DNA from: Tidjanibacter sp.
GTDB lineage: Bacteria; Bacteroidota; Bacteroidia; Bacteroidales; Rikenellaceae
Direction: 5' to 3'
NCBI GenBank assembly: GCA_045639285.1
Contig: JAZUCV010000020.1
Coordinates: 3,936 to 67,935, forward strand
DNA: 64,000 bases
Below the pieces are notes generated by a model. That model did not search any database, was not told the DNA's origin, and saw only the letters and a list, made by a program, of their open reading frames with translations. This document shows positions 1 through 64,000 of this stretch, one piece after another. The position numbers and the translations under genes were made by a program. How positions within the stretch are numbered: the stretch's first letter is position 1; every line of letters begins with the position of its first letter.

Positions 1-1144
1 TCGGCAGGTCGTGACCTGTCTGCTTCATAACAGCCACCACCTTATCATAACTTACGCGGTGTTTGCCGTCGGAGAAGGTGGCATAAACATTTGCGTCGAG
101 TGCGCGAGCTGCTGCAATCGCGTTACGCTCGATACAGGGCACCTGCACAAGTCCGCACATAGGGTCGCAGGTAAGACCGAGGTGGTGCTCCAACACCATC
201 TCTGCCGCATACTCGATCTGCGAAGGTGTGCCACCGAAGAGCTGAGTAGCCGCTGCCGCTGCCATAGCACACGCCACGCCAACCTCACCCTGACAACCTA
301 CCTCCGCACCCGAAATCGAGGCATTGGTCTTGGCGATGTTGCCAAACAGACCCGCAGTGGCCAGCGCACGCAGGATACGCACCTCACGGAACTCGTGTCC
401 TTTGTATAGGTGGAACAACACCGAAGGTAACACACCGCTCGACCCGCAAGTGGGTGCAGTAACTACCGTACCACCCGAAGCATTCTCCTCCGACACCGCA
501 AGTGCGTAGGCATAGAGGTTACCACGCGAGTTTAGTGTGCGGTTGTACCCCTTCGCTTTAGTATAATAGGTAGCCGCCTTGCGACGCACGCCGAGTCCGC
601 CTGGCAAGACACCCTCGTTGTTCAGACCATTGTCTATGGATTGCTTCATCGCCTCCCATATCTCGGAGAGGTAGTCCCATATCTCGGGGCCCTCGCACAT
701 CTCCACATACTCCCAAAACGAGTAACCATCCTTGTCGCACCACTTAATAATCTCCTCTATCGAGGTCAGTGGGTAGATATGTTTCTCGGGGAGTGGACTC
801 TTGGGATCGACCACCTTGCCGCCACCAACGCTGAAATACTCGTTGGAGTCGATAATCAGCCCGCCTTTGAGTGCCTCAAAAAGCATTCCGTTAGGGTGGT
901 ATGGGAGCACGGTGTCCGGACGCCAGACAATCTCGATATTATCTCCACCACCCAGACCCTGTGTGACTGCCACATCGGTCATGTGACCCTTGCCGGTAGC
1001 TGCCAGCGAGCCGTAGAGGGTTACTCGGTATGCATCAGCCTCTGGGGTGCGACCGCGAAACAACTCTGCCGCAAACTTGGGGCCCATTGTATGGCTGCTG
1101 GAAGGGCCTTTGCCAATCCTATATAACTCTTTTAATGATTCCAT
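1..1144 (-). CDS. sdaA: Fe-S-dependent L-serine ammonia-lyase (3' end runs off the window)
   Basis: Manual translation of the minus strand from ATG at 1144 gives MESLKELYRIGKGPSSSHTMGP...YGSLAATGKGHMTD, the signature N-terminus of SdaA. It is missing from the ORF track because its stop codon is outside the window. Confidence 0.9.
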   Translation of the reverse strand, partial: MESLKELYRIGKGPSSSHTMGPKFAAELFRGRTPEADAYRVTLYGSLAATGKGHMTDVAVTQGLGGGDNIEIVWRPDTVLPYHPNGMLFEALKGGLIIDSNEYFSVGGGKVVDPKSPLPEKHIYPLTSIEEIIKWCDKDGYSFWEYVEMCEGPEIWDYLSEIWEAMKQSIDNGLNNEGVLPGGLGVRRKAATYYTKAKGYNRTLNSRGNLYAYALAVSEENASGGTVVTAPTCGSSGVLPSVLFHLYKGHEFREVRILRALATAGLFGNIAKTNASISGAEVGCQGEVGVACAMAAAAATQLFGGTPSQIEYAAEMVLEHHLGLTCDPMCGLVQVPCIERNAIAAARALDANVYATFSDGKHRVSYDKVVAVMKQTGHDLP

Positions 1145-1326
1145 ATCTCTTGTATGTTTGGTTTTAGGGAAAACGCAAAGGGGTTATCTATAATTATCTT
1201 TGGTATGCTTTTTCCCATTTCCCCATACAAATATATAAAAAAAGATATTTGCAACCAATTTTTTTACTATATTCGCCTTTCGGAAGGATAAACGAAATCA
1301 GTATTAACCAAATAAACGAACAAAAA

Positions 1327-2715
1327 ATGAAGAAATTTATCTACTCTTTGGCAGTGCTTACTTTGGCAGGCACTCTCTCGCTCGGAGCGCAGACCCCGGG
1401 TGGCGGTATCAGCGAGGAGATGCTCTCCACCATCCGCACAGGCTACACCGGTACAGCAGCACAGAAGGCCGCGAAGAATGCTCTTGCACGCAACTCGATT
1501 GCAACCCTCTCCTACAACTCAGACAATGCCGCTATGATGGATACCCACTTCTCGCATCAGGTGCGCACCTCCGGCATTACCGACCAGCAGTCGTCGGGTC
1601 GTTGCTGGCTCTTTACAGGTCTTAATGTCTTGCGCGCCAAGATGATAGACAAGTACAACCTCGGCTCGTTCGAGTTCTCGCAGAACTACAACTCCTTCTA
1701 CGACCTGCTCGAGAAGAGCAACCTCTTCCTCCAGGCAATCATCGACACCCGCGACCAGGCTATCGACTCGCGCGAGGTGGAGTGGCTGCTGAAGAATCCT
1801 CTGAGCGACGGTGGTCAGTTTACTGGCGTGTCGAACCTCATCATGAAGTATGGCGTTGTGCCTAAGGAGATTATGCCAGAGACCTACCAGAGCAACAATA
1901 CCAGCCAGATGGCAACCATCCTCAAACTCAAATTGAGAGAGTATGCCCTCGAGCTGCGCGGTATGAAGGTCAAGGAGGCCGGCGAGCGCAAGGTGGAGAT
2001 GCTGACCGAGATCTATCGTATCTTGGTTGAGTGCCTTGGCGTGCCTCCCACCGAGTTTGAGTGGAGCATGTACGACAAGCAGGGTAAGCTGGTGAGCACC
2101 AAGACATATACTCCTATGAGCTTCTACCAGGAGTACCTCGGTGAGGACTTGGAGGGCAACTATGTGATGGTGATGAACGACCCCACCCGTGAGTATGGCA
2201 AGGTATATGAGATTCAGTACGACCGTCACGTTTACGACGGCGAGAACTGGGTATATCTCAACCTCCCCATTGAGCGCGTGAAGGAGATGGCTATCGCCTC
2301 GATTAAGGACAACACCGCTCTCTACTTCTCGTGCGATGTAAATAAGTACATCAACTCGTCGCTCGGCACTCTCGACCTGGCGAATATCGACTACGAGTCG
2401 CTCTTCGACACCGAGTTCCCGATGAACAAGCGTGAGCGCGTACAGACCTTTGCAAGCGGTTCGTCGCACGCCATGACACTGATTGCCGTAGATCTCGACG
2501 AGAACGAGCAGCCCAAGAAGTGGATGGTGGAGAATAGCTGGGGTGCATCCTCGGGCTATCGTGGCAATCTGATTATGACCGATGAGTGGTTTGAGGAGTA
2601 TATGTTCCGCCTCGTTGTGGAGAAGAAGTATGTTCCCGCCGACCTTATGAAGATGCTCGACCAGAAACCTATTATGTTGCCCGCCTGGGATCCGATGTTT
2701 GCACCTGAGGAGTAA
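1327..2715 (+). CDS. pepC: Aminopeptidase C / bleomycin hydrolase family (peptidase C1B), with signal peptide
   Basis: QQSSGRCWLF catalytic Cys motif, HAM catalytic His, VENSWG motif and C-terminal WDPM. Start moved to MKKFIYSL (1327). Confidence 0.9.
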   Translation: MKKFIYSLAVLTLAGTLSLGAQTPGGGISEEMLSTIRTGYTGTAAQKAAKNALARNSIATLSYNSDNAAMMDTHFSHQVRTSGITDQQSSGRCWLFTGLNVLRAKMIDKYNLGSFEFSQNYNSFYDLLEKSNLFLQAIIDTRDQAIDSREVEWLLKNPLSDGGQFTGVSNLIMKYGVVPKEIMPETYQSNNTSQMATILKLKLREYALELRGMKVKEAGERKVEMLTEIYRILVECLGVPPTEFEWSMYDKQGKLVSTKTYTPMSFYQEYLGEDLEGNYVMVMNDPTREYGKVYEIQYDRHVYDGENWVYLNLPIERVKEMAIASIKDNTALYFSCDVNKYINSSLGTLDLANIDYESLFDTEFPMNKRERVQTFASGSSHAMTLIAVDLDENEQPKKWMVENSWGASSGYRGNLIMTDEWFEEYMFRLVVEKKYVPADLMKMLDQKPIMLPAWDPMFAPEE

Positions 2716-2731
2716 ACCCCTACCGGAACGT

Positions 2732-2781
2732 AAAAAAGAATATGCAGACCCGCCGAAAGGGTCTGCATATTCTTTTTTTTT
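2732..2781. terminator. Bidirectional intrinsic terminator
   Basis: AAAAAAGAATATGCAGACCC-loop-GGGTCTGCATATTCTTTTTT between convergent genes. Confidence 0.85.
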
Positions 2782-2793
2782 ACTGAGTTATCT

Positions 2794-3234
2794 TTACAAA
2801 AGTATCTTGGCAATAAACTTGCGGATATGGCCTTCGCCCATTGCGGGTGCGTGACCATCTTCGGGCCAGAGGATAACAAAGTCGCCGGGGCGCAAATCTA
2901 CAAACCACTCGGGGTCCTCGTCCGAGAAGGCAACATCCTTCGTCTCGTCGTAGGGCTGGTAGTAGGTCGAGATATCCTCGCGGTGGCGCAGACCTATACG
3001 CTCACTGCCACTCAGCAAAACCTGGATATCGATATACTTGTTATGCACCTCCAGGGGCTGTTTGGGGGCCTTGTCGAGGGATTGGTTGTTGATAAAAATC
3101 TCTCTGCCGTCCACCTCGATAATTCCTGCGGGCTCGTCGAGCAGGTCGTGGGTAAGGATGTAGTCAAAAAGTTTCTTAAAGCGAGGGTGAAGATCCACAA
3201 CACGGTCGCAAGTACGAAGATTGCCGAGTATCAT
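2794..3234 (-). CDS. YhcH/YjgK/YiaL (DUF386) family protein
   Basis: EVHNKYIDIQ and PEDGHAP motifs, 146 aa. Confidence 0.85.
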   Translation of the reverse strand: MILGNLRTCDRVVDLHPRFKKLFDYILTHDLLDEPAGIIEVDGREIFINNQSLDKAPKQPLEVHNKYIDIQVLLSGSERIGLRHREDISTYYQPYDETKDVAFSDEDPEWFVDLRPGDFVILWPEDGHAPAMGEGHIRKFIAKILL

Positions 3235-3291
3235 AGTTTAATAAATTGTTATTTATTCTCTACAAATATAGCACTTCACATCAAATAATCC

Positions 3292-3299
3292 TATCTTTG
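3292..3299 (+). promoter_or_regulatory. Bacteroidetes -7 promoter element
   Basis: TATCTTTG matches TAnnTTTG, about 25 nt before the start at 3325. Confidence 0.55.
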
Positions 3300-3324
3300 C
3301 GGGGTAATAAGTATAGAGAAAGTT

Positions 3325-3750
3325 ATGAAAAAGTTAATTATTATCGCTTTTATGGCTCTTATGATGACTTCGTGCTGCGAGTGCAACCGCTACGAGAAGA
3401 AGTATGGTGTAGAACTCAACAAGACTGTATGGCAGCTCACCCAGCTCTATGGTCGCCCCGTGGAGGCTGCTGAGGATGCATTTACCGTAATCTTCGATGG
3501 TGCAAAGGTTAATGGTCGCGGTGCTTGCAACTCCTTCTTTGGCGATGTAGCATTGCAGAAAGAGAGCGGCGGTACTCTCCGCTTCTCGAATATGGGCTCG
3601 ACCAAGATGATGTGCCCCAACCAAGAGATGGAGGACAAGTTTATGGAGGTGCTCTCCACCACCGACTCCTTCAACAAAGAGGGAGAATATCTCTACCTCT
3701 TCACCGATGGCGAACTCCGCGCTATCCTCCGTGCACAGAAGGCCGAGTAG
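3325..3750 (+). CDS. META/HslJ-domain lipoprotein
   Basis: Lipobox MTSC, then WQL...GRGACNSFFG...STKMMC, typical of META domains. Confidence 0.8.
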   Translation: MKKLIIIAFMALMMTSCCECNRYEKKYGVELNKTVWQLTQLYGRPVEAAEDAFTVIFDGAKVNGRGACNSFFGDVALQKESGGTLRFSNMGSTKMMCPNQEMEDKFMEVLSTTDSFNKEGEYLYLFTDGELRAILRAQKAE

Positions 3751-3770
3751 ACTCTTTGCGTAAAGCATAT

Positions 3771-3810
3771 AAAAACCCCGACAGAAAGTTTCTGACGGGG
3801 TTTTGTCTTT
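3771..3810. terminator. Bidirectional terminator
   Basis: AAAACCCCG-ACAGAAAGTTTCTGA-CGGGGTTTT between convergent genes. Confidence 0.7.
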
Positions 3811-3815
3811 TTATT

Positions 3816-4376
3816 TTAGAATCCAACGCCGAGATGCAAACCAATATGCAAATTGGATAACGACACTCCTGCAAAGAGATGAATATTCTCTACAAGTCTA
3901 AGTCTAATACCTGGCTGCACTCCTAATATCGGCCCCATACTTCCGGGCTTAGCAGGCTCTATTTCTGGGTCTATTGCCTTATCTGTTTTATATACTATAC
4001 CCAATCCTGCGTGGAAATCGCTGTAAAGTGAGATTATCTCTCGTGGGCCAAAGTGGAGATATTTGCGAAAATTCGCTGACAAGGTAATAAAATACTCACT
4101 CGGCATAAGAGTAGAGCCCGACTCTGAGATAGTAATGCGACCTCCGAGTGTGCGTTTATTATCCACTCGTACACCACCCGTAACAGCTAAACCACCCTCA
4201 TACGCTCCTACAAAGGCACGGGCTGTGAACTCGGGTTTCCAATGCTGTTTACCCTCTTCGGAGAAGGCATACTTCCACTGTTCTAAATGAGTTGTTGGAC
4301 TTAACTGTGCCTTAGCCTGAGTGCCACACAAGAGCATAAGACACAGACAAACTGTTGTTGCAAAGACTCTCTTCAT
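3816..4376 (-). CDS. Hypothetical outer-membrane beta-barrel protein
   Basis: Signal peptide ending AKA-Q, alternating beta-strand pattern and C-terminal Phe (GLHLGVGF). Confidence 0.65.
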   Translation of the reverse strand: MKRVFATTVCLCLMLLCGTQAKAQLSPTTHLEQWKYAFSEEGKQHWKPEFTARAFVGAYEGGLAVTGGVRVDNKRTLGGRITISESGSTLMPSEYFITLSANFRKYLHFGPREIISLYSDFHAGLGIVYKTDKAIDPEIEPAKPGSMGPILGVQPGIRLRLVENIHLFAGVSLSNLHIGLHLGVGF

Positions 4377-4555
4377 AGCGTTTAAGTTGTTTGGTTAGAT
4401 ATAACCCACCACACATCTGCCCCTCAGAAAAGCAGACTCTCTCCACTAATGGCAAATTTAAGCAAAACGCCAAAAAAGTCCAAGCAGAAGTTACTGATAA
4501 TCTTACCTCAACCAACTTTTACAATAAAGATATTGTCTTTCTCATAAATAAATCG

Positions 4556-4563
4556 TAGTTTTG
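4556..4563 (+). promoter_or_regulatory. Bacteroidetes -7 promoter element upstream of the structured leader
   Basis: TAGTTTTG, with a TTG about 21 nt upstream. Confidence 0.5.
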
Positions 4564-4620
4564 TATGATTGGAGACTATCAAAAATACTAACCTGCCTAT
4601 GAAACATCGCGTATAGTTAC

Positions 4621-4826
4621 ATACGCACAATTTAGACATATCAGGAAAGCGTTTTAGCTTTATTCTTTTGCTTTGGAAGTTTGGCGACTATAAAAAGACA
4701 AGAAGGAATAATGGTTGAAATGCTCGTGCCTATGGCGCGGGCTTTTTAGTTATTCTTTTGTCGAGGTAACGCCAAACACCCCAAAGCGAGGATACTAATC
4801 AGTACCGCGCTTTTTTTTGTGCGTAT
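4621..4826 (+). ncRNA. Candidate long rod-like structured leader RNA
   Basis: Nested complementary segments: ATACGCACAA/TTGTGCGTAT, GCTTTGG..GTTTGGCG/CGCCAAAC..CCAAAGC, GACAAGAAGGAATAA/TTATTCTTTTGTC and GCTCGTGCC/GGCGCGGGC. Confidence 0.55.
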
Positions 4827-4905
4827 TTCAAAACATCTATTTGGTACAACGGAGTAATCGAAAAGCCGTAAAATGAGTAGAGCATTCCAAATAAGTTATA
4901 ATATT

Positions 4906-5079
4906 ATGAGCAGTACATTTTTTATTTGCCCCACATGTAAAAACCCAAAAAAGGATGCCAGAGTCTATCGTTGCCCAAGTTGCGGAAGGATTTTATGTGA
5001 AAGATGCGCACCTTTCAACTACTGTCCTTTGTGTAATGGTCCATTAAAATGGAACGACCAGATAGGGTATATCGGATAG
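4906..5079 (+). CDS. 57-aa 8-Cys (4x CxxC) zinc-finger protein, copy 1
   Basis: CPTC-x11-CPSC-x4-CERC-x5-CPLC. A paralogue with the same frame and length lies 214 bp downstream. Confidence 0.75.
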   Translation: MSSTFFICPTCKNPKKDARVYRCPSCGRILCERCAPFNYCPLCNGPLKWNDQIGYIG

Positions 5080-5119
5080 TGAGATTTCAAATATTTTGAA
5101 GCATTCATTTTCTTGTATT

Positions 5120-5293
5120 ATGAACACCATTTTTATTAAATGTCCCACTTGTGGTAATTACCACAAAGACGATAGAATCTATCGTTGTCCTGGATGTGGA
5201 GCGATTTGGTGTGAAAGATGCGCACCTTTCAACTACTGTCCTTCGTGTAATGGTCCATTAAAATGGAACGACCAGATAGGATATATCGGTTAA
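5120..5293 (+). CDS. 57-aa 8-Cys (4x CxxC) zinc-finger protein, copy 2
   Basis: CPTC-x11-CPGC-x4-CERC-x5-CPSC. Synonymous differences from copy 1 at Cys codons support coding status. Confidence 0.75.
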   Translation: MNTIFIKCPTCGNYHKDDRIYRCPGCGAIWCERCAPFNYCPSCNGPLKWNDQIGYIG

Positions 5294-5294
5294 C

Positions 5295-5335
5295 AATAGA
5301 GAGCCTGCCTAACGATTTTAGGCAGGCTCTCTATT
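5295..5335. terminator. Perfect 18-bp hairpin, probable bidirectional terminator
   Basis: AATAGAGAGCCTGCCTAA-CGATT-TTAGGCAGGCTCTCTATT between convergent genes. Confidence 0.8.
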
Positions 5336-5348
5336 TGACTGCAAATTA

Positions 5349-5888
5349 TTACTCTATTATAGTTGCCCACTCTTCCAAGTTAACAGAAAAAGGAGGCCGT
5401 TTTTCCAAGCAATATTCTTTTAAGAGTCGCTTCACACGCTCATCTTCCATTTTATCTTCATCGGATTTGGGCACAGCAAACATTACATTCACAAAAATAT
5501 CCTCGCCCATATTTGGATATGTCTTAATACTGTAAAGTACATCTAACGGTATTTCGGTGGTCTCAGAAGCAGAAATCCTGTTAATTATACTATTTAATGT
5601 GTCATTTACAAAGATGTTGGACTCAACTGCGGAATTAACTTCAAACGCCAAAAAGCAAAAACAAGGTTTCTTGTCTGTCAACACATCATCAATTACCTCT
5701 AATAAGTGCTCCAAATAATTATCGTAGGTTACTGCTGCACCATACGAAACAGCCACTTTAAAGGTTGACAATCGCCTCATTGTCTGTATATCGGCATAGT
5801 CAACATAGGTAGGTGCTTCCTCGCCCAAGAAAACGTCTTCTACCATTTTCTCTATCTCAAACCTATCGTTTATAATCCTGCAACTCAT
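5349..5888 (-). CDS. Hypothetical protein resembling an isolated FtsZ C-terminal domain
   Basis: VDYADIQTM resembles VDFADVKTV of the FtsZ in this window. DVLYSIKTYPNMGEDIFVNVMFA resembles TIIWGAGEQTDLDDEIEITIIAT. Confidence 0.5.
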   Translation of the reverse strand: MSCRIINDRFEIEKMVEDVFLGEEAPTYVDYADIQTMRRLSTFKVAVSYGAAVTYDNYLEHLLEVIDDVLTDKKPCFCFLAFEVNSAVESNIFVNDTLNSIINRISASETTEIPLDVLYSIKTYPNMGEDIFVNVMFAVPKSDEDKMEDERVKRLLKEYCLEKRPPFSVNLEEWATIIE

Positions 5889-5907
5889 AACTTACGTTTG
5901 TATATCT

Positions 5908-6585
5908 CTATCGCTCCTCAAAGGCAAACTTCATTGCGCGGTTGATGATAGCGAGGAAGTCGGTGGTCTTGGCGAACTCACGCGCCACACGCTCGGCCAG
6001 ACCCTCAGCGGTGATAAACTCTTCGTCAATGCTTCTGGTGAGACCCCAATGTTTGAGCCTCAACCACTCCTCCTGGGGTGTGCCCGATGGGAAGCCTTTT
6101 GGTGTGCGGGTCAGCATTTTGGAACGGTCAAGAGCGAAACCCTCCGCACGCTCCAAGGCGGCAGCCATAGCCTCGGGGTAATCCATAACCTCCTCGCGGA
6201 TACTCTGCAATACATCCCTCTCGAAGCAGTAGTGACCTACATACAACATATTACCACCCAGATAGTTACCACCCGACGGCTCGATATGGAAGTAGTAGCC
6301 CGAGTAGCCCGATTTCTTGCCACGCGGAGCAATGATAACCCCAAAGTGGGTCTTGTAAGGCGACTTATCGGGCGAGAAACGGGTGTCGCGATAGATGCGA
6401 TAGGTGCAGTCGCGAAGGGTAAGCCCCGCCACCGAACTATCGATCTCACCCATACGGGCAATCAACTCCTCGGCAAAACGGTTAAAAGTGGCTTGAGCAG
6501 TGAGATACTCCTCCTTGTGCTCGGCAAACCACTCGCGATTGTTATTCTCGCGCAACTCGGATAGGAAATTTAAAACTTGACGCAT
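5908..6585 (-). CDS. DUF2461 family protein
   Basis: LRENNNREWF, RIYRDTRFSPDKSPYKTH and PKGF motifs. Start placed at MRQVL. Confidence 0.9.
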   Translation of the reverse strand: MRQVLNFLSELRENNNREWFAEHKEEYLTAQATFNRFAEELIARMGEIDSSVAGLTLRDCTYRIYRDTRFSPDKSPYKTHFGVIIAPRGKKSGYSGYYFHIEPSGGNYLGGNMLYVGHYCFERDVLQSIREEVMDYPEAMAAALERAEGFALDRSKMLTRTPKGFPSGTPQEEWLRLKHWGLTRSIDEEFITAEGLAERVAREFAKTTDFLAIINRAMKFAFEER

Positions 6586-6588
6586 AAA

Positions 6589-6719
6589 GAATTCAAAATT
6601 CAAAATGTTTTAGAGAGGGTAAGGGAAGTGAAGGGAGATTAGGGAGATTAGGGAATTATGAAAAACAAATGGAGATTAGGGACAATCCTTAAACTCCTTA
6701 AACTCCTTAAACTCACTAA
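6589..6719. repeat. AATTCAA heptamer pair plus degenerate 9-mer array (G-rich arm, then C-rich arm)
   Basis: GAATTCAAAATTCAAAATG (exact copy at 63835-63853), then ATTAGGGAG-type units, then AAACTCCTT-type units. Confidence 0.75.
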
Positions 6720-6726
6720 CGCCGAG

Positions 6727-7051
6727 AAGTCACTATGGCTTAGGAAATTTTGGGCTTCGCGAAGAAAGGCGAGCCGAAGTTTACTGAGTGTAAATGAGGC
6801 GAAGCCTTTCGAGGGAAGTGCAAAATTTACAAGCCAGATGGCTTCGTGAGCACCCAAAAAAAGTCGTAGAATTAGGGGAATTTTAGGCGGGCTGGTTTCT
6901 GAGGTTGCGCGCATACTTGAAGTATGTAAGCAATCTCGGAAGCCAGCCCAAAGTTGCGATTTAGCTGAGAGCAGAAACTGCTCGCAGGCTCTGCCGAAGC
7001 GGAGCAACTAAAAGGAACTTAACACCAAATTCACCAATTATACGGCTTTTT
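6727..7051. mobile_element. Tandem pair of ERIC-like miniature inverted-repeat elements
   Basis: Units 6727-6844 and about 6857-7051. Each has imperfect terminal inverted repeats and a central TTTAC/GTAAA or CATAC/GTATG hairpin. 6740-6865 is nearly identical to 48227-48351. Confidence 0.7.
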
Positions 7052-8331
7052 TACCACGCGAAAAGCGGATAATTCGCCATCATAGCATTAACCTCCGCGC
7101 GTACTGCGGCAATCACCTCAGGATTCTCGGGATCGGAGAGCACACGGTCGATAAGGTCAACGATATAGGCCATCTTGTCCTCCTTCACACCACGGGTGGT
7201 GATTGCGGGAGTACCCACACGAATACCCGAAGTCTGGAAGGGCGAGCGGCTATCAAAGGGAACCATATTCTTGTTGGTAGTGATATCAGCCTCAACCAAT
7301 ACGCGCTCGGCCACCTTACCTGTCAGCTCGGGGAACTTGGTGCGCAGGTCGATGAGCATCAGGTGGTTGTCGGTACCGCCTGAGACAACCTTGTAGCCCT
7401 TTGCGGTAAATGCCTCAGCCATAGCGTCTGCATTCTTGCGCACCTGCTGCTGATACTCCTTATAGGCGGGCGAGAGTGCCTCGCCAAAGGCTACAGCCTT
7501 GGCAGCGATGACGTGCTCCAGCGGGCCACCCTGGATACCGGGGAAGACTGCCGAGTTGAGCACTGCCGACATCTTCTTCACCTCACCCTTAGGAGTGGTC
7601 AAGCCCCAGGGATTGGGGAAGTCCTCGCCCATCAGGATAATACCGCCACGAGGACCACGAAGAGTCTTGTGGGTAGTCGAGGTGACGATGTGAGCATACT
7701 TAACGGGGTTGTCGAGCAGACCTGCTGCGATAAGACCTGCGGTGTGAGCCATATCGATAAGCAGAATTGCACCCACCTTGTCTGCAATCTCGCGCATACG
7801 CTTGTAGTCCCACTCACGCGAGTATGCCGAAGCACCACCCACGATAAGCTTGGGCTTGTGCTCCAATGCCAGACGCTCCATCTCATCGTAGTCGATAAGA
7901 CCGGTCTCCTCGTTGAGTTTGTAACCCACAGCGTTATAGAACATACCCGACATATTTACGGGCGAGCCGTGCGAGAGGTGACCACCGTGCGAGAGGTCAA
8001 GACCCATAAAGGTATCACCGGGCTTGAGGCAGGCGAAGAAGACCGCCATATTAGCCTGTGCGCCCGAGTGAGGCTGCACGTTAGCCCAAGCAGCACCATA
8101 GAGCTCGCAGATACGGTCGATAGCAAGTTGCTCAACCTTATCCACCACGCCGCAACCGCCATAGTAGCGAGCGTTAGGATAGCCCTCTGCATATTTGTTG
8201 GTCAATACGGAGCCCATAGCCTCCATCACCTGGTCGCTCACGAAGTTCTCCGAAGCAATCAGCTCAATACCACCCATCTGACGAGCACGCTCGGCGGCGA
8301 TGAGTTCAAACAAAGTGTTGTCTTTCTGCAT
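7051..8331 (-). CDS. glyA: Serine hydroxymethyltransferase
   Basis: [21 protein letters not shown] and [12 protein letters not shown] motifs. Confidence 0.98.
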
Positions 8332-8393
8332 CTTTTATTCTATTTTATGTTGTAATTATTTGCAAACGAATCACGGCAAGTAAAACCGAGCCT

Positions 8394-8401
8394 CAAAGGT
8401 A
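8394..8401 (-). promoter_or_regulatory. -7 promoter element for glyA
   Basis: TACCTTTG on the minus strand, about 60 nt upstream of the start. Confidence 0.5.
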
Positions 8402-8433
8402 ACTCTTTTTTGCGAACTTTCCTACCTAAAACG

Positions 8434-9438
8434 CTACTCAGGCATTGTTTCAGCAGGACGCTCGATAGTTTTGAAGTAGAATCGCGAGCCGAAACGACGA
8501 ATCAATCGCATCATTGCCCACGGCAGATAGATACCCACGGTAACTATCGAGAGGAGGATTTGCCCCCAGCAGTACGCCCAATCCTTCCAGGGGGTGAGCG
8601 AGAGGCCACCTCGTGCCTCAATCTTCTCTCTGCCTACCACAACTTCGCGTGCCACAGCACGATAGATGCGCAGAAAGGCCATCGGCGAGTATATTCCGAG
8701 AGTGATTATCGCCAAGAGTCCCTCGCCAACCATAGTCCAGAAGAGTGCGCCGGGCTTGCAACCGAGCACGACACGCTGGTTACCAAACTCGATATCGATA
8801 TACCACTTGTAGATGTAGATTTGATAGAACGTACCTGCCACAATCATAATCAAAACGCTAATCAGTATTGCCAGCAGAGCAAAACCGCCACCATCGGCCG
8901 CCATCCCCATTGCCCCCACCGAGAGAAGTGCCGAGCAGAGCACCATAGGCAGCAACAGGCAGAGCACGGTAATGGCAAAGAATCGGCCACCCTTGCCTCG
9001 GAAAGCGATACGATTGTAGCCGTGCGACGCTCCGTCGGCAAAGAATCGCATCATAGCAGCCACCCACCACGGAGCATAGATACCGAAGGTGATGGTGGTA
9101 AGCAGCAACCCTTTGGCCGACAGCCACAACCACGCACGAAGGCTATAATCAACCTCTATATTTTGTTCTTTGTAAATCGTTGTGGATATGATATTTGAGA
9201 TAGCGGGCAGATAGAGTGCCATAATGCCGAAAACCAAGACCAGACTCACCAAAGTAGTTACCAGCCAGGTGAGCATAAATCCACCGTCAATGATGGCCAT
9301 TGGATTATTTATCGCCCCGCCAAAGATAATATCGATTGTCACACCTGCCACAATCAATACCACCATACCGAAGAGGTATGGAACAAACTGCTTTGCCTTA
9401 ATCGTGAAATTGAAATAGTTCTTCATGATACGACTCAA
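8434..9438 (-). CDS. YjgN/DUF898 family inner-membrane protein
   Basis: Three repeats of LL(T/S/A)(T/I)(I/V)TxGIYxP and multiple hydrophobic segments. Confidence 0.8.
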   Translation of the reverse strand: MSRIMKNYFNFTIKAKQFVPYLFGMVVLIVAGVTIDIIFGGAINNPMAIIDGGFMLTWLVTTLVSLVLVFGIMALYLPAISNIISTTIYKEQNIEVDYSLRAWLWLSAKGLLLTTITFGIYAPWWVAAMMRFFADGASHGYNRIAFRGKGGRFFAITVLCLLLPMVLCSALLSVGAMGMAADGGGFALLAILISVLIMIVAGTFYQIYIYKWYIDIEFGNQRVVLGCKPGALFWTMVGEGLLAIITLGIYSPMAFLRIYRAVAREVVVGREKIEARGGLSLTPWKDWAYCWGQILLSIVTVGIYLPWAMMRLIRRFGSRFYFKTIERPAETMPE

Positions 9439-9537
9439 TTATTATTGATAATTCTGGCTACGAATATAGTGTTTTTTGGAGAGAATTTTGTAAATTTGCA
9501 ACCGATTTTTAAATGGTGACTAAATTATTACAAAAAT

Positions 9538-11271
9538 ATGAGCAATATCAATCCTAACGCAAACCTCTCCGAGCAAGAGATTCTCCGCCGTGAATCGCTT
9601 GGCAAGTTGCGCGAGTTGGGTATCGAGCCCTACCCCGCAGCACTCTACCCTGTAAATGCACAGGCAGCCGAGATTAAGGAGAAATACTCCGCTGAGGAGG
9701 GCAACTATGCCGAGGTCTGCATCGCAGGCCGTATGATGAGCCGCCGTATTATGGGCAGCGCACCCTTCTTCGAGTTGCAGGACAACTCGGGCCGTATTCA
9801 GGTCTATCTCCGTCGCGACGAGATATGCCCCGAGGGCGACACCACACTCTACAACACCGTATTCAAGAAGTTGATGGATATCGGCGACATCGTGGGTGTC
9901 AAGGGCTTTGCCTTCATCACTCAGACCGGCGAGATTTCGGTACACTGCAAGGAGTTGACTATGCTCAGCAAGTCGCTCCGTCCTCTGCCTATCGTTAAGG
10001 AGAAGGATGGACAGACCTTCGACGCATTTACCGACCCCGAGTTGCGCTATCGTCAGCGTTATGTTGACCTCGTGGTTAACCCCCACGTCAAGGAGGTATT
10101 CGCAAAGCGTGCAAAGATTGTGCAGACTATGCGCCAGTTCTTCGACTCGCACGGCTACCTGGAGGTTGACACCCCCATCTTGCAGCCTATCCCAGGTGGT
10201 GCAGCGGCTCGCCCCTTCATCACCCACCACAACACCCTCGACACAGACCTATATCTGCGTATCGCAAACGAGTTGTATCTGAAACGACTCATCGTTGGTG
10301 GCTTTGATGGTGTCTATGAGTTCTCGCGTAACTTCCGCAACGAGGGTATGGACCGCACCCACAACCCTGAGTTTACCTGTATGGAGATATATGTTGCCTA
10401 TAAGGACTACCTCTGGATGATGGAGTTCACCGAGCAGATGTTGGAGCGCGTAGCGATGGCTACAAACGGCACCACCGAACTCACCATTGGCGACCGTCAG
10501 GTAAGTTTCAAGGCCCCCTTCCGCCGTCTGTCGATGACCGACGCAATCCGCGAGAAGACAGGCTACGATATCACCGGTCGCTCGGAGGAGGAACTTCGCG
10601 AGGCCTGCAAAGAGCTCAAGGTGGAGATTGACGACACTATGGGTAAGGGCAAGCTGATTGACGCAATCTTCGGCACCTACTGCGAGGAGGAGTTGATTCA
10701 GCCCACCTTCATCACCGACTACCCTATCGAGATGTCGCCTCTGTGCAAGCGCCACCGCAGCAACCCCGACCTTACAGAGCGTTTTGAGTTGTTTGTAAAC
10801 GGTAAGGAGTTGTGTAATGCATACTCGGAGCTGAACGATCCCATTGATCAGTACGAGCGTTTCCAGGAGCAGTTGCGCCTGAGCGAGAAGGGCGACGACG
10901 AGGCTATGTTTATCGATATGGACTTTGTGCGTGCACTTGAATATGGTATGCCCACCTGCTCGGGTATGGGTATCGGTATCGACCGCCTCACAATGTTTAT
11001 GACCGGCCAGCAGACTATCCAGGATGTACTCTTCTTCCCCCAGATGCGTCCCGAGAAGGGTCAGCAGAACGACTCGGTGGAGAAGTATGCCGAGAAGGGT
11101 ATCCCCGAGGAGTGGGTTCCCGTATTGCAAAAGATGGGTTTCGTAAAGGTCGAGATGCTCAAAAAACTCTCGGGCGGCAAACTCTTCAACGACCTCTGCG
11201 GCTTCAACAAGAAGAACAAATTGGGTCTGGCAAATCCCACCATCGACCAGGTAAAGAGCTGGTGTGAGTAA
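9538..11271 (+). CDS. lysS: Lysine--tRNA ligase (class II)
   Basis: [35 protein letters not shown] and GIGIDR. TAAATTTG promoter element at 9491. Confidence 0.98.
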
Positions 11272-11378
11272 ATAAAAAGCAAAAGTTATTAACAGTTTTA
11301 TTAACTTTTTTATTAACAATTGCAGTTATTTTTAAGGAATTTTACAAAACAATATACAATTATTAAAATATTTTAGAA

Positions 11379-12131
11379 ATGAGAAAGAAAATTGTAGCGG
11401 GTAACTGGAAGATGAATACCACTCCCGCAGAGGGCGTTGAGCTGGCAAAGGGTGTTGCCGAGGGTAAGAAAGAGGTTTGCGAGTGCGTTAACTTCATTGT
11501 ATGTCCTCCCTTCACTCACCTCTCGGAGGTTGTTAAGGTAACTCGTGGCACCGGCATCGCTGTTGGCGCACAGGATTGCGCAACTGAGGCTAAGGGTGCT
11601 TACACCGGCGAGGTAGCAGCATCGATGATTGCTTCGCTTGGCGTAGAGTATGTAATCCTTGGTCACTCGGAGCGTCGTCAGTACTACGGTGAGACCAGCG
11701 AGACTCTGAACAAGAAGATGGCTCAGGCATACGCTAACAACCTCACTCCTATCTACTGTGTAGGTGAGAGCCTCGAGGAGCGTAAGGCTGGCAAGCACTT
11801 CGACGTTTGCAAGGCTCAGATTGAGGAGGTAGTATTCAACCTCACCCCCGAGCAGTACTCGAAGCTCGTTATCGCTTACGAGCCCGTATGGGCTATCGGT
11901 ACCGGCGAGACCGCTACCGCAGAGCAGGCACAGGAGATTCACGCTTACATCCGCGAGGTATTGGCATCGAAGTTCGGCGAGGCTGCTGCTGAGACTCCCA
12001 TCCTCTACGGTGGTAGCTGCAAGCCTTCGAACGCTGCCGAGATCTTCGCTAAGGAGGATGTTGACGGTGGTCTGATTGGTGGTGCTGCACTGAAGGCTGA
12101 GGACTTCCTCGCAATCGGTAAAGGCTTCTAA
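11379..12131 (+). CDS. tpiA: Triosephosphate isomerase
   Basis: [24 protein letters not shown] and YGGS motifs. Confidence 0.98.
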
Positions 12132-12258
12132 AAAAAATAGTCCTCTGATTGGTAAATTTTACACTTCCATTGTAAGGCGTCGCCTCACATACGACAAAGT
12201 ATGCTTCGGCTAACCTTACTGCACGAAGCATAAAATTTCCTCAATCATAAAACTATTT
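12131..12258. mobile_element. ERIC-like miniature inverted-repeat element
   Basis: AAATAGT..TGATTGGTAAATTTT ... AAAATTTCCTCAATCA..ACTATTT termini and a central CATAC-GACAAA-GTATG. Same family as the copies at 6.7-7.0 kb and 48.2-48.5 kb. Confidence 0.7.
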
Positions 12259-12265
12259 AGTTAAC

Positions 12266-12299
12266 AAGAGCGATCTTTCGAGGTCGCTCTTTTCTTTTT
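12266..12299 (+). terminator. Intrinsic terminator of tpiA
   Basis: AAGAGCGATCT-TTCG-AGGTCGCTCTT followed by a T-tract. Confidence 0.8.
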
Positions 12300-12393
12300 C
12301 TGAAATTTAATTGCTCATATATTTAAAAGTATAGAAAAAAGAGATACCTTTGACTTCGACACACATTATTTACAAACTAACCGAAAAAATTGT

Positions 12394-13194
12394 ATGAAGA
12401 GAATTTTTCTTTTGGCAGCCGTTGCGCTTGTTGCGTTGAGTGGTTGTAATACCCCCAAGGATGGCTATGAGTTGGTATGGGCAGATGAATTCGAGCAGGA
12501 CGGTGCTCCAAATCCCGAGAACTGGACCTATGAGCTTATGCGAAAAGGTCAGGTAAACAACGAGGAGCAGGAGTATGTCAACAGTCTGGATAACGCCTGG
12601 GTAGAGGATGGCATCCTCCACATCAAGGCTATCAAGGATGGCGAGCGCATCACCTCGGCGCGTCTTATCAGCCAGGGCAAGCAGTCGTGGCAATATGGCC
12701 GCGTGGAGGCACGCCTGAAGCTGCCTGCAGGTCGTGGCATCTGGCCTGCATTCTGGATGCTTCCCGACAAAAGCCAGTACGGTGGCTGGCCTCGTTGTGG
12801 CGAGATTGATATTATGGAGTTCGTCGGTTATCAGCCCACCACAGTCCACGGCACAATCCACACAGGCAAGTACAACCATATGATTGGCACCCAGAAAGGC
12901 ACCAACACTCAGGTTCCGACCTGCACTGAGGAGTACCACATCTACACTCTCGATTGGACCCCCGAGAACATCACCATCTCCGTCGATGGCAATGCCTACT
13001 TCTCGTTCGACAACGATGGCGCAGGCGACCCCGGCACTTGGCCCTTCGACCAGCCCTTCTATATCATTATGAACGTTGCCTTCGGCGGTGGCTGGGGTGG
13101 TGCAGAGGGCGTTGACTACAGTATCCTTCCCGCAGAGATGTTGGTTGACTGGGTACGCGTTTACCAGAAGACCGAGTACTCTTCTGCCGATTAA
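12394..13194 (+). CDS. GH16 beta-1,3-glucanase (laminarinase-like) lipoprotein
   Basis: Lipobox LSGC, WADEF, WPAFWM and catalytic EIDIME. TACCTTTG promoter element at 12345. Confidence 0.9.
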   Translation: MKRIFLLAAVALVALSGCNTPKDGYELVWADEFEQDGAPNPENWTYELMRKGQVNNEEQEYVNSLDNAWVEDGILHIKAIKDGERITSARLISQGKQSWQYGRVEARLKLPAGRGIWPAFWMLPDKSQYGGWPRCGEIDIMEFVGYQPTTVHGTIHTGKYNHMIGTQKGTNTQVPTCTEEYHIYTLDWTPENITISVDGNAYFSFDNDGAGDPGTWPFDQPFYIIMNVAFGGGWGGAEGVDYSILPAEMLVDWVRVYQKTEYSSAD

Positions 13195-13205
13195 AGAGAT
13201 TGAGT

Positions 13206-13244
13206 AAAAAGATAAGCCTGAGAAGTTCTCAGGCTTATCTTTTT
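13206..13244. terminator. Bidirectional terminator
   Basis: AAAAAGATAAGCCTGAGA-AGT-TCTCAGGCTTATCTTTTT. Confidence 0.85.
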
Positions 13245-13257
13245 GATTTCTCAATTT

Positions 13258-13395
13258 CTAATGCAGTCCGAAGAGTTCGGTGAGGTAGGTGTCCAAATAG
13301 AGCAATTCGGCATCATCTCCAAAAAGACTCTCCAACAATAGTGACTCTTCGTCGTGGGCTGCACCAACATTAAAAGTGGTGTCAAGTTTCCCCAT
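13258..13395 (-). CDS. Putative 45-aa acidic small protein
   Basis: MGKLDTTFNVGAAHDEESLLLESLFGDDAELLYLDTYLTELFGLH. It fills the gap between the sigma gene and the terminator and is below the ORF-track size cutoff. Confidence 0.4.
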   Translation of the reverse strand: MGKLDTTFNVGAAHDEESLLLESLFGDDAELLYLDTYLTELFGLH

Positions 13396-13471
13396 AGGCA
13401 GAAAGGTTATTTGTTATACTTTGTGCTTGCTAACACCTATCTAACGCAACCTCTTTGCCATTTATTGCCCG

Positions 13472-14059
13472 TTAAGCCAAAATAATTTGGTTATCCTTAA
13501 TCATTTTGCGCAAATTGATAAGCGCATAGCGCATACGACCGAGTGCGGTGTTGATGCTGACATCTGTTTTGTCTGCAATCTCCTTAAAACTCAACCCCTC
13601 ATAGTAACGCATCTGCACCACATCCCTCTGCTCCTCAGGGAGTTGCTCGACAAGTCGGCGAACATCGGCCTCAATCTGAGATGCAACCATCTTATCCTCA
13701 ACATTATCCTCAGCCAACGAACGACTGCCGAGAATATCATAGCCTGCCTCGCTCTCAGTGGTGGTCTGCTGAGTGCGACTCGAACGGAAGTAGTCAATAA
13801 CCTGGTTGTGGGCAATGCGCAACACCCACGAGAGGAACTTACCATTGTCGGTATAGCGACCCTCGTCAATCACGCGTACAACCTTAATAAATGTCTCTTG
13901 GGAGATATCGTCAGCCAAATCGCCATCCTTGACCATCATATAGACGTAGTCGCGGACACGCTTGCGGTGTCTTTCAATAAGTCCAGAAATTGCGTTGCTG
14001 TCGCCTGCACGGTACCTCTCGAGCAACTCCTTGTCGCTCGGAACTACTGTTTGTCTCAT
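13472..14059 (-). CDS. ECF-type sigma-70 factor
   Basis: DDISQETFIK and WVLRIAHNQVID (region 2); LPEEQR...LSFKEIA...SINTALGRMRYA (region 4). Confidence 0.92.
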   Translation of the reverse strand: MRQTVVPSDKELLERYRAGDSNAISGLIERHRKRVRDYVYMMVKDGDLADDISQETFIKVVRVIDEGRYTDNGKFLSWVLRIAHNQVIDYFRSSRTQQTTTESEAGYDILGSRSLAEDNVEDKMVASQIEADVRRLVEQLPEEQRDVVQMRYYEGLSFKEIADKTDVSINTALGRMRYALINLRKMIKDNQIILA

Positions 14060-14331
14060 ACTCTTTCCTAATTACTTGGTTCTGAGTAGAATTCTTCGAT
14101 AGGCAGGCGTATTTAAGATTAAATAATTCAATTATTCCGAGTGCAAGATACAACCATTTTTTATTTTTTCCAAATTTCTCCTGCTTTTGCAGTTGAGAGT
14201 ATCGGGCGTATAGGCCCGAATGGTGGCCAATCCTGCAACTCGGAACACCCAAAATAGTTGCAAATCGTATGCCAAAAAGATAAGAGTATATTATATAAAG
14301 GTATGGGTATGGAAAATTTGCAAAAAAATCA

Positions 14332-14339
14332 TATCTTTG
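14332..14339 (+). promoter_or_regulatory. -7 promoter element for the metal-efflux operon
   Basis: TATCTTTG, 25 nt upstream of the ORF at 14365. Confidence 0.55.
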
Positions 14340-14364
14340 CCAAGTTAAACAACAGATTAACACT

Positions 14365-14784
14365 ATGTGGCTATTGCGCAAAAATGTGATTTTGACTCTT
14401 GTGGTGCTCTGCTCTCTGATGCAGATAGCACTCACTATGCCACACCATCACCACGGCGAAAGTGAGATTGTATGTCTGAACTTCACCCATCTTGCGCACG
14501 ACCACCACGACTGCCACTCAGCAGGACACGATCACTCGCACCAACACACAACAACTTGTGGTACAACAACTTTGGAGTTTGCCGAGCCCGAGATACGCAC
14601 TCTCAAGGCTCCCACGGAGAGTTGTATCGTACTGAGTGAGGTAGTCGATAAACCCACCGAGCCGACTACAATCGGCACGCCCGACAGCGGTTACTCCACA
14701 ACTCTGCTTCAGCAGGAGAGCGTCGAGAATCCGATAAGGCTATTCCTGACTCGCGTCCACTCGGTACGCGCTCCCCAAGCCTAA
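14365..14784 (+). CDS. His/Cys-rich exported leader protein (DUF6769-like) ending in an RAP motif
   Basis: N-terminal hydrophobic segment, PHHHH, HDHHDCHSAGHDHSHQH and C-terminal HSVRAPQA. Confidence 0.7.
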   Translation: MWLLRKNVILTLVVLCSLMQIALTMPHHHHGESEIVCLNFTHLAHDHHDCHSAGHDHSHQHTTTCGTTTLEFAEPEIRTLKAPTESCIVLSEVVDKPTEPTTIGTPDSGYSTTLLQQESVENPIRLFLTRVHSVRAPQA

Positions 14785-14918
14785 TCAATAGAGCACATAT
14801 AGTGCACCGTTTGCAGATGACTCACCCCACAAAAAGAGCCATCCGTTTGTTGGTATTGTCAATTGACAGCCAACAACTTCCCATTGAAAATAACAAACAA
14901 AAAAAAGATACAAAAATT

Positions 14919-16256
14919 ATGAAAAGAGTATTTACCATTGTGGCATTCCTCTCGGCTTCGCTCTATCTGAGTGGTTGTCACAGCAAGGGCAGTGCAGAAC
15001 ACGCACACGAACACGAACACACCGAGGAGGTACACGACCATTCACACGAGGGTCACGACCACAGCCACGAGGCTGAGCACAACCACGACCACGAGGGCCA
15101 CACTCACGCCGAGGAGGGACACGACCACAGCCACGAGGGTCACAACCACAGCCACGAAGCTGAGCACAACCACGACCACGAGGGTCACACTCACGCCGAG
15201 GAGGGACACGACCACTCGCACGAGGGTCACGACCACGCGGCAGGTGAGATTGTCTTCACCAAAGCACAGGCAGCGATGACCGACTTTAAGGTTGAGCCCG
15301 CAACCAAGGGTCTTTTCCGCACCACAATCAAGTGCAGTGGTATTATTTCGGCTCCCCGCAGTCAGATTCAGATTGTAACCGCCCCCGTAAGCGGCATTGT
15401 GCACTTTGCCGACAGCCGTCTGACCGAGAACAGTCAGGTAGGCAAGGGCAAGGCTCTCTTCACAATCTCCTCCGCAACCATATCTTCGGGTAACGAGGCA
15501 GCCAAGGCAGAGGCCGCATTCCGCAAAGCGGAGGCTGACCGCGACCGTCTGAAACCCCTCTACGACGACCACCTTATCTCGCAGGGCGAGTGGTTGGTTG
15601 CCGAGCAGGAGTATCAGCGCGCGCTGGCCGAGTGGGAACCATATAAGAACAACACAGATGGCGAGACCGCTCTGTCGGCACAGATTGGCGGTTACATCAC
15701 CGACCTCTCAGTTAGCGAGGGCGACTTTGTGAGCGTGGGCACCCCCATCGCAACCATCATAGGTGGTGGCAAGAAACAACTTGCAGTGAGCGTACCCCAG
15801 CGTTACTACTCGCTCCTGCCCACCATCAACGACGCACGTTTCAGCACCCCCATCTCGGAGGAGAACTACACTGTGAGCGCACTCGGTGGCAGTAAGAAAC
15901 AGAGCAGCACCTCTATCACCTCGGGCACAACCCTCGTTGAGATGCTCTTCGAGTTCCCCGCAGGCAACTTCCCCGACGGCACCTTTGCTGAGGTAACCTT
16001 GCTCGGCGCAGAGCGTGGCGGCGTTATCACACTCCCCCTCTCGGCAATCACCGAGTCGCAGGGTCTTTACTATGTATATGTTCAGCTTGACGAGGAGTGC
16101 TATATGCGTCGCGAGGTTCGCATTGGCGATGACGATGGCCAGAGCGTGGAGATTATTGCGGGTGTAGAGCCCGGCGAGATGGTCGTAACACGCGGAGCGG
16201 TAAATGTCAAGATGGCCTCCTTCTCGGGTGCTATCCCTCACAGTCACAGCCACTAA
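14919..16256 (+). CDS. RND efflux periplasmic adaptor (CusB/CzcB-like) with His-rich N-terminus
   Basis: Lipobox LSGC, His-rich repeat, APVSG/GDFVSVG lipoyl-like motifs and C-terminal HSHSH. Confidence 0.9.
   Translation: MKRVFTIVAFLSASLYLSGCHSKGSAEHAHEHEHTEEVHDHSHEGHDHSHEAEHNHDHEGHTHAEEGHDHSHEGHNHSHEAEHNHDHEGHTHAEEGHDHSHEGHDHAAGEIVFTKAQAAMTDFKVEPATKGLFRTTIKCSGIISAPRSQIQIVTAPVSGIVHFADSRLTENSQVGKGKALFTISSATISSGNEAAKAEAAFRKAEADRDRLKPLYDDHLISQGEWLVAEQEYQRALAEWEPYKNNTDGETALSAQIGGYITDLSVSEGDFVSVGTPIATIIGGGKKQLAVSVPQRYYSLLPTINDARFSTPISEENYTVSALGGSKKQSSTSITSGTTLVEMLFEFPAGNFPDGTFAEVTLLGAERGGVITLPLSAITESQGLYYVYVQLDEECYMRREVRIGDDDGQSVEIIAGVEPGEMVVTRGAVNVKMASFSGAIPHSHSH
15033..15236 (+). repeat. 87-bp in-frame tandem repeat (about 2.3 copies)
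   Basis: HDHSHEGH(D/N)HSHEAEHNHDHEGHTHAEEG twice (15033-15119 and 15120-15206), plus HDHSHEGHDH. Confidence 0.9.
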
Positions 16257-16270
16257 ACAGAGTGTAGGTT

Positions 16271-19200
16271 ATGCTTAACAAGATTATACGTTTCTCACTC
16301 GACAACCGTCTGATGGTGACGGTCGTGTCGTTGATTATAGCGGCGGCAGGCGTCCTCTTTACTGCGCGTATGGAGGTTGATGTCTTCCCCGACCTTACCG
16401 CACCTACGGTGGTCGTAATGACCGAGGCCGGCGGTATGGCGACCGAGGAGGTCGAAAAGTTGGTAACCTTTCCCATCGAGACAGCGCTCAATGGTGCTAC
16501 CGACGTTCGTCGTGTGCGTAGCCAGTCGAGTATGGGTTTCTCGGTGGTATGGGTGGAGTTCGATTGGGGCACCAATATCTACACCGCCCGACAGATTGTC
16601 TCGGAGCGTCTGGCTACCGTAGGCGAGGATCTTCCCCCAAGTGTCGGTCAGCCCGTACTCGGTCCTCAGTCCTCGATTATGGGCGAGATCTACATTATCG
16701 GTCTGACCTCCGGCGAGCAGACCTCGATGCAGGATTTGCGTACACTTGCCGATTGGACTATCCGTCCACGTCTTCTCTCGCTGGGTGGTGTGGCTCAGGT
16801 ATCGGTGATTGGTGGCGACGAGAAAGAGTATCAGATTATCGCCTCGCCCCGCAAGATGATGATCTACGATGTGTCGTTGCACGAGATTCTTGAAGCATCG
16901 CGCGGAATGAACCTCAACACATCGGGCGGTTCACTCTATCGCTATGGCAATGAGTTCCTTATCCGCGGTAAGGTGGCAACCACCAACACAGAGGAGATTG
17001 CTCGCGGAGTAGTTAAGATGGCACCCGACGGCACTCCCATAACCATTGGCGATGTGGCAGAGGTGCGTATCGGCAACCACGAGCCGAAGATTGGTACTGC
17101 ATCGGTAGAGACCGAGCCTTCGGTGCTGATTACAGTCACCAAGCAGCCCAACACCAACACTCTGGAACTCACCGAATTGCTCGATAGCACAATGGCCGAT
17201 TTGAGCAATACACTCCCTGAGGATATCCGAGTGAAGACCGATATTTTCCGTCAGGCACGCTTTATCGAAAACTCTATCCAGAACGTTTCGAAGGCTCTAT
17301 TGGAGGGTGCAATCTTTGTGATTATCATCCTCTTCATCTTCCTGATGAATGCCCGAGTAACGGCAGTGTCGCTTGTTGCGCTCCCGCTGTCGCTTCTGGT
17401 GGCAATCGTAGTGCTCAAACTCTTCGGTCTGACTATCAACACAATGAGTCTGGGCGGTATGGCTATTGCCATAGGCTCACTTGTGGATGATGCAATTATC
17501 GATGTGGAAAATGTATATAAACGTCTGCGCGAAAACCACGCACTCCCCAAAGAGGAGCGCAAGCCGACTCTCGAAGTGGTCTTTGAGGGCTCCAAGGAGA
17601 TTCGCTCTTCGATTGTAAGCGCTACGCTGATTACCATCATTGCCTTCACTCCCCTCTTCTTCCTCAGCGGTATGGAGGGTCGTATGTTGCGTCCGCTGGG
17701 TATTTCGTTCATCGTGTCGCTTTTCGCATCGCTCGTCGTGGCAATGACCCTTACCCCCGTTATGTGTAGCGCAACACTCACCTCGGAGCGCGCACTCAAA
17801 AAGGGAGATAAGGAGTCGCCTGTGGCGCTTTGGCTCAAACGAATCTACAAACGCGCTCTGGAGTGGGCTATGCGCCACAAGAGGGCAGTAATTTATACTA
17901 TGGCAGGTCTGTTTGCCGGTGCTCTGGTGCTCTTCACCACATTTGGTAGCAGCTTCTTGCCACCCTTCAACGAGGGTTCACTTACCATCAACACCTCGCT
18001 TATGCCCGGCGTATCGCTCGAAGAGTCCGACAAGGCTGGTCGTATGGTGGAGGAGATTCTGCTCTCCATACCCGAGATTGAAACTGTGGCTCGTAAGACG
18101 GGTCGCGCACACCTCGACGAGCACGCACTCGGCGTCAATGCCTGCGAGCTGGAGGCTCCCTTTACCCTCACCGACCGTAGCCGTGACGAGTTCCTGGCAG
18201 ATGTTCGCGCTCGACTTGGCGAGTTGAAGGGAGTAAACGTGGAGATTGGTCAGCCCATCTCGCACCGAATTGATGCAATGCTCTCGGGCACAAAGGCAAA
18301 TATCGCCATCAAACTCTTTGGCGAGGATCTCAACCTGATGTTCCAACTTGCAGAGCAGATTAAAAACGAGATTTCGGACACTGAGGGTATTACCGACCTT
18401 ATCGTCGAGCAGCAGATTGAGCGCTCGGAGCTGCACATCACACCCCGTCGCGATATGCTTGCACGCCACGGTATTACTATGCCCGAGTTTGCAGAGTTTG
18501 TAGAGGCCTCACTCTCTGGCGACCACGTAGATAAGGTGTATGAGGGCAACCGCTCTTTCGACCTGACGGTGAAGGTAGATGGCAGCGACAAGGCAAGCAC
18601 TGAGGATATCGGCAACCTGCTGATTCGTGGTATGAACGGCACCTGGGTACCTCTGGCTGAGGTGGCAGAGATCACCTCCACCTCGGGCCCCAACAGCGTT
18701 TCGCGCGAAAATGTTAAGCGCAAAGTGGTTGTTTCGGCCAATGTTGTCGGTGGCGATCTGGGTGGTGCTGTCGAGTCTATCCGCGAGCAGATTGAGGAGC
18801 ACATCGCACTCCCCGAGGATTACTATGTAGAGTATGGCGGTCAGTTTGAGAGCCAGCAGAACGCATCGCGTGTGCTGATGTTGGCGTCGATTGCAGCACT
18901 CATCATCATCTTCATCCTTCTTGTTCAGGAGTTCCGCAAGGTGCGCCTGGCGAGTATGGTGTTGCTCAACCTCCCGCTGGCTATGATTGGCGGTGTGGCA
19001 AGCATTGGTCTGACCTCGGGTGTGGTCAGCATCCCCTCGATTATCGGTTTTATCTCGTTGCTTGGTATTGCAGTGCGTAATGGTATTCTGCTCGTATCGC
19101 ACTATGAGCAGTTGTGCAAAGAGGGCAGAACACTCTATGACAGTGTAATTCACGGCTCACTCGACCGATTAAATCCTATCCTGATGACCTCGCTCACCTC

Positions 19201-19381
19201 GGCACTTGCGCTTATCCCTCTGGCTATGGGTGGCGATGTTCCGGGCAATGAGATTCAGAGTCCTATGGCACAGGTGATTCTGGGAGGTCTTATCAGTTCG
19301 ACCCTGCTCAACGGCTTTGTAATCCCCGCAATGTATCTGTTGTTGAATCGTAAAGAAGAGAGTAAGTTATGCGAAGAGTAA
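16271..19381 (+). CDS. CusA/CzcA heavy-metal RND efflux permease
   Basis: 1036 aa. VDVFPDL, SLGGMAIAIGSLVDDAIIDVEN and RLNPILMT motifs. Confidence 0.93.
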   Translation: MLNKIIRFSLDNRLMVTVVSLIIAAAGVLFTARMEVDVFPDLTAPTVVVMTEAGGMATEEVEKLVTFPIETALNGATDVRRVRSQSSMGFSVVWVEFDWGTNIYTARQIVSERLATVGEDLPPSVGQPVLGPQSSIMGEIYIIGLTSGEQTSMQDLRTLADWTIRPRLLSLGGVAQVSVIGGDEKEYQIIASPRKMMIYDVSLHEILEASRGMNLNTSGGSLYRYGNEFLIRGKVATTNTEEIARGVVKMAPDGTPITIGDVAEVRIGNHEPKIGTASVETEPSVLITVTKQPNTNTLELTELLDSTMADLSNTLPEDIRVKTDIFRQARFIENSIQNVSKALLEGAIFVIIILFIFLMNARVTAVSLVALPLSLLVAIVVLKLFGLTINTMSLGGMAIAIGSLVDDAIIDVENVYKRLRENHALPKEERKPTLEVVFEGSKEIRSSIVSATLITIIAFTPLFFLSGMEGRMLRPLGISFIVSLFASLVVAMTLTPVMCSATLTSERALKKGDKESPVALWLKRIYKRALEWAMRHKRAVIYTMAGLFAGALVLFTTFGSSFLPPFNEGSLTINTSLMPGVSLEESDKAGRMVEEILLSIPEIETVARKTGRAHLDEHALGVNACELEAPFTLTDRSRDEFLADVRARLGELKGVNVEIGQPISHRIDAMLSGTKANIAIKLFGEDLNLMFQLAEQIKNEISDTEGITDLIVEQQIERSELHITPRRDMLARHGITMPEFAEFVEASLSGDHVDKVYEGNRSFDLTVKVDGSDKASTEDIGNLLIRGMNGTWVPLAEVAEITSTSGPNSVSRENVKRKVVVSANVVGGDLGGAVESIREQIEEHIALPEDYYVEYGGQFESQQNASRVLMLASIAALIIIFILLVQEFRKVRLASMVLLNLPLAMIGGVASIGLTSGVVSIPSIIGFISLLGIAVRNGILLVSHYEQLCKEGRTLYDSVIHGSLDRLNPILMTSLTSALALIPLAMGGDVPGNEIQSPMAQVILGGLISSTLLNGFVIPAMYLLLNRKEESKLCEE

Positions 19382-20541
19382 TTCTCACCATATCTGCACT
19401 TATTGTCGCAGCGACAGCAAGTGCACAGACCCCTATGACCGACTTCTTGAAGTTGGTAGAGGAGAACAACCCCACCCTCCAGGCAGCAAGTGAGGCAGCA
19501 AGTGCCGAGGAGTATGCCGCCACAGCAAACAACAACCTATCAGACCCTCAGCTGGGCTTTGAGTATGGTTGGAATGTACCATCGGAGAGTGGCAGTGAAA
19601 CAGGCCTCTCGGTAAGTCAGGAGTTCGATTTCCCCACCGCCTACATCAATCGTAGCCGTGTGGCCCAGAGCCGTACCGCTGCCGCTTGGGACAACTACGC
19701 CGCACTGCGCTCGGAGATACTCTTGGAGGCTCAGATAGCCTATATGGAGTATGTTGCCATCCAGCAGACCCTCTCTCTGAAAGAGGAGCGTGCAGAGCAC
19801 TCGGAGCGTGCAGCAGAGATTTTTGCTCAGATGGCCAAGAGTGGCGAAGTGTCGCTCCCCGACCTGAGCAAGGCACGCCATGCTGCGATATCGGCCCGTG
19901 AAGCGGCAGTTATGACCTCGCTCGAACTTGCAGATAAGGGGGCGTCGCTCCGCACCTTCACCGGTGGCCAGAGCGTAACTCCTACCGACTACATAGCAAG
20001 CCCCGTAAAGAGTCTGGACGAGATGACAGCCATCTATCTGGCGGAGGAGCCAACTCTGCAAGCGGCAAAGTCGCGCCTCGGAGCAGCAAGTGCCGAGTTG
20101 AAGGTTGAGAAGAGTATGGCACTGCCCAAGTTCTCGGTGGGCTACACCACCAAGCAGGCGAGCGGTGGAGCAAAGGTAAATGCAATCTCGTCAGGCATTT
20201 CGATTCCCATCTTCTCCTCGCGCGCAACAGTCAAGCGTGCTGCAGCCGAGGAGCGTGCCGCATCGGCAGAGCTGAGAGCTGTGGAGGTGGAGGTAATCAC
20301 TGAGCTTGAAGCCCTCTATGAACAGTTGGATATCATAAACGCAAGCCTCGGCTCACTTGAAAAGATGTTTGGCGACGACAACTATCCCGCTATGCTGGGT
20401 CGTCTGTTGCAGAGAGGCGAGATTGGGGCTGTGGAGTACTTCTCGGAGCTCGGCTCTTACTACGATGCCCAAGAGTCTATCTTGCGCCTACAACTCGAGT
20501 ACGACAAGATTACATCTGAGATAAATATGATCTATTTATAG
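19369..20541 (+). CDS. TolC-family outer-membrane efflux protein
   Basis: Signal peptide, ENNPTLQAA, SQEFDFP and ISIPIF. Overlaps the permease stop codon. Confidence 0.85.
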   Translation: MRRVILTISALIVAATASAQTPMTDFLKLVEENNPTLQAASEAASAEEYAATANNNLSDPQLGFEYGWNVPSESGSETGLSVSQEFDFPTAYINRSRVAQSRTAAAWDNYAALRSEILLEAQIAYMEYVAIQQTLSLKEERAEHSERAAEIFAQMAKSGEVSLPDLSKARHAAISAREAAVMTSLELADKGASLRTFTGGQSVTPTDYIASPVKSLDEMTAIYLAEEPTLQAAKSRLGAASAELKVEKSMALPKFSVGYTTKQASGGAKVNAISSGISIPIFSSRATVKRAAAEERAASAELRAVEVEVITELEALYEQLDIINASLGSLEKMFGDDNYPAMLGRLLQRGEIGAVEYFSELGSYYDAQESILRLQLEYDKITSEINMIYL

Positions 20542-20553
20542 TCATCATAAACC

Positions 20554-20596
20554 AAACAGATATAGGGAACCACGTGTGGTTCCCTATATCTGTTTT
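20554..20596. terminator. Bidirectional terminator
   Basis: AAACAGATATAGGGAACCAC-GT-GTGGTTCCCTATATCTGTTT. Confidence 0.85.
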
Positions 20597-20614
20597 ATAC
20601 TATCTGTCAATCAA

Positions 20615-22051
20615 TTACAACTTTTCGAGCAGTGCAGTGAGCAGTCGCCAGAACTTATCAACCGATGCTATTTCCAGACGCTCGTCAGGCGAGTGAACAC
20701 CGCGCAAAGTGGGGCCGAACGAAACCATATCCAACTGAGGATACTTCTCCAAGAAGAGGCCACACTCCAAACCCGCGTGGATTGCTCTAACCTTAGGCTC
20801 GGTAGCAAACAACTCCTTATAGCACTCAACGGTAGCAGCCACAAGTGCACTATCGGGATTAGGCTCCCAGCCGGGATAGCCCTCGCCGTGCTTAACCTCG
20901 CCACCTGCAAGGGTAAAGACTGCACCGACACTCTGAGCAGCCGCCCACTTGGCACTCTCCACCGAGGATCGCTGCGAGAGAGTAACGACAATCTCACCCT
21001 CGGAGGGCATCTTAATCGAAGCCAAGTTTGTCGAAGTCTCCACCAAGCCGGGCATTGTGCGGCTCATCTCCAACACACCATTGGGACAACCAAGAATCGA
21101 GAGAACTATTCTATTCATAACCTCAGCGTCAACCACCTTTTCGGGTGCCTCAGCGGGCGCAAACGAGTAGCAGAAGTCGGGGTCGGTGTGGCGCAACTCC
21201 GCCTTGCACATATCAGCCACAAGGCACATCTGTACCATCAGCGACTCCTCAGGCAGACCAATCAGAGCTGTCGCCTCGCGGGGAATAGCATTACGAAGAT
21301 TACCGCCATCAATCTGAGCCACAACAAGTTTCGGACCAGCCGCCTTCAACATACGAGCCATAATCTTATTGGAGTTACCCAACCCGTCATCAATATTATC
21401 GCCCGAGTGTCCTCCCTTCAAGCCACCAATATTGACTCTGTACCACAGATAGTCCGCCGGTGCAGGTTTAGGCTCATAGCGGAAACGGACAACGGTATCC
21501 ACACCGCCCGCGCAACCGATAAAGAGTTCACCCTCATCCTCCGAGTCGAGGTTAATCAGATAGTTACCGCCAAGCATATCATCTGCCAGCCCGAAAGCAC
21601 CCGTAAGACCCGTCTCTTCGTCAACGGTAAAGAGTGCCTCAATCGCAGGATGGCGGAGCGTATCGTCAAGAAGCACAGCCAATTGTGCCGCCATACCGAT
21701 ACCACAGTCAGCACCGAGAGTTGTACCCTCTGCCTTCACCCAACCCTCCTCGATACGGGTACGGATAGGCTCGGAGAGGAAGTCGAAATCTACTGCCGAA
21801 TTCTTCTCGCAGACCATATCCATATGACTCTGCATAACCACCGTCGGATGGTTCTCATAGCCCTCGGTTGCGGGTTTACGGATAACGATATTTCCCGTCG
21901 CGTCCTCCTTCCACTCAAAGGCGTGCGAAGTAGCAAAATCACGCAGCCAAGCGCGAATCTGCTCCTCGTGTTTCGAGGGTCGTGGTACTCGGGTAATCTG
22001 GTCGAACATCTCCCAAATGAGAGATGGTGTAAGTGTAGTCAAATCAGCCAT
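20615..22051 (-). CDS. pepD: Aminoacyl-histidine dipeptidase (M20C)
   Basis: PRPSKHE, QSHMDMV, TTLGADCGIG, DEETG, NLDSED and HAGLECG. Confidence 0.93.
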   Translation of the reverse strand: MADLTTLTPSLIWEMFDQITRVPRPSKHEEQIRAWLRDFATSHAFEWKEDATGNIVIRKPATEGYENHPTVVMQSHMDMVCEKNSAVDFDFLSEPIRTRIEEGWVKAEGTTLGADCGIGMAAQLAVLLDDTLRHPAIEALFTVDEETGLTGAFGLADDMLGGNYLINLDSEDEGELFIGCAGGVDTVVRFRYEPKPAPADYLWYRVNIGGLKGGHSGDNIDDGLGNSNKIMARMLKAAGPKLVVAQIDGGNLRNAIPREATALIGLPEESLMVQMCLVADMCKAELRHTDPDFCYSFAPAEAPEKVVDAEVMNRIVLSILGCPNGVLEMSRTMPGLVETSTNLASIKMPSEGEIVVTLSQRSSVESAKWAAAQSVGAVFTLAGGEVKHGEGYPGWEPNPDSALVAATVECYKELFATEPKVRAIHAGLECGLFLEKYPQLDMVSFGPTLRGVHSPDERLEIASVDKFWRLLTALLEKL

Positions 22052-22168
22052 TTTCACAATGTTGTTAATTAATTTTTCGTAAAAATAATAAAAAGTGCTC
22101 TTTCGGTCAACTCTTTTTCTTATTTTTGTGCTCCGAAAACAATTTTACTCACAAATAAGCGAATCAAA

Positions 22169-22657
22169 ATGTCTCCTTTCAGAGTTGGTCATGGCTACGA
22201 TGTTCACGTGCTACAAGAGGGTTTGCGCCTGCGTATTGGCGGAGTGGATATCCCTCATACTCACGGTTTTGTGGCACACTCAGATGGTGATGTCCTGATT
22301 CACGCCCTGTGCGATGCACTGCTCGGTGCCGCAGTTCTGGGCGATATCGGCCTGCACTTCCCAGATACTGCCGGTGAGTGGAAGGGTATTGACAGCAGAA
22401 TCCTGCTCCGCAAGGTAGTCTCCCTGCTCGCAGAGAGGGGCTTTGAGATAGGAAATGTTGATTGTACGGTGATTGCTCAGGCGCCCAAACTCCGCCCACA
22501 CATTGACACAATGCGTGCCACACTTGCCGAAGATATGGGGATTGAGGTAGATGCTGTTTCGGTAAAGGCCACCACAACCGAGAAACTTGGCTTCGCAGGT
22601 CGAAAAGAGGGTATCGCAGCAGAGGCAGTGGTGCTCATCTGCAAAGTGAGCAAGTAG
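22169..22657 (+). CDS. ispF: 2-C-methyl-D-erythritol 2,4-cyclodiphosphate synthase
   Basis: [15 protein letters not shown] and KATTTEKLG. Confidence 0.97.
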
Positions 22658-22785
22658 TTGAATTTCGAACAGATAGAGAATCAGCAAAAGATATTTACAT
22701 TTTGCATCATTTTTTTTAGGAGTTCCGATAGCGAAAAATCGGAACTTTTTTCGTACCTTTACAAAGTATTTTATACTTTGTAAAA

Positions 22786-23709
22786 ATGGCTCAACCATAC
22801 CACATACCCGCACTTGCAGCAGAGTGCATCGAAGGGCTTGAGATAAAGCCCGATGGTCGCTATGCCGACCTCACTTTTGGCGGTGGCGGACACTCGCGCC
22901 TCATCCTCTCCGCTCTGGGCGAGGAGGGCAGACTCTATGCCTTCGACCAAGATGCCGATGCCAAGGCCGGCATCCCCGATGACGACAGACTGATTTTTAT
23001 TGAGAGCAATTTCAAGCATCTGCGCTCGCAGTTGCGACTGAGGGGAGTGGGCAACAATCCCGAGGAGGATGGTCTGGATGGCATACTCGCCGACCTCGGC
23101 GTGTCGTTTCACCACTTCGACACCCCCGAGCGAGGCTTCTCGTTCCGTTTCAGTGGCGCACTCGATATGCGTATGAACGCCCGCGGAGAGTTCTCGGCCA
23201 CCGACCTTGTCAACACCTACTCGGCAGAGCAGTTGGCAGATATTTTCAAGCAATATGGAGAGTTGGAGACGACCTACAAGATTGCTTCGTGCATTGTCCG
23301 CGCAAGAGAGCAGGCGCCAATCACCACCACCGAGGGGTTGATTGCAGCTGTGGAGCCGTGTACCCCGAAAAAGGATGCAAACAAGTTCCTCACCAAGCTC
23401 TTTCAGGCCCTGCGCATTGAGGTAAATGGAGAGATGGAGGCACTGAAAATGGCACTCGAACAGAGTCTGAAGGTATTGCGCCCAGGTGGAGTATTAGCCG
23501 TTATCTCCTACCACTCACTCGAAGACCGTTTGGTAAAGAACTTTTTCCGTTCGGGCAATTTCTCGGGGGCCATTGAGAAGGACTTCTACGGCAGAGCAAA
23601 CACCCCGTGGGAGCAGGTAACCCGCAAGGCGATTGCTCCCTCGGCCGAGGAGGTGGAGCGCAACCCCCGCTCACGAAGCGCAAAACTGCGAATTGCACGT
23701 AAACTTTAG
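22786..23709 (+). CDS. rsmH: 16S rRNA m4C1402 methyltransferase
   Basis: DLTFGGGGHS, LDMRM, FQALRIEVN, SYHSLEDR and NPRSRSAKLR. Confidence 0.97.
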   Translation: MAQPYHIPALAAECIEGLEIKPDGRYADLTFGGGGHSRLILSALGEEGRLYAFDQDADAKAGIPDDDRLIFIESNFKHLRSQLRLRGVGNNPEEDGLDGILADLGVSFHHFDTPERGFSFRFSGALDMRMNARGEFSATDLVNTYSAEQLADIFKQYGELETTYKIASCIVRAREQAPITTTEGLIAAVEPCTPKKDANKFLTKLFQALRIEVNGEMEALKMALEQSLKVLRPGGVLAVISYHSLEDRLVKNFFRSGNFSGAIEKDFYGRANTPWEQVTRKAIAPSAEEVERNPRSRSAKLRIARKL

Positions 23710-23723
23710 GAGAGTGAAAAGAG

Positions 23724-24176
23724 ATGCAGGACGATAGAATAGATTACATCAACCCCGCTCCGGAGGAGGCAGATAGCGAGAACACTCCTCAGACGAAGAA
23801 GGGTAAAAAGGGCAAAAAATCGTTGCCGGGCAAGATTATCACCGGTGAGATTTTCGAGGAGAACAAAGTGAGGAGCCACTACCCCTTTGCTCTCTATTGC
23901 TGTGTACTGATTGTAGCCTACATCGCCTATGTATTTCACTACCAACATCTGCAACGAACAGAAATTGGCGTAAAGATAGAGTTACAGGAGGAGCGTTCGC
24001 GCGCGATGGTATTCTCGTCAATGCGTATGAACGTTTCGCGCCACAGCAATATCATCAGCGAGATTGAGAGCAGAGGGCTGAACCTCATCGAATCCTCCAC
24101 CCCGCCCAAGATTATCGATATTGCGCCACAAACGGCAACGGCAACCACAACACTGAAAACACAGAGCAATGAGTAA
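23724..24176 (+). CDS. ftsL: FtsL-like cell division protein
   Basis: Single TM segment plus coiled coil, located between rsmH and ftsI. Confidence 0.7.
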   Translation: MQDDRIDYINPAPEEADSENTPQTKKGKKGKKSLPGKIITGEIFEENKVRSHYPFALYCCVLIVAYIAYVFHYQHLQRTEIGVKIELQEERSRAMVFSSMRMNVSRHSNIISEIESRGLNLIESSTPPKIIDIAPQTATATTTLKTQSNE

Positions 24177-26391
24177 GCGTAAGATAAAAGCTGCAGACCC
24201 AAACCCTCAGCACATCAAGCAGAGTATTCTGACACGTGTTGGGTGGCTCTATGTGATCTATTTTATACTTGGTCTGGGTATTACCGTTCAGATTGCTGCC
24301 ACTCAGTATGGCCCCAACGGTGTGCCTTTGAGCAACCTCTCAGAGAGTAAATGTTTCAAAATCAAGCCCATCGAGTCGTTGCGTGGCAATATCCTGGCAC
24401 ACGACGGCAAGATACTTGCCACCGACGCCCCATTCTACAACATCCGACTGGACTGGGCTATACGCGACCGCAAAGGCAACTTTATCCTCAACGATTCAAT
24501 CTTCGAGGCAAACCTCTTCCCGCTTGCCGATAGTCTGTCGGCACTCTTTGGAGAGTCGCGTGCCTACTATGTAAACAAGTTGCGAGATATCCGCAATCGC
24601 GCAAGAGGTTCGGGAAGTGGCCGTCGAAATATTGAGTTGGCGGGCAAGGTCAATCAGATTGAGCTCGACAGAATCAAGCAATTCCCCCTGCTCAACGAGG
24701 AGGCGGGAGGTCTGAAATCGGAGAAAGACACCCTGCGCTATAAGCCCTTCGGCACCCTTGCAGGCTACACACTCGGCACTCCCGGGTCGCACGGCTTGGA
24801 GTACTACTACAACGAAGCGCTCAGCGGTGTAGATGGTCAGAACCTCACGGTGAGACTTGTGGGTAACACCTGGATTCCCGTGCTCGACACACTCAACCGC
24901 GAGGCACAAAACGGCCACGATGTGGTGACTACGATAGATATTGATTTGCAAGACGTCGCCGAGACAGCCCTCCGCAGGCAGCTGAGCGACAATCAGGCGA
25001 TGTGGGGTACGGCAGTGGTTATGGAGGTAGCGACGGGCGAGATTCGCGCTATGGCAAACCTCACCCACAACAGCGACGGCTCGATTACCGACAACTACAA
25101 CTACGCCATCCTCTCGCGCAACGAGCCAGGCTCGACCTTTAAGCTGGTAAGCCTTATAGCGATGTTGGAGCAGGGCGGTATGAAGATTACCGATATGGTC
25201 GATTGCGACTCGGACGGCCGCGCAACGGTCTATAAATCGTTTATTGAGGACTCGCACGCAGTGGGTAAAGTGACAGTCAAGGAGATGATGGAGCAATCGT
25301 CGAACATCGGCTTTGCGCGATGCATCGAGGATATATATCGCGAAAACCAGACCCGATTCACCGACTTTATCGACTCGCTCGGTATCAATCGCAGAGCAAG
25401 TATTCAGCAATTTGAGGGTTATATGCCAACCATCAAAGATCCGCGCCTTGGGCATCGCAACGACTGGAACGATATGACATTGACAAAGATGGCGTATGGT
25501 TATGCTCTGGAACTCAGCCCGATGCATACGCTTATGCTCTACAACGCAGTCGCTTCGGGTGGCAAGCTACTGGCACCCATCATCGTCAAGGAACTCCGCA
25601 ACGGCAACGAGGTGGTTGAGAAATATGAGCCGAATGTGATAAATCCGCAGATCTGCTCCCCCGCAACACTTGCAGCAGTCAGGGAGTGTTTGGAGGGTGT
25701 TGTTGAGAACGGTACAGCAACACTGCTCAAGAACGAAAACTACCGAGTAGCGGGAAAGACAGGTACGGCACAGATGGTACAGGCTACAGGCGGCTACACA
25801 GCCAAGGATGGAGGTCGCGACTACCTGGGAACGCTGGTGGGCTACTTCCCTGCCGAAGCACCCAAATACACCTGCATCGTGGCAATCAAGACTCACCACG
25901 CACCCGGCTCGCGAAACACCTACTATGGCGGTACATTGGCCGGCCCCGTATTCAAGGCCATCACCGACCGCATCTACGCACTCGACAACGAGTGGCGCGA
26001 GAGAGTGACACCCACCGCCGGCAGTGGCAACGAGGTGGTTGTGAAGCTTGGCGTAGAGGAGCAGGTATCACTCGCCGAACAGAGGTTAGGTGTCAGCCAA
26101 AAGCCCTACACTCCGCAGGTGGTAGAGTCAAAGCAGGTGATTGACACAATGGAGCTCTACGAGAAGGATTGGAAGGTTATGCCCTCGGTGATGGGTATGG
26201 GTCTTAGGGATGCGATTTACACTCTCGAGCGTAGCGGGCTTAGCGTAGAGTTCGAGGGCATAGGCGAGGTAACCGAACAGACTCCTCTGCCCGATGAACT
26301 ATACCTGAGTGGCGACAAGGCGACAATCCGTTTGGCACCTCGCCCCACCCCACTCCCCGAAGAGAGTAAGAAAAGAATTAGCAAAATATAG
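24169..26391 (+). CDS. ftsI: Class B penicillin-binding protein with PASTA domain
   Basis: EPGSTFK, SSN and GKTGTAQ motifs; C-terminal MPSVMGMGLRDA PASTA domain. Confidence 0.92.
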   Translation: MSKRKIKAADPNPQHIKQSILTRVGWLYVIYFILGLGITVQIAATQYGPNGVPLSNLSESKCFKIKPIESLRGNILAHDGKILATDAPFYNIRLDWAIRDRKGNFILNDSIFEANLFPLADSLSALFGESRAYYVNKLRDIRNRARGSGSGRRNIELAGKVNQIELDRIKQFPLLNEEAGGLKSEKDTLRYKPFGTLAGYTLGTPGSHGLEYYYNEALSGVDGQNLTVRLVGNTWIPVLDTLNREAQNGHDVVTTIDIDLQDVAETALRRQLSDNQAMWGTAVVMEVATGEIRAMANLTHNSDGSITDNYNYAILSRNEPGSTFKLVSLIAMLEQGGMKITDMVDCDSDGRATVYKSFIEDSHAVGKVTVKEMMEQSSNIGFARCIEDIYRENQTRFTDFIDSLGINRRASIQQFEGYMPTIKDPRLGHRNDWNDMTLTKMAYGYALELSPMHTLMLYNAVASGGKLLAPIIVKELRNGNEVVEKYEPNVINPQICSPATLAAVRECLEGVVENGTATLLKNENYRVAGKTGTAQMVQATGGYTAKDGGRDYLGTLVGYFPAEAPKYTCIVAIKTHHAPGSRNTYYGGTLAGPVFKAITDRIYALDNEWRERVTPTAGSGNEVVVKLGVEEQVSLAEQRLGVSQKPYTPQVVESKQVIDTMELYEKDWKVMPSVMGMGLRDAIYTLERSGLSVEFEGIGEVTEQTPLPDELYLSGDKATIRLAPRPTPLPEESKKRISKI

Positions 26392-26398
26392 AAAAAAA

Positions 26399-27856
26399 AT
26401 GAAGTTAAACGATATACTCAGAGGGATAGAGTACACATCGCTTATTGGCAATAGCGAGGCGGATGTCCGCTCTATCTGTTTTGACTCGCGCAAGGCGGAG
26501 GCAGGCTCACTCTATGTAGCCCGTCGTGGTACGGTGAGCGACGGCCACGCCTATATTCCCGATGTTGTGGTGCGTGGGGCTGTGGCGGTCATTTGCGAAG
26601 AGTTGCCCGAGAGCCCTGCCGAGGGTGTTGCTTGGGTGGTTGTTGCCTCGGCGGACCTTGCTCTGGGCTTGGCTGCCTCCAATTTCTACGACAACCCAAG
26701 TCATAAGCTACACCTTGTCGGAGTGACAGGCACCAATGGCAAGACAACAATTGCCACACTGCTATACAACCTCTTTGAGGGGTTAGGCTATAAGTCGGGA
26801 CTTATCTCGACCGTAATCTACCGTCTGCACAATGTGAGCGAGCCCTCAACACACACCACCCCCGATCCTCTCACCCTCAACCGCCTTTTGGCAGAGATGG
26901 TGGAGATGGGTTGCGTCTACTGCTTTATGGAGGTAAGCAGTCACAGCATAGTGCAGGAGCGCATTGCAGGACTACGCTACGAGGTGGCGGCATTTACCAA
27001 TATCACACACGACCATCTGGACTACCACAAGACCTTCGCCGAGTATATCAAGGCAAAGAAGCGTCTTTTCGACCAACTCCCCGCATCATCTGTGGCTGTC
27101 GTGAATGGCGACGACCGCAATGGTGAGGTTATGCTCCAGAACTGCAAGGCACGCCACACCTATTTCTCCACACGCGGCGTGGGCGACCACAACTGCAAGG
27201 TGCTGGAGATGGGTTTGGAAGGTATGTTGCTCGAGGTGGACGGTCGTCAACTATGGGTAAGGCTTATCGGCAAATTCAACGCTTCGAACATCCTGGCGGT
27301 CTATGCTATTGCCTCGGCTCTGGGCATAGACAAGGAGGAGTTGCTGGTGGGGCTGAGCAAGCTGCAGAGCGTGAAGGGTCGATTTGAGCAGATATCGGGC
27401 GGCGGAGTGACAGCCATTGTTGACTATGCACACACACCCGATGCACTCGACAAGGTGCTCGACACGATTATCGAGATGGAGCCTTGTGGCAGGATTATCA
27501 CCGTGGTTGGTTGTGGTGGCGAACGCGACCGCACCAAACGCCCCGAGATGGCAGAGATAGCGGTTGAGAAGTCGCAATTGGCAATCTTCACCTCGGACAA
27601 CCCTCGCTCGGAGGAGCCGAGTGCGATTATTGATGAGATGGTGGCAGGAGTGGGAGGCAAGAACAACTACCTCTGCATAGCAGACCGAGCACAGGCAATC
27701 CGTGCGGCAGTGATGACAGCCACAGCGGGCGATGTAATCTTGGTTGCGGGCAAGGGGCACGAGGATTATCAGATAATCGGCGCAACAAAACACCCCTTCT
27801 CAGACCAGGCACATTTGGTTGACTATTTAACACAGAAAGAGAATAATAACAAATAG
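26399..27856 (+). CDS. murE: UDP-MurNAc-L-Ala-D-Glu--meso-DAP ligase
   Basis: GVTGTNGKTT, MEVSSH, DHLDYH, DYAHTPD, DNPR and AGKGHE. Start at MKLNDIL. Confidence 0.96.
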   Translation: MKLNDILRGIEYTSLIGNSEADVRSICFDSRKAEAGSLYVARRGTVSDGHAYIPDVVVRGAVAVICEELPESPAEGVAWVVVASADLALGLAASNFYDNPSHKLHLVGVTGTNGKTTIATLLYNLFEGLGYKSGLISTVIYRLHNVSEPSTHTTPDPLTLNRLLAEMVEMGCVYCFMEVSSHSIVQERIAGLRYEVAAFTNITHDHLDYHKTFAEYIKAKKRLFDQLPASSVAVVNGDDRNGEVMLQNCKARHTYFSTRGVGDHNCKVLEMGLEGMLLEVDGRQLWVRLIGKFNASNILAVYAIASALGIDKEELLVGLSKLQSVKGRFEQISGGGVTAIVDYAHTPDALDKVLDTIIEMEPCGRIITVVGCGGERDRTKRPEMAEIAVEKSQLAIFTSDNPRSEEPSAIIDEMVAGVGGKNNYLCIADRAQAIRAAVMTATAGDVILVAGKGHEDYQIIGATKHPFSDQAHLVDYLTQKENNNK

Positions 27857-27862
27857 AAGAAG

Positions 27863-29107
27863 ATGTTAAAGGCATTAGTAGAATACTTAGGAAGATTTGC
27901 AGACATCCCCGGTGCGGGTATGTTCGAGTATCTGTCGTTCCGTTCGGCAGGTGCTATCATCCTTGCACTGATTTTGGGTATGATATTCGGTGGTAAGGTT
28001 ATCAAGTGGTTGAAGAATAAGCAGATTGGCGAGGATATTCGCGAACTCGGCCTTGAGGGTCAGAGCGAGAAGAAGGGAACCCCCACTATGGGCGGTATCA
28101 TCATCCTCGGCTCGGTGCTGATTCCCGTATTGTTGCTTTGCGATTTGGGCAACATCTATGTAAAGCTGATGATTATCTCGACCGTATGGCTCGGTATTCT
28201 TGGCTTTGCCGATGACTACATCAAGGTTTTCCGCAAACACAAAGAGGGCTTGCAGGGCAAGTTCAAGGTTATCGGTCAGGTTGGCCTGGGTATCATTGTC
28301 GGTACTATTATGTGTTTCAGCGAGCAGGTGGTGGTAGTCGATAAGAACAACCCCGAGAATGTTGCAACCGAGGTGGTAATCTCCGAAGATGGCTCCCACG
28401 ATTTGCAGACAGTGGCTATCGGCGAGCGCACCACAAAGACCACCATCCCCTTTGTGAAGAACAATGAGTTTGACTACCATTGGCTGATTCCCTCGGATAC
28501 CAAAGCGGGAGATATAGCAACCTGGGCACTCTATATTCTGGTGGCGATATTTATCATCACGGCGGTATCTAACAGTGCCAATTTGACGGACGGCATTGAC
28601 GGCCTTGCCACAGGAGTCTCGGCAATTATTATTGTTGTACTCGGTGTGCTGGCCTATCTTTCGGGACACAGCATATATGCCGACTACCTCAACATTATGT
28701 ATATCCCCGGCTCGGGCGAGCTGACAGTATTTGCTGCCGCTATGGTTGGTGCGCTGATTGGTTTCCTTTGGTATAACTGCTACCCTGCTCAGGTATTTAT
28801 GGGCGATACGGGCAGCCTTGCCATTGGAGGTATCATTGCGGTCTTTGCGCTCCTGATTCGCAAAGAGTTGCTTCTGCCCATATTGTGCGGTGTCTTCCTC
28901 GTTGAGAGTTTCTCGGTAATCCTGCAGGTAACAAACTTCAAACGCACCAAGAAGAAGTATGGTGAGGGTCGTCGAATCTTCCTGATGACACCCATCCACC
29001 ACCACTACCAGAAGAAGGGTTTCCCCGAGACAAAGATTGTTGTACGTTTTTGGATTATTCAGATTCTGCTGGCTGCCTTCACTCTGGCAACTCTCAAGAT
29101 TCGATAA
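27863..29107 (+). CDS. mraY: Phospho-N-acetylmuramoyl-pentapeptide transferase
   Basis: [31 protein letters not shown] and PIHHH. Confidence 0.97.
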
Positions 29108-29131
29108 CTCCAACCATATAAAGGTAAAGAT

Positions 29132-30463
29132 ATGGAAATAAAGAAATTAGTAGTGCTTGGCGGTGGCGAGAGCGGTGTTGGCTCTGCAATCCTTGGCCAG
29201 AGAGAGGGTTTCGATGTATTCCTCTCCGATTCGTCGCGCCTGGCCAACAAATATGCCGATATGCTCACCCGTGAGGGTATTCAGTTCGAAGAGGGAGGCC
29301 ACACTATGGAGAAGATTATGGAGGCTGACCTTGTGATTAAGAGTCCCGGTATTCCCGACAAGGTGGCAATCATCAAGGCTCTCCGCGAGGCCGGTAAGGA
29401 GATAATCTCCGAGATTGAGTTTGCAGGTCGCTACACCTCAGCACGCACAATCTGCATCACCGGCTCCAACGGCAAGACCACAACAACCACTCTGACCCAT
29501 AAGATTCTCGAGGATGCGGGCTACAATGTTGGGCTTGGCGGAAATATCGGCAAGAGCTTCGCGCTGAGCGTGGCTACCGAGGAGAGAGATTGGTATGTAT
29601 TGGAGCTGAGCAGCTTCCAGCTCGATGGTATGTTCGACTTCAGAGCCGATGTGGGCGTGCTGATGAACATCACCCCCGACCACCTCGACCGCTACAACTA
29701 CAAGTTTGAGAACTATGCCGAGAGCAAGATGCGCATTGCTCAGAACCAGACCGCCGAGCAGACCTTTGTCTATATGGCTGACGACAGCAACATCACCTCG
29801 CGATTGGAGGCTCACGCCTCGGAGGTGAGTCGAGCACCCTTCAGCAAAGAGATGGTGGACGAGGATGGCACTATCCACATCGAGTTAGGCGGCAAGGAGC
29901 TGAACATTGACAGCAACCGTCTGAAGATAAATGGACTTCACAATATGTATAACGCTATGGCTGCATCCCTGGCTGCTATGGCTGCCGGCGTACCCACCGA
30001 GAGCATCCTCAGCACACTCTACTCATTCGAGGGTGTCGAGCACCGTCTGGAGCCTGCAGGAGTAGTTGACGGTGTGGAGTACATCAACGACTCGAAGGCC
30101 ACAAATGTCGATTCGGTATGGTATGCGCTGGGCAGTATGACCCGCCCGACCATCTGGATTGCAGGCGGAACAGATAAGGGCAACGACTACGAGCCATTGA
30201 AAGAGCTCGTTTACGATAAGGTGAAGGCTCTGGTATGTATGGGTCTGAACAATGAGAAGCTGGTGGAGAGTTTCCGAGGCGTGGTGCCTGTCTATCCCAC
30301 CACCTCGCTCGACGAGGCGATGAAGGTGTGCCGTTCGGTGGCAAAGGAGGGCTATACGGTACTGCTCTCACCCGCCTGCGCAAGTTTCGACCTCTTCAAG
30401 AACTATGAGGACAGAGGCCGACAATTTAAGGAGTATGTAAAAAAGATGGCAAGCAATGAGTAA
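29132..30463 (+). CDS. murD: UDP-MurNAc-L-Ala--D-glutamate ligase
   Basis: ITGSNGKTTT, ELSSFQL, DHLDRY, NDSKATN and SPACASFD. Confidence 0.97.
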   Translation: MEIKKLVVLGGGESGVGSAILGQREGFDVFLSDSSRLANKYADMLTREGIQFEEGGHTMEKIMEADLVIKSPGIPDKVAIIKALREAGKEIISEIEFAGRYTSARTICITGSNGKTTTTTLTHKILEDAGYNVGLGGNIGKSFALSVATEERDWYVLELSSFQLDGMFDFRADVGVLMNITPDHLDRYNYKFENYAESKMRIAQNQTAEQTFVYMADDSNITSRLEAHASEVSRAPFSKEMVDEDGTIHIELGGKELNIDSNRLKINGLHNMYNAMAASLAAMAAGVPTESILSTLYSFEGVEHRLEPAGVVDGVEYINDSKATNVDSVWYALGSMTRPTIWIAGGTDKGNDYEPLKELVYDKVKALVCMGLNNEKLVESFRGVVPVYPTTSLDEAMKVCRSVAKEGYTVLLSPACASFDLFKNYEDRGRQFKEYVKKMASNE

Positions 30464-31775
30464 CAATTCGGGCGAGATAGAGGGCTTGGGCGATATTCGC
30501 AATGGCGCACGCAAGGTGCTGAATCGCATATTTGGTGGCGATAAAGCTGTGTGGGCTGTGACGGTGATTATGTTGGTAATCTCCGTCTTTGTGGCATATT
30601 CGGCCTTAGCCTACAAGGAGCGACTCTCCTCCACCGACCAGCTTATAGACCAATTGAAGATGGTAGGTGCGGGTATTGTTGTCCTCTTTGGTGTGTCGTT
30701 CATCCGCTACCAATGGTATCGTCCGCTGATTAAGTTAGGCTACATCGTATCGCTGGGCCTGACCGTAGCGATGCTTATCTGGGGTACGGAGGTTGGTGGC
30801 GTAAAGCGTAGCCTCCCTCTGTTTGGTATTGAGTTTCAGCCGTTTGAGTTGTTAAAGATTATGGTTGTGTTGATGTTGGCAGATGCACTTGCAAGGCGTC
30901 AGAAGATAATCGACACTACCCCGATGATACCCAACCTCTGCTTTTGGCGATGGTTCAAGGACCCCAAGCGCAAGGATATCAACATCATCATCGACCACAC
31001 CCTGCCTCTGCTGGCGCCTATGGCAATTGCCTGCCTGGTAACACTCAAAACGAGTAACTCCACGACACTGATTATCGCTGTTTCGTGCTTTGTAATGCTC
31101 TTTATCGGACGTATGCAGATGAAAGACCTGGGCAAGTTGCTGTTGGTACTTTGTGTGGCCGGTGTGTTGGCATTTACTCTGCTCAGCGACCGCGACGATA
31201 CGGGCAAGAGTCGTCTGTCGGGTCTGCAACCCAATATGTTTAAGGAGTATGTGGTGGTGGAGAGCGATGGTCTGCCCTACTATCACAACCCCAACGAGAG
31301 CGAGCAGGCGACAAATGCCAAGATGTCGGTTGCAACAGGCGGTCTGTTTGGCAAAGGCCCGGGTATGAGCACTCACCGTTCGCTATTGCAGGAGGCAGAG
31401 AGCGATATGGTATATGCTTTTCTGATTGAGGAGTATGGCGCATTTGGAGGTTTTGTGGTGATGATATTGTTCCTCATCCTCTTCTACCGTTCGATACGCA
31501 TCTTCAATCGTTGCGGTACGGCATTCCCTTGCCTTGTGGTGTTGGGCCTGTCGATGATTATCACCCTGCAAGCCTTTATGCACATGATGGTTTCGGTGGC
31601 CCTCTTCCCGCTTACGGGTCAGCAGTTGCCACTAATCAGCAAGGGTGGTACATCACTGCTATTTACCCTCGCGTCAATTGGTATGATACTCAATATCAGC
31701 CGACAGACCGAGACCAAGACACACGACCGTCCGAAGGATGAGTCACTTTTGGAAAACAATAAAACCAAGCAATAG
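30456..31775 (+). CDS. ftsW: SEDS family peptidoglycan glycosyltransferase
   Basis: FQPFELLK, GGLFGKGPG, IEEYG and PLTGQQLPLISKGGTS; position in the dcw cluster. Confidence 0.9.
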   Translation: MSNNSGEIEGLGDIRNGARKVLNRIFGGDKAVWAVTVIMLVISVFVAYSALAYKERLSSTDQLIDQLKMVGAGIVVLFGVSFIRYQWYRPLIKLGYIVSLGLTVAMLIWGTEVGGVKRSLPLFGIEFQPFELLKIMVVLMLADALARRQKIIDTTPMIPNLCFWRWFKDPKRKDINIIIDHTLPLLAPMAIACLVTLKTSNSTTLIIAVSCFVMLFIGRMQMKDLGKLLLVLCVAGVLAFTLLSDRDDTGKSRLSGLQPNMFKEYVVVESDGLPYYHNPNESEQATNAKMSVATGGLFGKGPGMSTHRSLLQEAESDMVYAFLIEEYGAFGGFVVMILFLILFYRSIRIFNRCGTAFPCLVVLGLSMIITLQAFMHMMVSVALFPLTGQQLPLISKGGTSLLFTLASIGMILNISRQTETKTHDRPKDESLLENNKTKQ

Positions 31776-31777
31776 AT

Positions 31778-32881
31778 ATGAAAAAGAGAGTGATACTTAG
31801 CGGTGGCGGTACCGGCGGACACATCTATCCTGCCGTGGCAGTCGCAGAGGCACTGACCAAGGCGTTGGGCGACAAGGTGGAGATTCTGTTTGTAGGTGCA
31901 GAGGGAAAGATGGAGATGGAGAAGATTCCCGCCCTCGGCTATCAGATTGTAGGTCTGCCCGTTGCAGGGTTGCACCGCGGAGAGATTCTGCGCAACCTCT
32001 CGCTACCTGTTAAGGTGGTGCGCTCGCTTCGCAAGGCTCGACAGACGATAAAGGAGTTTGGCGCAGATGTGGCAGCCGGCTTTGGCGGCTATGCGAGTGC
32101 TCCTCTACTCTGGTCGGCGCAGAGAATGGGGGTGCCTACTCTTATCCAGGAGCAGAACTCATACGCAGGACTCACCAACAAGATACTCTCACGCCGTGCG
32201 CGCAAGATTTGTGTGGCGTATGACAATATGGGTCGCTTCTTCCCCGAGGAGCGTATCACAATGACGGGCAACCCATTGCGTGGCCGTTTCGACGGCGATA
32301 CCGACAAGAGTGAGGCTCTTGCCCATTTCGGATTGAAGGAGGGTGCTCCTACGATTTTAGTTGTTGGTGGCTCACTCGGCACCCGCACACTCAACGAGGT
32401 GATGAAGGGGTGGATAACCGCACACCCAACGGAGCGCGGAGTGCAGGTTATCTGGCAGAACGGCAAGTATTACGACAAGGAGATGGCTGCCTTTATGGAG
32501 GGCAAGAATACTGATGGTATCTGGCGCGGAGCCTTTATCGACCGTATGGACTATGCCTACGCAGCTGCCGATGTTGTGGTGTCGCGCTCTGGTGCTTGCA
32601 CGGTGTCGGAGTTGTGCCTGGTGGGCAAGCCCACAATCTTTGTCCCCTCGCCCAATGTTGCGGAGGACCACCAGACAAAGAACGCAAAGGCACTTGCAGA
32701 TAAAGGTGCTGCACTTCTTGTGCCCGACAGCGAGGCGGTAGCCAAGGTTATGGCTGAGGCTGAGGCTCTTGTGGCAGACAAGGAGCGATTGGCGGCATTG
32801 AACAAAAACATCAGCGCGCTGGCCATTGCCGACTCGGCAGAGAGAGTTGCAAAGTTGATTATCGAGCTACTTGACAAGTAA
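31778..32881 (+). CDS. murG: Lipid II GlcNAc transferase
   Basis: SGGGTGGHIYP, GFGGY, EQNS, GNPLR and GGSLG. Confidence 0.97.
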   Translation: MKKRVILSGGGTGGHIYPAVAVAEALTKALGDKVEILFVGAEGKMEMEKIPALGYQIVGLPVAGLHRGEILRNLSLPVKVVRSLRKARQTIKEFGADVAAGFGGYASAPLLWSAQRMGVPTLIQEQNSYAGLTNKILSRRARKICVAYDNMGRFFPEERITMTGNPLRGRFDGDTDKSEALAHFGLKEGAPTILVVGGSLGTRTLNEVMKGWITAHPTERGVQVIWQNGKYYDKEMAAFMEGKNTDGIWRGAFIDRMDYAYAAADVVVSRSGACTVSELCLVGKPTIFVPSPNVAEDHQTKNAKALADKGAALLVPDSEAVAKVMAEAEALVADKERLAALNKNISALAIADSAERVAKLIIELLDK

Positions 32882-32940
32882 ACAGGCAAGGAGTAAAACG
32901 CAAATTATTAGAAGGAAGCATCATTAGAAAGAGGAGCAAA

Positions 32941-34311
32941 ATGAAAAAAAATGTATATTTTGTGGGTATTGGCGGTATTGGAATGAGTGCACTTGCACGC
33001 TACTTTATGCACGAGGGCTGCTTGGTGGCAGGCTACGACCGCACACGCACATCCCTGACCGAGCGTCTGGAGGCCGAGGGTGCCGCGATTCACTACCACG
33101 ACTCGGTGGAGGCCATCGGCGAGGCGTTCCGCGACAAGGAGAAGACACTCGTTGTCTATACCCCCGCCATTCCTGCCGACCATAGCGAGCTGTGCTGGTT
33201 CCGCGAGGAGGGATTCGAGGTTGTTAAACGCTCGGAGATTCTTGGCCACCTCTCGACAGGCAAATATGTGATGGCTGTGGCAGGTACCCACGGCAAGACC
33301 TCGACAACGACTATGGTCGCTTGGCTCAACCACTGTCTGACAGGTGGGGGTAACGCCTTTTTGGGTGGCATATCGCGCAACTTCGAGAACAATATGGTGT
33401 TGGGGAGTGGCGACAGGTTTGCTGTGGAGGCCGACGAATACGACCGTTCATTCCTGCGCTTGTCGCCCAATGTGGCTGTGGTAACGGCTACGGATGCCGA
33501 CCATCTCGATATTTATGGCTCGTTGGAGGCTCTTCGAGAGGCTTTTTCTCAGTTCATCCGACAGATTAAGCCCGGCGGAGCCCTCATTATAAAGAAGGGT
33601 GTGGAGGTAGAGATTGACAATCCGGAGATTAGCGTCTATCGCTATGCTGTAGAGAACGAGGCCGACTTCTATGCTACCAACCTGAGGCTCTGCCCCGATG
33701 GCCGTTATATGTTTGATATTGTCTGTCCCGATCGCACAATCAGCGACTGCAAGTTAGGCATTGTGGGAAAGGTCAATGTTGAGAACTGCGTGGCAGCTGT
33801 GGCGGCAGTATGGGCAGCAGGCGAGGTGGATGACGATAAGTTGCGTGTGGCGCTGGATGAGTTCCGAGGTGTAAAACGCCGTATGGAGTGCTATATCAAC
33901 ACCCCGAAGATAGTCTATATCGATGACTACGCCCACCACCCCGAGGAGCTCCGCGCGACCATCACTTCGCTCCGCGAGATTTTCTCAGAGCCCAAGCGCA
34001 AACTGACGGCCATATTCCAGCCTCACCTCTATACGCGTACGCGCGATTTCTATAAGGAGTTTGCCGAGGCTCTATCGTTGGCCGACGAGGTGATACTTTT
34101 ACCTATCTACCCTGCACGCGAGTTGCCGATTGAGGGTGTTGGCTCAGAGATGATTGCCGAACTTGTAACCGTTCCCCACCGCATTGTGGCAAAGGAGCGT
34201 ATTGCACAGGAGATTGGCGCATCGCAGGTCGATGTGGTGGTTAGTTTCGGTGCTGGCGATATCGACCAGCATTGTGCCGACATTGCATCAAGACTTGCCG
34301 AGAGAGAGTAG
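32941..34311 (+). CDS. murC: UDP-MurNAc--L-alanine ligase
   Basis: GIGGIGMS, AGTHGKTST, EADEYD, DDYAHHP and FQPHLYTRT. Confidence 0.97.
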   Translation: MKKNVYFVGIGGIGMSALARYFMHEGCLVAGYDRTRTSLTERLEAEGAAIHYHDSVEAIGEAFRDKEKTLVVYTPAIPADHSELCWFREEGFEVVKRSEILGHLSTGKYVMAVAGTHGKTSTTTMVAWLNHCLTGGGNAFLGGISRNFENNMVLGSGDRFAVEADEYDRSFLRLSPNVAVVTATDADHLDIYGSLEALREAFSQFIRQIKPGGALIIKKGVEVEIDNPEISVYRYAVENEADFYATNLRLCPDGRYMFDIVCPDRTISDCKLGIVGKVNVENCVAAVAAVWAAGEVDDDKLRVALDEFRGVKRRMECYINTPKIVYIDDYAHHPEELRATITSLREIFSEPKRKLTAIFQPHLYTRTRDFYKEFAEALSLADEVILLPIYPARELPIEGVGSEMIAELVTVPHRIVAKERIAQEIGASQVDVVVSFGAGDIDQHCADIASRLAERE

Positions 34312-34345
34312 CATTTTAGAAACAGAAGTTAGGAACACAACAGGT

Positions 34346-35206
34346 ATGTGGAGAAAGATATTATCAATAGTATTGGCCTTGTTGGTTTGGGGCGGTATTG
34401 TTGCCTACGTCATTTGGGCGTGGCGACTTACCGATGAGCACCACACACTGCTGAGGGTAGCCTCGGTGGAGGTGGAGATTACCGACCGCGACAAGGTGGA
34501 GATACTCTCTGCCGATGAGGTGGCGGGATGGATTGACACGGCAGGGATGAGCCCTGTCGGCCGACTCTATGATAGTATCGACACACGTCAGGTGAACGAG
34601 ATGGTGGCATCGCATAACTTTGTGAGTCGCAGCAATACCTATTTGGATTTTTCGCGCACTATGCACGTCGAGGTTGCTCAGCGCAGACCCATCCTGCGAG
34701 TAGCGAGCGAGGCTGGTGCTCAATTCTACCTGACAGATGACAGGTATGTTGAGCCTATCGTGACGGGTGCGGCGCAGTATGTTCCTATTATCACGGGAAC
34801 GCTTCCCCTCCCCTTCCCCGGTGAGTTCCGAGGCAGTCTGGAAAAATTTGTGGAGGATAATGAAAAAAAGAGCGATAAAAACTATTTATTTCTTTGTAAA
34901 CTGATTAATTTTGTAGAATATATCGAGCAAATACCCTTTTGGAGGGCACAGATAGTACAAATCAACCTGACAGGCGGAGTGCAAGCATCTGATGGTGTGG
35001 AGTTTAGAGAGCCTCACATCGAACTTGTACCTCGCGTGGGTAGCCATATTATAAAACTTGGCAAACTCGATGACTACCAAAGCAAACTGCGCAAGCTCTA
35101 CCACTTCTACCAAACAACGGCCGAGGAGGAGGGTTGGCTCAGTGCTGAGGTTATAGATATAGCATACGATAACGAGGTAATTATAAGGAGAACGAAAAAT
35201 GAGTAA
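34346..35206 (+). CDS. ftsQ: FtsQ/DivIB-like cell division protein
   Basis: N-terminal TM segment, QRRPILRV and ELVPRVG; lies between murC and ftsA. Start at MWRKIL. Confidence 0.75.
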   Translation: MWRKILSIVLALLVWGGIVAYVIWAWRLTDEHHTLLRVASVEVEITDRDKVEILSADEVAGWIDTAGMSPVGRLYDSIDTRQVNEMVASHNFVSRSNTYLDFSRTMHVEVAQRRPILRVASEAGAQFYLTDDRYVEPIVTGAAQYVPIITGTLPLPFPGEFRGSLEKFVEDNEKKSDKNYLFLCKLINFVEYIEQIPFWRAQIVQINLTGGVQASDGVEFREPHIELVPRVGSHIIKLGKLDDYQSKLRKLYHFYQTTAEEEGWLSAEVIDIAYDNEVIIRRTKNE

Positions 35207-36650
35207 GTACACGGTAGCGATTGATTTAGGATGTAGCGATATTGTTGTTGCGGTCGGCACTAAGGATGCAGATGGCAAACTTAATGTTGTGGATGTGGCA
35301 CTCAAACCACTGAGCGATGGTGTGGTAAAGGGTGAAATATCGAACATTGAGAGTGTCACCAAAGCTCTTCGCAACACATTGAGTGATACGGAGCGTCGTC
35401 TGGGCATCACCATTGACGAGGCATACGCCTCCATATCGGGCCAGCACATCCAATCGGCAACAAGTTCCTACTTTGTCTATGTCGGCAACGACGGCGAGGT
35501 AAAAGAGGAGGATGTACGCAAACTCAAAGACAATATGGACAACGTACAGCCCCCCGAGGAGAGTATGGTGATTATGGAGCGCATCCCTCAGTCCTACACC
35601 ATTGACAACCACGAGCAGACCACATCGCCAATAGGTCGCTTTGGTCGTCAGCTCGGCGCTACCTTTAACTTTATCGTTGCCAATAAGAGCTCTATCGACC
35701 GTAACCAGAAGGTGTTCGACCGCGTGGGTATTCGTCGCAAGGGTCTCTTCGCTGCTCCCCTGGCCTCGTCGGTGGCTGCGGCTACCGAGGATGAGAAAGA
35801 GCTCGGCGTTGTGGTTGTTGATTTGGGTGCTGGCACTACCTCGGTCTGCATCTGGAGCTACAATGTACTGCGCCACGTTGCTGTGATTCCTCTGGGTATG
35901 AATGTGATTAACAAGGATATCCGCTCGGCCTCTATTCCCGACCTCCATATCGAGGATTTGAAGGTGGCACACGGCTACGCTGTGGCAAGCGCGATTCCCG
36001 ACAATCTGATTAACAAGACCATCAACATCCCCGGTCGCACCAAGAATGAGATTAAGCAGATAACCTTCCGCGACCTGAGCACCATCATTGAGGCTCGCGT
36101 ACTTGACATCATCGAGTATGTAATAGGCGAGATTAAGGATGCCGGTATGACAGAGAAGGTACCCTCCGGTATTGTATTGACGGGTGGTGGCTCACTGCTG
36201 AAAGGCATTGATTCGCTCTTTGCAGAGCGCACAGGCTACGATGTTCGTCTGGCCTCGGCCGACTTCAACATCAGCGACGAGAGCAAAGAGCTAGTTAGCG
36301 ACCCACGCTTCGCAACCGCAGCCGGTGTATTGCTGATGGCACAGAACCCCGACCTTCTCTCCGCACATAGCGAACAGCGCAGCGAGGGCGACGCCGTAAT
36401 TCGCACCAACCTTGCCCCCATCGAGGCGCAGAATCCCGACTTTACGGATGACGACAAGGAGAACTACATTGAGGAAGAGAAGTTTGGCGACGATCTCCCC
36501 AAGAAGAAACGCAAGCCCCGCAAGGAGAAAGAGAAGAGGGAGAAGAAGAGAGAGTCGAACAATGGTGAGGGTGGTCTGAAGAATAAGGTCAGCCGATTGT
36601 TCACCTCGTGGTTTGGTGTAGTTGACGACGATGACGAGTCGTTCAACTAA
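35199..36650 (+). CDS. ftsA: Cell division protein FtsA
   Basis: IDLG, EKELGVVVVDLGAGTT, GIVLTGGGS and a C-terminal amphipathic helix. Confidence 0.95.
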   Translation: MSKYTVAIDLGCSDIVVAVGTKDADGKLNVVDVALKPLSDGVVKGEISNIESVTKALRNTLSDTERRLGITIDEAYASISGQHIQSATSSYFVYVGNDGEVKEEDVRKLKDNMDNVQPPEESMVIMERIPQSYTIDNHEQTTSPIGRFGRQLGATFNFIVANKSSIDRNQKVFDRVGIRRKGLFAAPLASSVAAATEDEKELGVVVVDLGAGTTSVCIWSYNVLRHVAVIPLGMNVINKDIRSASIPDLHIEDLKVAHGYAVASAIPDNLINKTINIPGRTKNEIKQITFRDLSTIIEARVLDIIEYVIGEIKDAGMTEKVPSGIVLTGGGSLLKGIDSLFAERTGYDVRLASADFNISDESKELVSDPRFATAAGVLLMAQNPDLLSAHSEQRSEGDAVIRTNLAPIEAQNPDFTDDDKENYIEEEKFGDDLPKKKRKPRKEKEKREKKRESNNGEGGLKNKVSRLFTSWFGVVDDDDESFN

Positions 36651-36689
36651 TAGGAGGACTCTTTTTATCTAATTAAGAAGAAGCAGACA

Positions 36690-38000
36690 ATGATGAATAT
36701 GTTTACAGACGAAAGCATACTTGCCGATATCAAAGGCGTAGAGCGCAAGCAAAAGTCCTATATAATGGTGCTGGGTGTTGGTGGCGCAGGCGGAAATGCC
36801 GTGAACCATATGTTCGACCTCGGCATCAAGGGTGTGTCGTTTATGATTTGTAACACAGACCGCCAGGCGCTGGACAACAGCCCTATCGATACCAAGATTC
36901 AGCTTGGCGAGGGTCTGGGTGCAGGCAACGACCCCAAGCGCGGCAAACAGGCAGCACTCGAAACACTTGACGAGATAATGATTCGCCTCGAGGAGGAGGG
37001 TATCAAAATGCTCTTTATCACCGCCGGTCTGGGTGGTGGTACAGGTACCGGAGCAGCGCCTGTGATTGCCAAGGCTGCTCGAAACAAGGGTATCCTGACA
37101 GTTGGTATCGTCACTCTTCCCTTCTTCATCGAGGGTAAGGTGCGCGAAAATCAGGCACGACAGGGCTTGGAGGAGTTGCAGGAGTATGTTGACTCACTCG
37201 TAGTTATCCGCAACGACAACATACAGAAGATTTATGGCTCGCTCCCCATCAAGGAGGCCTTTGGTAAAGCTGACGATATCTTGGCGACAGCAGCAAAGGG
37301 CATTGCCGAACTTATCACCCGCCACGGTATTGTCAATGTCGACTTTGCAGATGTCAAGACCGTTATGCAGAACAGCGGTATGGCACTTATGGGCTCGGCA
37401 AAGGCTACCGGCTCGGACAAGATTACCCAGGTTGTAGAGCAGGCGCTCTCGTCGCCTCTGCTCAACCATCAGGATATCCGTGGTGCAAAGAACATCCTCT
37501 TCAACCTCTCCTACTCCTCGGGCGACCTGGTAAGTTTCGACCAGGCACAAGAGGCACTCACGCTTATCCAGAAGCGAGCAAGCAAGAGTTTCGATGGCAA
37601 CGATGCCACCATCATCTGGGGTGCCGGTGAGCAGACCGACCTCGACGACGAGATAGAAATTACTATTATTGCTACGGGTTTCGACATTGCCGAGGCCACC
37701 ATACCTGGTGCGATAGGCAAGCAGCAGCCCGAGCCGACCCCCCTCGCCTCGACAAAGAGCCCCGCAGCCACCAAGCTGACGATGAAGAGCCCCACCCCTA
37801 CCGAGGCAACCGTGTTGAAGTTGCGTCACAAAGAACGTTTCGACGATATTGACAAGTGCACAGCGCGTCCCTCTTACTCGGCGCGTGGTATGCATCTGCT
37901 CGGCGGTGGCAAGCAGGGTAAAGTACTCTTCCAACCCCACCAACAGGAGAACAAGCCCGAAGAGCCTCAGACCCCATCCGGCAACGGCACACTCTTCTAA
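36690..38000 (+). CDS. ftsZ: Cell division protein FtsZ
   Basis: GVGGAGGNAV, GGGTGTG and NVDFAD. Confidence 0.98.
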   Translation: MMNMFTDESILADIKGVERKQKSYIMVLGVGGAGGNAVNHMFDLGIKGVSFMICNTDRQALDNSPIDTKIQLGEGLGAGNDPKRGKQAALETLDEIMIRLEEEGIKMLFITAGLGGGTGTGAAPVIAKAARNKGILTVGIVTLPFFIEGKVRENQARQGLEELQEYVDSLVVIRNDNIQKIYGSLPIKEAFGKADDILATAAKGIAELITRHGIVNVDFADVKTVMQNSGMALMGSAKATGSDKITQVVEQALSSPLLNHQDIRGAKNILFNLSYSSGDLVSFDQAQEALTLIQKRASKSFDGNDATIIWGAGEQTDLDDEIEITIIATGFDIAEATIPGAIGKQQPEPTPLASTKSPAATKLTMKSPTPTEATVLKLRHKERFDDIDKCTARPSYSARGMHLLGGGKQGKVLFQPHQQENKPEEPQTPSGNGTLF

Positions 38001-38033
38001 AACATTACGGACAAACCATTTTAGCATACAGAC

Positions 38034-39332
38034 TTGGTAACACTCTGTCAGATAGCACAACTACTCTCCTTCACACCACAGATGGTGGTGTGGTTAGCTA
38101 TAATTGTGGTCTTGCTCTGCATATCGGCCTTGGCCTCAGGCTCAGAAACAGCCTTCTTCTCGCTCTCGCCAGCACAATTGGAGACACTTCGCAGTAAGGA
38201 GTCTGCCAAGTCGAGAGCAGTACTCCAGCTCCTTGACGAGAAGGATTATCTGCTGGCCACAATATTGGTGCTGAACAACTTGGTAAACATCTGTATTGTT
38301 GTACTCTGCAACAATCTGATTGACGCCCTTGTCGAGTTCTACTCCACAGGCTGGGAGTTCGCCATCAAGACCGTGCTTGTAACCTTCCTTCTCCTGCTCT
38401 TCGGAGAGATTATGCCCAAGGTATTTGCCAACTACAACTCCGTACGTCTGGCGACACTGATGGCTGTCCCTCTGGTCGGTATGCGCAAGGTGCTTACACC
38501 GCTAACATTTATCCTCGTAAAATACTCCTCTGGGCTTGCGGAAAAACGAGGGCACAGAGCAGACATATCGGTCGATGAGCTCTCCGATGCGCTCGAGATG
38601 ACAGAGCAGACCGATCAGGAGGAGCGACAGATGCTCACCGGAATTGTGCAACTTGCCAACAGCGAGATTCACGACATTATGCACCCCCGCCTTGACATCA
38701 CCGCCCTGAATATCGAAGAGAAATTCAGCCGTGTGAAAGAGGTCATCATCTCCTCGGGCTACTCCCGCATCCCCGTCTATCGCGAGACGCTCGACAACAT
38801 CGAAGGTGTGCTCTATGTGAAGGATCTCATCCCTTACATCAACCGCGACAACAACTTCGAATGGAACACACTGCTGCGCCCCGCATATTTTGCCCCCGAG
38901 CATAGCAAACTTGGTGATATGTTGGAGGAGTTCCGCAGTCGCAAGGTGCATGTTGCCATCGTGGTCGATGAGTACGGCTCGACAGTGGGTCTTATCACGC
39001 TGGAGGATATCCTAGAGGAGATAGTTGGAGAGATATCCGACGAGAGCGACATCGACGAGAGTTTCTTCCAAAGAGTGGGTGATGGCATATACATCTTTGA
39101 GGGTAAGACACATATTGGCGACCTGGAACGCGTACTATCACTCCCGGAGGGTACTTTTGATGACTGCAAAGGTCAGGCAGAGACAATAGCAGGTATGATG
39201 CTGGAGCGCAAGCGTGAGTTCCTGCGCAAGGGCGACAAGATGACCTTTCACAACATACGTTTCTCGGTAGAGAGTATTGAAGGTCGCAAGGCAGATAAGA
39301 TCAGAGTTGAGCAAACCCAACCTCGTCAGTAG
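38034..39332 (+). CDS. gldE: GldE / hemolysin-family DUF21-CBS-CorC protein
   Basis: SGSETAFFSL, FGEIMPK, YSRIPVY and VVDEYG...TLEDILEEIVGEI. Confidence 0.85.
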   Translation: MVTLCQIAQLLSFTPQMVVWLAIIVVLLCISALASGSETAFFSLSPAQLETLRSKESAKSRAVLQLLDEKDYLLATILVLNNLVNICIVVLCNNLIDALVEFYSTGWEFAIKTVLVTFLLLLFGEIMPKVFANYNSVRLATLMAVPLVGMRKVLTPLTFILVKYSSGLAEKRGHRADISVDELSDALEMTEQTDQEERQMLTGIVQLANSEIHDIMHPRLDITALNIEEKFSRVKEVIISSGYSRIPVYRETLDNIEGVLYVKDLIPYINRDNNFEWNTLLRPAYFAPEHSKLGDMLEEFRSRKVHVAIVVDEYGSTVGLITLEDILEEIVGEISDESDIDESFFQRVGDGIYIFEGKTHIGDLERVLSLPEGTFDDCKGQAETIAGMMLERKREFLRKGDKMTFHNIRFSVESIEGRKADKIRVEQTQPRQ

Positions 39333-39926
39333 GTGAAAATCATAGAGTTTAATAGTTGCAAGGTAGCATTGGTGTCTATCGGTGAGGGTAGCAGAGAGGC
39401 TCTCACCACAGCCGATATTGCCCTTATCGACACCATAAACTCACCCTCACGCAAGGCCGAGCAGACAGCCTGGCGTACTGCCCTGAGGGCACTCATCGGC
39501 TCCGACGAGGAGGTCGTATATCTACTCTCGGGCGCACCCGCACTAACAGGCAGAGGTCAACACATAAGCGTAACACACAACACAAAGTGGGCGGCAGTGG
39601 CAATCAGCAGAGAGAGGTGCGGCATAGACATAGAGCACCTCACACGCAACTTCGACCGCGTAGCCTCACGTTACATATCACCCGAAGAGGGAGAGCTAAG
39701 CGAGAGCAACCACCCGCTATTCAAGCCACTACTATGGTCGGCAAAAGAGGCGATATACAAATTCGTAGCGACAGAGAACATAGATTTCATCAAGGATATC
39801 CGAGTGGTAGCGACCGACATCCCCGCAAACAAGCTATGGGCTGAGTTTCGCAACACACCGCTCCCCGAGATGCAGTTCACCATAATCGACAACAACTCGC
39901 TGCTCTGTATAATCTGCGACAAATAA
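39333..39926 (+). CDS. 4'-phosphopantetheinyl transferase superfamily protein
   Basis: ISVTH, GIDIE and WSAKEAIYK motifs. Confidence 0.85.
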   Translation: MKIIEFNSCKVALVSIGEGSREALTTADIALIDTINSPSRKAEQTAWRTALRALIGSDEEVVYLLSGAPALTGRGQHISVTHNTKWAAVAISRERCGIDIEHLTRNFDRVASRYISPEEGELSESNHPLFKPLLWSAKEAIYKFVATENIDFIKDIRVVATDIPANKLWAEFRNTPLPEMQFTIIDNNSLLCIICDK

Positions 39927-39935
39927 CACACAATA

Positions 39936-40601
39936 ATGGAGGTAAAAATCAACACAGCGTGGAAGTCACTCCTGCAAGAGGAGTTCGACAAGCCCTACTT
40001 CGAGGAGCTGACATCATTCGTCAGGCAAGAGTATGCCACAAAGCGCATATTCCCCGCCGGAAAGAACATATTCCGCGCATTCGATATGTGCCCACCCGAC
40101 AAGGTGAAAGTGGTAATCATAGGCCAAGACCCCTACCACGACGAGGGGCAGGCAAATGGTCTATGCTTCTCCGTGGGCGACGGCATAAAGATACCACCAT
40201 CGCTCGTCAACATATTTAAGGAGGTGGCAGAAGACACCGGAGCCACCATACCCACAACAGGCAACCTCGACAGATGGGCAGAACAAGGAGTGCTACTCCT
40301 CAACTCCGTACTCACAGTAGAGGCACACAAAGCAGCCTCACACGCAGGACGCGGATGGGAACAGTTCACAGACGCCGTGGTGCGCATACTATCCACACAC
40401 CACAACGGCATAGTATACCTCCTATGGGGAAGCTATGCACAACGCAAAGGACTGACAATCGTGCACCCGGAACAAAACCTGGTACTCAAAAGCGCACACC
40501 CCTCACCACTCTCCGTATATCGCGGATTCATAGGCTGCCGACACTTCTCAAAAGCAAACACCTACCTCACAGCACAAGGTAAAGAGCCAATAATCTGGTA
40601 A
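39936..40601 (+). CDS. ung: Uracil-DNA glycosylase (family 1)
   Basis: GQDPYH, PPSLVNI, WAEQGVLLLN, LWG and HPSPLS. Confidence 0.97.
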   Translation: MEVKINTAWKSLLQEEFDKPYFEELTSFVRQEYATKRIFPAGKNIFRAFDMCPPDKVKVVIIGQDPYHDEGQANGLCFSVGDGIKIPPSLVNIFKEVAEDTGATIPTTGNLDRWAEQGVLLLNSVLTVEAHKAASHAGRGWEQFTDAVVRILSTHHNGIVYLLWGSYAQRKGLTIVHPEQNLVLKSAHPSPLSVYRGFIGCRHFSKANTYLTAQGKEPIIW

Positions 40602-40662
40602 TGCTCCCCCGCTTTTTGTGAAAAGCGGTACCAAAAACTTTTGTACTATTAGTTTGAATGGT

Positions 40663-40733
40663 ATCTCCCTAATCTCCCTAATCTTCTTAAACTCCCTACA
40701 CTCCCATTATTCCCTTAACTCTCTCCCCACCCT
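40663..40733. repeat. Degenerate C-rich 9-mer array
   Basis: ATCTCCCTA ATCTCCCTA ATCTTCTTA AACTCCCTA CACTCCCAT TATTCCCTT AACTCTCTC. Confidence 0.75.
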
Positions 40734-40740
40734 AACAAAC

Positions 40741-40772
40741 AACAGCCGAGAGATGATTATCTCTCGGCTGTT
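40741..40772. terminator. Hairpin between convergent genes, probable terminator
   Basis: AACAGCCGAGAGAT-GATT-ATCTCTCGGCTGTT. Confidence 0.75.
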
Positions 40773-40790
40773 GGCTAAGGAGTCTTTATT

Positions 40791-41630
40791 CTACTCAATA
40801 ACACCTTTCTCGCGCATCACATCGCCAAACGAGACAAGTTCTATGCCGTTCTCCTGGATATACTTCATCACCTCTGGGTCGGTGAAGGCGTTGGTAACAT
40901 CCTGGCGGTCGGGGCCAGCAAAGCGTTTCTCGCCACGCGCAGTCACCTCGTAGATACCCTTCATCTCCTCATTGTCGAGCGAGGGGTGCTCAATAGTCCA
41001 ATAGGTCTTGCCCTTCTCCATCTTCTTCAAGGCCTCCAGCAGGCGGGGTGCACGGTTGCCACCGCCAAAGCCCATAGGCAAACTCTCGATGCCAATCTGC
41101 GCATCGTAGTCGCCCTGGCCCTGATATCTGAGGCCATACTCCTCAGCAACACGGATGGCAAGCTCCTTGAACTCGGGGCGCATAGTCCACATACAGTGGT
41201 CAGTGATGTGGGTCACGTTGTCGATATATTTCATAGCCAGCTCTATCTGCGCTCTCATCTCCTTCTCCACATCCTCTAAGGTAGCATTGGGGTTCTGGGT
41301 CTTGCCAATCAGGTAGCCATCCTCATCGCAGAGGGAGGGGCAATCAGTCAATGGTCTCCACTTGAAGCCTGCCCACTCACAGCACAGAGTGATGTGAACA
41401 CCCACATCCAGGCCGGGATGCTCTTTGAGCATATTGGCTGCCTCCATAAACCAGGGGCAAACGCTCATAACCTCAGCCGAGCGACCGATGCCCTCTTCAT
41501 AGCACTGGATAATTGCAAGATTTGTTGCGTGAGTAACACCCAAATCGTCCATACGGACAATCAGTCGCTGCGCCTGTGCAAATTGAACGGCACAGAGAGC
41601 GATAGACAGTGTGAGAAAAAATTTCTTCAT
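40791..41630 (-). CDS. ChbG/HpnK (YdjC) family carbohydrate deacetylase, secreted
   Basis: Signal peptide, RMDDLG, DVGVHITL, EW...WRPL, THITDH and EHP. Confidence 0.85.
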   Translation of the reverse strand: MKKFFLTLSIALCAVQFAQAQRLIVRMDDLGVTHATNLAIIQCYEEGIGRSAEVMSVCPWFMEAANMLKEHPGLDVGVHITLCCEWAGFKWRPLTDCPSLCDEDGYLIGKTQNPNATLEDVEKEMRAQIELAMKYIDNVTHITDHCMWTMRPEFKELAIRVAEEYGLRYQGQGDYDAQIGIESLPMGFGGGNRAPRLLEALKKMEKGKTYWTIEHPSLDNEEMKGIYEVTARGEKRFAGPDRQDVTNAFTDPEVMKYIQENGIELVSFGDVMREKGVIE

Positions 41631-41772
41631 TTTGATTAGTTTTTAGTTTGCTATGTAAAATTACACGATTATCTGTCAACAAACAAATGTTATCTACAAT
41701 ATTTTCAAATAGAAATAGCACCCGATAGATTCCGCCTACCGAGTGCCACACTATCTTAGCGAGTTTATTGCA

Positions 41773-42057
41773 TTAGAAAGATTCGGGTTTCTCCCTATGG
41801 ATATAATTCACCACATCTTGAAGTCCCACAGCAAACTTCTCAAAATCCTCCTTATAGAGGTGGAGTTTCTGTTTCTCATAGGTTACTTCGCCATCAGGGA
41901 GGGTCATTCTACGGCTCTCAGTAATTGTCACAAAGTAGTCATTACCACGAGTAGCCTTCACATCGAAGAAGTAGGTGCGTTTGCCTGCTCTTACTATCTT
42001 CGAGTAGAGTTCATCTCCAATTCTTTCGCGCTCAAGCTCATTAGTATAATTCTCCAT
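41773..42057 (-). CDS. DUF3276 / PUR-family nucleic-acid-binding protein
   Basis: SKIVRAGKRTYFFDV, ITES and LYKEDF. Confidence 0.9.
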   Translation of the reverse strand: MENYTNELERERIGDELYSKIVRAGKRTYFFDVKATRGNDYFVTITESRRMTLPDGEVTYEKQKLHLYKEDFEKFAVGLQDVVNYIHREKPESF

Positions 42058-42099
42058 ATTCAATAAATTAAGTAGGGTTAATAAATCATCTTTATCTCT

Positions 42100-43707
42100 T
42101 TACTCCGCTGGCGGGGCAAGCAACTCACGATATCTCTCAGGTGAGCAGATAACCTCTATCGCCATATCGAGCTCAGGGTCTTCTGTGGCGTGTACTATGC
42201 GGTAGTACTCCGTCGTGCCCCATAGTTTGCGTGCCACAAGGGCTTTGAGCAGGTAGGCGGTATCGCTCAGCGAATTACCCACCTTCTCAGGATTATACAT
42301 CACACCACGCTCCTCACCCAGGTCAATCAGTCGTTGTTGGAAGTCGTCGGGCAACGAATATCCCTCTGCGAAGGCCTCAAATGTGGGGTACCTCCTCTCC
42401 AATCTCGTGCGTTCCTCATCGAGATATACATTAACCAGCTCGTTAATCACGCCCGCACCCGAGAGTGCCGACCAATAGGCGAAGTTGCGGGTTGTATCAA
42501 TCGGGATATAGAGGTCTGGCTCAACACCTCCGCCACCATAGACCGTACGGCCACTATTAAGTGTGCGATAGGCTGGCAGATTTTGATTTACCGAATCGCG
42601 ATAGTGCTCATCCACCGAGCGACGCAGGTGGTCAACATAGTACTCCTCGGCCTTGCCATTCTCATAAGGACGCTGAATAGCCCTGCCACTTGGGGTATAG
42701 TAGTGGGCCACAGTGATACGCACTGCCGAGTTGTCCGAGAGAGGTATCTGTCGCTGAACCAATCCCTTGCCATAGGTAGGCTGACCAATCAGCACTCCCC
42801 TATCCCAATCCTGTACTGCGCCCGACACAATCTCACTTGCCGAAGCAGACGAAGAGTCGATAAGTACAACAAGGCGGGGGCTACTATACTCACCAGGCAA
42901 CTCGGAGCCATAGCGGGTCTTAGGAACGCTTCGTCCCTCTATCGATACCACCTCGCAACCAGCAGGAAGAAAGAATGACCCCATCTCTACTGCCTGAGTG
43001 AGCAGACCGCCACCATTGGCTCGCAGGTCGAGTATCAGGCCTTCGGTTGCGCCCGTCTTATCGATTGCCTCGCGGAGTTCGTCCATCGTATTATCGGCAA
43101 AGCGATTGACCTTCACATAGCCGATATTCGGGGCAATCTGATAGGCAGCATCTACCGTCTCGATAGGGATATCATCGCGCACGACACGGAAACGCAATGG
43201 CTCTTTCAGGCCACGACGCACCACATCGAGTTCGACCACGCTACCCTTAGGGCCTCGCAGTCGCTTACGCACATCGTTCTGAGTAATGCCGATAGCACTC
43301 TCCGAGTCGATAGCGATAATCTTATCGCCAGCCACCATTCCGAGTTGCTCCGATGGGCCACCCGCAATGGTTGACACTACCGAGAGTGTATCATTGAGGA
43401 TATCGAACTCAATACCGATGCCACTGAAACTACCGCTAAACTCCTCCTCAACACCCACCATCTCCTCGGCGGTGACATAGGCAGAGTGAGGGTCGAGCTC
43501 GGCAAGCACCGCACGGATAGCCTCCTCGGTGACAGCCTGATGGTTTACGGTATCTACATAGAGAGCGTCAAGGTAGTAGAAGAATTGGTTGAACTTACGC
43601 AAACTCTGCTCAACATCTCTGCCACTGCCACTCATAACCACCTGCGCAGTTGCCACAAAGGGCAACAACGCAAACAGCAACACGGTAAACACTCTCTTAG
43701 TCCTCAT
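42100..43707 (-). CDS. S41 C-terminal processing peptidase
   Basis: LDPHS, GIGIEF PDZ region, LDLRANGGG, SASASEI, QDWDRG and GKGLVQ. Confidence 0.93.
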   Translation of the reverse strand: MRTKRVFTVLLFALLPFVATAQVVMSGSGRDVEQSLRKFNQFFYYLDALYVDTVNHQAVTEEAIRAVLAELDPHSAYVTAEEMVGVEEEFSGSFSGIGIEFDILNDTLSVVSTIAGGPSEQLGMVAGDKIIAIDSESAIGITQNDVRKRLRGPKGSVVELDVVRRGLKEPLRFRVVRDDIPIETVDAAYQIAPNIGYVKVNRFADNTMDELREAIDKTGATEGLILDLRANGGGLLTQAVEMGSFFLPAGCEVVSIEGRSVPKTRYGSELPGEYSSPRLVVLIDSSSASASEIVSGAVQDWDRGVLIGQPTYGKGLVQRQIPLSDNSAVRITVAHYYTPSGRAIQRPYENGKAEEYYVDHLRRSVDEHYRDSVNQNLPAYRTLNSGRTVYGGGGVEPDLYIPIDTTRNFAYWSALSGAGVINELVNVYLDEERTRLERRYPTFEAFAEGYSLPDDFQQRLIDLGEERGVMYNPEKVGNSLSDTAYLLKALVARKLWGTTEYYRIVHATEDPELDMAIEVICSPERYRELLAPPAE

Positions 43708-43773
43708 AATCAATTTTTTATACATTTTTCCTCGTTCTAACCCCCATCCAATTGAGGCCACGAACGAAAAAAA

Positions 43774-45135
43774 CTATTTGCGGGCGAGGAAGGCGGGGAG
43801 TTCCGCAAAGGGAACGCTTGCCTGCTCGCCGGTAACCATATTCTTCACGGTAGCCACCTCGGAGCCAATCTCGCTCTCGCCAACAATCACAACATAGGGG
43901 ATAGCCCTGCGGTTGGCATACTCCATCTGCTTCTTCATCTTCGCACTCTCGGGATAGATATCCGATGGAACGCCGGCCTTGCGCAGTGCGCTCAGCAGTC
44001 GGAGTGCCACGCCAAGCTCGGTACCGCCAAAGTTGATGAAGAGCGCATCCGTAGTACGACCTGCCTCCTCGGGGAAGAGGTCAAGACCTGTCATCACATC
44101 GTAGATACGGTCAGCACCAAAGCTGATACCCACACCCGAGGTGTTAGGCAAGCCGAAGATACCTGTCAGGTCATCATAACGACCACCACCACAGATACTG
44201 CCAATCTCATAATCCTTAGCCTTCACCTCGAAGATAGCACCTGTATAGTAGTTCAAACCGCGTGCCAACGAGAGGTCAATCTCAATCTCCAAGCCACAAT
44301 CGGAGTTCTCGATGTAGTCGAAGAGCTGCTCCATCTCTCGGATACCCTTCATACCGGTCTCCGAGCCACCAATAATCTCAGCCATCTTGGCGAGCTTCTC
44401 GCGCGAAGTGCCACTGAGCGAGAGGATGGGGATGAGTTTCTCGATAGCCTCCTCCTCAATGCCGCGCTCGGAGAGCTCCTTCTTCACGTTCTCCAAACCA
44501 ATCTTGTCGAGCTTATCGATAGCCACGGTGATATCAATCATCTTATCGGCGTGACCAATAGTCTCTGCAATACCGAAGAGGATTTTGCGGTTATTGATTT
44601 TCAGTTTTACGCCAATACCCAGTTTAGCAAAGACTGCCTCCACAATCTGTACAAGTTCAAACTCGTAGTAGAGCGAGGGGGAGCCGATAGCATCCACATC
44701 GCACTGGTAGAACTCTCTGTAACGACCCTTCTGAGGACGGTCGGCACGCCACACGGGCTGTACCTGATAGCGCTTGAAGGGGAAGACGAGCTCGTTCTGG
44801 TGCTGCACAACAAAGCGCGCAAAGGGTACGGTGAGGTCGTAGCGCAAGCCCTTCTCACAAATCTTGGCCGCCAGCGCAGCGGGGTTCTCCATCAGCTCAG
44901 GAGTCATCTTCTGAGTGAAGTCACCCGAGTTGAGAATCTTGAACAACAGTTTGTCGCCCTCCTCGCCATACTTGCCCATCAGGGTCGAGAGATTCTCCAT
45001 AGCGGGAGTCTCAAGCGGAGCATAGCCAAAAGTGCGGAATACCTCCTTGATAGTATCGAACAGATAGGTACGACGAGTCATCTCAACAGGCGAGAAGTCG
45101 CGAGTACCCTTTGGAATTGACGGTTTTTGTGCCAT
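43774..45135 (-). CDS. hisS: Histidine--tRNA ligase
   Basis: [36 protein letters not shown] and GGGRYD. Confidence 0.98.
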
Positions 45136-45214
45136 TTTTAAACGGTAAGTCTGGTTAATATTAATAAACCTTATTAAGGTAACTTATAGTATTAACGTAT
45201 AAATGAATAAAAAT

Positions 45215-46891
45215 CTAATTCTCAATCAGTTTTCTATATTTAGCACGCTTGGGAGTAGTGTCGATACCCATAGCGCGTTTGTGCTCCTCGTACTCCGAGT
45301 AAGAGCCCTCGAAATAGACAACCTTACCATCGCCCTCGAAGGAGAGGATGTGTGTAGCAATACGGTCGAGGAACCAACGGTCGTGCGAGATAACCACAGC
45401 ACAGCCGGCGAAGTTCTCCAAGCCCTCCTCCAGCGCACGCAGGGTGTTCACATCGATATCGTTGGTAGGCTCATCGAGCAGAAGCACGTTGCCCTCCTCT
45501 TTGAGTGCCAGAGCCAGGTGGAGGCGGTTACGCTCACCACCACTCAGCACACCGCACTTCTTCTCTTGGTCTGCGCCGGAGAAGTTGAAGCGCGAAACGT
45601 AGGCACGAGCATTGACCTGACGCTTACCGAGAGTGATAAGGTCGCTATTCTGCGAGATAACCTCATATACGCTCTTGTCGGGGTCAATAGATTTATGCTG
45701 CTGGTCAACGTATGCGAGCTTCACGGTCTCACCCACACGGAACTGACCCGAGGTAGGCTCCTCCAAACCCATAATCATACGGAACAGAGTGGTCTTACCG
45801 GTACCGTTGGGGCCAATCACACCCACAATACCCGCAGGGGGCAGAGTGAAGTTCAGACCCTCGTAGAGCACTCTGTCGCCAAAAGCCTTGCTCACATCGT
45901 GTGCCTCAATAACGACATTACCCAAACGGGGACCATCGGGGATATAGATTTCGAGTTTCTCCTCTTTCTGCTTTGCATCTTCGTTGAGCATCTTATCGTA
46001 TGCACTCAGACGAGCCTTGCTCTTGGCGTGGCGAGCCTTGGGACTCATACGCACCCACTCCAACTCACGCTCCAAAGTCTTTCTGCGCTTGCTCTCCTGC
46101 TTCTCCTCCATAGCCAGACGATTGCTCTTCTGCTCCAGCCAGCTCGAGTAGTTACCCTTCCAGGGAATACCCTCACCACGGTCAAGCTCAAGAATCCAGC
46201 CTGCCACATTGTCGAGGAAGTAACGGTCGTGGGTTACAGCGATAACGGTACCCTTGTACTGCTGCAAGTGCTGCTCCAACCAATCGATACTCTCAGCATC
46301 GAGGTGGTTGGTAGGCTCGTCGAGGAGCAACACATCGGGCTCCTGCAACAACAGACGGCAGAGTGCCACACGACGACGCTCACCACCCGAGAGGTGTGCT
46401 ACCGACTCGTCGGGGTCGGGACAGCGCAGAGCATCCATCGCACGCTCCAGAACACTGTCAATCTCCCAGCCGTTCACAGCGTCGATAGCCTCGGTAAGCT
46501 CACCCTGACGCATAATCAGACGATTCATCTCGTCGTCATCCATAGGCTCGCAGAAGCGATTGTTAATCTCCTCATACTCTTTCAGGAGCGCCATAGTCTC
46601 GGCACAACCCTCCTGCACAACCTCTTTGACGGTCTTGGTGGGGTCGAGCTGGGGCTCCTGCTCCAGATAACCTACCGAGTAGCCGGGGGAGAATACCACC
46701 TCACCCTGGTAGGATTTGTCGATACCTGCAATAATCTTCATCAGCGTCGATTTACCCGAGCCGTTGAGACCGATGATACCGATTTTCGCTCCGTAAAAGA
46801 AAGAGAGGTAGATGTTATTCAATACCTTTTTCTGATTGTTGAAGGTCTTGCAGATGCCGACCATCGAGAAAATGATTTTTTCGTCAGCCAT
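45215..46891 (-). CDS. ettA: Energy-dependent translational throttle ABC-F protein
   Basis: Two ABC cassettes, SFFYGAKIG and LERELEWVR linker; 558 aa. Confidence 0.95.
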   Translation of the reverse strand: MADEKIIFSMVGICKTFNNQKKVLNNIYLSFFYGAKIGIIGLNGSGKSTLMKIIAGIDKSYQGEVVFSPGYSVGYLEQEPQLDPTKTVKEVVQEGCAETMALLKEYEEINNRFCEPMDDDEMNRLIMRQGELTEAIDAVNGWEIDSVLERAMDALRCPDPDESVAHLSGGERRRVALCRLLLQEPDVLLLDEPTNHLDAESIDWLEQHLQQYKGTVIAVTHDRYFLDNVAGWILELDRGEGIPWKGNYSSWLEQKSNRLAMEEKQESKRRKTLERELEWVRMSPKARHAKSKARLSAYDKMLNEDAKQKEEKLEIYIPDGPRLGNVVIEAHDVSKAFGDRVLYEGLNFTLPPAGIVGVIGPNGTGKTTLFRMIMGLEEPTSGQFRVGETVKLAYVDQQHKSIDPDKSVYEVISQNSDLITLGKRQVNARAYVSRFNFSGADQEKKCGVLSGGERNRLHLALALKEEGNVLLLDEPTNDIDVNTLRALEEGLENFAGCAVVISHDRWFLDRIATHILSFEGDGKVVYFEGSYSEYEEHKRAMGIDTTPKRAKYRKLIEN

Positions 46892-47139
46892 TTTTATCTA
46901 TATTTTTGTCAACTATTCTGTTTCGTGTAGTCCTACGATTAATTTCACATAGGCATATAATTGGCAAATATACCTATTTTTCTATAATTTACCCGATAGT
47001 TTTTACAAATAGTAGCATAAAAAGATGTGATTGGTCTTTTTGTTGTGGATATGAAAAATGTTTTTATCTTTGTACTAAGAAAAAGACAACACAAAAAACA
47101 GATAAATAAATATTAAACACTAAAAATTAGAGTACTATT

Positions 47140-47715
47140 ATGGCATCATTGAAAGGAACCCGTACCGAGCAGAATTTGCTTAAATCGTTTGCAGGCGAGA
47201 GCCAGGCACGTATGCGTTACAACTATTTTGCAAGTGTAGCAAAGAAAGAGGGCTACGAGCAGATTGCAGCAATCTTCAACGAGACCGCTGACCAGGAGAA
47301 GGAGCACGCAAAGAAATTCTTTAAATATCTGGAGGGTGGTATGGTTGAGATCACTGCATCGTACCCCGCAGGTGTTATCGGTGACACCTACCAGAACCTT
47401 GTAGCAGCCGCTTCGGGCGAGAATGAGGAGTGGACCGAGCTCTATCCCGAGTTCGCTAAGATCGCTGACGAGGAGGGCTTCCCCGAGATTGCACAGACCT
47501 TCCGCGCAATCGCACTCGTTGAGGAGCAGCACGAGATTCGCTACCGCACCCTCTTCACCCGTATCGAGAACGGCGAGGTATTCCTCCGCAAGACCGAGAT
47601 TACCTGGCAGTGCCGTAACTGCGGCTTCGTAGTTACCGCTAAGGAGGCTCCCGAGCTCTGCCCCGCTTGTAAGCATCCTCAGGCTTACTTCGAGCCTATG
47701 AAGACTAACTACTAA
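47140..47715 (+). CDS. rbr: Rubrerythrin
   Basis: FAGESQA, EKEHA, EEQHE and WQCRNCG...CPAC. TATCTTTG promoter element at 47065. Confidence 0.96.
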
Positions 47716-47725
47716 TAGGTTGGAG

Positions 47726-47773
47726 ATATAAACAAAGAGTGACGCTTAAAAAATCGTCACTCTTTGTTTATAT
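47726..47773 (+). terminator. Terminator of rbr
   Basis: ATATAAACAAAGAGTGACG-loop-CGTCACTCTTTGTTTATAT. Confidence 0.8.
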
Positions 47774-47967
47774 TAGGAAGGTAAATTACCGCCGTACTAC
47801 TTTCACCACCTCGACACCTGCCTGCTTCGCAGACAATTAATAAGCGTTTACCCACCCCCTAAATCCCCCTCCTTAGAGCGGGACTTACTCCTCGGCAAAG
47901 CCGAGGTGAATAATGCGGGCACGACCGAGTGTGGGTTTCGGAAGTTGCGGACACGACCGTTTATTGA

Positions 47968-48141
47968 TGGGAAATTTGGGCATAATAGGAATTATAGGAG
48001 TGATAGGAGCAATAGGAAAGATGAATTTAGGGAGAGTAGAGAATTTAGGGAGAGTAGGGAACTTAGAGATATTCCTTAAACTCCTTAAACTCCTTAGACT
48101 CCTTAGACTCCCTAAACTCCTTAAGTTCCTATTACTCCTAT
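47968..48141. repeat. Degenerate 9-mer array, G-rich arm followed by complementary C-rich arm
   Basis: ATAGGAATT/TTAGGGAGA-type units, then AAACTCCTT/AGACTCCTT-type units. Confidence 0.8.
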
Positions 48142-48152
48142 CCGCCCTATCC

Positions 48153-48191
48153 AAAAAAGCAGAGAGTGGTATCGAACCACTCTCTGCTTTT
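48153..48191. terminator. Terminator hairpin, probably ending the minus-strand SusC/D locus
   Basis: AAAAGCAGAGAGTGGT-ATCGA-ACCACTCTCTGCTTTT. Confidence 0.75.
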
Positions 48192-48211
48192 AATATAAAC
48201 CCACTCACTTC

Positions 48212-48467
48212 AAAAAGTCATATGGTTTAGGAAATTTTGGGTTTCGCGAAGAAAGGCGAGCCGAAGTTTACTTGGCGTAAATGAGGCGAAGCCTTTCGAG
48301 GGAAGTGCAAAATTTACAAGCCAGATGGCTTCGTGAGCACCCAAAAAAGTCTTATGATTGAGGGATTTTTGTGCATCGTGCAGCAAGACAAAGCGGAGTT
48401 TACTTGAAGTAAATGAGCATTTGGCTTGCAAGGGATGTGCAAAAATCACCAATCAGATGGCTTTTTT
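48212..48467. mobile_element. Tandem pair of ERIC-like miniature inverted-repeat elements
   Basis: Units 48212-48331 and 48343-48467, joined by the same CGTGAGCACCC spacer as at 6845-6855. Confidence 0.75.
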
Positions 48468-48897
48468 AGATGGCTTTTTTGTAGGTGGTAATATCCTGAG
48501 GATTATCAAGCGCCACCCACTCCATCTCGGTTTCGGTCAGGCGGGTGATGATATAGCGGTGGTTCCACTCGCCAACGCCATAGTCGTAGTTACCGCGAAT
48601 CACAGCCTTGCCGTCGGTAGTGTCGATATAGAAACGACCGGTGATGGTGCGCTCCGGTGCGCTGTCCACATTTTGCCACATAGTAAAGGTGCGGTCGCTG
48701 TGTTTGAAGTCGATGCGCACATAATTACCCTCAGCCAGAGGCTCACCCATCCAGGTAGAGAGTTCCCACTCACCTGCAATATTGTAGGCAGTCACTTCGA
48801 GCAACGCCTCATCGGGGTTGTTGTTGTCGCCACCATTACACGAAGCAAGGGTAAAAGAAATCATCGCCATCAAGGCTACAAAAAGAATCTTTTTCAT
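48466..48897 (-). CDS. Lipocalin-like lipoprotein
   Basis: Lipobox LASC, IAGEWEL (GxW motif) and beta-rich sequence. Confidence 0.7.
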   Translation of the reverse strand: MKKILFVALMAMISFTLASCNGGDNNNPDEALLEVTAYNIAGEWELSTWMGEPLAEGNYVRIDFKHSDRTFTMWQNVDSAPERTITGRFYIDTTDGKAVIRGNYDYGVGEWNHRYIITRLTETEMEWVALDNPQDITTYKKAI

Positions 48898-48899
48898 AT

Positions 48900-49667
48900 C
48901 TATCTGTTTTTCTTTATCAACTCAATTCTGCGCTCTCGGGGTGTCACATCCAACCCTTTGAGGTATAGCGCATTATCTCTATCATCAATCTCTTGCTCAA
49001 AGCGAATCACAAGGTCGCCTTCGCTCTTTGGCGCAAGGGGCGACGGCTCGGTCGTCACACTCACACCTGCGGGTGAGAGCAACGGATCCACCGAGATAGT
49101 CAGCGGCTTGTCGCCTCCATTGAAGCACGCCACGCGCACCGCTCCCATACCCTCGACAGTCACCTTCTCGCTGCGCAACAACAGTGCGCCGTGCGAGTAG
49201 GGATAGTCACTCGCCCTATCGGCAGATGCGCGCACCACGCCCGTCACCTCAACAATAGCGGTAGGTTTACTATCCGAGAGCGAGGAGTATATCATCACTC
49301 GCTGACTAACGGCACCAATACGCCCACGAGGATTAAACTTCAGCTCCAGCCTACAACTCGCTCCTGCCGCCAACACCTTACACTCCGGAGTGGCTTGCAG
49401 ACATCCACAAGTTGTTGTTATTCGGGTGATTACCAATGGTTTCTCACCCTTATTCTGCAAAGTTGCAACTCCTCTCCACGCTTCGCCATCCTCAGCCACC
49501 GTTCCCATAGCCACCCTGCCACCATCGGAGGCGACCAGAGGCGAATCGACAACCGTAGTCTGCATATTCACACTATCGCGCACCTGCTGAGGTATCAGCA
49601 CCATCTGTGCCGAGAGGTTGCCCGAGAGTGTAAGCAAGCCGAGGAGTATGGCTACTCGTCGCAACAT
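48900..49667 (-). CDS. DUF1573 domain-containing (Ig-like) secreted protein
   Basis: NKGEKPLVI..ITTTCGC motif, with a second degenerate NGGDKPLTI repeat. Confidence 0.8.
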   Translation of the reverse strand: MLRRVAILLGLLTLSGNLSAQMVLIPQQVRDSVNMQTTVVDSPLVASDGGRVAMGTVAEDGEAWRGVATLQNKGEKPLVITRITTTCGCLQATPECKVLAAGASCRLELKFNPRGRIGAVSQRVMIYSSLSDSKPTAIVEVTGVVRASADRASDYPYSHGALLLRSEKVTVEGMGAVRVACFNGGDKPLTISVDPLLSPAGVSVTTEPSPLAPKSEGDLVIRFEQEIDDRDNALYLKGLDVTPRERRIELIKKNR

Positions 49668-49682
49668 TATCTATATCAGATA

Positions 49683-51704
49683 CTACAACCAGCCACTATC
49701 ATCTGCCAATCCGCGCACGGTGATAGTGAAGTCGTGTGTTTCGCCATTGGAGGTGGTAATCGAGGCGGTGGTCACACCGGCTGCAAGGCCACTGAACACC
49801 AGCTTATTGCCACTCTGTGCCACACTTGCCACAGAGGTATTGGCAATATTCACTGTGTAGGTCAACTCCTCGCCACCCACAAAATAGCGCGCGGGAATAA
49901 CAGCCACACTACCCTCAGTGGGGATATAGAGGTTGGGGAAACGCATAGCCACACCACCCTCCTTGATAGCCGCGAGCAGAGCCTCCGCACTCACCTGACC
50001 ACTACCCATCTGACCTTTATAGTCATCGAGGTTCATCGTCATAGGCTGCTGAGGGCCGATATCTGCAACATAGCGGTTGTAAAACTTCTTACCACCAATA
50101 TATTCGTCGATAGGCACAGCAGTACTTATCACCATATCGCGAATCTCCTCTGCCTTGAAGTGTTTGCGCAGGTCGGCAGCGTATGAGATACCGAGCGCCA
50201 CAACACCCGAGACGTGCGGACAAGCCATCGAGGTACCCTCCATATAGCCGTAGCCGCTGGGACTTACGTGGAAGGGAAGGGTCGAGAGTACGCAACCCAC
50301 CTCTCCGTAGTTATGCTCATCGTCAACATAGTCCCAATAGTAGTCCTGGTCGCCGCCAGGTGCCGACACCGAGGTACCGGGACCATAGTTGGTATATACA
50401 GCAGGGGTGAAATCAGCAGCAGTAGCCGCCACCGAGATATAGTCGTCAGAAGCACCGGGATAGCCAGCCATAGGAGCCGACTCGTTACCACCGGCAAAGA
50501 CAGCCACACCACCCTCGATAGGGCCATTGGGCGAGCCTGCATTGTGGACAAAGTAGTCGAGTGCATCCTTCTCCAGAGGTGCACCGGCCTCCCAAGACTC
50601 CTGCGAGTCAAAGCCTGCCTCTCCCCAATCATAGACATTGGCACGACCCGATACATAACCCCAACTGCACTGCAATACCACTGCACCATTGTCGGCAGCA
50701 TACTTGATAGCGCGAGCAACGTGGATACCTGTTGCACCCATATTGCCCGAGAAGAGCTGACAAACCATAATCTTCACACCAGGGCGCTCAGGAGTACCAC
50801 CCGCGATAGAGCCGATACCCAAGCCATTGTTATTCATCGCGGCAATCACACCAGCAACGTGCGAGCCGTGACCTGAGTCGTAGGCGTCGTTCCAGGTGAT
50901 TGCGCCTGTCTGACGAGCGAAGTTGTAGCCATTGTAGTCACCCGCATAACCGTTGCCGTCGTTATCCTCCATTGAGCCACGCACCTCGTTGGGGTTAACC
51001 CAGATGTTATCCTTCAAGTCAGGGTGATTGACAAAGACACCCTCATCGAGCACCGCCACAATGACATCTTCATTACCCGTTGTGCGCTCCCAGGCCTTCT
51101 CCACCTGCACATCAGCATCCACTATCGACTTGACACTCTCACCCTTAACGAACTGGTCGCCACGGTTGATAAGGTGCCACTGAGCCGAAAGCAGAGGGTC
51201 GGTGGATGCACCGCCACGGGTTGTCGCACCCATCCTGTTCATCTTCTCCACCGAGAGAGGGGTTGCCTTGCCTGTGAAAGCGCGCTTGATGGTACGGTTG
51301 AAGTCTATCTTCTGCACCTCGCCCAGAGGGGTGAGCATCTCGGCCACCTCCTCGGAAGTGTAGTCGCCACCAAAGCGCACCACATACCAGCGGTCAAGGC
51401 CCACATCATATTTCACCTCGCGCTGAGTGGTCATCTCGGGGAAAACAGGCTCAATCTCAAATACCTCGACGAGCTCCATAACCCTATCGACGCTCACTGC
51501 ACCACTGCGGGTGACAGCACCGCTACGGCTTGCCACGCTTGCCGACAAAGCCTCTGCCACCTCGGGCGAGAACTTCACCAGCACCTCACCCTCAACAAAG
51601 GGTGCTTCGGGCTCTGTATTATCAAAAGTCGGTTCGGAAGAGCAGCCAACCAAAAGAGTCAGCGCTCCAACAACTGCAAATGCTTGTATAAAAAATCTCT
51701 TCAT
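49683..51704 (-). CDS. S8 (subtilisin-like) serine protease lipoprotein
   Basis: Lipobox LVGC; catalytic triad motifs VAVLDEG, HGSHVAG and GTSMACPHV. Confidence 0.93.
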   Translation of the reverse strand: MKRFFIQAFAVVGALTLLVGCSSEPTFDNTEPEAPFVEGEVLVKFSPEVAEALSASVASRSGAVTRSGAVSVDRVMELVEVFEIEPVFPEMTTQREVKYDVGLDRWYVVRFGGDYTSEEVAEMLTPLGEVQKIDFNRTIKRAFTGKATPLSVEKMNRMGATTRGGASTDPLLSAQWHLINRGDQFVKGESVKSIVDADVQVEKAWERTTGNEDVIVAVLDEGVFVNHPDLKDNIWVNPNEVRGSMEDNDGNGYAGDYNGYNFARQTGAITWNDAYDSGHGSHVAGVIAAMNNNGLGIGSIAGGTPERPGVKIMVCQLFSGNMGATGIHVARAIKYAADNGAVVLQCSWGYVSGRANVYDWGEAGFDSQESWEAGAPLEKDALDYFVHNAGSPNGPIEGGVAVFAGGNESAPMAGYPGASDDYISVAATAADFTPAVYTNYGPGTSVSAPGGDQDYYWDYVDDEHNYGEVGCVLSTLPFHVSPSGYGYMEGTSMACPHVSGVVALGISYAADLRKHFKAEEIRDMVISTAVPIDEYIGGKKFYNRYVADIGPQQPMTMNLDDYKGQMGSGQVSAEALLAAIKEGGVAMRFPNLYIPTEGSVAVIPARYFVGGEELTYTVNIANTSVASVAQSGNKLVFSGLAAGVTTASITTSNGETHDFTITVRGLADDSGWL

Positions 51705-51731
51705 ACTTAGAATTTTCTCTCTTGCAATATA

Positions 51732-53387
51732 TTATTCGGTAGGCTCCTGCTCGGGGGCATAGCTATCGGCCATCTTCTTATTGGGATATACCTCATAGTA
51801 GTAGTTGAGGTTGATAGGCTCGTTGTCAAACATAGCCGTTGTGCCATCCTGAGCACGACCCTCCTGCGGGAATACAAGGCTGTATGGTATCCACCAATCG
51901 AGGGCGGGGTGATACAACAACCAATCGGGCAGATTACCAGACAAACGGTTGAGGTTAATCGAGAAACGCTTGGTGGTGGGCATCACCTTCTTGATTTTGT
52001 TATCCACAAGGAATCGGGGAAGGGTATCTGCCTCAATCAAATCCTGCTCCGTATAGTAGGGGAAATCGTCATCATCGAGCAGGTCAGGAATCTCACCCTG
52101 CAAGTAGTTCACCGAGAGAACCAATGTATCCAGACCCCACTTGATAAGGTCAACGGGGAACTCAGGCTCATCGATAAAGCCACCAATCTCGGTCTTGACA
52201 GTGTTGCTCAAATCATATACCGTACTACGCTGGTTGGCATTGAGAATCAAGGTGCGGAGGTTGGGGAAGTTCTCCTTGGTGAGCACATCGGGGATAGTCT
52301 GGAAGTTGTTTGCGCCAAGGTTGAGGTGCTGCAGATTCTTCAGATTGGCAAGGCTCTCGGGCAGGTCAATAAGACCATAACTACCCACAGTAAGACTACG
52401 CAGCTGGGTGAGCTCCGAGATATCGTCACCGAGCTCCAGGCTACGCATAAAGGTATTGGTATTACCGAAGAAGTACAACTCCTCGGCAGCAGTGAGATAC
52501 TTAACCTCAAAAGGAAGTTTCTCGGTAGTGTTGAAGAGCGTGAACTCCACCCTGCGCACACGACCCACATTCTCGGGAGTGCAACCCCTGTCACCAGCAG
52601 TCCAGAGAGTCACACCAGTCCACATCTCCATAGGCTGCGAGGGGTCAAACGGGGTGAGCATACGCAGTGCACGACCGATGCAGAGGAGAGCCACCGAGTC
52701 ACCCGCACGCGTATTGGGGATGATAGGCTCTGCTGCCTCCTGCTTCACATTGAGGCGATCGGCGTGGTCGAGAGTGATGCTCTGGCGGGGGGTGAACTGC
52801 ACCTCGGCAAGTCTTTCGGCAGGCGAGGAGTTGATATCCCACTTAAAGCGCACCTTAACCTGACGGGGACGCACGCCACGGTCGAGGTTGAGGGTATATT
52901 TCTCGGTCGAGAGCCACGACTCGGCCGCACCAGGGATATCGACACGGAAGTCAACGTTACTTGTCACCAGGACATCGAAGTAGCGGTTGTCGTACTCATC
53001 GTAGTTGCTCAGGCTCACATCAGCCTTATCGATAGTAATCGAGTAAGGGAAGCCCTTCTGGTTGATGGTTACCTCCTTGGTCTCCCAAGTGGCGAGATTC
53101 TCAATGCGCACCACACCGGTACGAGGCTCGGCATAGAGTGCCGAGTCAATCTTCACCTCGCACACCACATCGCCCACACCATTGGCAGGAGAGATGGTAA
53201 TCCAGGGGTTGTCGGTCGAGGCAATCCACTTATCGGTAGATTTAATCTCAATCTTCTCCACACCACCCACAGCTTCGACATTAATTGCCTCCTTGTCGAG
53301 TTCGATGGGGAGTTTTTCGCCCAGAGGCTTACAAGCGAAGCCGAGCAGGGCAACAAACAATACTGCTATATATATCTTTCTATTCAT
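51732..53387 (-). CDS. BACON-domain plus leucine-rich-repeat lipoprotein
   Basis: Lipobox GFAC; two BACON-like units (W..WITISP..R..Q); LRRs such as LPESLANLKNLQHLNLGANNF. Confidence 0.8.
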   Translation of the reverse strand: MNRKIYIAVLFVALLGFACKPLGEKLPIELDKEAINVEAVGGVEKIEIKSTDKWIASTDNPWITISPANGVGDVVCEVKIDSALYAEPRTGVVRIENLATWETKEVTINQKGFPYSITIDKADVSLSNYDEYDNRYFDVLVTSNVDFRVDIPGAAESWLSTEKYTLNLDRGVRPRQVKVRFKWDINSSPAERLAEVQFTPRQSITLDHADRLNVKQEAAEPIIPNTRAGDSVALLCIGRALRMLTPFDPSQPMEMWTGVTLWTAGDRGCTPENVGRVRRVEFTLFNTTEKLPFEVKYLTAAEELYFFGNTNTFMRSLELGDDISELTQLRSLTVGSYGLIDLPESLANLKNLQHLNLGANNFQTIPDVLTKENFPNLRTLILNANQRSTVYDLSNTVKTEIGGFIDEPEFPVDLIKWGLDTLVLSVNYLQGEIPDLLDDDDFPYYTEQDLIEADTLPRFLVDNKIKKVMPTTKRFSINLNRLSGNLPDWLLYHPALDWWIPYSLVFPQEGRAQDGTTAMFDNEPINLNYYYEVYPNKKMADSYAPEQEPTE

Positions 53388-53408
53388 ATTCTCTCTACTT
53401 TAAGCCGA

Positions 53409-56099
53409 TTACTCCAACATATAGTCACAACCCATAATATTCTGACTCTTGTCATAAATAAGTATATAGGCGCCCTGCATCCACGCATAGCAGATATCCG
53501 AAGCATCGAAGATGATGTTGGGGTTATCGCTGATATCGAGATAGTAAATCAAGGTCGAGATTGTGTCGTCAATACGGCGCAGGTCGTTCGAGCCGAGATA
53601 AAGACCGCGCAGACCCTTATGGTTTGCCACGCCCTCGGGCCACTCCTTCAAGCAACGGTTACCATCCTTATCGCGCTGACCACGCAACGAATAGACAGTG
53701 AGCTCGGTACAATCCAGAGGCTCGAAGGGGAAGTGTGCGAACGAATTATAGGAGAGTTCCACACCATAGAGATAGGGCAGATTGGCAGCGTGCATCTCAC
53801 GGGGCAAATCGGTGAGGTGGTTATACGACAAGTCTATCGAGGTCAGTGCAGGCGAGTTACGATAGCTGAATGCGCCGGCAGGAATCCTCTCTATACCGCA
53901 AGCACGCAGGATGATATATGCCACAAACGAGTTACTCTTGGCAATCGCCATAGGATACTCCTTCAACTCGGGGTTGTTGGCAAGGGTGAAGGTCTCAACA
54001 TTGATACCACGATACTTACCACTCTTCTCGCCCTCGAAACCCTTGATGCGGTTGTTGGAGAAGTCCACCGACTTGATAACGACACCGCTGCTTGCATCGA
54101 AGATATCGGGCACCTCCTCCAGAAGATTATTCCTCATCGAGAAGGTCTCCAGACCCGAGTAGCCACAGAAGTAGCCGTTTGCATCCTTAGGCAACGACGT
54201 GAGGCGGTTGTTGTCAAGATACAACTGCATCAGCTCCACATTTTTGCCAAATGGGTATATCTTGCTAATCTTGTTGTATGCCAAATCGAGCATAGTGAGT
54301 CGCTCCATATCCTTGAAGGTTGCGGGCAGCTCCTCCAACGAGTTCTGACGGCAGTAGAGAATCTGAATGGCACTCTTCGAAGGACCTGTCGAGAGAGCAC
54401 TCAAACCCTTATAAATCTCCTCTGCCGACCACTGACGGTTGTTCGAGATATTCAGAGCCGCAACATTGGGCAGCTGTGCAAGACCGATGGGGAACTCAGT
54501 GAGGTTGGGACAGTTGTAAATCTCAACATCCGAGAGCGATGTGAGCTGACCCAACTCCTCGGGGATGCTCTCGATTGCACTGTTTGCAATATAGAGATAC
54601 TCCAGGCTTGTGAGGTTTGCAATCTCTACGGGGAGTGAGAGCAGACCGTTGCAGAGTGTACCGTGGTTGGTATCCATCAGCTTCACACGCTGCTCTCCGG
54701 TAGCCATATTGAGAATCTCCTTCTCACTCATAGTGTCGTACATCTCGATTGCACGAATCGACACGCCGTTCTCCTTCAACGCACGAGCAATAGGCTCGGT
54801 GGTCTGGGTTGCAGGGTGAATCATATGCATCAACTCACCGTGGTTTTTCAGACGGTTGCGACCGCGCTCGGCAAGCGACAACGAACTATCCAGAGTGGGA
54901 TCGTAGGTAAACACATTCAGGTCGTTGTGAGTACCGAGGTAGAGCTCAATCAGCTGGGTGAGCTGTCCGATGGCGGGCGAAAGATGACCCTTGAAGCCGA
55001 AATCGCTGATATCGATTTTTGCCACACGACCGTTAGCGTGCAACTCAACACCGGGCTGGTCGCCCCACAGGTCGGGGTCTTTGTTGAAGTCCCAATTCGT
55101 ACCCTTGGCATAGTTCTCGCCAATATAGTACCACTCCTCACCGGCAAGGCTCTTCCAGATGTTGTAGAGGGCATAGTAGTCCTTGATATACTCATCGGCC
55201 TCACGCATCGAAATCTTAACATCGGCCTTGGTGGTCTGGTTGTCCTTCACCTCGAAGTCATCGCACTTAGGCGCACGATTAGCTTCGAGCAGCGACTCTC
55301 GGCTATCGTAGAGTTCGTATGAGGTGATGCGGTAGTTGCCCGCTTTGAGGCTCAGGAGCGAATCGACAGTGATTGTCGAAGTGGTGTAGCCAAACTCATC
55401 GCTCTGATAATCATCCTCGTCCAGATGGAGCTCGAAGGATGTGGGAATCATCGAGAAAGTAGTGGGGTTGGTAGTGCTTCCCGAAGCCATTACCTGTGCT
55501 ACGGTCAGCGTAACAAACTCTGCCTCGTCGAAGGTATATTCGCGGGCAGGTGCCTTCTGAATAGCAGGATTATTCTCAAACGAAGAGAAATCCTTCTTCA
55601 AGGTAAACTGCACACTACCGCGGGGCTGCACATTGACAGTCAGGTCGTGCACCACAAGTCCACCTTGCGATACGGTAAACTCGCTCATATCGGCCGGAGT
55701 GCTATTATAAATCACCTCGTCCAATGCGTCGTAGAGCGAGAAGGTAATCACCTTATAATCACCGATAAGGAGTTTCAGCTTATCACTACGCAGACCAAAC
55801 TCTGCCGAGGCCTCATCCGACGACGAGAGCGTAAGAGTCTGAGCAATAGTGGTTTCACCAAAGGAGAGTGTCACCTTGATTTTATGGGCCTCGCCAAGTC
55901 GGTCGAGCATTGTCTGCACGGCACGACTCCCCACCTCGCCCTTAGCCTCGGGCTGGTAGGAGGCCTCTTTGTAGAGTTTAAACTGTGCGTATCCGTACTC
56001 CTGTTCGCGATAGTCGGGCACATCCTCGGTACAACTACTAAGGAGCGCGCCAAAGAGCAGTGACAGCACTACGCATACGTTAAAAATTCGTCTTCTCAT
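53409..56099 (-). CDS. DUF4458-type leucine-rich-repeat lipoprotein
   Basis: Lipobox LSSC, YGYAQFKLYK N-terminus and many LxxLxLxxN repeats. Confidence 0.8.
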   Translation of the reverse strand: MRRRIFNVCVVLSLLFGALLSSCTEDVPDYREQEYGYAQFKLYKEASYQPEAKGEVGSRAVQTMLDRLGEAHKIKVTLSFGETTIAQTLTLSSSDEASAEFGLRSDKLKLLIGDYKVITFSLYDALDEVIYNSTPADMSEFTVSQGGLVVHDLTVNVQPRGSVQFTLKKDFSSFENNPAIQKAPAREYTFDEAEFVTLTVAQVMASGSTTNPTTFSMIPTSFELHLDEDDYQSDEFGYTTSTITVDSLLSLKAGNYRITSYELYDSRESLLEANRAPKCDDFEVKDNQTTKADVKISMREADEYIKDYYALYNIWKSLAGEEWYYIGENYAKGTNWDFNKDPDLWGDQPGVELHANGRVAKIDISDFGFKGHLSPAIGQLTQLIELYLGTHNDLNVFTYDPTLDSSLSLAERGRNRLKNHGELMHMIHPATQTTEPIARALKENGVSIRAIEMYDTMSEKEILNMATGEQRVKLMDTNHGTLCNGLLSLPVEIANLTSLEYLYIANSAIESIPEELGQLTSLSDVEIYNCPNLTEFPIGLAQLPNVAALNISNNRQWSAEEIYKGLSALSTGPSKSAIQILYCRQNSLEELPATFKDMERLTMLDLAYNKISKIYPFGKNVELMQLYLDNNRLTSLPKDANGYFCGYSGLETFSMRNNLLEEVPDIFDASSGVVIKSVDFSNNRIKGFEGEKSGKYRGINVETFTLANNPELKEYPMAIAKSNSFVAYIILRACGIERIPAGAFSYRNSPALTSIDLSYNHLTDLPREMHAANLPYLYGVELSYNSFAHFPFEPLDCTELTVYSLRGQRDKDGNRCLKEWPEGVANHKGLRGLYLGSNDLRRIDDTISTLIYYLDISDNPNIIFDASDICYAWMQGAYILIYDKSQNIMGCDYMLE

Positions 56100-56142
56100 T
56101 ATCATATAAAATTCTCGGTGAAACCTCATTTGTCTGGTTGGT

Positions 56143-56189
56143 TAAAAAAAAAGGTATGCCCCACCCCAACCAAGCGCGGGGCATACCTG
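56143..56189 (-). terminator. Intra-operon terminator
   Basis: AGGTATGCCCC...GGGGCATACCT followed on the minus strand by a run of about 10 T. Confidence 0.75.
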
Positions 56190-56203
56190 TATAGAGTTAA
56201 TTG

Positions 56204-58195
56204 TTATTCAGCAATCTCAAGAGTTACTACAAGTACGAACTCGATGCCACCCATACCATCGCTGAACAAGAAGGCACCGGTCTTGCCATTGCCCGCAGCT
56301 TTGGTTATGATTACACTGCCACCCTCGCTATACTCATAGGAGAGCCACTCAGCATCCTCCTTATTCTCAAGGAAACCATTAGCATTCAAGCCATTAATCA
56401 TCGACATAGTGTGGTTCTCCTTGGTGAAGGTAACGTGCCATACATCCGATACGCCGTAATTCATATTGAAATAGTTATACTGAGGACCACTGGTCAGTTG
56501 TACCAGCGACGAACCATCGTTATCCTCAGCGGGACCGGGATAAGCAAACTCCAGAACGATACCATCATTGTTGCCACCTGCTGCATTAGCATTGAAACGG
56601 CAGTAAACAGTAGCAGTGGTGCCATCAGCAAACTCAATATAGAGACCACCCTCATAATCACCGGTGTTCTGATTGTAGGCTGCATCTGCAGTCTCGTGGG
56701 TGATATCCATCTGTACCTTAAAGAGAGTATTGTCAGCCGAAGGACGCCAGTAGGTCAGCCAAGATGCATCCCAATCGTTCTCCACTTCATAGAACTCACC
56801 CTGTGCATTGAGAATGCTGATATAGATATTGCGAATCTCCTTCTTGCTGATAAAGGTTACATCATCATTATCCCAATCCTTGGTATAGAGCAGGTCGTAA
56901 CGCTCGGTTGCATTGCCAAGCACATTATGAGGCCAGCTACCACCATTTGCAGAGATACCAAACTGAATCTCCTCACCAAAAGCGTGCTCATACTCGATAG
57001 TTGCGGGAGCACCCTCCTGCTTGATAGTGGTGAGCAGGTAGGGAAGATAAGCCTCTGCAACCTCACCGGTAGGCATACCGCCCTCAAACTCGGACATCTC
57101 ATAGGGGTCAACCGACATATTGGCGGGCAGAGCAAATACCATAGCCTCGCGAGCAGGGCCCTCGTTAGCCTGAACGCCAACCTCAACATCACGGCTCTGG
57201 ATTACGGAGTCGTCCGAAGCATCCCACTCAGCGATAGATGCGGTTACCCAAGCAATATCGGTGGTAGGCATCTGCATACCAAACTGCGACACAAAAGTGA
57301 AGGGAACAATCTGCACACCATCAACAGCAATCACCGAACCGGTAGCAGTACCACCCTCAACATAGTCACCCAACATTGCGTGATATACATCACCAGCATT
57401 GTTGAACTTCGAAACCTCATCAAAGTCGATTACAAAATAGTCTGCAGCAGCAGGAATCGACACCTTCAAGGTAGCAACCTCCAACGAGGTGTTATTTGCA
57501 TCAACAAACTTCAAGGTAGCCTCCGAAGCCTCCAAAGGATACTTCGACGCATCACCTCTGAGCCACAACTCGGTAACACCACTCTCGCCACCGGCGATAG
57601 GCATAATCCACTCGGGAGTACCATCAACGCTCCAGTCGAAGTTTGCGTTAATCATCACGTGAGTCATAAAGCCGTTAACCTCATCGGGCCAAGCAAGCTC
57701 AACGCCGTCAGCACCAACAGGAGTGCTCTCGTACGAGAAGGTCAAATCGCCACTCTCAGCATATACAAAGCCCCAATCATCCATCTCCACGGGATAGACA
57801 TTGAGCACACGGTCGGTCTTAGCCAAAGTGAGTTCGGCAACAACCTGCTCCTGACCATCCATCTTCATAGTGAGCACGCAAACGTGGTTGTTGTCAAGGT
57901 CCTTCAACTCGGCAACCTTAACCTGTACCTTAATATCCTCGCTTGCCTTGCCACGCAACGAATATACGCTGTTACCACCATCAACCAACGAGAAGTAGGT
58001 AGCCTCCTCCTGGTTCATCGAAATCTCCCAGTCGAGATTTGCCGAAAAAGTCAAATTCACAATCTCGCCAGCACCGACTGTGCGAGTAACCTTCGAAGGG
58101 AACTCGGGAAGTACGGGTTCGGGATCGGGCTTACAAGCAGTCATCACTGCACTGATGCAGATAAGACCAGCCAACAATCTAAATACTTTATTCAT
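56204..58195 (-). CDS. Surface lipoprotein, DUF5003/BACON-like
   Basis: Lipobox MTAC; repeated ANLDW/ANFDW..PEWI beta-sandwich motifs; acidic. Confidence 0.65.
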   Translation of the reverse strand: MNKVFRLLAGLICISAVMTACKPDPEPVLPEFPSKVTRTVGAGEIVNLTFSANLDWEISMNQEEATYFSLVDGGNSVYSLRGKASEDIKVQVKVAELKDLDNNHVCVLTMKMDGQEQVVAELTLAKTDRVLNVYPVEMDDWGFVYAESGDLTFSYESTPVGADGVELAWPDEVNGFMTHVMINANFDWSVDGTPEWIMPIAGGESGVTELWLRGDASKYPLEASEATLKFVDANNTSLEVATLKVSIPAAADYFVIDFDEVSKFNNAGDVYHAMLGDYVEGGTATGSVIAVDGVQIVPFTFVSQFGMQMPTTDIAWVTASIAEWDASDDSVIQSRDVEVGVQANEGPAREAMVFALPANMSVDPYEMSEFEGGMPTGEVAEAYLPYLLTTIKQEGAPATIEYEHAFGEEIQFGISANGGSWPHNVLGNATERYDLLYTKDWDNDDVTFISKKEIRNIYISILNAQGEFYEVENDWDASWLTYWRPSADNTLFKVQMDITHETADAAYNQNTGDYEGGLYIEFADGTTATVYCRFNANAAGGNNDGIVLEFAYPGPAEDNDGSSLVQLTSGPQYNYFNMNYGVSDVWHVTFTKENHTMSMINGLNANGFLENKEDAEWLSYEYSEGGSVIITKAAGNGKTGAFLFSDGMGGIEFVLVVTLEIAE

Positions 58196-58238
58196 AATTA
58201 AAAAAAATTGAGTTAAATAATATATTATTGATTATCTG

Positions 58239-59147
58239 TTACATACCCTGCTTTTTAAGGTCGGCAGCCACCTCGTCGCTCACCCACTCAAGGATAGAGT
58301 AGAACTGACCAACGGTACCAATCATCTCACCCAGGTTCTCCACATAGACCTCGTTCCACAACTCCACAAATCGCTGACAGGAGTTGAAGTAAGAGGGGTA
58401 ATAGGGACTATGGGTAGTGAGGATGTGGTTGTCGCCAAGAATCTGACCGAAGACCGATGCCTCATCACTCACAACCTGGTCTTTATCCATAGTAACCAGG
58501 GGGTTAGCCGAATTGCTCGGGTCGAAAGTGATTGTCAGGTCGTAGCCATCGTAGAAGCAGTCGTGCAAAATCACGGTATTGGGCACCGAGGGGTGTACCG
58601 AGGTCTGAATCAGTCGCTGATAGCTTGCATTATCACCCGGGTAATCGCGCAGCAGCAGCGATGTGAGCACGCACCAGCCAGAGAAGTTGTTCACATCAAA
58701 CGGGCAGGCCTTATACATAACCACCTTGGTCTGCTTGTTCTCCTTGTAGAGTTCCCAGTCGAGTGCATCCGGCATAACCAGACGAAGAGTAAATCCAAGC
58801 GAGTCGGTAGGCTCGATATTATCGTACAGACCCTTGATTTTCACCTCGGCAGCGAGCTTACCAGCGGGTATGGTGACACTGTTCGACAAGAGCTGGAAGT
58901 GCTTGCCCTCCACAGCGTTGCTACCCTCATCGACAATCTCAACACCAATGGTGCGGTCGTAGTCGCGAGCCACGGTCGAGGAGAGAGCCACGGTGAAATA
59001 CTCCTCATCGGGACCCACCATATTAATCGACATTGTGTCGGCAAAAATCACATACTCGGCATCAGAGTAGGTTGTATACTCCTCATCACACCCCACAAAG
59101 AGTGAGGATGCGAGTGCCAAGAGTGCAAAAAATCTCAAAAACTTCAT
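58239..59147 (-). CDS. SusD-adjacent lipoprotein, DUF4984-like
   Basis: Lipobox FVGC; SNAVEGKHF..SVTIPAG Calx-beta-like motif. Confidence 0.65.
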   Translation of the reverse strand: MKFLRFFALLALASSLFVGCDEEYTTYSDAEYVIFADTMSINMVGPDEEYFTVALSSTVARDYDRTIGVEIVDEGSNAVEGKHFQLLSNSVTIPAGKLAAEVKIKGLYDNIEPTDSLGFTLRLVMPDALDWELYKENKQTKVVMYKACPFDVNNFSGWCVLTSLLLRDYPGDNASYQRLIQTSVHPSVPNTVILHDCFYDGYDLTITFDPSNSANPLVTMDKDQVVSDEASVFGQILGDNHILTTHSPYYPSYFNSCQRFVELWNEVYVENLGEMIGTVGQFYSILEWVSDEVAADLKKQGM

Positions 59148-59174
59148 ATATATATTATATATTAGGTATCCAAA

Positions 59175-60713
59175 CTATCTGTTACTCTCATTGCCCAATA
59201 CCTCCGAGCCGGGCGACTCAATCTCGTGCTGAGGGATAGGCCATACGAACAAGGGGTTGTCGGCAGTGATGCGGAGCGAGCTACCCTCCTCGAGCGAGTG
59301 CATCTGAGGTGTACGCACAAAGCCACCGCCATTGTAGAGTGCACCCCAGCGTTTGAGGTCGTGCAGACGGAAGCCCTCCATATAGAGTTCCCTGACACGC
59401 TCCTCGGCAATCTTCTGCAAGAAGTCATCCTCCGAGAGCGAGATGCTGCCACCCGAGGTGTAACGAGCGCCACGCAGAGTATTCATATCGCGCGAAGCAG
59501 CCGAGAAGTCGGGCTTGCTCTGACGGCAATAGGCCTCGGCACGAATAAGATACTGCTCAGCCAAGCGGAAAGGCTTGGGCATATTGACGTGATATACGAG
59601 CGACTGACTGATAAGGTCCTGATTGCCATAGTACTTAACCAGCAGAGGCCAGGTGAGCTGATGGTCGTGACCTGTCTGCAGCTCGTAGAAGTAACTGCCA
59701 TATCGCATATCGCCGGCATCGTAGAGGTCGATTACCCACTGAGCGGGAACATAGTCGGGATAGTAGTAGGCGTAGTCCTTGGTGAAGTTCAGGAAGACCG
59801 AGCCGAGCGAGCCGCCAAACGAGGTGGCGGTGAAGCCCACGCGCCAGATAATCTCAGTACCGACATCGTAGTTCCACATATAGTCGAAGTAGGTCATATC
59901 GCTGGTGTAGAGGCTATTGGCAGGCGAGAGGCTATAGACACCGTTGGGGTGGTCGATAACCAGCGAGGAGTACTTGATAGCACTCTCCCAATCCTGCATA
60001 TAGAGAGCCACACGAGCGTGCAGAGCATAAGCAACGGCCTGAGTCATAAAGGCGGAACTATACTGATCATTCTCGACGTCGAGCATCTCCTCAGCCTTTT
60101 GGAGGTCATCCAGCACAAACTGATAGGAGTCTTTCAACGAAGCACGCACAGCCTTCTCGGGTACCGAGTAGCCCTTGCGGAGCACCACACCGAGTTTCTG
60201 CTCTGCGGTTGCAGGGTCGTATGCCTCGCAGAAGCATTTGAGCAACTCAGCGTATGCCATTGCGCGGATGGTATATACCTCGCCGGTATATTGTTCGAGG
60301 GTGAGGATACGCTCTTCGACAACCTGATCGGCCATCACTGCGTCAATCTTCTCAAGATAGAAGTTACAACCTGCAATCACCTGATAGAGAGCAGCATATA
60401 CCGACTCAATCTCCGAAGAGGTGGGACGCACCTGCCACTGCCAGAAACTACCGAAGGTATTGGAGTAACCATCAATTGCATATACCAGGTCTGCCTGAAT
60501 ATCGGGCAGAAGAGTCAAGTAGCCGCTATACAATGCGCTGCTCTTCAGCAGTGCATAGATACCTGTCAAGGTCTGCTCGGCCTCCTCATAGGTTGCCATC
60601 GCCTCGTCAGTAGGGATTGCCGAATCGGGCTCCACATCGAGACACGAGGTAAGCGAAAGAAGCGCAATGGCTCCTGCCACCATAAAACGTCTAAGGGTAT
60701 TAATCATTTTCAT
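59175..60713 (-). CDS. SusD/RagB family lipoprotein
   Basis: Lipobox LTSC, RLAEQYLIRAEA, EERVRELYMEGFRLHDLKRW and WPIPQHE. Confidence 0.93.
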   Translation of the reverse strand: MKMINTLRRFMVAGAIALLSLTSCLDVEPDSAIPTDEAMATYEEAEQTLTGIYALLKSSALYSGYLTLLPDIQADLVYAIDGYSNTFGSFWQWQVRPTSSEIESVYAALYQVIAGCNFYLEKIDAVMADQVVEERILTLEQYTGEVYTIRAMAYAELLKCFCEAYDPATAEQKLGVVLRKGYSVPEKAVRASLKDSYQFVLDDLQKAEEMLDVENDQYSSAFMTQAVAYALHARVALYMQDWESAIKYSSLVIDHPNGVYSLSPANSLYTSDMTYFDYMWNYDVGTEIIWRVGFTATSFGGSLGSVFLNFTKDYAYYYPDYVPAQWVIDLYDAGDMRYGSYFYELQTGHDHQLTWPLLVKYYGNQDLISQSLVYHVNMPKPFRLAEQYLIRAEAYCRQSKPDFSAASRDMNTLRGARYTSGGSISLSEDDFLQKIAEERVRELYMEGFRLHDLKRWGALYNGGGFVRTPQMHSLEEGSSLRITADNPLFVWPIPQHEIESPGSEVLGNESNR

Positions 60714-60727
60714 ATCTCTCTTGTGGT

Positions 60728-63691
60728 TTAGAAGGTAATATCAATTCCGAAAGTATATTGACGAGCCATAGGATACTGTGCAGCATAGATATTGGCTGTG
60801 CCCTCGGGGTCAAGACCCGAGAACTTGGTGAAGGTCAAGAGGTTCTGACCCTGCACATAGAATCTCACACCGCTGAATACTCGGTTGCGCTCCAGCAGTC
60901 GCTGAGGCAACGAGTAGCTGAGCATCACATTTTTCAGACGCAGGAACGATGCATCCTCCAACAGACGGCTGTCGAACTCGGTATATTCGCCGTGGCGGGG
61001 AATATCAGTCAAATCACCAGGCTCCATCCAGCGGTCGAGCAGACGACGCGACTGGTTGTAGGCCGCAAAACGACCGTTGGACTCATCGAAGTAGCGGTCG
61101 TTGTTGAGCATCCATCTGTCTGCCACCCAGCTGAACTGTGCGCTTGCCGAGAAGCCCTTCCACTGCAAAGCGGTACCAAAACCACCCTGCCAGGGAGCGA
61201 TGTAGCTCTTGCCTACGAGCACCTTATCCTCGTCGCGCAACTCATTGGTGAGGTTGCCCTCCTTGTCATACCAGAGAGCGTCACCATTTGCGGGGTTTAC
61301 ACCTGCATAACGGTTGATGTAGAACTCGCCAAGCGAACGACCCACAACGAGCTTGGTGTTGGTATTGGAGCGCTCATACTCCTTAACGCCATTATACAAC
61401 TCGGTGATTTCGTTGTAGTTATATGATACGTTAGCATTAACGGTCCAAGTAATGTCGGGGCGAGCCAGCAGAGTGGCATTAACACTCAGCTCAGCACCCA
61501 CATTGATCATCTCGCCCACATTATCCCAATAGTAGCCGAAGCCCGAGGTCGAATAGGGAGTAGGCACCTGCATCAACATATCGGAGGTCTGCTTGTAGTA
61601 GAACTCCAGGTCGGCAGTCACTCTGTTCCACAGACCGGCGCGGAAGGCGAGGTTGGTGGTCCAGGGCTTCTCCCAGCCGAGATTCTCGTTACCGGGCTGC
61701 ATCAGGCCGATACCTGCATTGCCGGCATAGTCCAAACCGCCACCCACAAGCGAGAGGTGCTCATAGTTAGGAATCGAGGAGTTACCCGAAGTACCTGTCG
61801 AGAAGGAGAGCTGCGACTGGTTGAGCCAGTCCGACACACCCTCCATAAAGGGCTCGTGACGCATATCCCACATAAAGCCGAGCGACCAGAACATAGCCCA
61901 GCGACGCTGACGACCAAACCTCGACGAGCCGTCGGCACGGGCTGCAGCCTCGAAGTAATATTTATTCTTCAGATTGTACTCCGCACGCGAGAAGAACGAC
62001 AAGAAGGCGTAGTCCGAGTCGGTGGTGTCACCCCACGAAGTTACGCGAGTACCTGTCGAGATATTGGTGAGACGGTCGTTGTTCTGACCCTCCGAGAGGA
62101 GGCTGAACGCCTCGTAGTGGTAGTCGATACCCTCCTGGCCAAGCATAATATTGAAGGAGTGATCCAGACCGAGGTCAAACTGGTAGTTTGCGGTATTGGT
62201 GATGGTGAGGTTGTAGCCATCTACCGAAGAGCGCGAAGCACTACCCTGCCCCTGGTTGGGGAGATAGCTCGGGTAGGACTTACCGAAACCGGTGGTATGC
62301 GAGTAGTCCACACCAGCCTGCGAACGGAGAGTAAGACCCTCAATGGGGGTCGCCTCAGCGAAGAGAGTGGTGATAAGTTTATACTTCTTATAATTTACGG
62401 GGTTGTTAGCCAACCACTCCAAGGGGTTCTGACCATTGCCCTTCCACGAGCCATCGCCAATAGATGCGATAGAGCCATCTGCTCGGCGAGGATTCCAATA
62501 GGGCATCATAAAACGAGCTGCCGAGATAGGGGTGAGAAGGTTGTATGAGCCCTCGTCAGCCTGCTGGATGTTCTGGAAGTTGAGCATAGTGTTGCTACCC
62601 ACCTTCATCCAATCAGCGGCCTTGCGCTCGAAGTTGGTGCGGAGCGAGTAACGCTCAAAGCCCGAGCCTACGGCTGTACCATCCTGATTGTAGTAGCCAC
62701 CCGAGTAGTAGTAGTTGCTCACCTGATCGCCACCCGAAATGGCCACCTCGTGATTCTGCAAGAGGGCCGACGAGTTGAAGACCTCGTCCATCCAATTGAC
62801 ATCAATCTGGCTGAGGAGCTCATAGTTCTGGCCGGCACTCATACCGATCTGCTTCTCGTACTCGATACGCTCAGCGGTGTTCATCAAATCCCACTTCTTG
62901 TCACCTGCCACCTGCGAGATACCGAGTTGCGAGCGATACTCGATACGAGGACGCTCCGCAGCACGACCACGCTTGGTGGTGATAACGATAACACCATTTG
63001 CCGCACGCGCACCGTAGATAGAGGTCGAAGATGCATCTTTCAGCACCGACAACGACTCGATATCGGCAGGGTTGATGGTGTTAAAGTCGCTTGCAGAGAT
63101 GGGCACACCGTCGAGGATGTAGAGGGGGGCAGTACCCGAGTTGATGGAGTTGGTACCACGGATGGTCATCACCGCCGCAGCACTCGGCTCACCTGTACTC
63201 GAAAGCACCGACAGACCCGCTACCTGACCCTGCAACGCCTGGTCGAAGGCGGCAGTGGGGGTATTCTCAATCTTCTCGGTCTTCACCGTCGATACTGAGC
63301 CGGCCACAGTGCCCTTTTTGCGGACACCATAGGCAATCACCACGACATCTTCGATTGCTTCGCTGTCGCTCTGCATCTGCAAGTCAAATGTTATCTCACT
63401 CTCACCCGCAGGCACAACCCACTCCACCGACTGATAGCCGAGATAGGAGAAGGTGAGCACTTGGCCGGAGTTAAGGCTGATGGAGTAGGTACCATCAAAG
63501 GAGGTAGCAACACCCTGATTGGTATCGGAGATAATCGATACACCAATCAACGGCTCGCCACTCTCGGCTGCGGTAACCACACCACTGACGTTCACCTTCT
63601 CAGGCGTTTGGGCAAAAACGCCCTCACAGCACAATGAGAAAAGGGTCGCAATCAGGCCAACAAAAAGTTTACGGAAATTTATTTGATTCAT
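60728..63691 (-). CDS. SusC/RagA TonB-dependent transporter
   Basis: IRGTNS, PLYILDG, LKDASSTSIYGARAANGVIVITTKRG, DGSSRFG, FLRLKN and C-terminal Phe. Start at MNQINF. Confidence 0.95.
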   Translation of the reverse strand: MNQINFRKLFVGLIATLFSLCCEGVFAQTPEKVNVSGVVTAAESGEPLIGVSIISDTNQGVATSFDGTYSISLNSGQVLTFSYLGYQSVEWVVPAGESEITFDLQMQSDSEAIEDVVVIAYGVRKKGTVAGSVSTVKTEKIENTPTAAFDQALQGQVAGLSVLSSTGEPSAAAVMTIRGTNSINSGTAPLYILDGVPISASDFNTINPADIESLSVLKDASSTSIYGARAANGVIVITTKRGRAAERPRIEYRSQLGISQVAGDKKWDLMNTAERIEYEKQIGMSAGQNYELLSQIDVNWMDEVFNSSALLQNHEVAISGGDQVSNYYYSGGYYNQDGTAVGSGFERYSLRTNFERKAADWMKVGSNTMLNFQNIQQADEGSYNLLTPISAARFMMPYWNPRRADGSIASIGDGSWKGNGQNPLEWLANNPVNYKKYKLITTLFAEATPIEGLTLRSQAGVDYSHTTGFGKSYPSYLPNQGQGSASRSSVDGYNLTITNTANYQFDLGLDHSFNIMLGQEGIDYHYEAFSLLSEGQNNDRLTNISTGTRVTSWGDTTDSDYAFLSFFSRAEYNLKNKYYFEAAARADGSSRFGRQRRWAMFWSLGFMWDMRHEPFMEGVSDWLNQSQLSFSTGTSGNSSIPNYEHLSLVGGGLDYAGNAGIGLMQPGNENLGWEKPWTTNLAFRAGLWNRVTADLEFYYKQTSDMLMQVPTPYSTSGFGYYWDNVGEMINVGAELSVNATLLARPDITWTVNANVSYNYNEITELYNGVKEYERSNTNTKLVVGRSLGEFYINRYAGVNPANGDALWYDKEGNLTNELRDEDKVLVGKSYIAPWQGGFGTALQWKGFSASAQFSWVADRWMLNNDRYFDESNGRFAAYNQSRRLLDRWMEPGDLTDIPRHGEYTEFDSRLLEDASFLRLKNVMLSYSLPQRLLERNRVFSGVRFYVQGQNLLTFTKFSGLDPEGTANIYAAQYPMARQYTFGIDITF

Positions 63692-63697
63692 AGCGCG

Positions 63698-63705
63698 CAA
63701 AGGTA
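63698..63705 (-). promoter_or_regulatory. -7 promoter element immediately upstream of susC
   Basis: TACCTTTG on the minus strand, ending 6 nt before the ATG at 63691. Confidence 0.55.
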
Positions 63706-63834
63706 AACATATTTTTTTAGCCCACAAACTTTTTATAATACTTTTCTTTTCAAAATCAGCCATTTACCGATGATGCAATTATTCTAAAATGACGGCAATG
63801 TTTGATGATATGATTGCAAAGAGAAAGGGAAATG

Positions 63835-63918
63835 GAATTCAAAATTCAAAATGATTTAAGGAGTTTAGGGAATTTTGGGAATTTTGGTATTTTCTTTAAA
63901 CTCCCTAAACTCCTTAAA
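63835..63918. repeat. Heptamer pair plus 9-mer G-rich/C-rich array
   Basis: GAATTCAAAATTCAAAATG, then TTAAGGAGT TTAGGGAAT TTTGGGAAT ... CTCCCTAAA CTCCTTAAA. Confidence 0.75.
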
Positions 63919-64000
63919 CACACAAGCCATCCTCCTTACTCAACTCACTCTCACCACGCTAATTGCCACCTCGACACCTGCCTTCTGCGAAGGCAATTCC

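Follow-up and report, generated by a model that had tools for sequence, protein, structure and literature searches.

What process could strip T from the silent positions of a housekeeping gene, on one DNA strand and up to the edge of a hairpin? The question is raised by a 64,000-nucleotide stretch of Tidjanibacter sp. DNA (the window; its genome, G000, is 80% complete), in which ftsZ, gldE, a PPTase-like (sfp-like) gene, and ung lie in this order and are followed by a convergent deacetylase-like gene. GldE and Ung are NCBIfam matches over the cut-off; the PPTase match is weak. A preliminary description had ascribed the scarcity of T to a directional process anchored at the hairpin, such as error-prone resynthesis.

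The T-poor tract at the ung locus

The hand counts of the preliminary description were exactly reproduced by a recount. In ung, the uracil-DNA glycosylase gene (positions 39936..40601, plus strand), only 8 of 221 codons end in T, and ATT, GCT, ACT, CTT, GTT, CGT, CCT, TCT, TTA, and TTG are absent. Against an amino-acid-matched baseline of lagging-strand genes, 47.8 T-ending codons (T3) were expected (observed/expected ratio, O/E, 0.17; Poisson P 1.4e-12), A-ending codons (A3) were in excess (81 versus 30.5 expected, 2.66), and G-ending codons were depleted in the last half of the gene (10 versus 25.8, 0.39). The T3 value of ung is the third lowest among 1,089 gene ends. The sfp-like gene (39333-39926, plus strand) has 12 T-ending codons in its first 50, where 10.3 are expected and there is thus no depletion, and 8 in the other 147; its distal part (39484..39926) lies within the footprint (T3 8 versus 32.4 expected, A3 45 versus 20.5). 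The end of gldE (38034..39332, plus strand), described earlier as intermediate, is at most the footprint edge: between 39000 and 39332 it is enriched in A (A3 24 versus 14.1) but not depleted of T (T3 25 versus 24.0). The convergent carbohydrate-deacetylase-like gene (40791..41630, minus strand), an unaffected downstream control, is as ordinary as it had been said to be (T3 0.26, A3 0.09).

The T trough begins at ca. 39,480, inside the sfp-like gene, and a step at this point fits the locus better than an exponential (-lnL of 444.7 and 452.2, respectively). The trough ends at a hairpin with a GC-closed T5/A5 stem (40609..40628), followed by a segment conserved in an alignment of the copies described below (tail and core, 40632..40656), by degenerate C-rich 9-mer tandem repeats (40665..40736, plus strand; the minus strand is G-rich), and by a second perfect hairpin (40740..40773), which may serve as a terminator for the convergent gene. 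The fold z-score for 40590-40800 is -5.65.

The hairpin belongs to a dispersed repeat

The 1,385 genes of G000, called with our own ORF model, were scanned for T-poor, A-rich segments. Among the matches listed, most of the top segments were terminated by the same non-coding element, and the hairpin after ung proved to be the head of a truncated copy of this ca. 200-bp structured repeat, present in 50 copies. The role of the hairpin as an anchor thus stands, with the refinement that it is one part of a repeat. The census gave 55 motif clusters; two reverse-strand palindrome echoes and three head-only copies were dropped, and the 50 retained comprise 46 copies with the core motif and four head-only copies that end a T-poor segment. 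Retaining these four because of their effect introduces a small circularity; the footprint profile is the same with ung itself excluded. Forty-one copies follow a gene on the same strand, five follow a gene on the opposite strand, and four have no upstream gene. A copy adjoins 37 of 1,089 gene ends overall versus 16 of the 20 T-poorest, which answers the earlier proposal to check genome-wide whether troughs end at the same hairpin motif. The median T3 O/E is 0.32 at gene ends that adjoin a copy and 0.99 at the others.

The element starts with a gene-proximal head hairpin or hairpins with partial tandem copies, flanked by a conserved A5/T4 motif, and continues through the conserved tail and core to a closing stem, which encloses three inner hairpins; a distal module follows, made of the C-rich 9-mer repeats (present in most copies) and the distal hairpin. 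In the window, this three-hairpin body is deleted at the 40656/40657 junction, while the orthologous copies at ung in two relatives, G008 and G021, run on into it; yet the window copy ends one of the strongest T-poor tracts. Among 120 copies from four genomes, 109 could be parsed for the long arm, which occurred in 75 variants, the common ones fully paired. The loops read C-TNC-G, TTGC, and TAAA/CAAG/TGAA on the plus strand and cGNAg, GCAA, and TTTA/CTTG/TTCA (YTYR) on the minus strand; the latter we take to be stable single-stranded DNA loops. The minus strand is also predicted to fold better, both as RNA (-80 versus -71 kcal/mol) and as DNA (-49 versus -45 kcal/mol). A full-length copy searched against Rfam matched none of the curated models and gave no more than two miRNA hits, both below threshold.

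Orthologous copies are 78-82% alike, about as much as random inter-species pairs (77-79%; 6-17 pairs per species pair), while their flanks are 83-90% alike and the nearest paralogues 90-94%. Copies are therefore overwritten in place. Clustering of ORFs within 900 bp of the heads revealed no recurring neighbour protein and no candidate trans-acting factor.

The footprint is set by strand and distance

T-depletion was observed only upstream of the element, where it decays over ca. 0.8-1.2 kb and crosses gene boundaries. T3 O/E starts at 0.36 and reaches 0.94 within 5 kb upstream; no comparable rise was seen in downstream genes or in 502 element-free terminal genes (0.99-1.03). When baselines took account of replication strand and of position in the gene, T3 O/E on the element strand was 0.38, 0.54, 0.72, and 0.78 at 0-400, 400-800, 800-1300, and 1300-2000 bp in 40 adjacent same-strand genes, and 0.50, 0.68, and 0.80 (400-2000 bp) in genes further upstream. 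At loci where the adjacent gene lies on the opposite strand, the corresponding values were 0.43, 0.32, 0.69, and 0.66 (4-8 genes per bin), and divergent genes beyond gave 0.87 and 0.81. Opposite-strand genes show the mirror pattern, loss of A3; three of the five opposite-strand neighbours fell under the 5th percentile of 622 controls. Because the footprint is mirrored in these genes and set by distance only, its target is the DNA strand and not the mRNA. The gradient towards the hairpin that had been claimed across the three genes holds over 44 loci, of which 24 favour the exponential over the step (summed advantage 30 lnL), but not at the ung locus itself. We conclude that T-depletion is anchored at the element, one-sided, strand- and distance-dependent, and, as shown below, gained with the element. 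The distance profiles over many loci also bear out the earlier claim of a directional, strand-specific process that is indifferent to gene boundaries.

The elements have no preferred orientation to the replication fork (19 versus 19), and the footprint adds to replication skew. The skew of lagging-strand genes in G000 (A 1.26, C 1.08, G 0.94, T 0.84) has the same rank order of bases; the footprint differs in being local and about three times stronger. In its A/C-rich codon endings it resembles replication strand skew generally, including the mitochondrial D-loop and H-strand gradient.

Transcription could produce a strand asymmetry of the right polarity in principle if a leftward promoter in the element drove a short transcript that ended early, with the minus strand as its non-template strand. 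Untranslated antisense RNA would terminate within ca. 1 kb, which matches the extent of the footprint. We nevertheless regard this explanation as improbable: the decay is equal where the leftward transcript is a translated mRNA, and the -7 motif of Bacteroidetes promoters, TAnnTTTG, was found on the minus strand in just 13 of 120 copies.

The footprint is gained with the element in related genomes

Among 47 genomes of the genus, the exact core was found in four, namely G000, G008, G013, and G021 (all with a strong effect and 77-95% complete), and the flanks of most copies listed in relatives were compared. At loci with a copy in G021 only, the orthologue in G021 was T-poorer in 24 of 24 cases (T3 0.240 to 0.073) and A-richer in 22 of 24 (A3 0.110 to 0.236), while T3 of 47 background genes in the same comparison went from 0.238 to 0.196. 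In the element-bearing genomes G000, G008, and G021, T3 of ung is 0.04, 0.15, and 0.08, respectively.

These comparisons bear on two alternatives raised in the preliminary description, replacement of the tract by foreign DNA and ung-specific selection for a U-poor mRNA. The step fit at the ung locus speaks for them. However, ung of G000, G008, and G021 forms one clade (support 100/99) inside the genus, so a foreign tract must be rejected, and some 40 unrelated genes share the pattern, which disposes of selection specific to ung. In addition, orthologues without the element, a comparison suggested earlier, lack this combination of abundant A and scarce T. We give practically no credence to either alternative.

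The footprint is present in at least seven genomes of the genus. Beyond the four with the exact core, related long elements in G044, G015, and G012 are accompanied by weaker, mirrored footprints: in G044, same-strand T 0.58 and opposite-strand A 0.81, C 0.80, and G 1.23; in G015, T 0.73 and opposite-strand A 0.64 and T 1.25; in G012, T 0.80 and opposite-strand A 0.73 and G 1.30. A weak footprint was seen in G052 and none in G059 at an apical hairpin without head (16 sites); the figures for these five genomes come from 12-16 sites each, represent part of the copies, and use baselines not matched for position. Short copies in G044 act like long ones (T 0.79 versus 0.72), and two long copies in G057 have no footprint. 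The head motif occurs in 29 of 47 genus genomes and in many phyla. On its own it left no footprint in G065 (Acidiphilium rubrum, 30 heads), G057 (20 heads), or G063 (34 heads, few genes nearby), and the weak signal in G064 (13 heads) is doubtful given the small counts. Metagenome scans returned 0 and 4 short contigs, none near G000, and a viral scan gave just 2 chance-like matches.

Substitution spectrum

To describe the changes behind the footprint, a four-genome tree model with codon-family preferences was fitted to 23,093 sites far from elements, 26,745 near shared elements, and 17,619 near elements found in G021 only. Because sites and genomes are not independent, the lnL differences given here overstate the support. 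Six changes were raised on the element strand: T>A, T>C, T>G, G>A, G>C, and C>A. In a free 12-rate additive fit, their added rates were 8.1, 7.7, 5.8, 7.4, 3.9, and 6.0, respectively, those of the remaining types were 0-0.4, and the decay length was 761 bp. At shared loci, the six types were up 2.1- to 4.3-fold at the element, the reverse changes were down to 0.2-0.9, and the decay was ca. 1 kb; the G008 branch had 0.44 of the footprint intensity. Erosion of plus-strand T, as the preliminary description had it, is therefore real but not the whole effect, and a T-only model was 320 lnL worse. Dinucleotide-target terms improved the fit by 123 lnL over single-base terms, and no one motif accounted for the gain.

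In each complementary pair of substitutions, one member is up and the other down. This is what erasure of lesions on one strand predicts, and it would suit damage to an exposed strand: the element would hold the minus strand single-stranded (in a D-loop, an R-loop, or upon plus-strand excision), so that minus-strand lesions would be fixed and plus-strand lesions erased. The loops of single-stranded DNA type and the G-rich repeats, both on the minus strand, are in keeping with such exposure. Deamination of C on single-stranded DNA should, however, make G>A dominate, and G>A was not dominant; relative to six rates, a deamination-only model (T>C, G>A) lost 340 lnL and a four-lesion model 51 lnL. 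We consider damage of this kind rather unlikely as the main cause.

The lowered reverse rates (worth 150 lnL) are not predicted by purely added mutation and would instead suit a preference for A > C > G > T on the element strand, exerted by selection or by biased gene conversion, with little extra mutation. Three fitness terms and a rate term fit the shared loci well: the 3-parameter fixation-bias fits reached lnL of -58,759 and -58,700, better than the six-rate additive model (-58,780). Amino-acid-changing substitutions near shared elements were not raised either (0.0250 versus 0.0256 per codon). On the other hand, a non-reversible 12-rate mutation model surpassed reversible selection with symmetric rate changes by 20 and 36 lnL (3 parameters), and selection fits, too, required a raised mutation rate. 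Scaled selection of 2-4 per silent site would be needed over 1 kb on either coding strand, there is no evident target, and NucS was found in 0 of 5 genomes searched. Such a target could be, for example, a flank kept free of structure or a T/G-rich strand suited to a loading protein. Selection or conversion as the principal cause is, in our judgement, unlikely. Near G021-only elements, non-synonymous A>C outnumbered C>A by 60 to 15, opposite to the silent trend and predicted by neither model.

Searches for a trans-acting enzyme

A reverse transcriptase that escaped detection could act as in diversity-generating retroelements (DGRs), using as template either an antisense RNA, with mutagenesis at adenines, or the mRNA, with priming at the element. 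In DGRs, too, biased base changes lie upstream of a hairpin at the 3' ends of genes (PMC7826257, PMC5703328), the hairpin being 3' of the target (PMC5703328), and the DGR enzyme bRT misinserts A chiefly opposite template A (PMC7826257), which would equal T>A on a cDNA strand. Yet, in line with the earlier statement that this is not a canonical DGR, the reverse transcriptase domain RVT_1 was found in 0 of the 4 strong-effect genomes versus 11 of 47 across the genus, and T, G, and C are altered here while A is gained. The errors of bRT at C, G, and U are 0.3-1.6%, whereas here G>A, G>C, and C>A equal the changes of T. The effect is also indifferent to the direction of transcription, and DGR targets lose A from the coding strand, not T. 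Compared with those of DGRs, the present tracts span ca. 1 kb and not ca. 100 bp, fall in housekeeping genes, and are mostly silent; the ca. 40 different genes affected are beyond the reach of a TR. We hold a DGR-like origin to be very improbable.

Other searches were likewise negative. The transposase domain Y1_Tnp (PF01797) was found in 1 of 47 genus genomes, which has no head motif, and in none of the element-bearing ones; Relaxase (PF03432) in 0 of 4 strong-effect genomes and 7 of 47 in the genus; Rep_trans (PF02486) in 0 of 5 genomes; and DUF559 in 0 of 4 strong-effect genomes. A GIY-YIG search of the same four gave no candidate, only a UvrC-sized match of ca. 600 aa; a GxxExxY search and a motif screen of G000 proteins for nickases gave none. 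Y2_Tnp (PF04986) scored 0 of 5, but that search is uninformative, since it gave no control match either. The Avd four-helix bundle (PF05635) had a weak match in G000 (E 1.6e-4, under the cut-off), a marginal one in G021, and none in G008 and G013. UmuDC-like genes for a Y-family polymerase were present in G013, G021, and G044 and were not found in G000 or G008; since the G000 branch is active without them, Pol V is seemingly not required. With genomes 77-95% complete, an enzyme may have escaped these searches.

By the features tested, the element is not a DGR, a REP/RAYT system, a retron, or an oriT. Like REP, BIME, and REPIN sequences (PMC8266576), it is an extragenic palindrome present in many copies, situated after stop codons and built as a modular mosaic, with a conserved motif 5' of the hairpin on one strand. 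Unlike REP/REPIN-RAYT systems, it has no GTAG or CGTC foot, its body is ca. 200 bp long with multiple arms, and no Y1 transposase accompanies it; no mutation footprint in the flanks of REPs was found in the literature searched. The lack of a detectable reverse transcriptase and of a recurring neighbour protein sets it apart from retrons, and the Relaxase and Rep_trans results from oriT and rolling-circle dso sites.

Primed synthesis as a possible mechanism

That the footprint is tied to the element is well supported. As to its origin, the leading reading, to which we assign slightly less than an even chance, is that the T-poor tract results from repeated, primed synthesis of the minus strand with uncorrected polymerase errors. 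The polarity of the spectrum is that expected of a new minus strand begun at the element. For Pol I synthesis at the ColE1 origin, PMC3167613 gives T>C, G>A, T>A, C>A, and G>C as template-strand markers and an exponential decay that is half-way at 800 bp. Five of the six raised types are these markers, and DNA synthesis primed at the element therefore fits; the one-sided, exponential footprint of ca. 1 kb (decay 0.76-1.27 kb) is a further likeness. The element may thus work like a one-directional Pol I mini-origin or a natural EvolvR. The ColE1 system differs in that an engineered low-fidelity Pol I was required, that its single RNA-primed origin lay on a plasmid, and that C>T dominated the spectrum (C>T 140, A>G 32, A>T 18, G>T 6, with no A>C/T>G bias). 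Here, there are 50 chromosomal sites, natural enzymes, a flat, transversion-rich spectrum, and a postulated primer RNA.

EvolvR and TADR are synthetic forms of nick-primed mutagenesis, in which error-prone resynthesis is anchored at a site and affects one strand in one direction. The present footprint has these properties, but no nickase or polymerase was found to account for it.

In the proposed sequence of events, the minus strand of the element would fold as single-stranded DNA, and a nick or an RNA primer at the element would provide a 3'-OH directed into the gene. A host polymerase, with Pol I as the first candidate, would then copy the plus strand for ca. 1 kb. Its misinsertions of T and G in the new strand would appear as the six plus-strand changes (T>A/C/G, G>A/C, C>A), which purifying selection would leave mostly at silent sites. 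PolA is present with all domains, including the 3'-5' exonuclease domain, and there is a MutL motif match. The trigger might be HUH cleavage beside a single-stranded hairpin, which can yield a priming 3'-OH (PMC8266576), or an R-loop, since R-loops are able to start chromosomal synthesis (PMC11253446).

Several observations weigh against primed synthesis. The shared loci are fitted better by fixation bias than by added rates, the reverse rates are lowered, non-synonymous substitution is not raised, and the A>C excess among amino-acid changes runs the other way. The spectrum is flatter than that of low-fidelity Pol I. The window copy has a strong tract with a step-like edge in spite of its missing body, and the long copies of G057 are inert. 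Thus, of the original proposal, the directional, anchored process stands, while error-prone resynthesis as its cause is less secure, the fixation-bias fit of the shared loci being about equal and the enzyme not found. Taken jointly, primed synthesis or exposed-strand damage probably accounts for the footprint.

It is possible, and we suggest it tentatively as somewhat short of an even chance, that a new class of non-coding bacterial element is at work here, in which a hairpin repeat renews itself by priming limited DNA synthesis on one strand, with enzymes supplied entirely by the host. The same event would rewrite the copy in place and mutagenise ca. 1 kb of the upstream gene, which would make the repeat a natural, reverse transcriptase-free, multi-site targeted mutator acting on some 3-5% of the chromosome. 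To our knowledge, site-directed mutagenesis in prokaryotes otherwise requires an encoded enzyme, such as the DGR reverse transcriptase, or engineering, as in EvolvR.

Whatever its cause, the reshaping of codon usage by this non-coding repeat extends to dozens of housekeeping genes, on a single strand and to a single side, with silent substitution rates raised about 2- to 4-fold in long-shared loci and more where the element is newly gained. No such footprint, and no one-sided kilobase strand code beside a repeat, was found in the literature searched, in which subscription journals were thinly covered; even under selection, such a code would be without a precedent there. If the effect is mutational, it adds a new cause of local variation in rate, by which inference from codon usage and dS and inference of HGT would be led astray. 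For REP-like repeats, where the copying and homogenisation of palindromes that lack a transposase is an open question, it would provide a trace of the process that can be read. It would also provide a direct test of nascent-strand errors as the source of replication skew.

Distribution of the head motif and related repeats

The head, the gene-proximal hairpin motif of the element, consists of a T5-G[TA]-A5 hairpin and an A5-C-T4 tail, and is found as a multi-copy repeat in many phyla (loci L073-L196), with 213 matches in Acidiphilium rubrum (G065). It frequently occurs in inverted doublets, which resemble REPINs. No partner gene was found for this multi-phylum repeat. Within the genus, heads in genome G044 are strongly co-oriented per contig (mostly + on contig C25, and - in six out of six cases on C21), which differs from the source genome, G000. 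In G059, 69-bp tandem repeats built on the apical hairpin of the element (L365-L374) carry neither the head nor the footprint of T loss.

A gene that we take to be ruvA-like (G000:C53:25257-26300) is strongly depleted of T at third codon positions (observed over expected, 0.27), and the head hairpin is absent from this locus. Inverted 9-mer repeats and a different, ca. 70-bp tandem repeat are located downstream. The locus may represent either a lost element copy or a second active element.

Genes adjacent to element copies and other loci

Several element copies were observed directly 3' of DNA repair or replication genes (G000 contigs C2, C8, C12, C20, and C72; L036, L245 region of G021). A copy is present just downstream of the repair gene ung; other genes preceding copies are, judging by their N-termini, presumably recN, mutS, rarA, yraN, recO, and polA. 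A chromosomal umuDC-like pair is present in G013 and G021 (L292, L293) and missing from the syntenic G000 site (G000:C74:34462); G044 contains two matches with identical scores.

Four-helix-bundle genes, flanked by inverted 7-mer tandem repeats, are inserted between smpB-like and tsaB-like genes (L299, L302). In the window, two low-GC3 open reading frames (3816-4337 and 5349-5888; A3 0.26-0.28, C3 0.16-0.18) are probably foreign.
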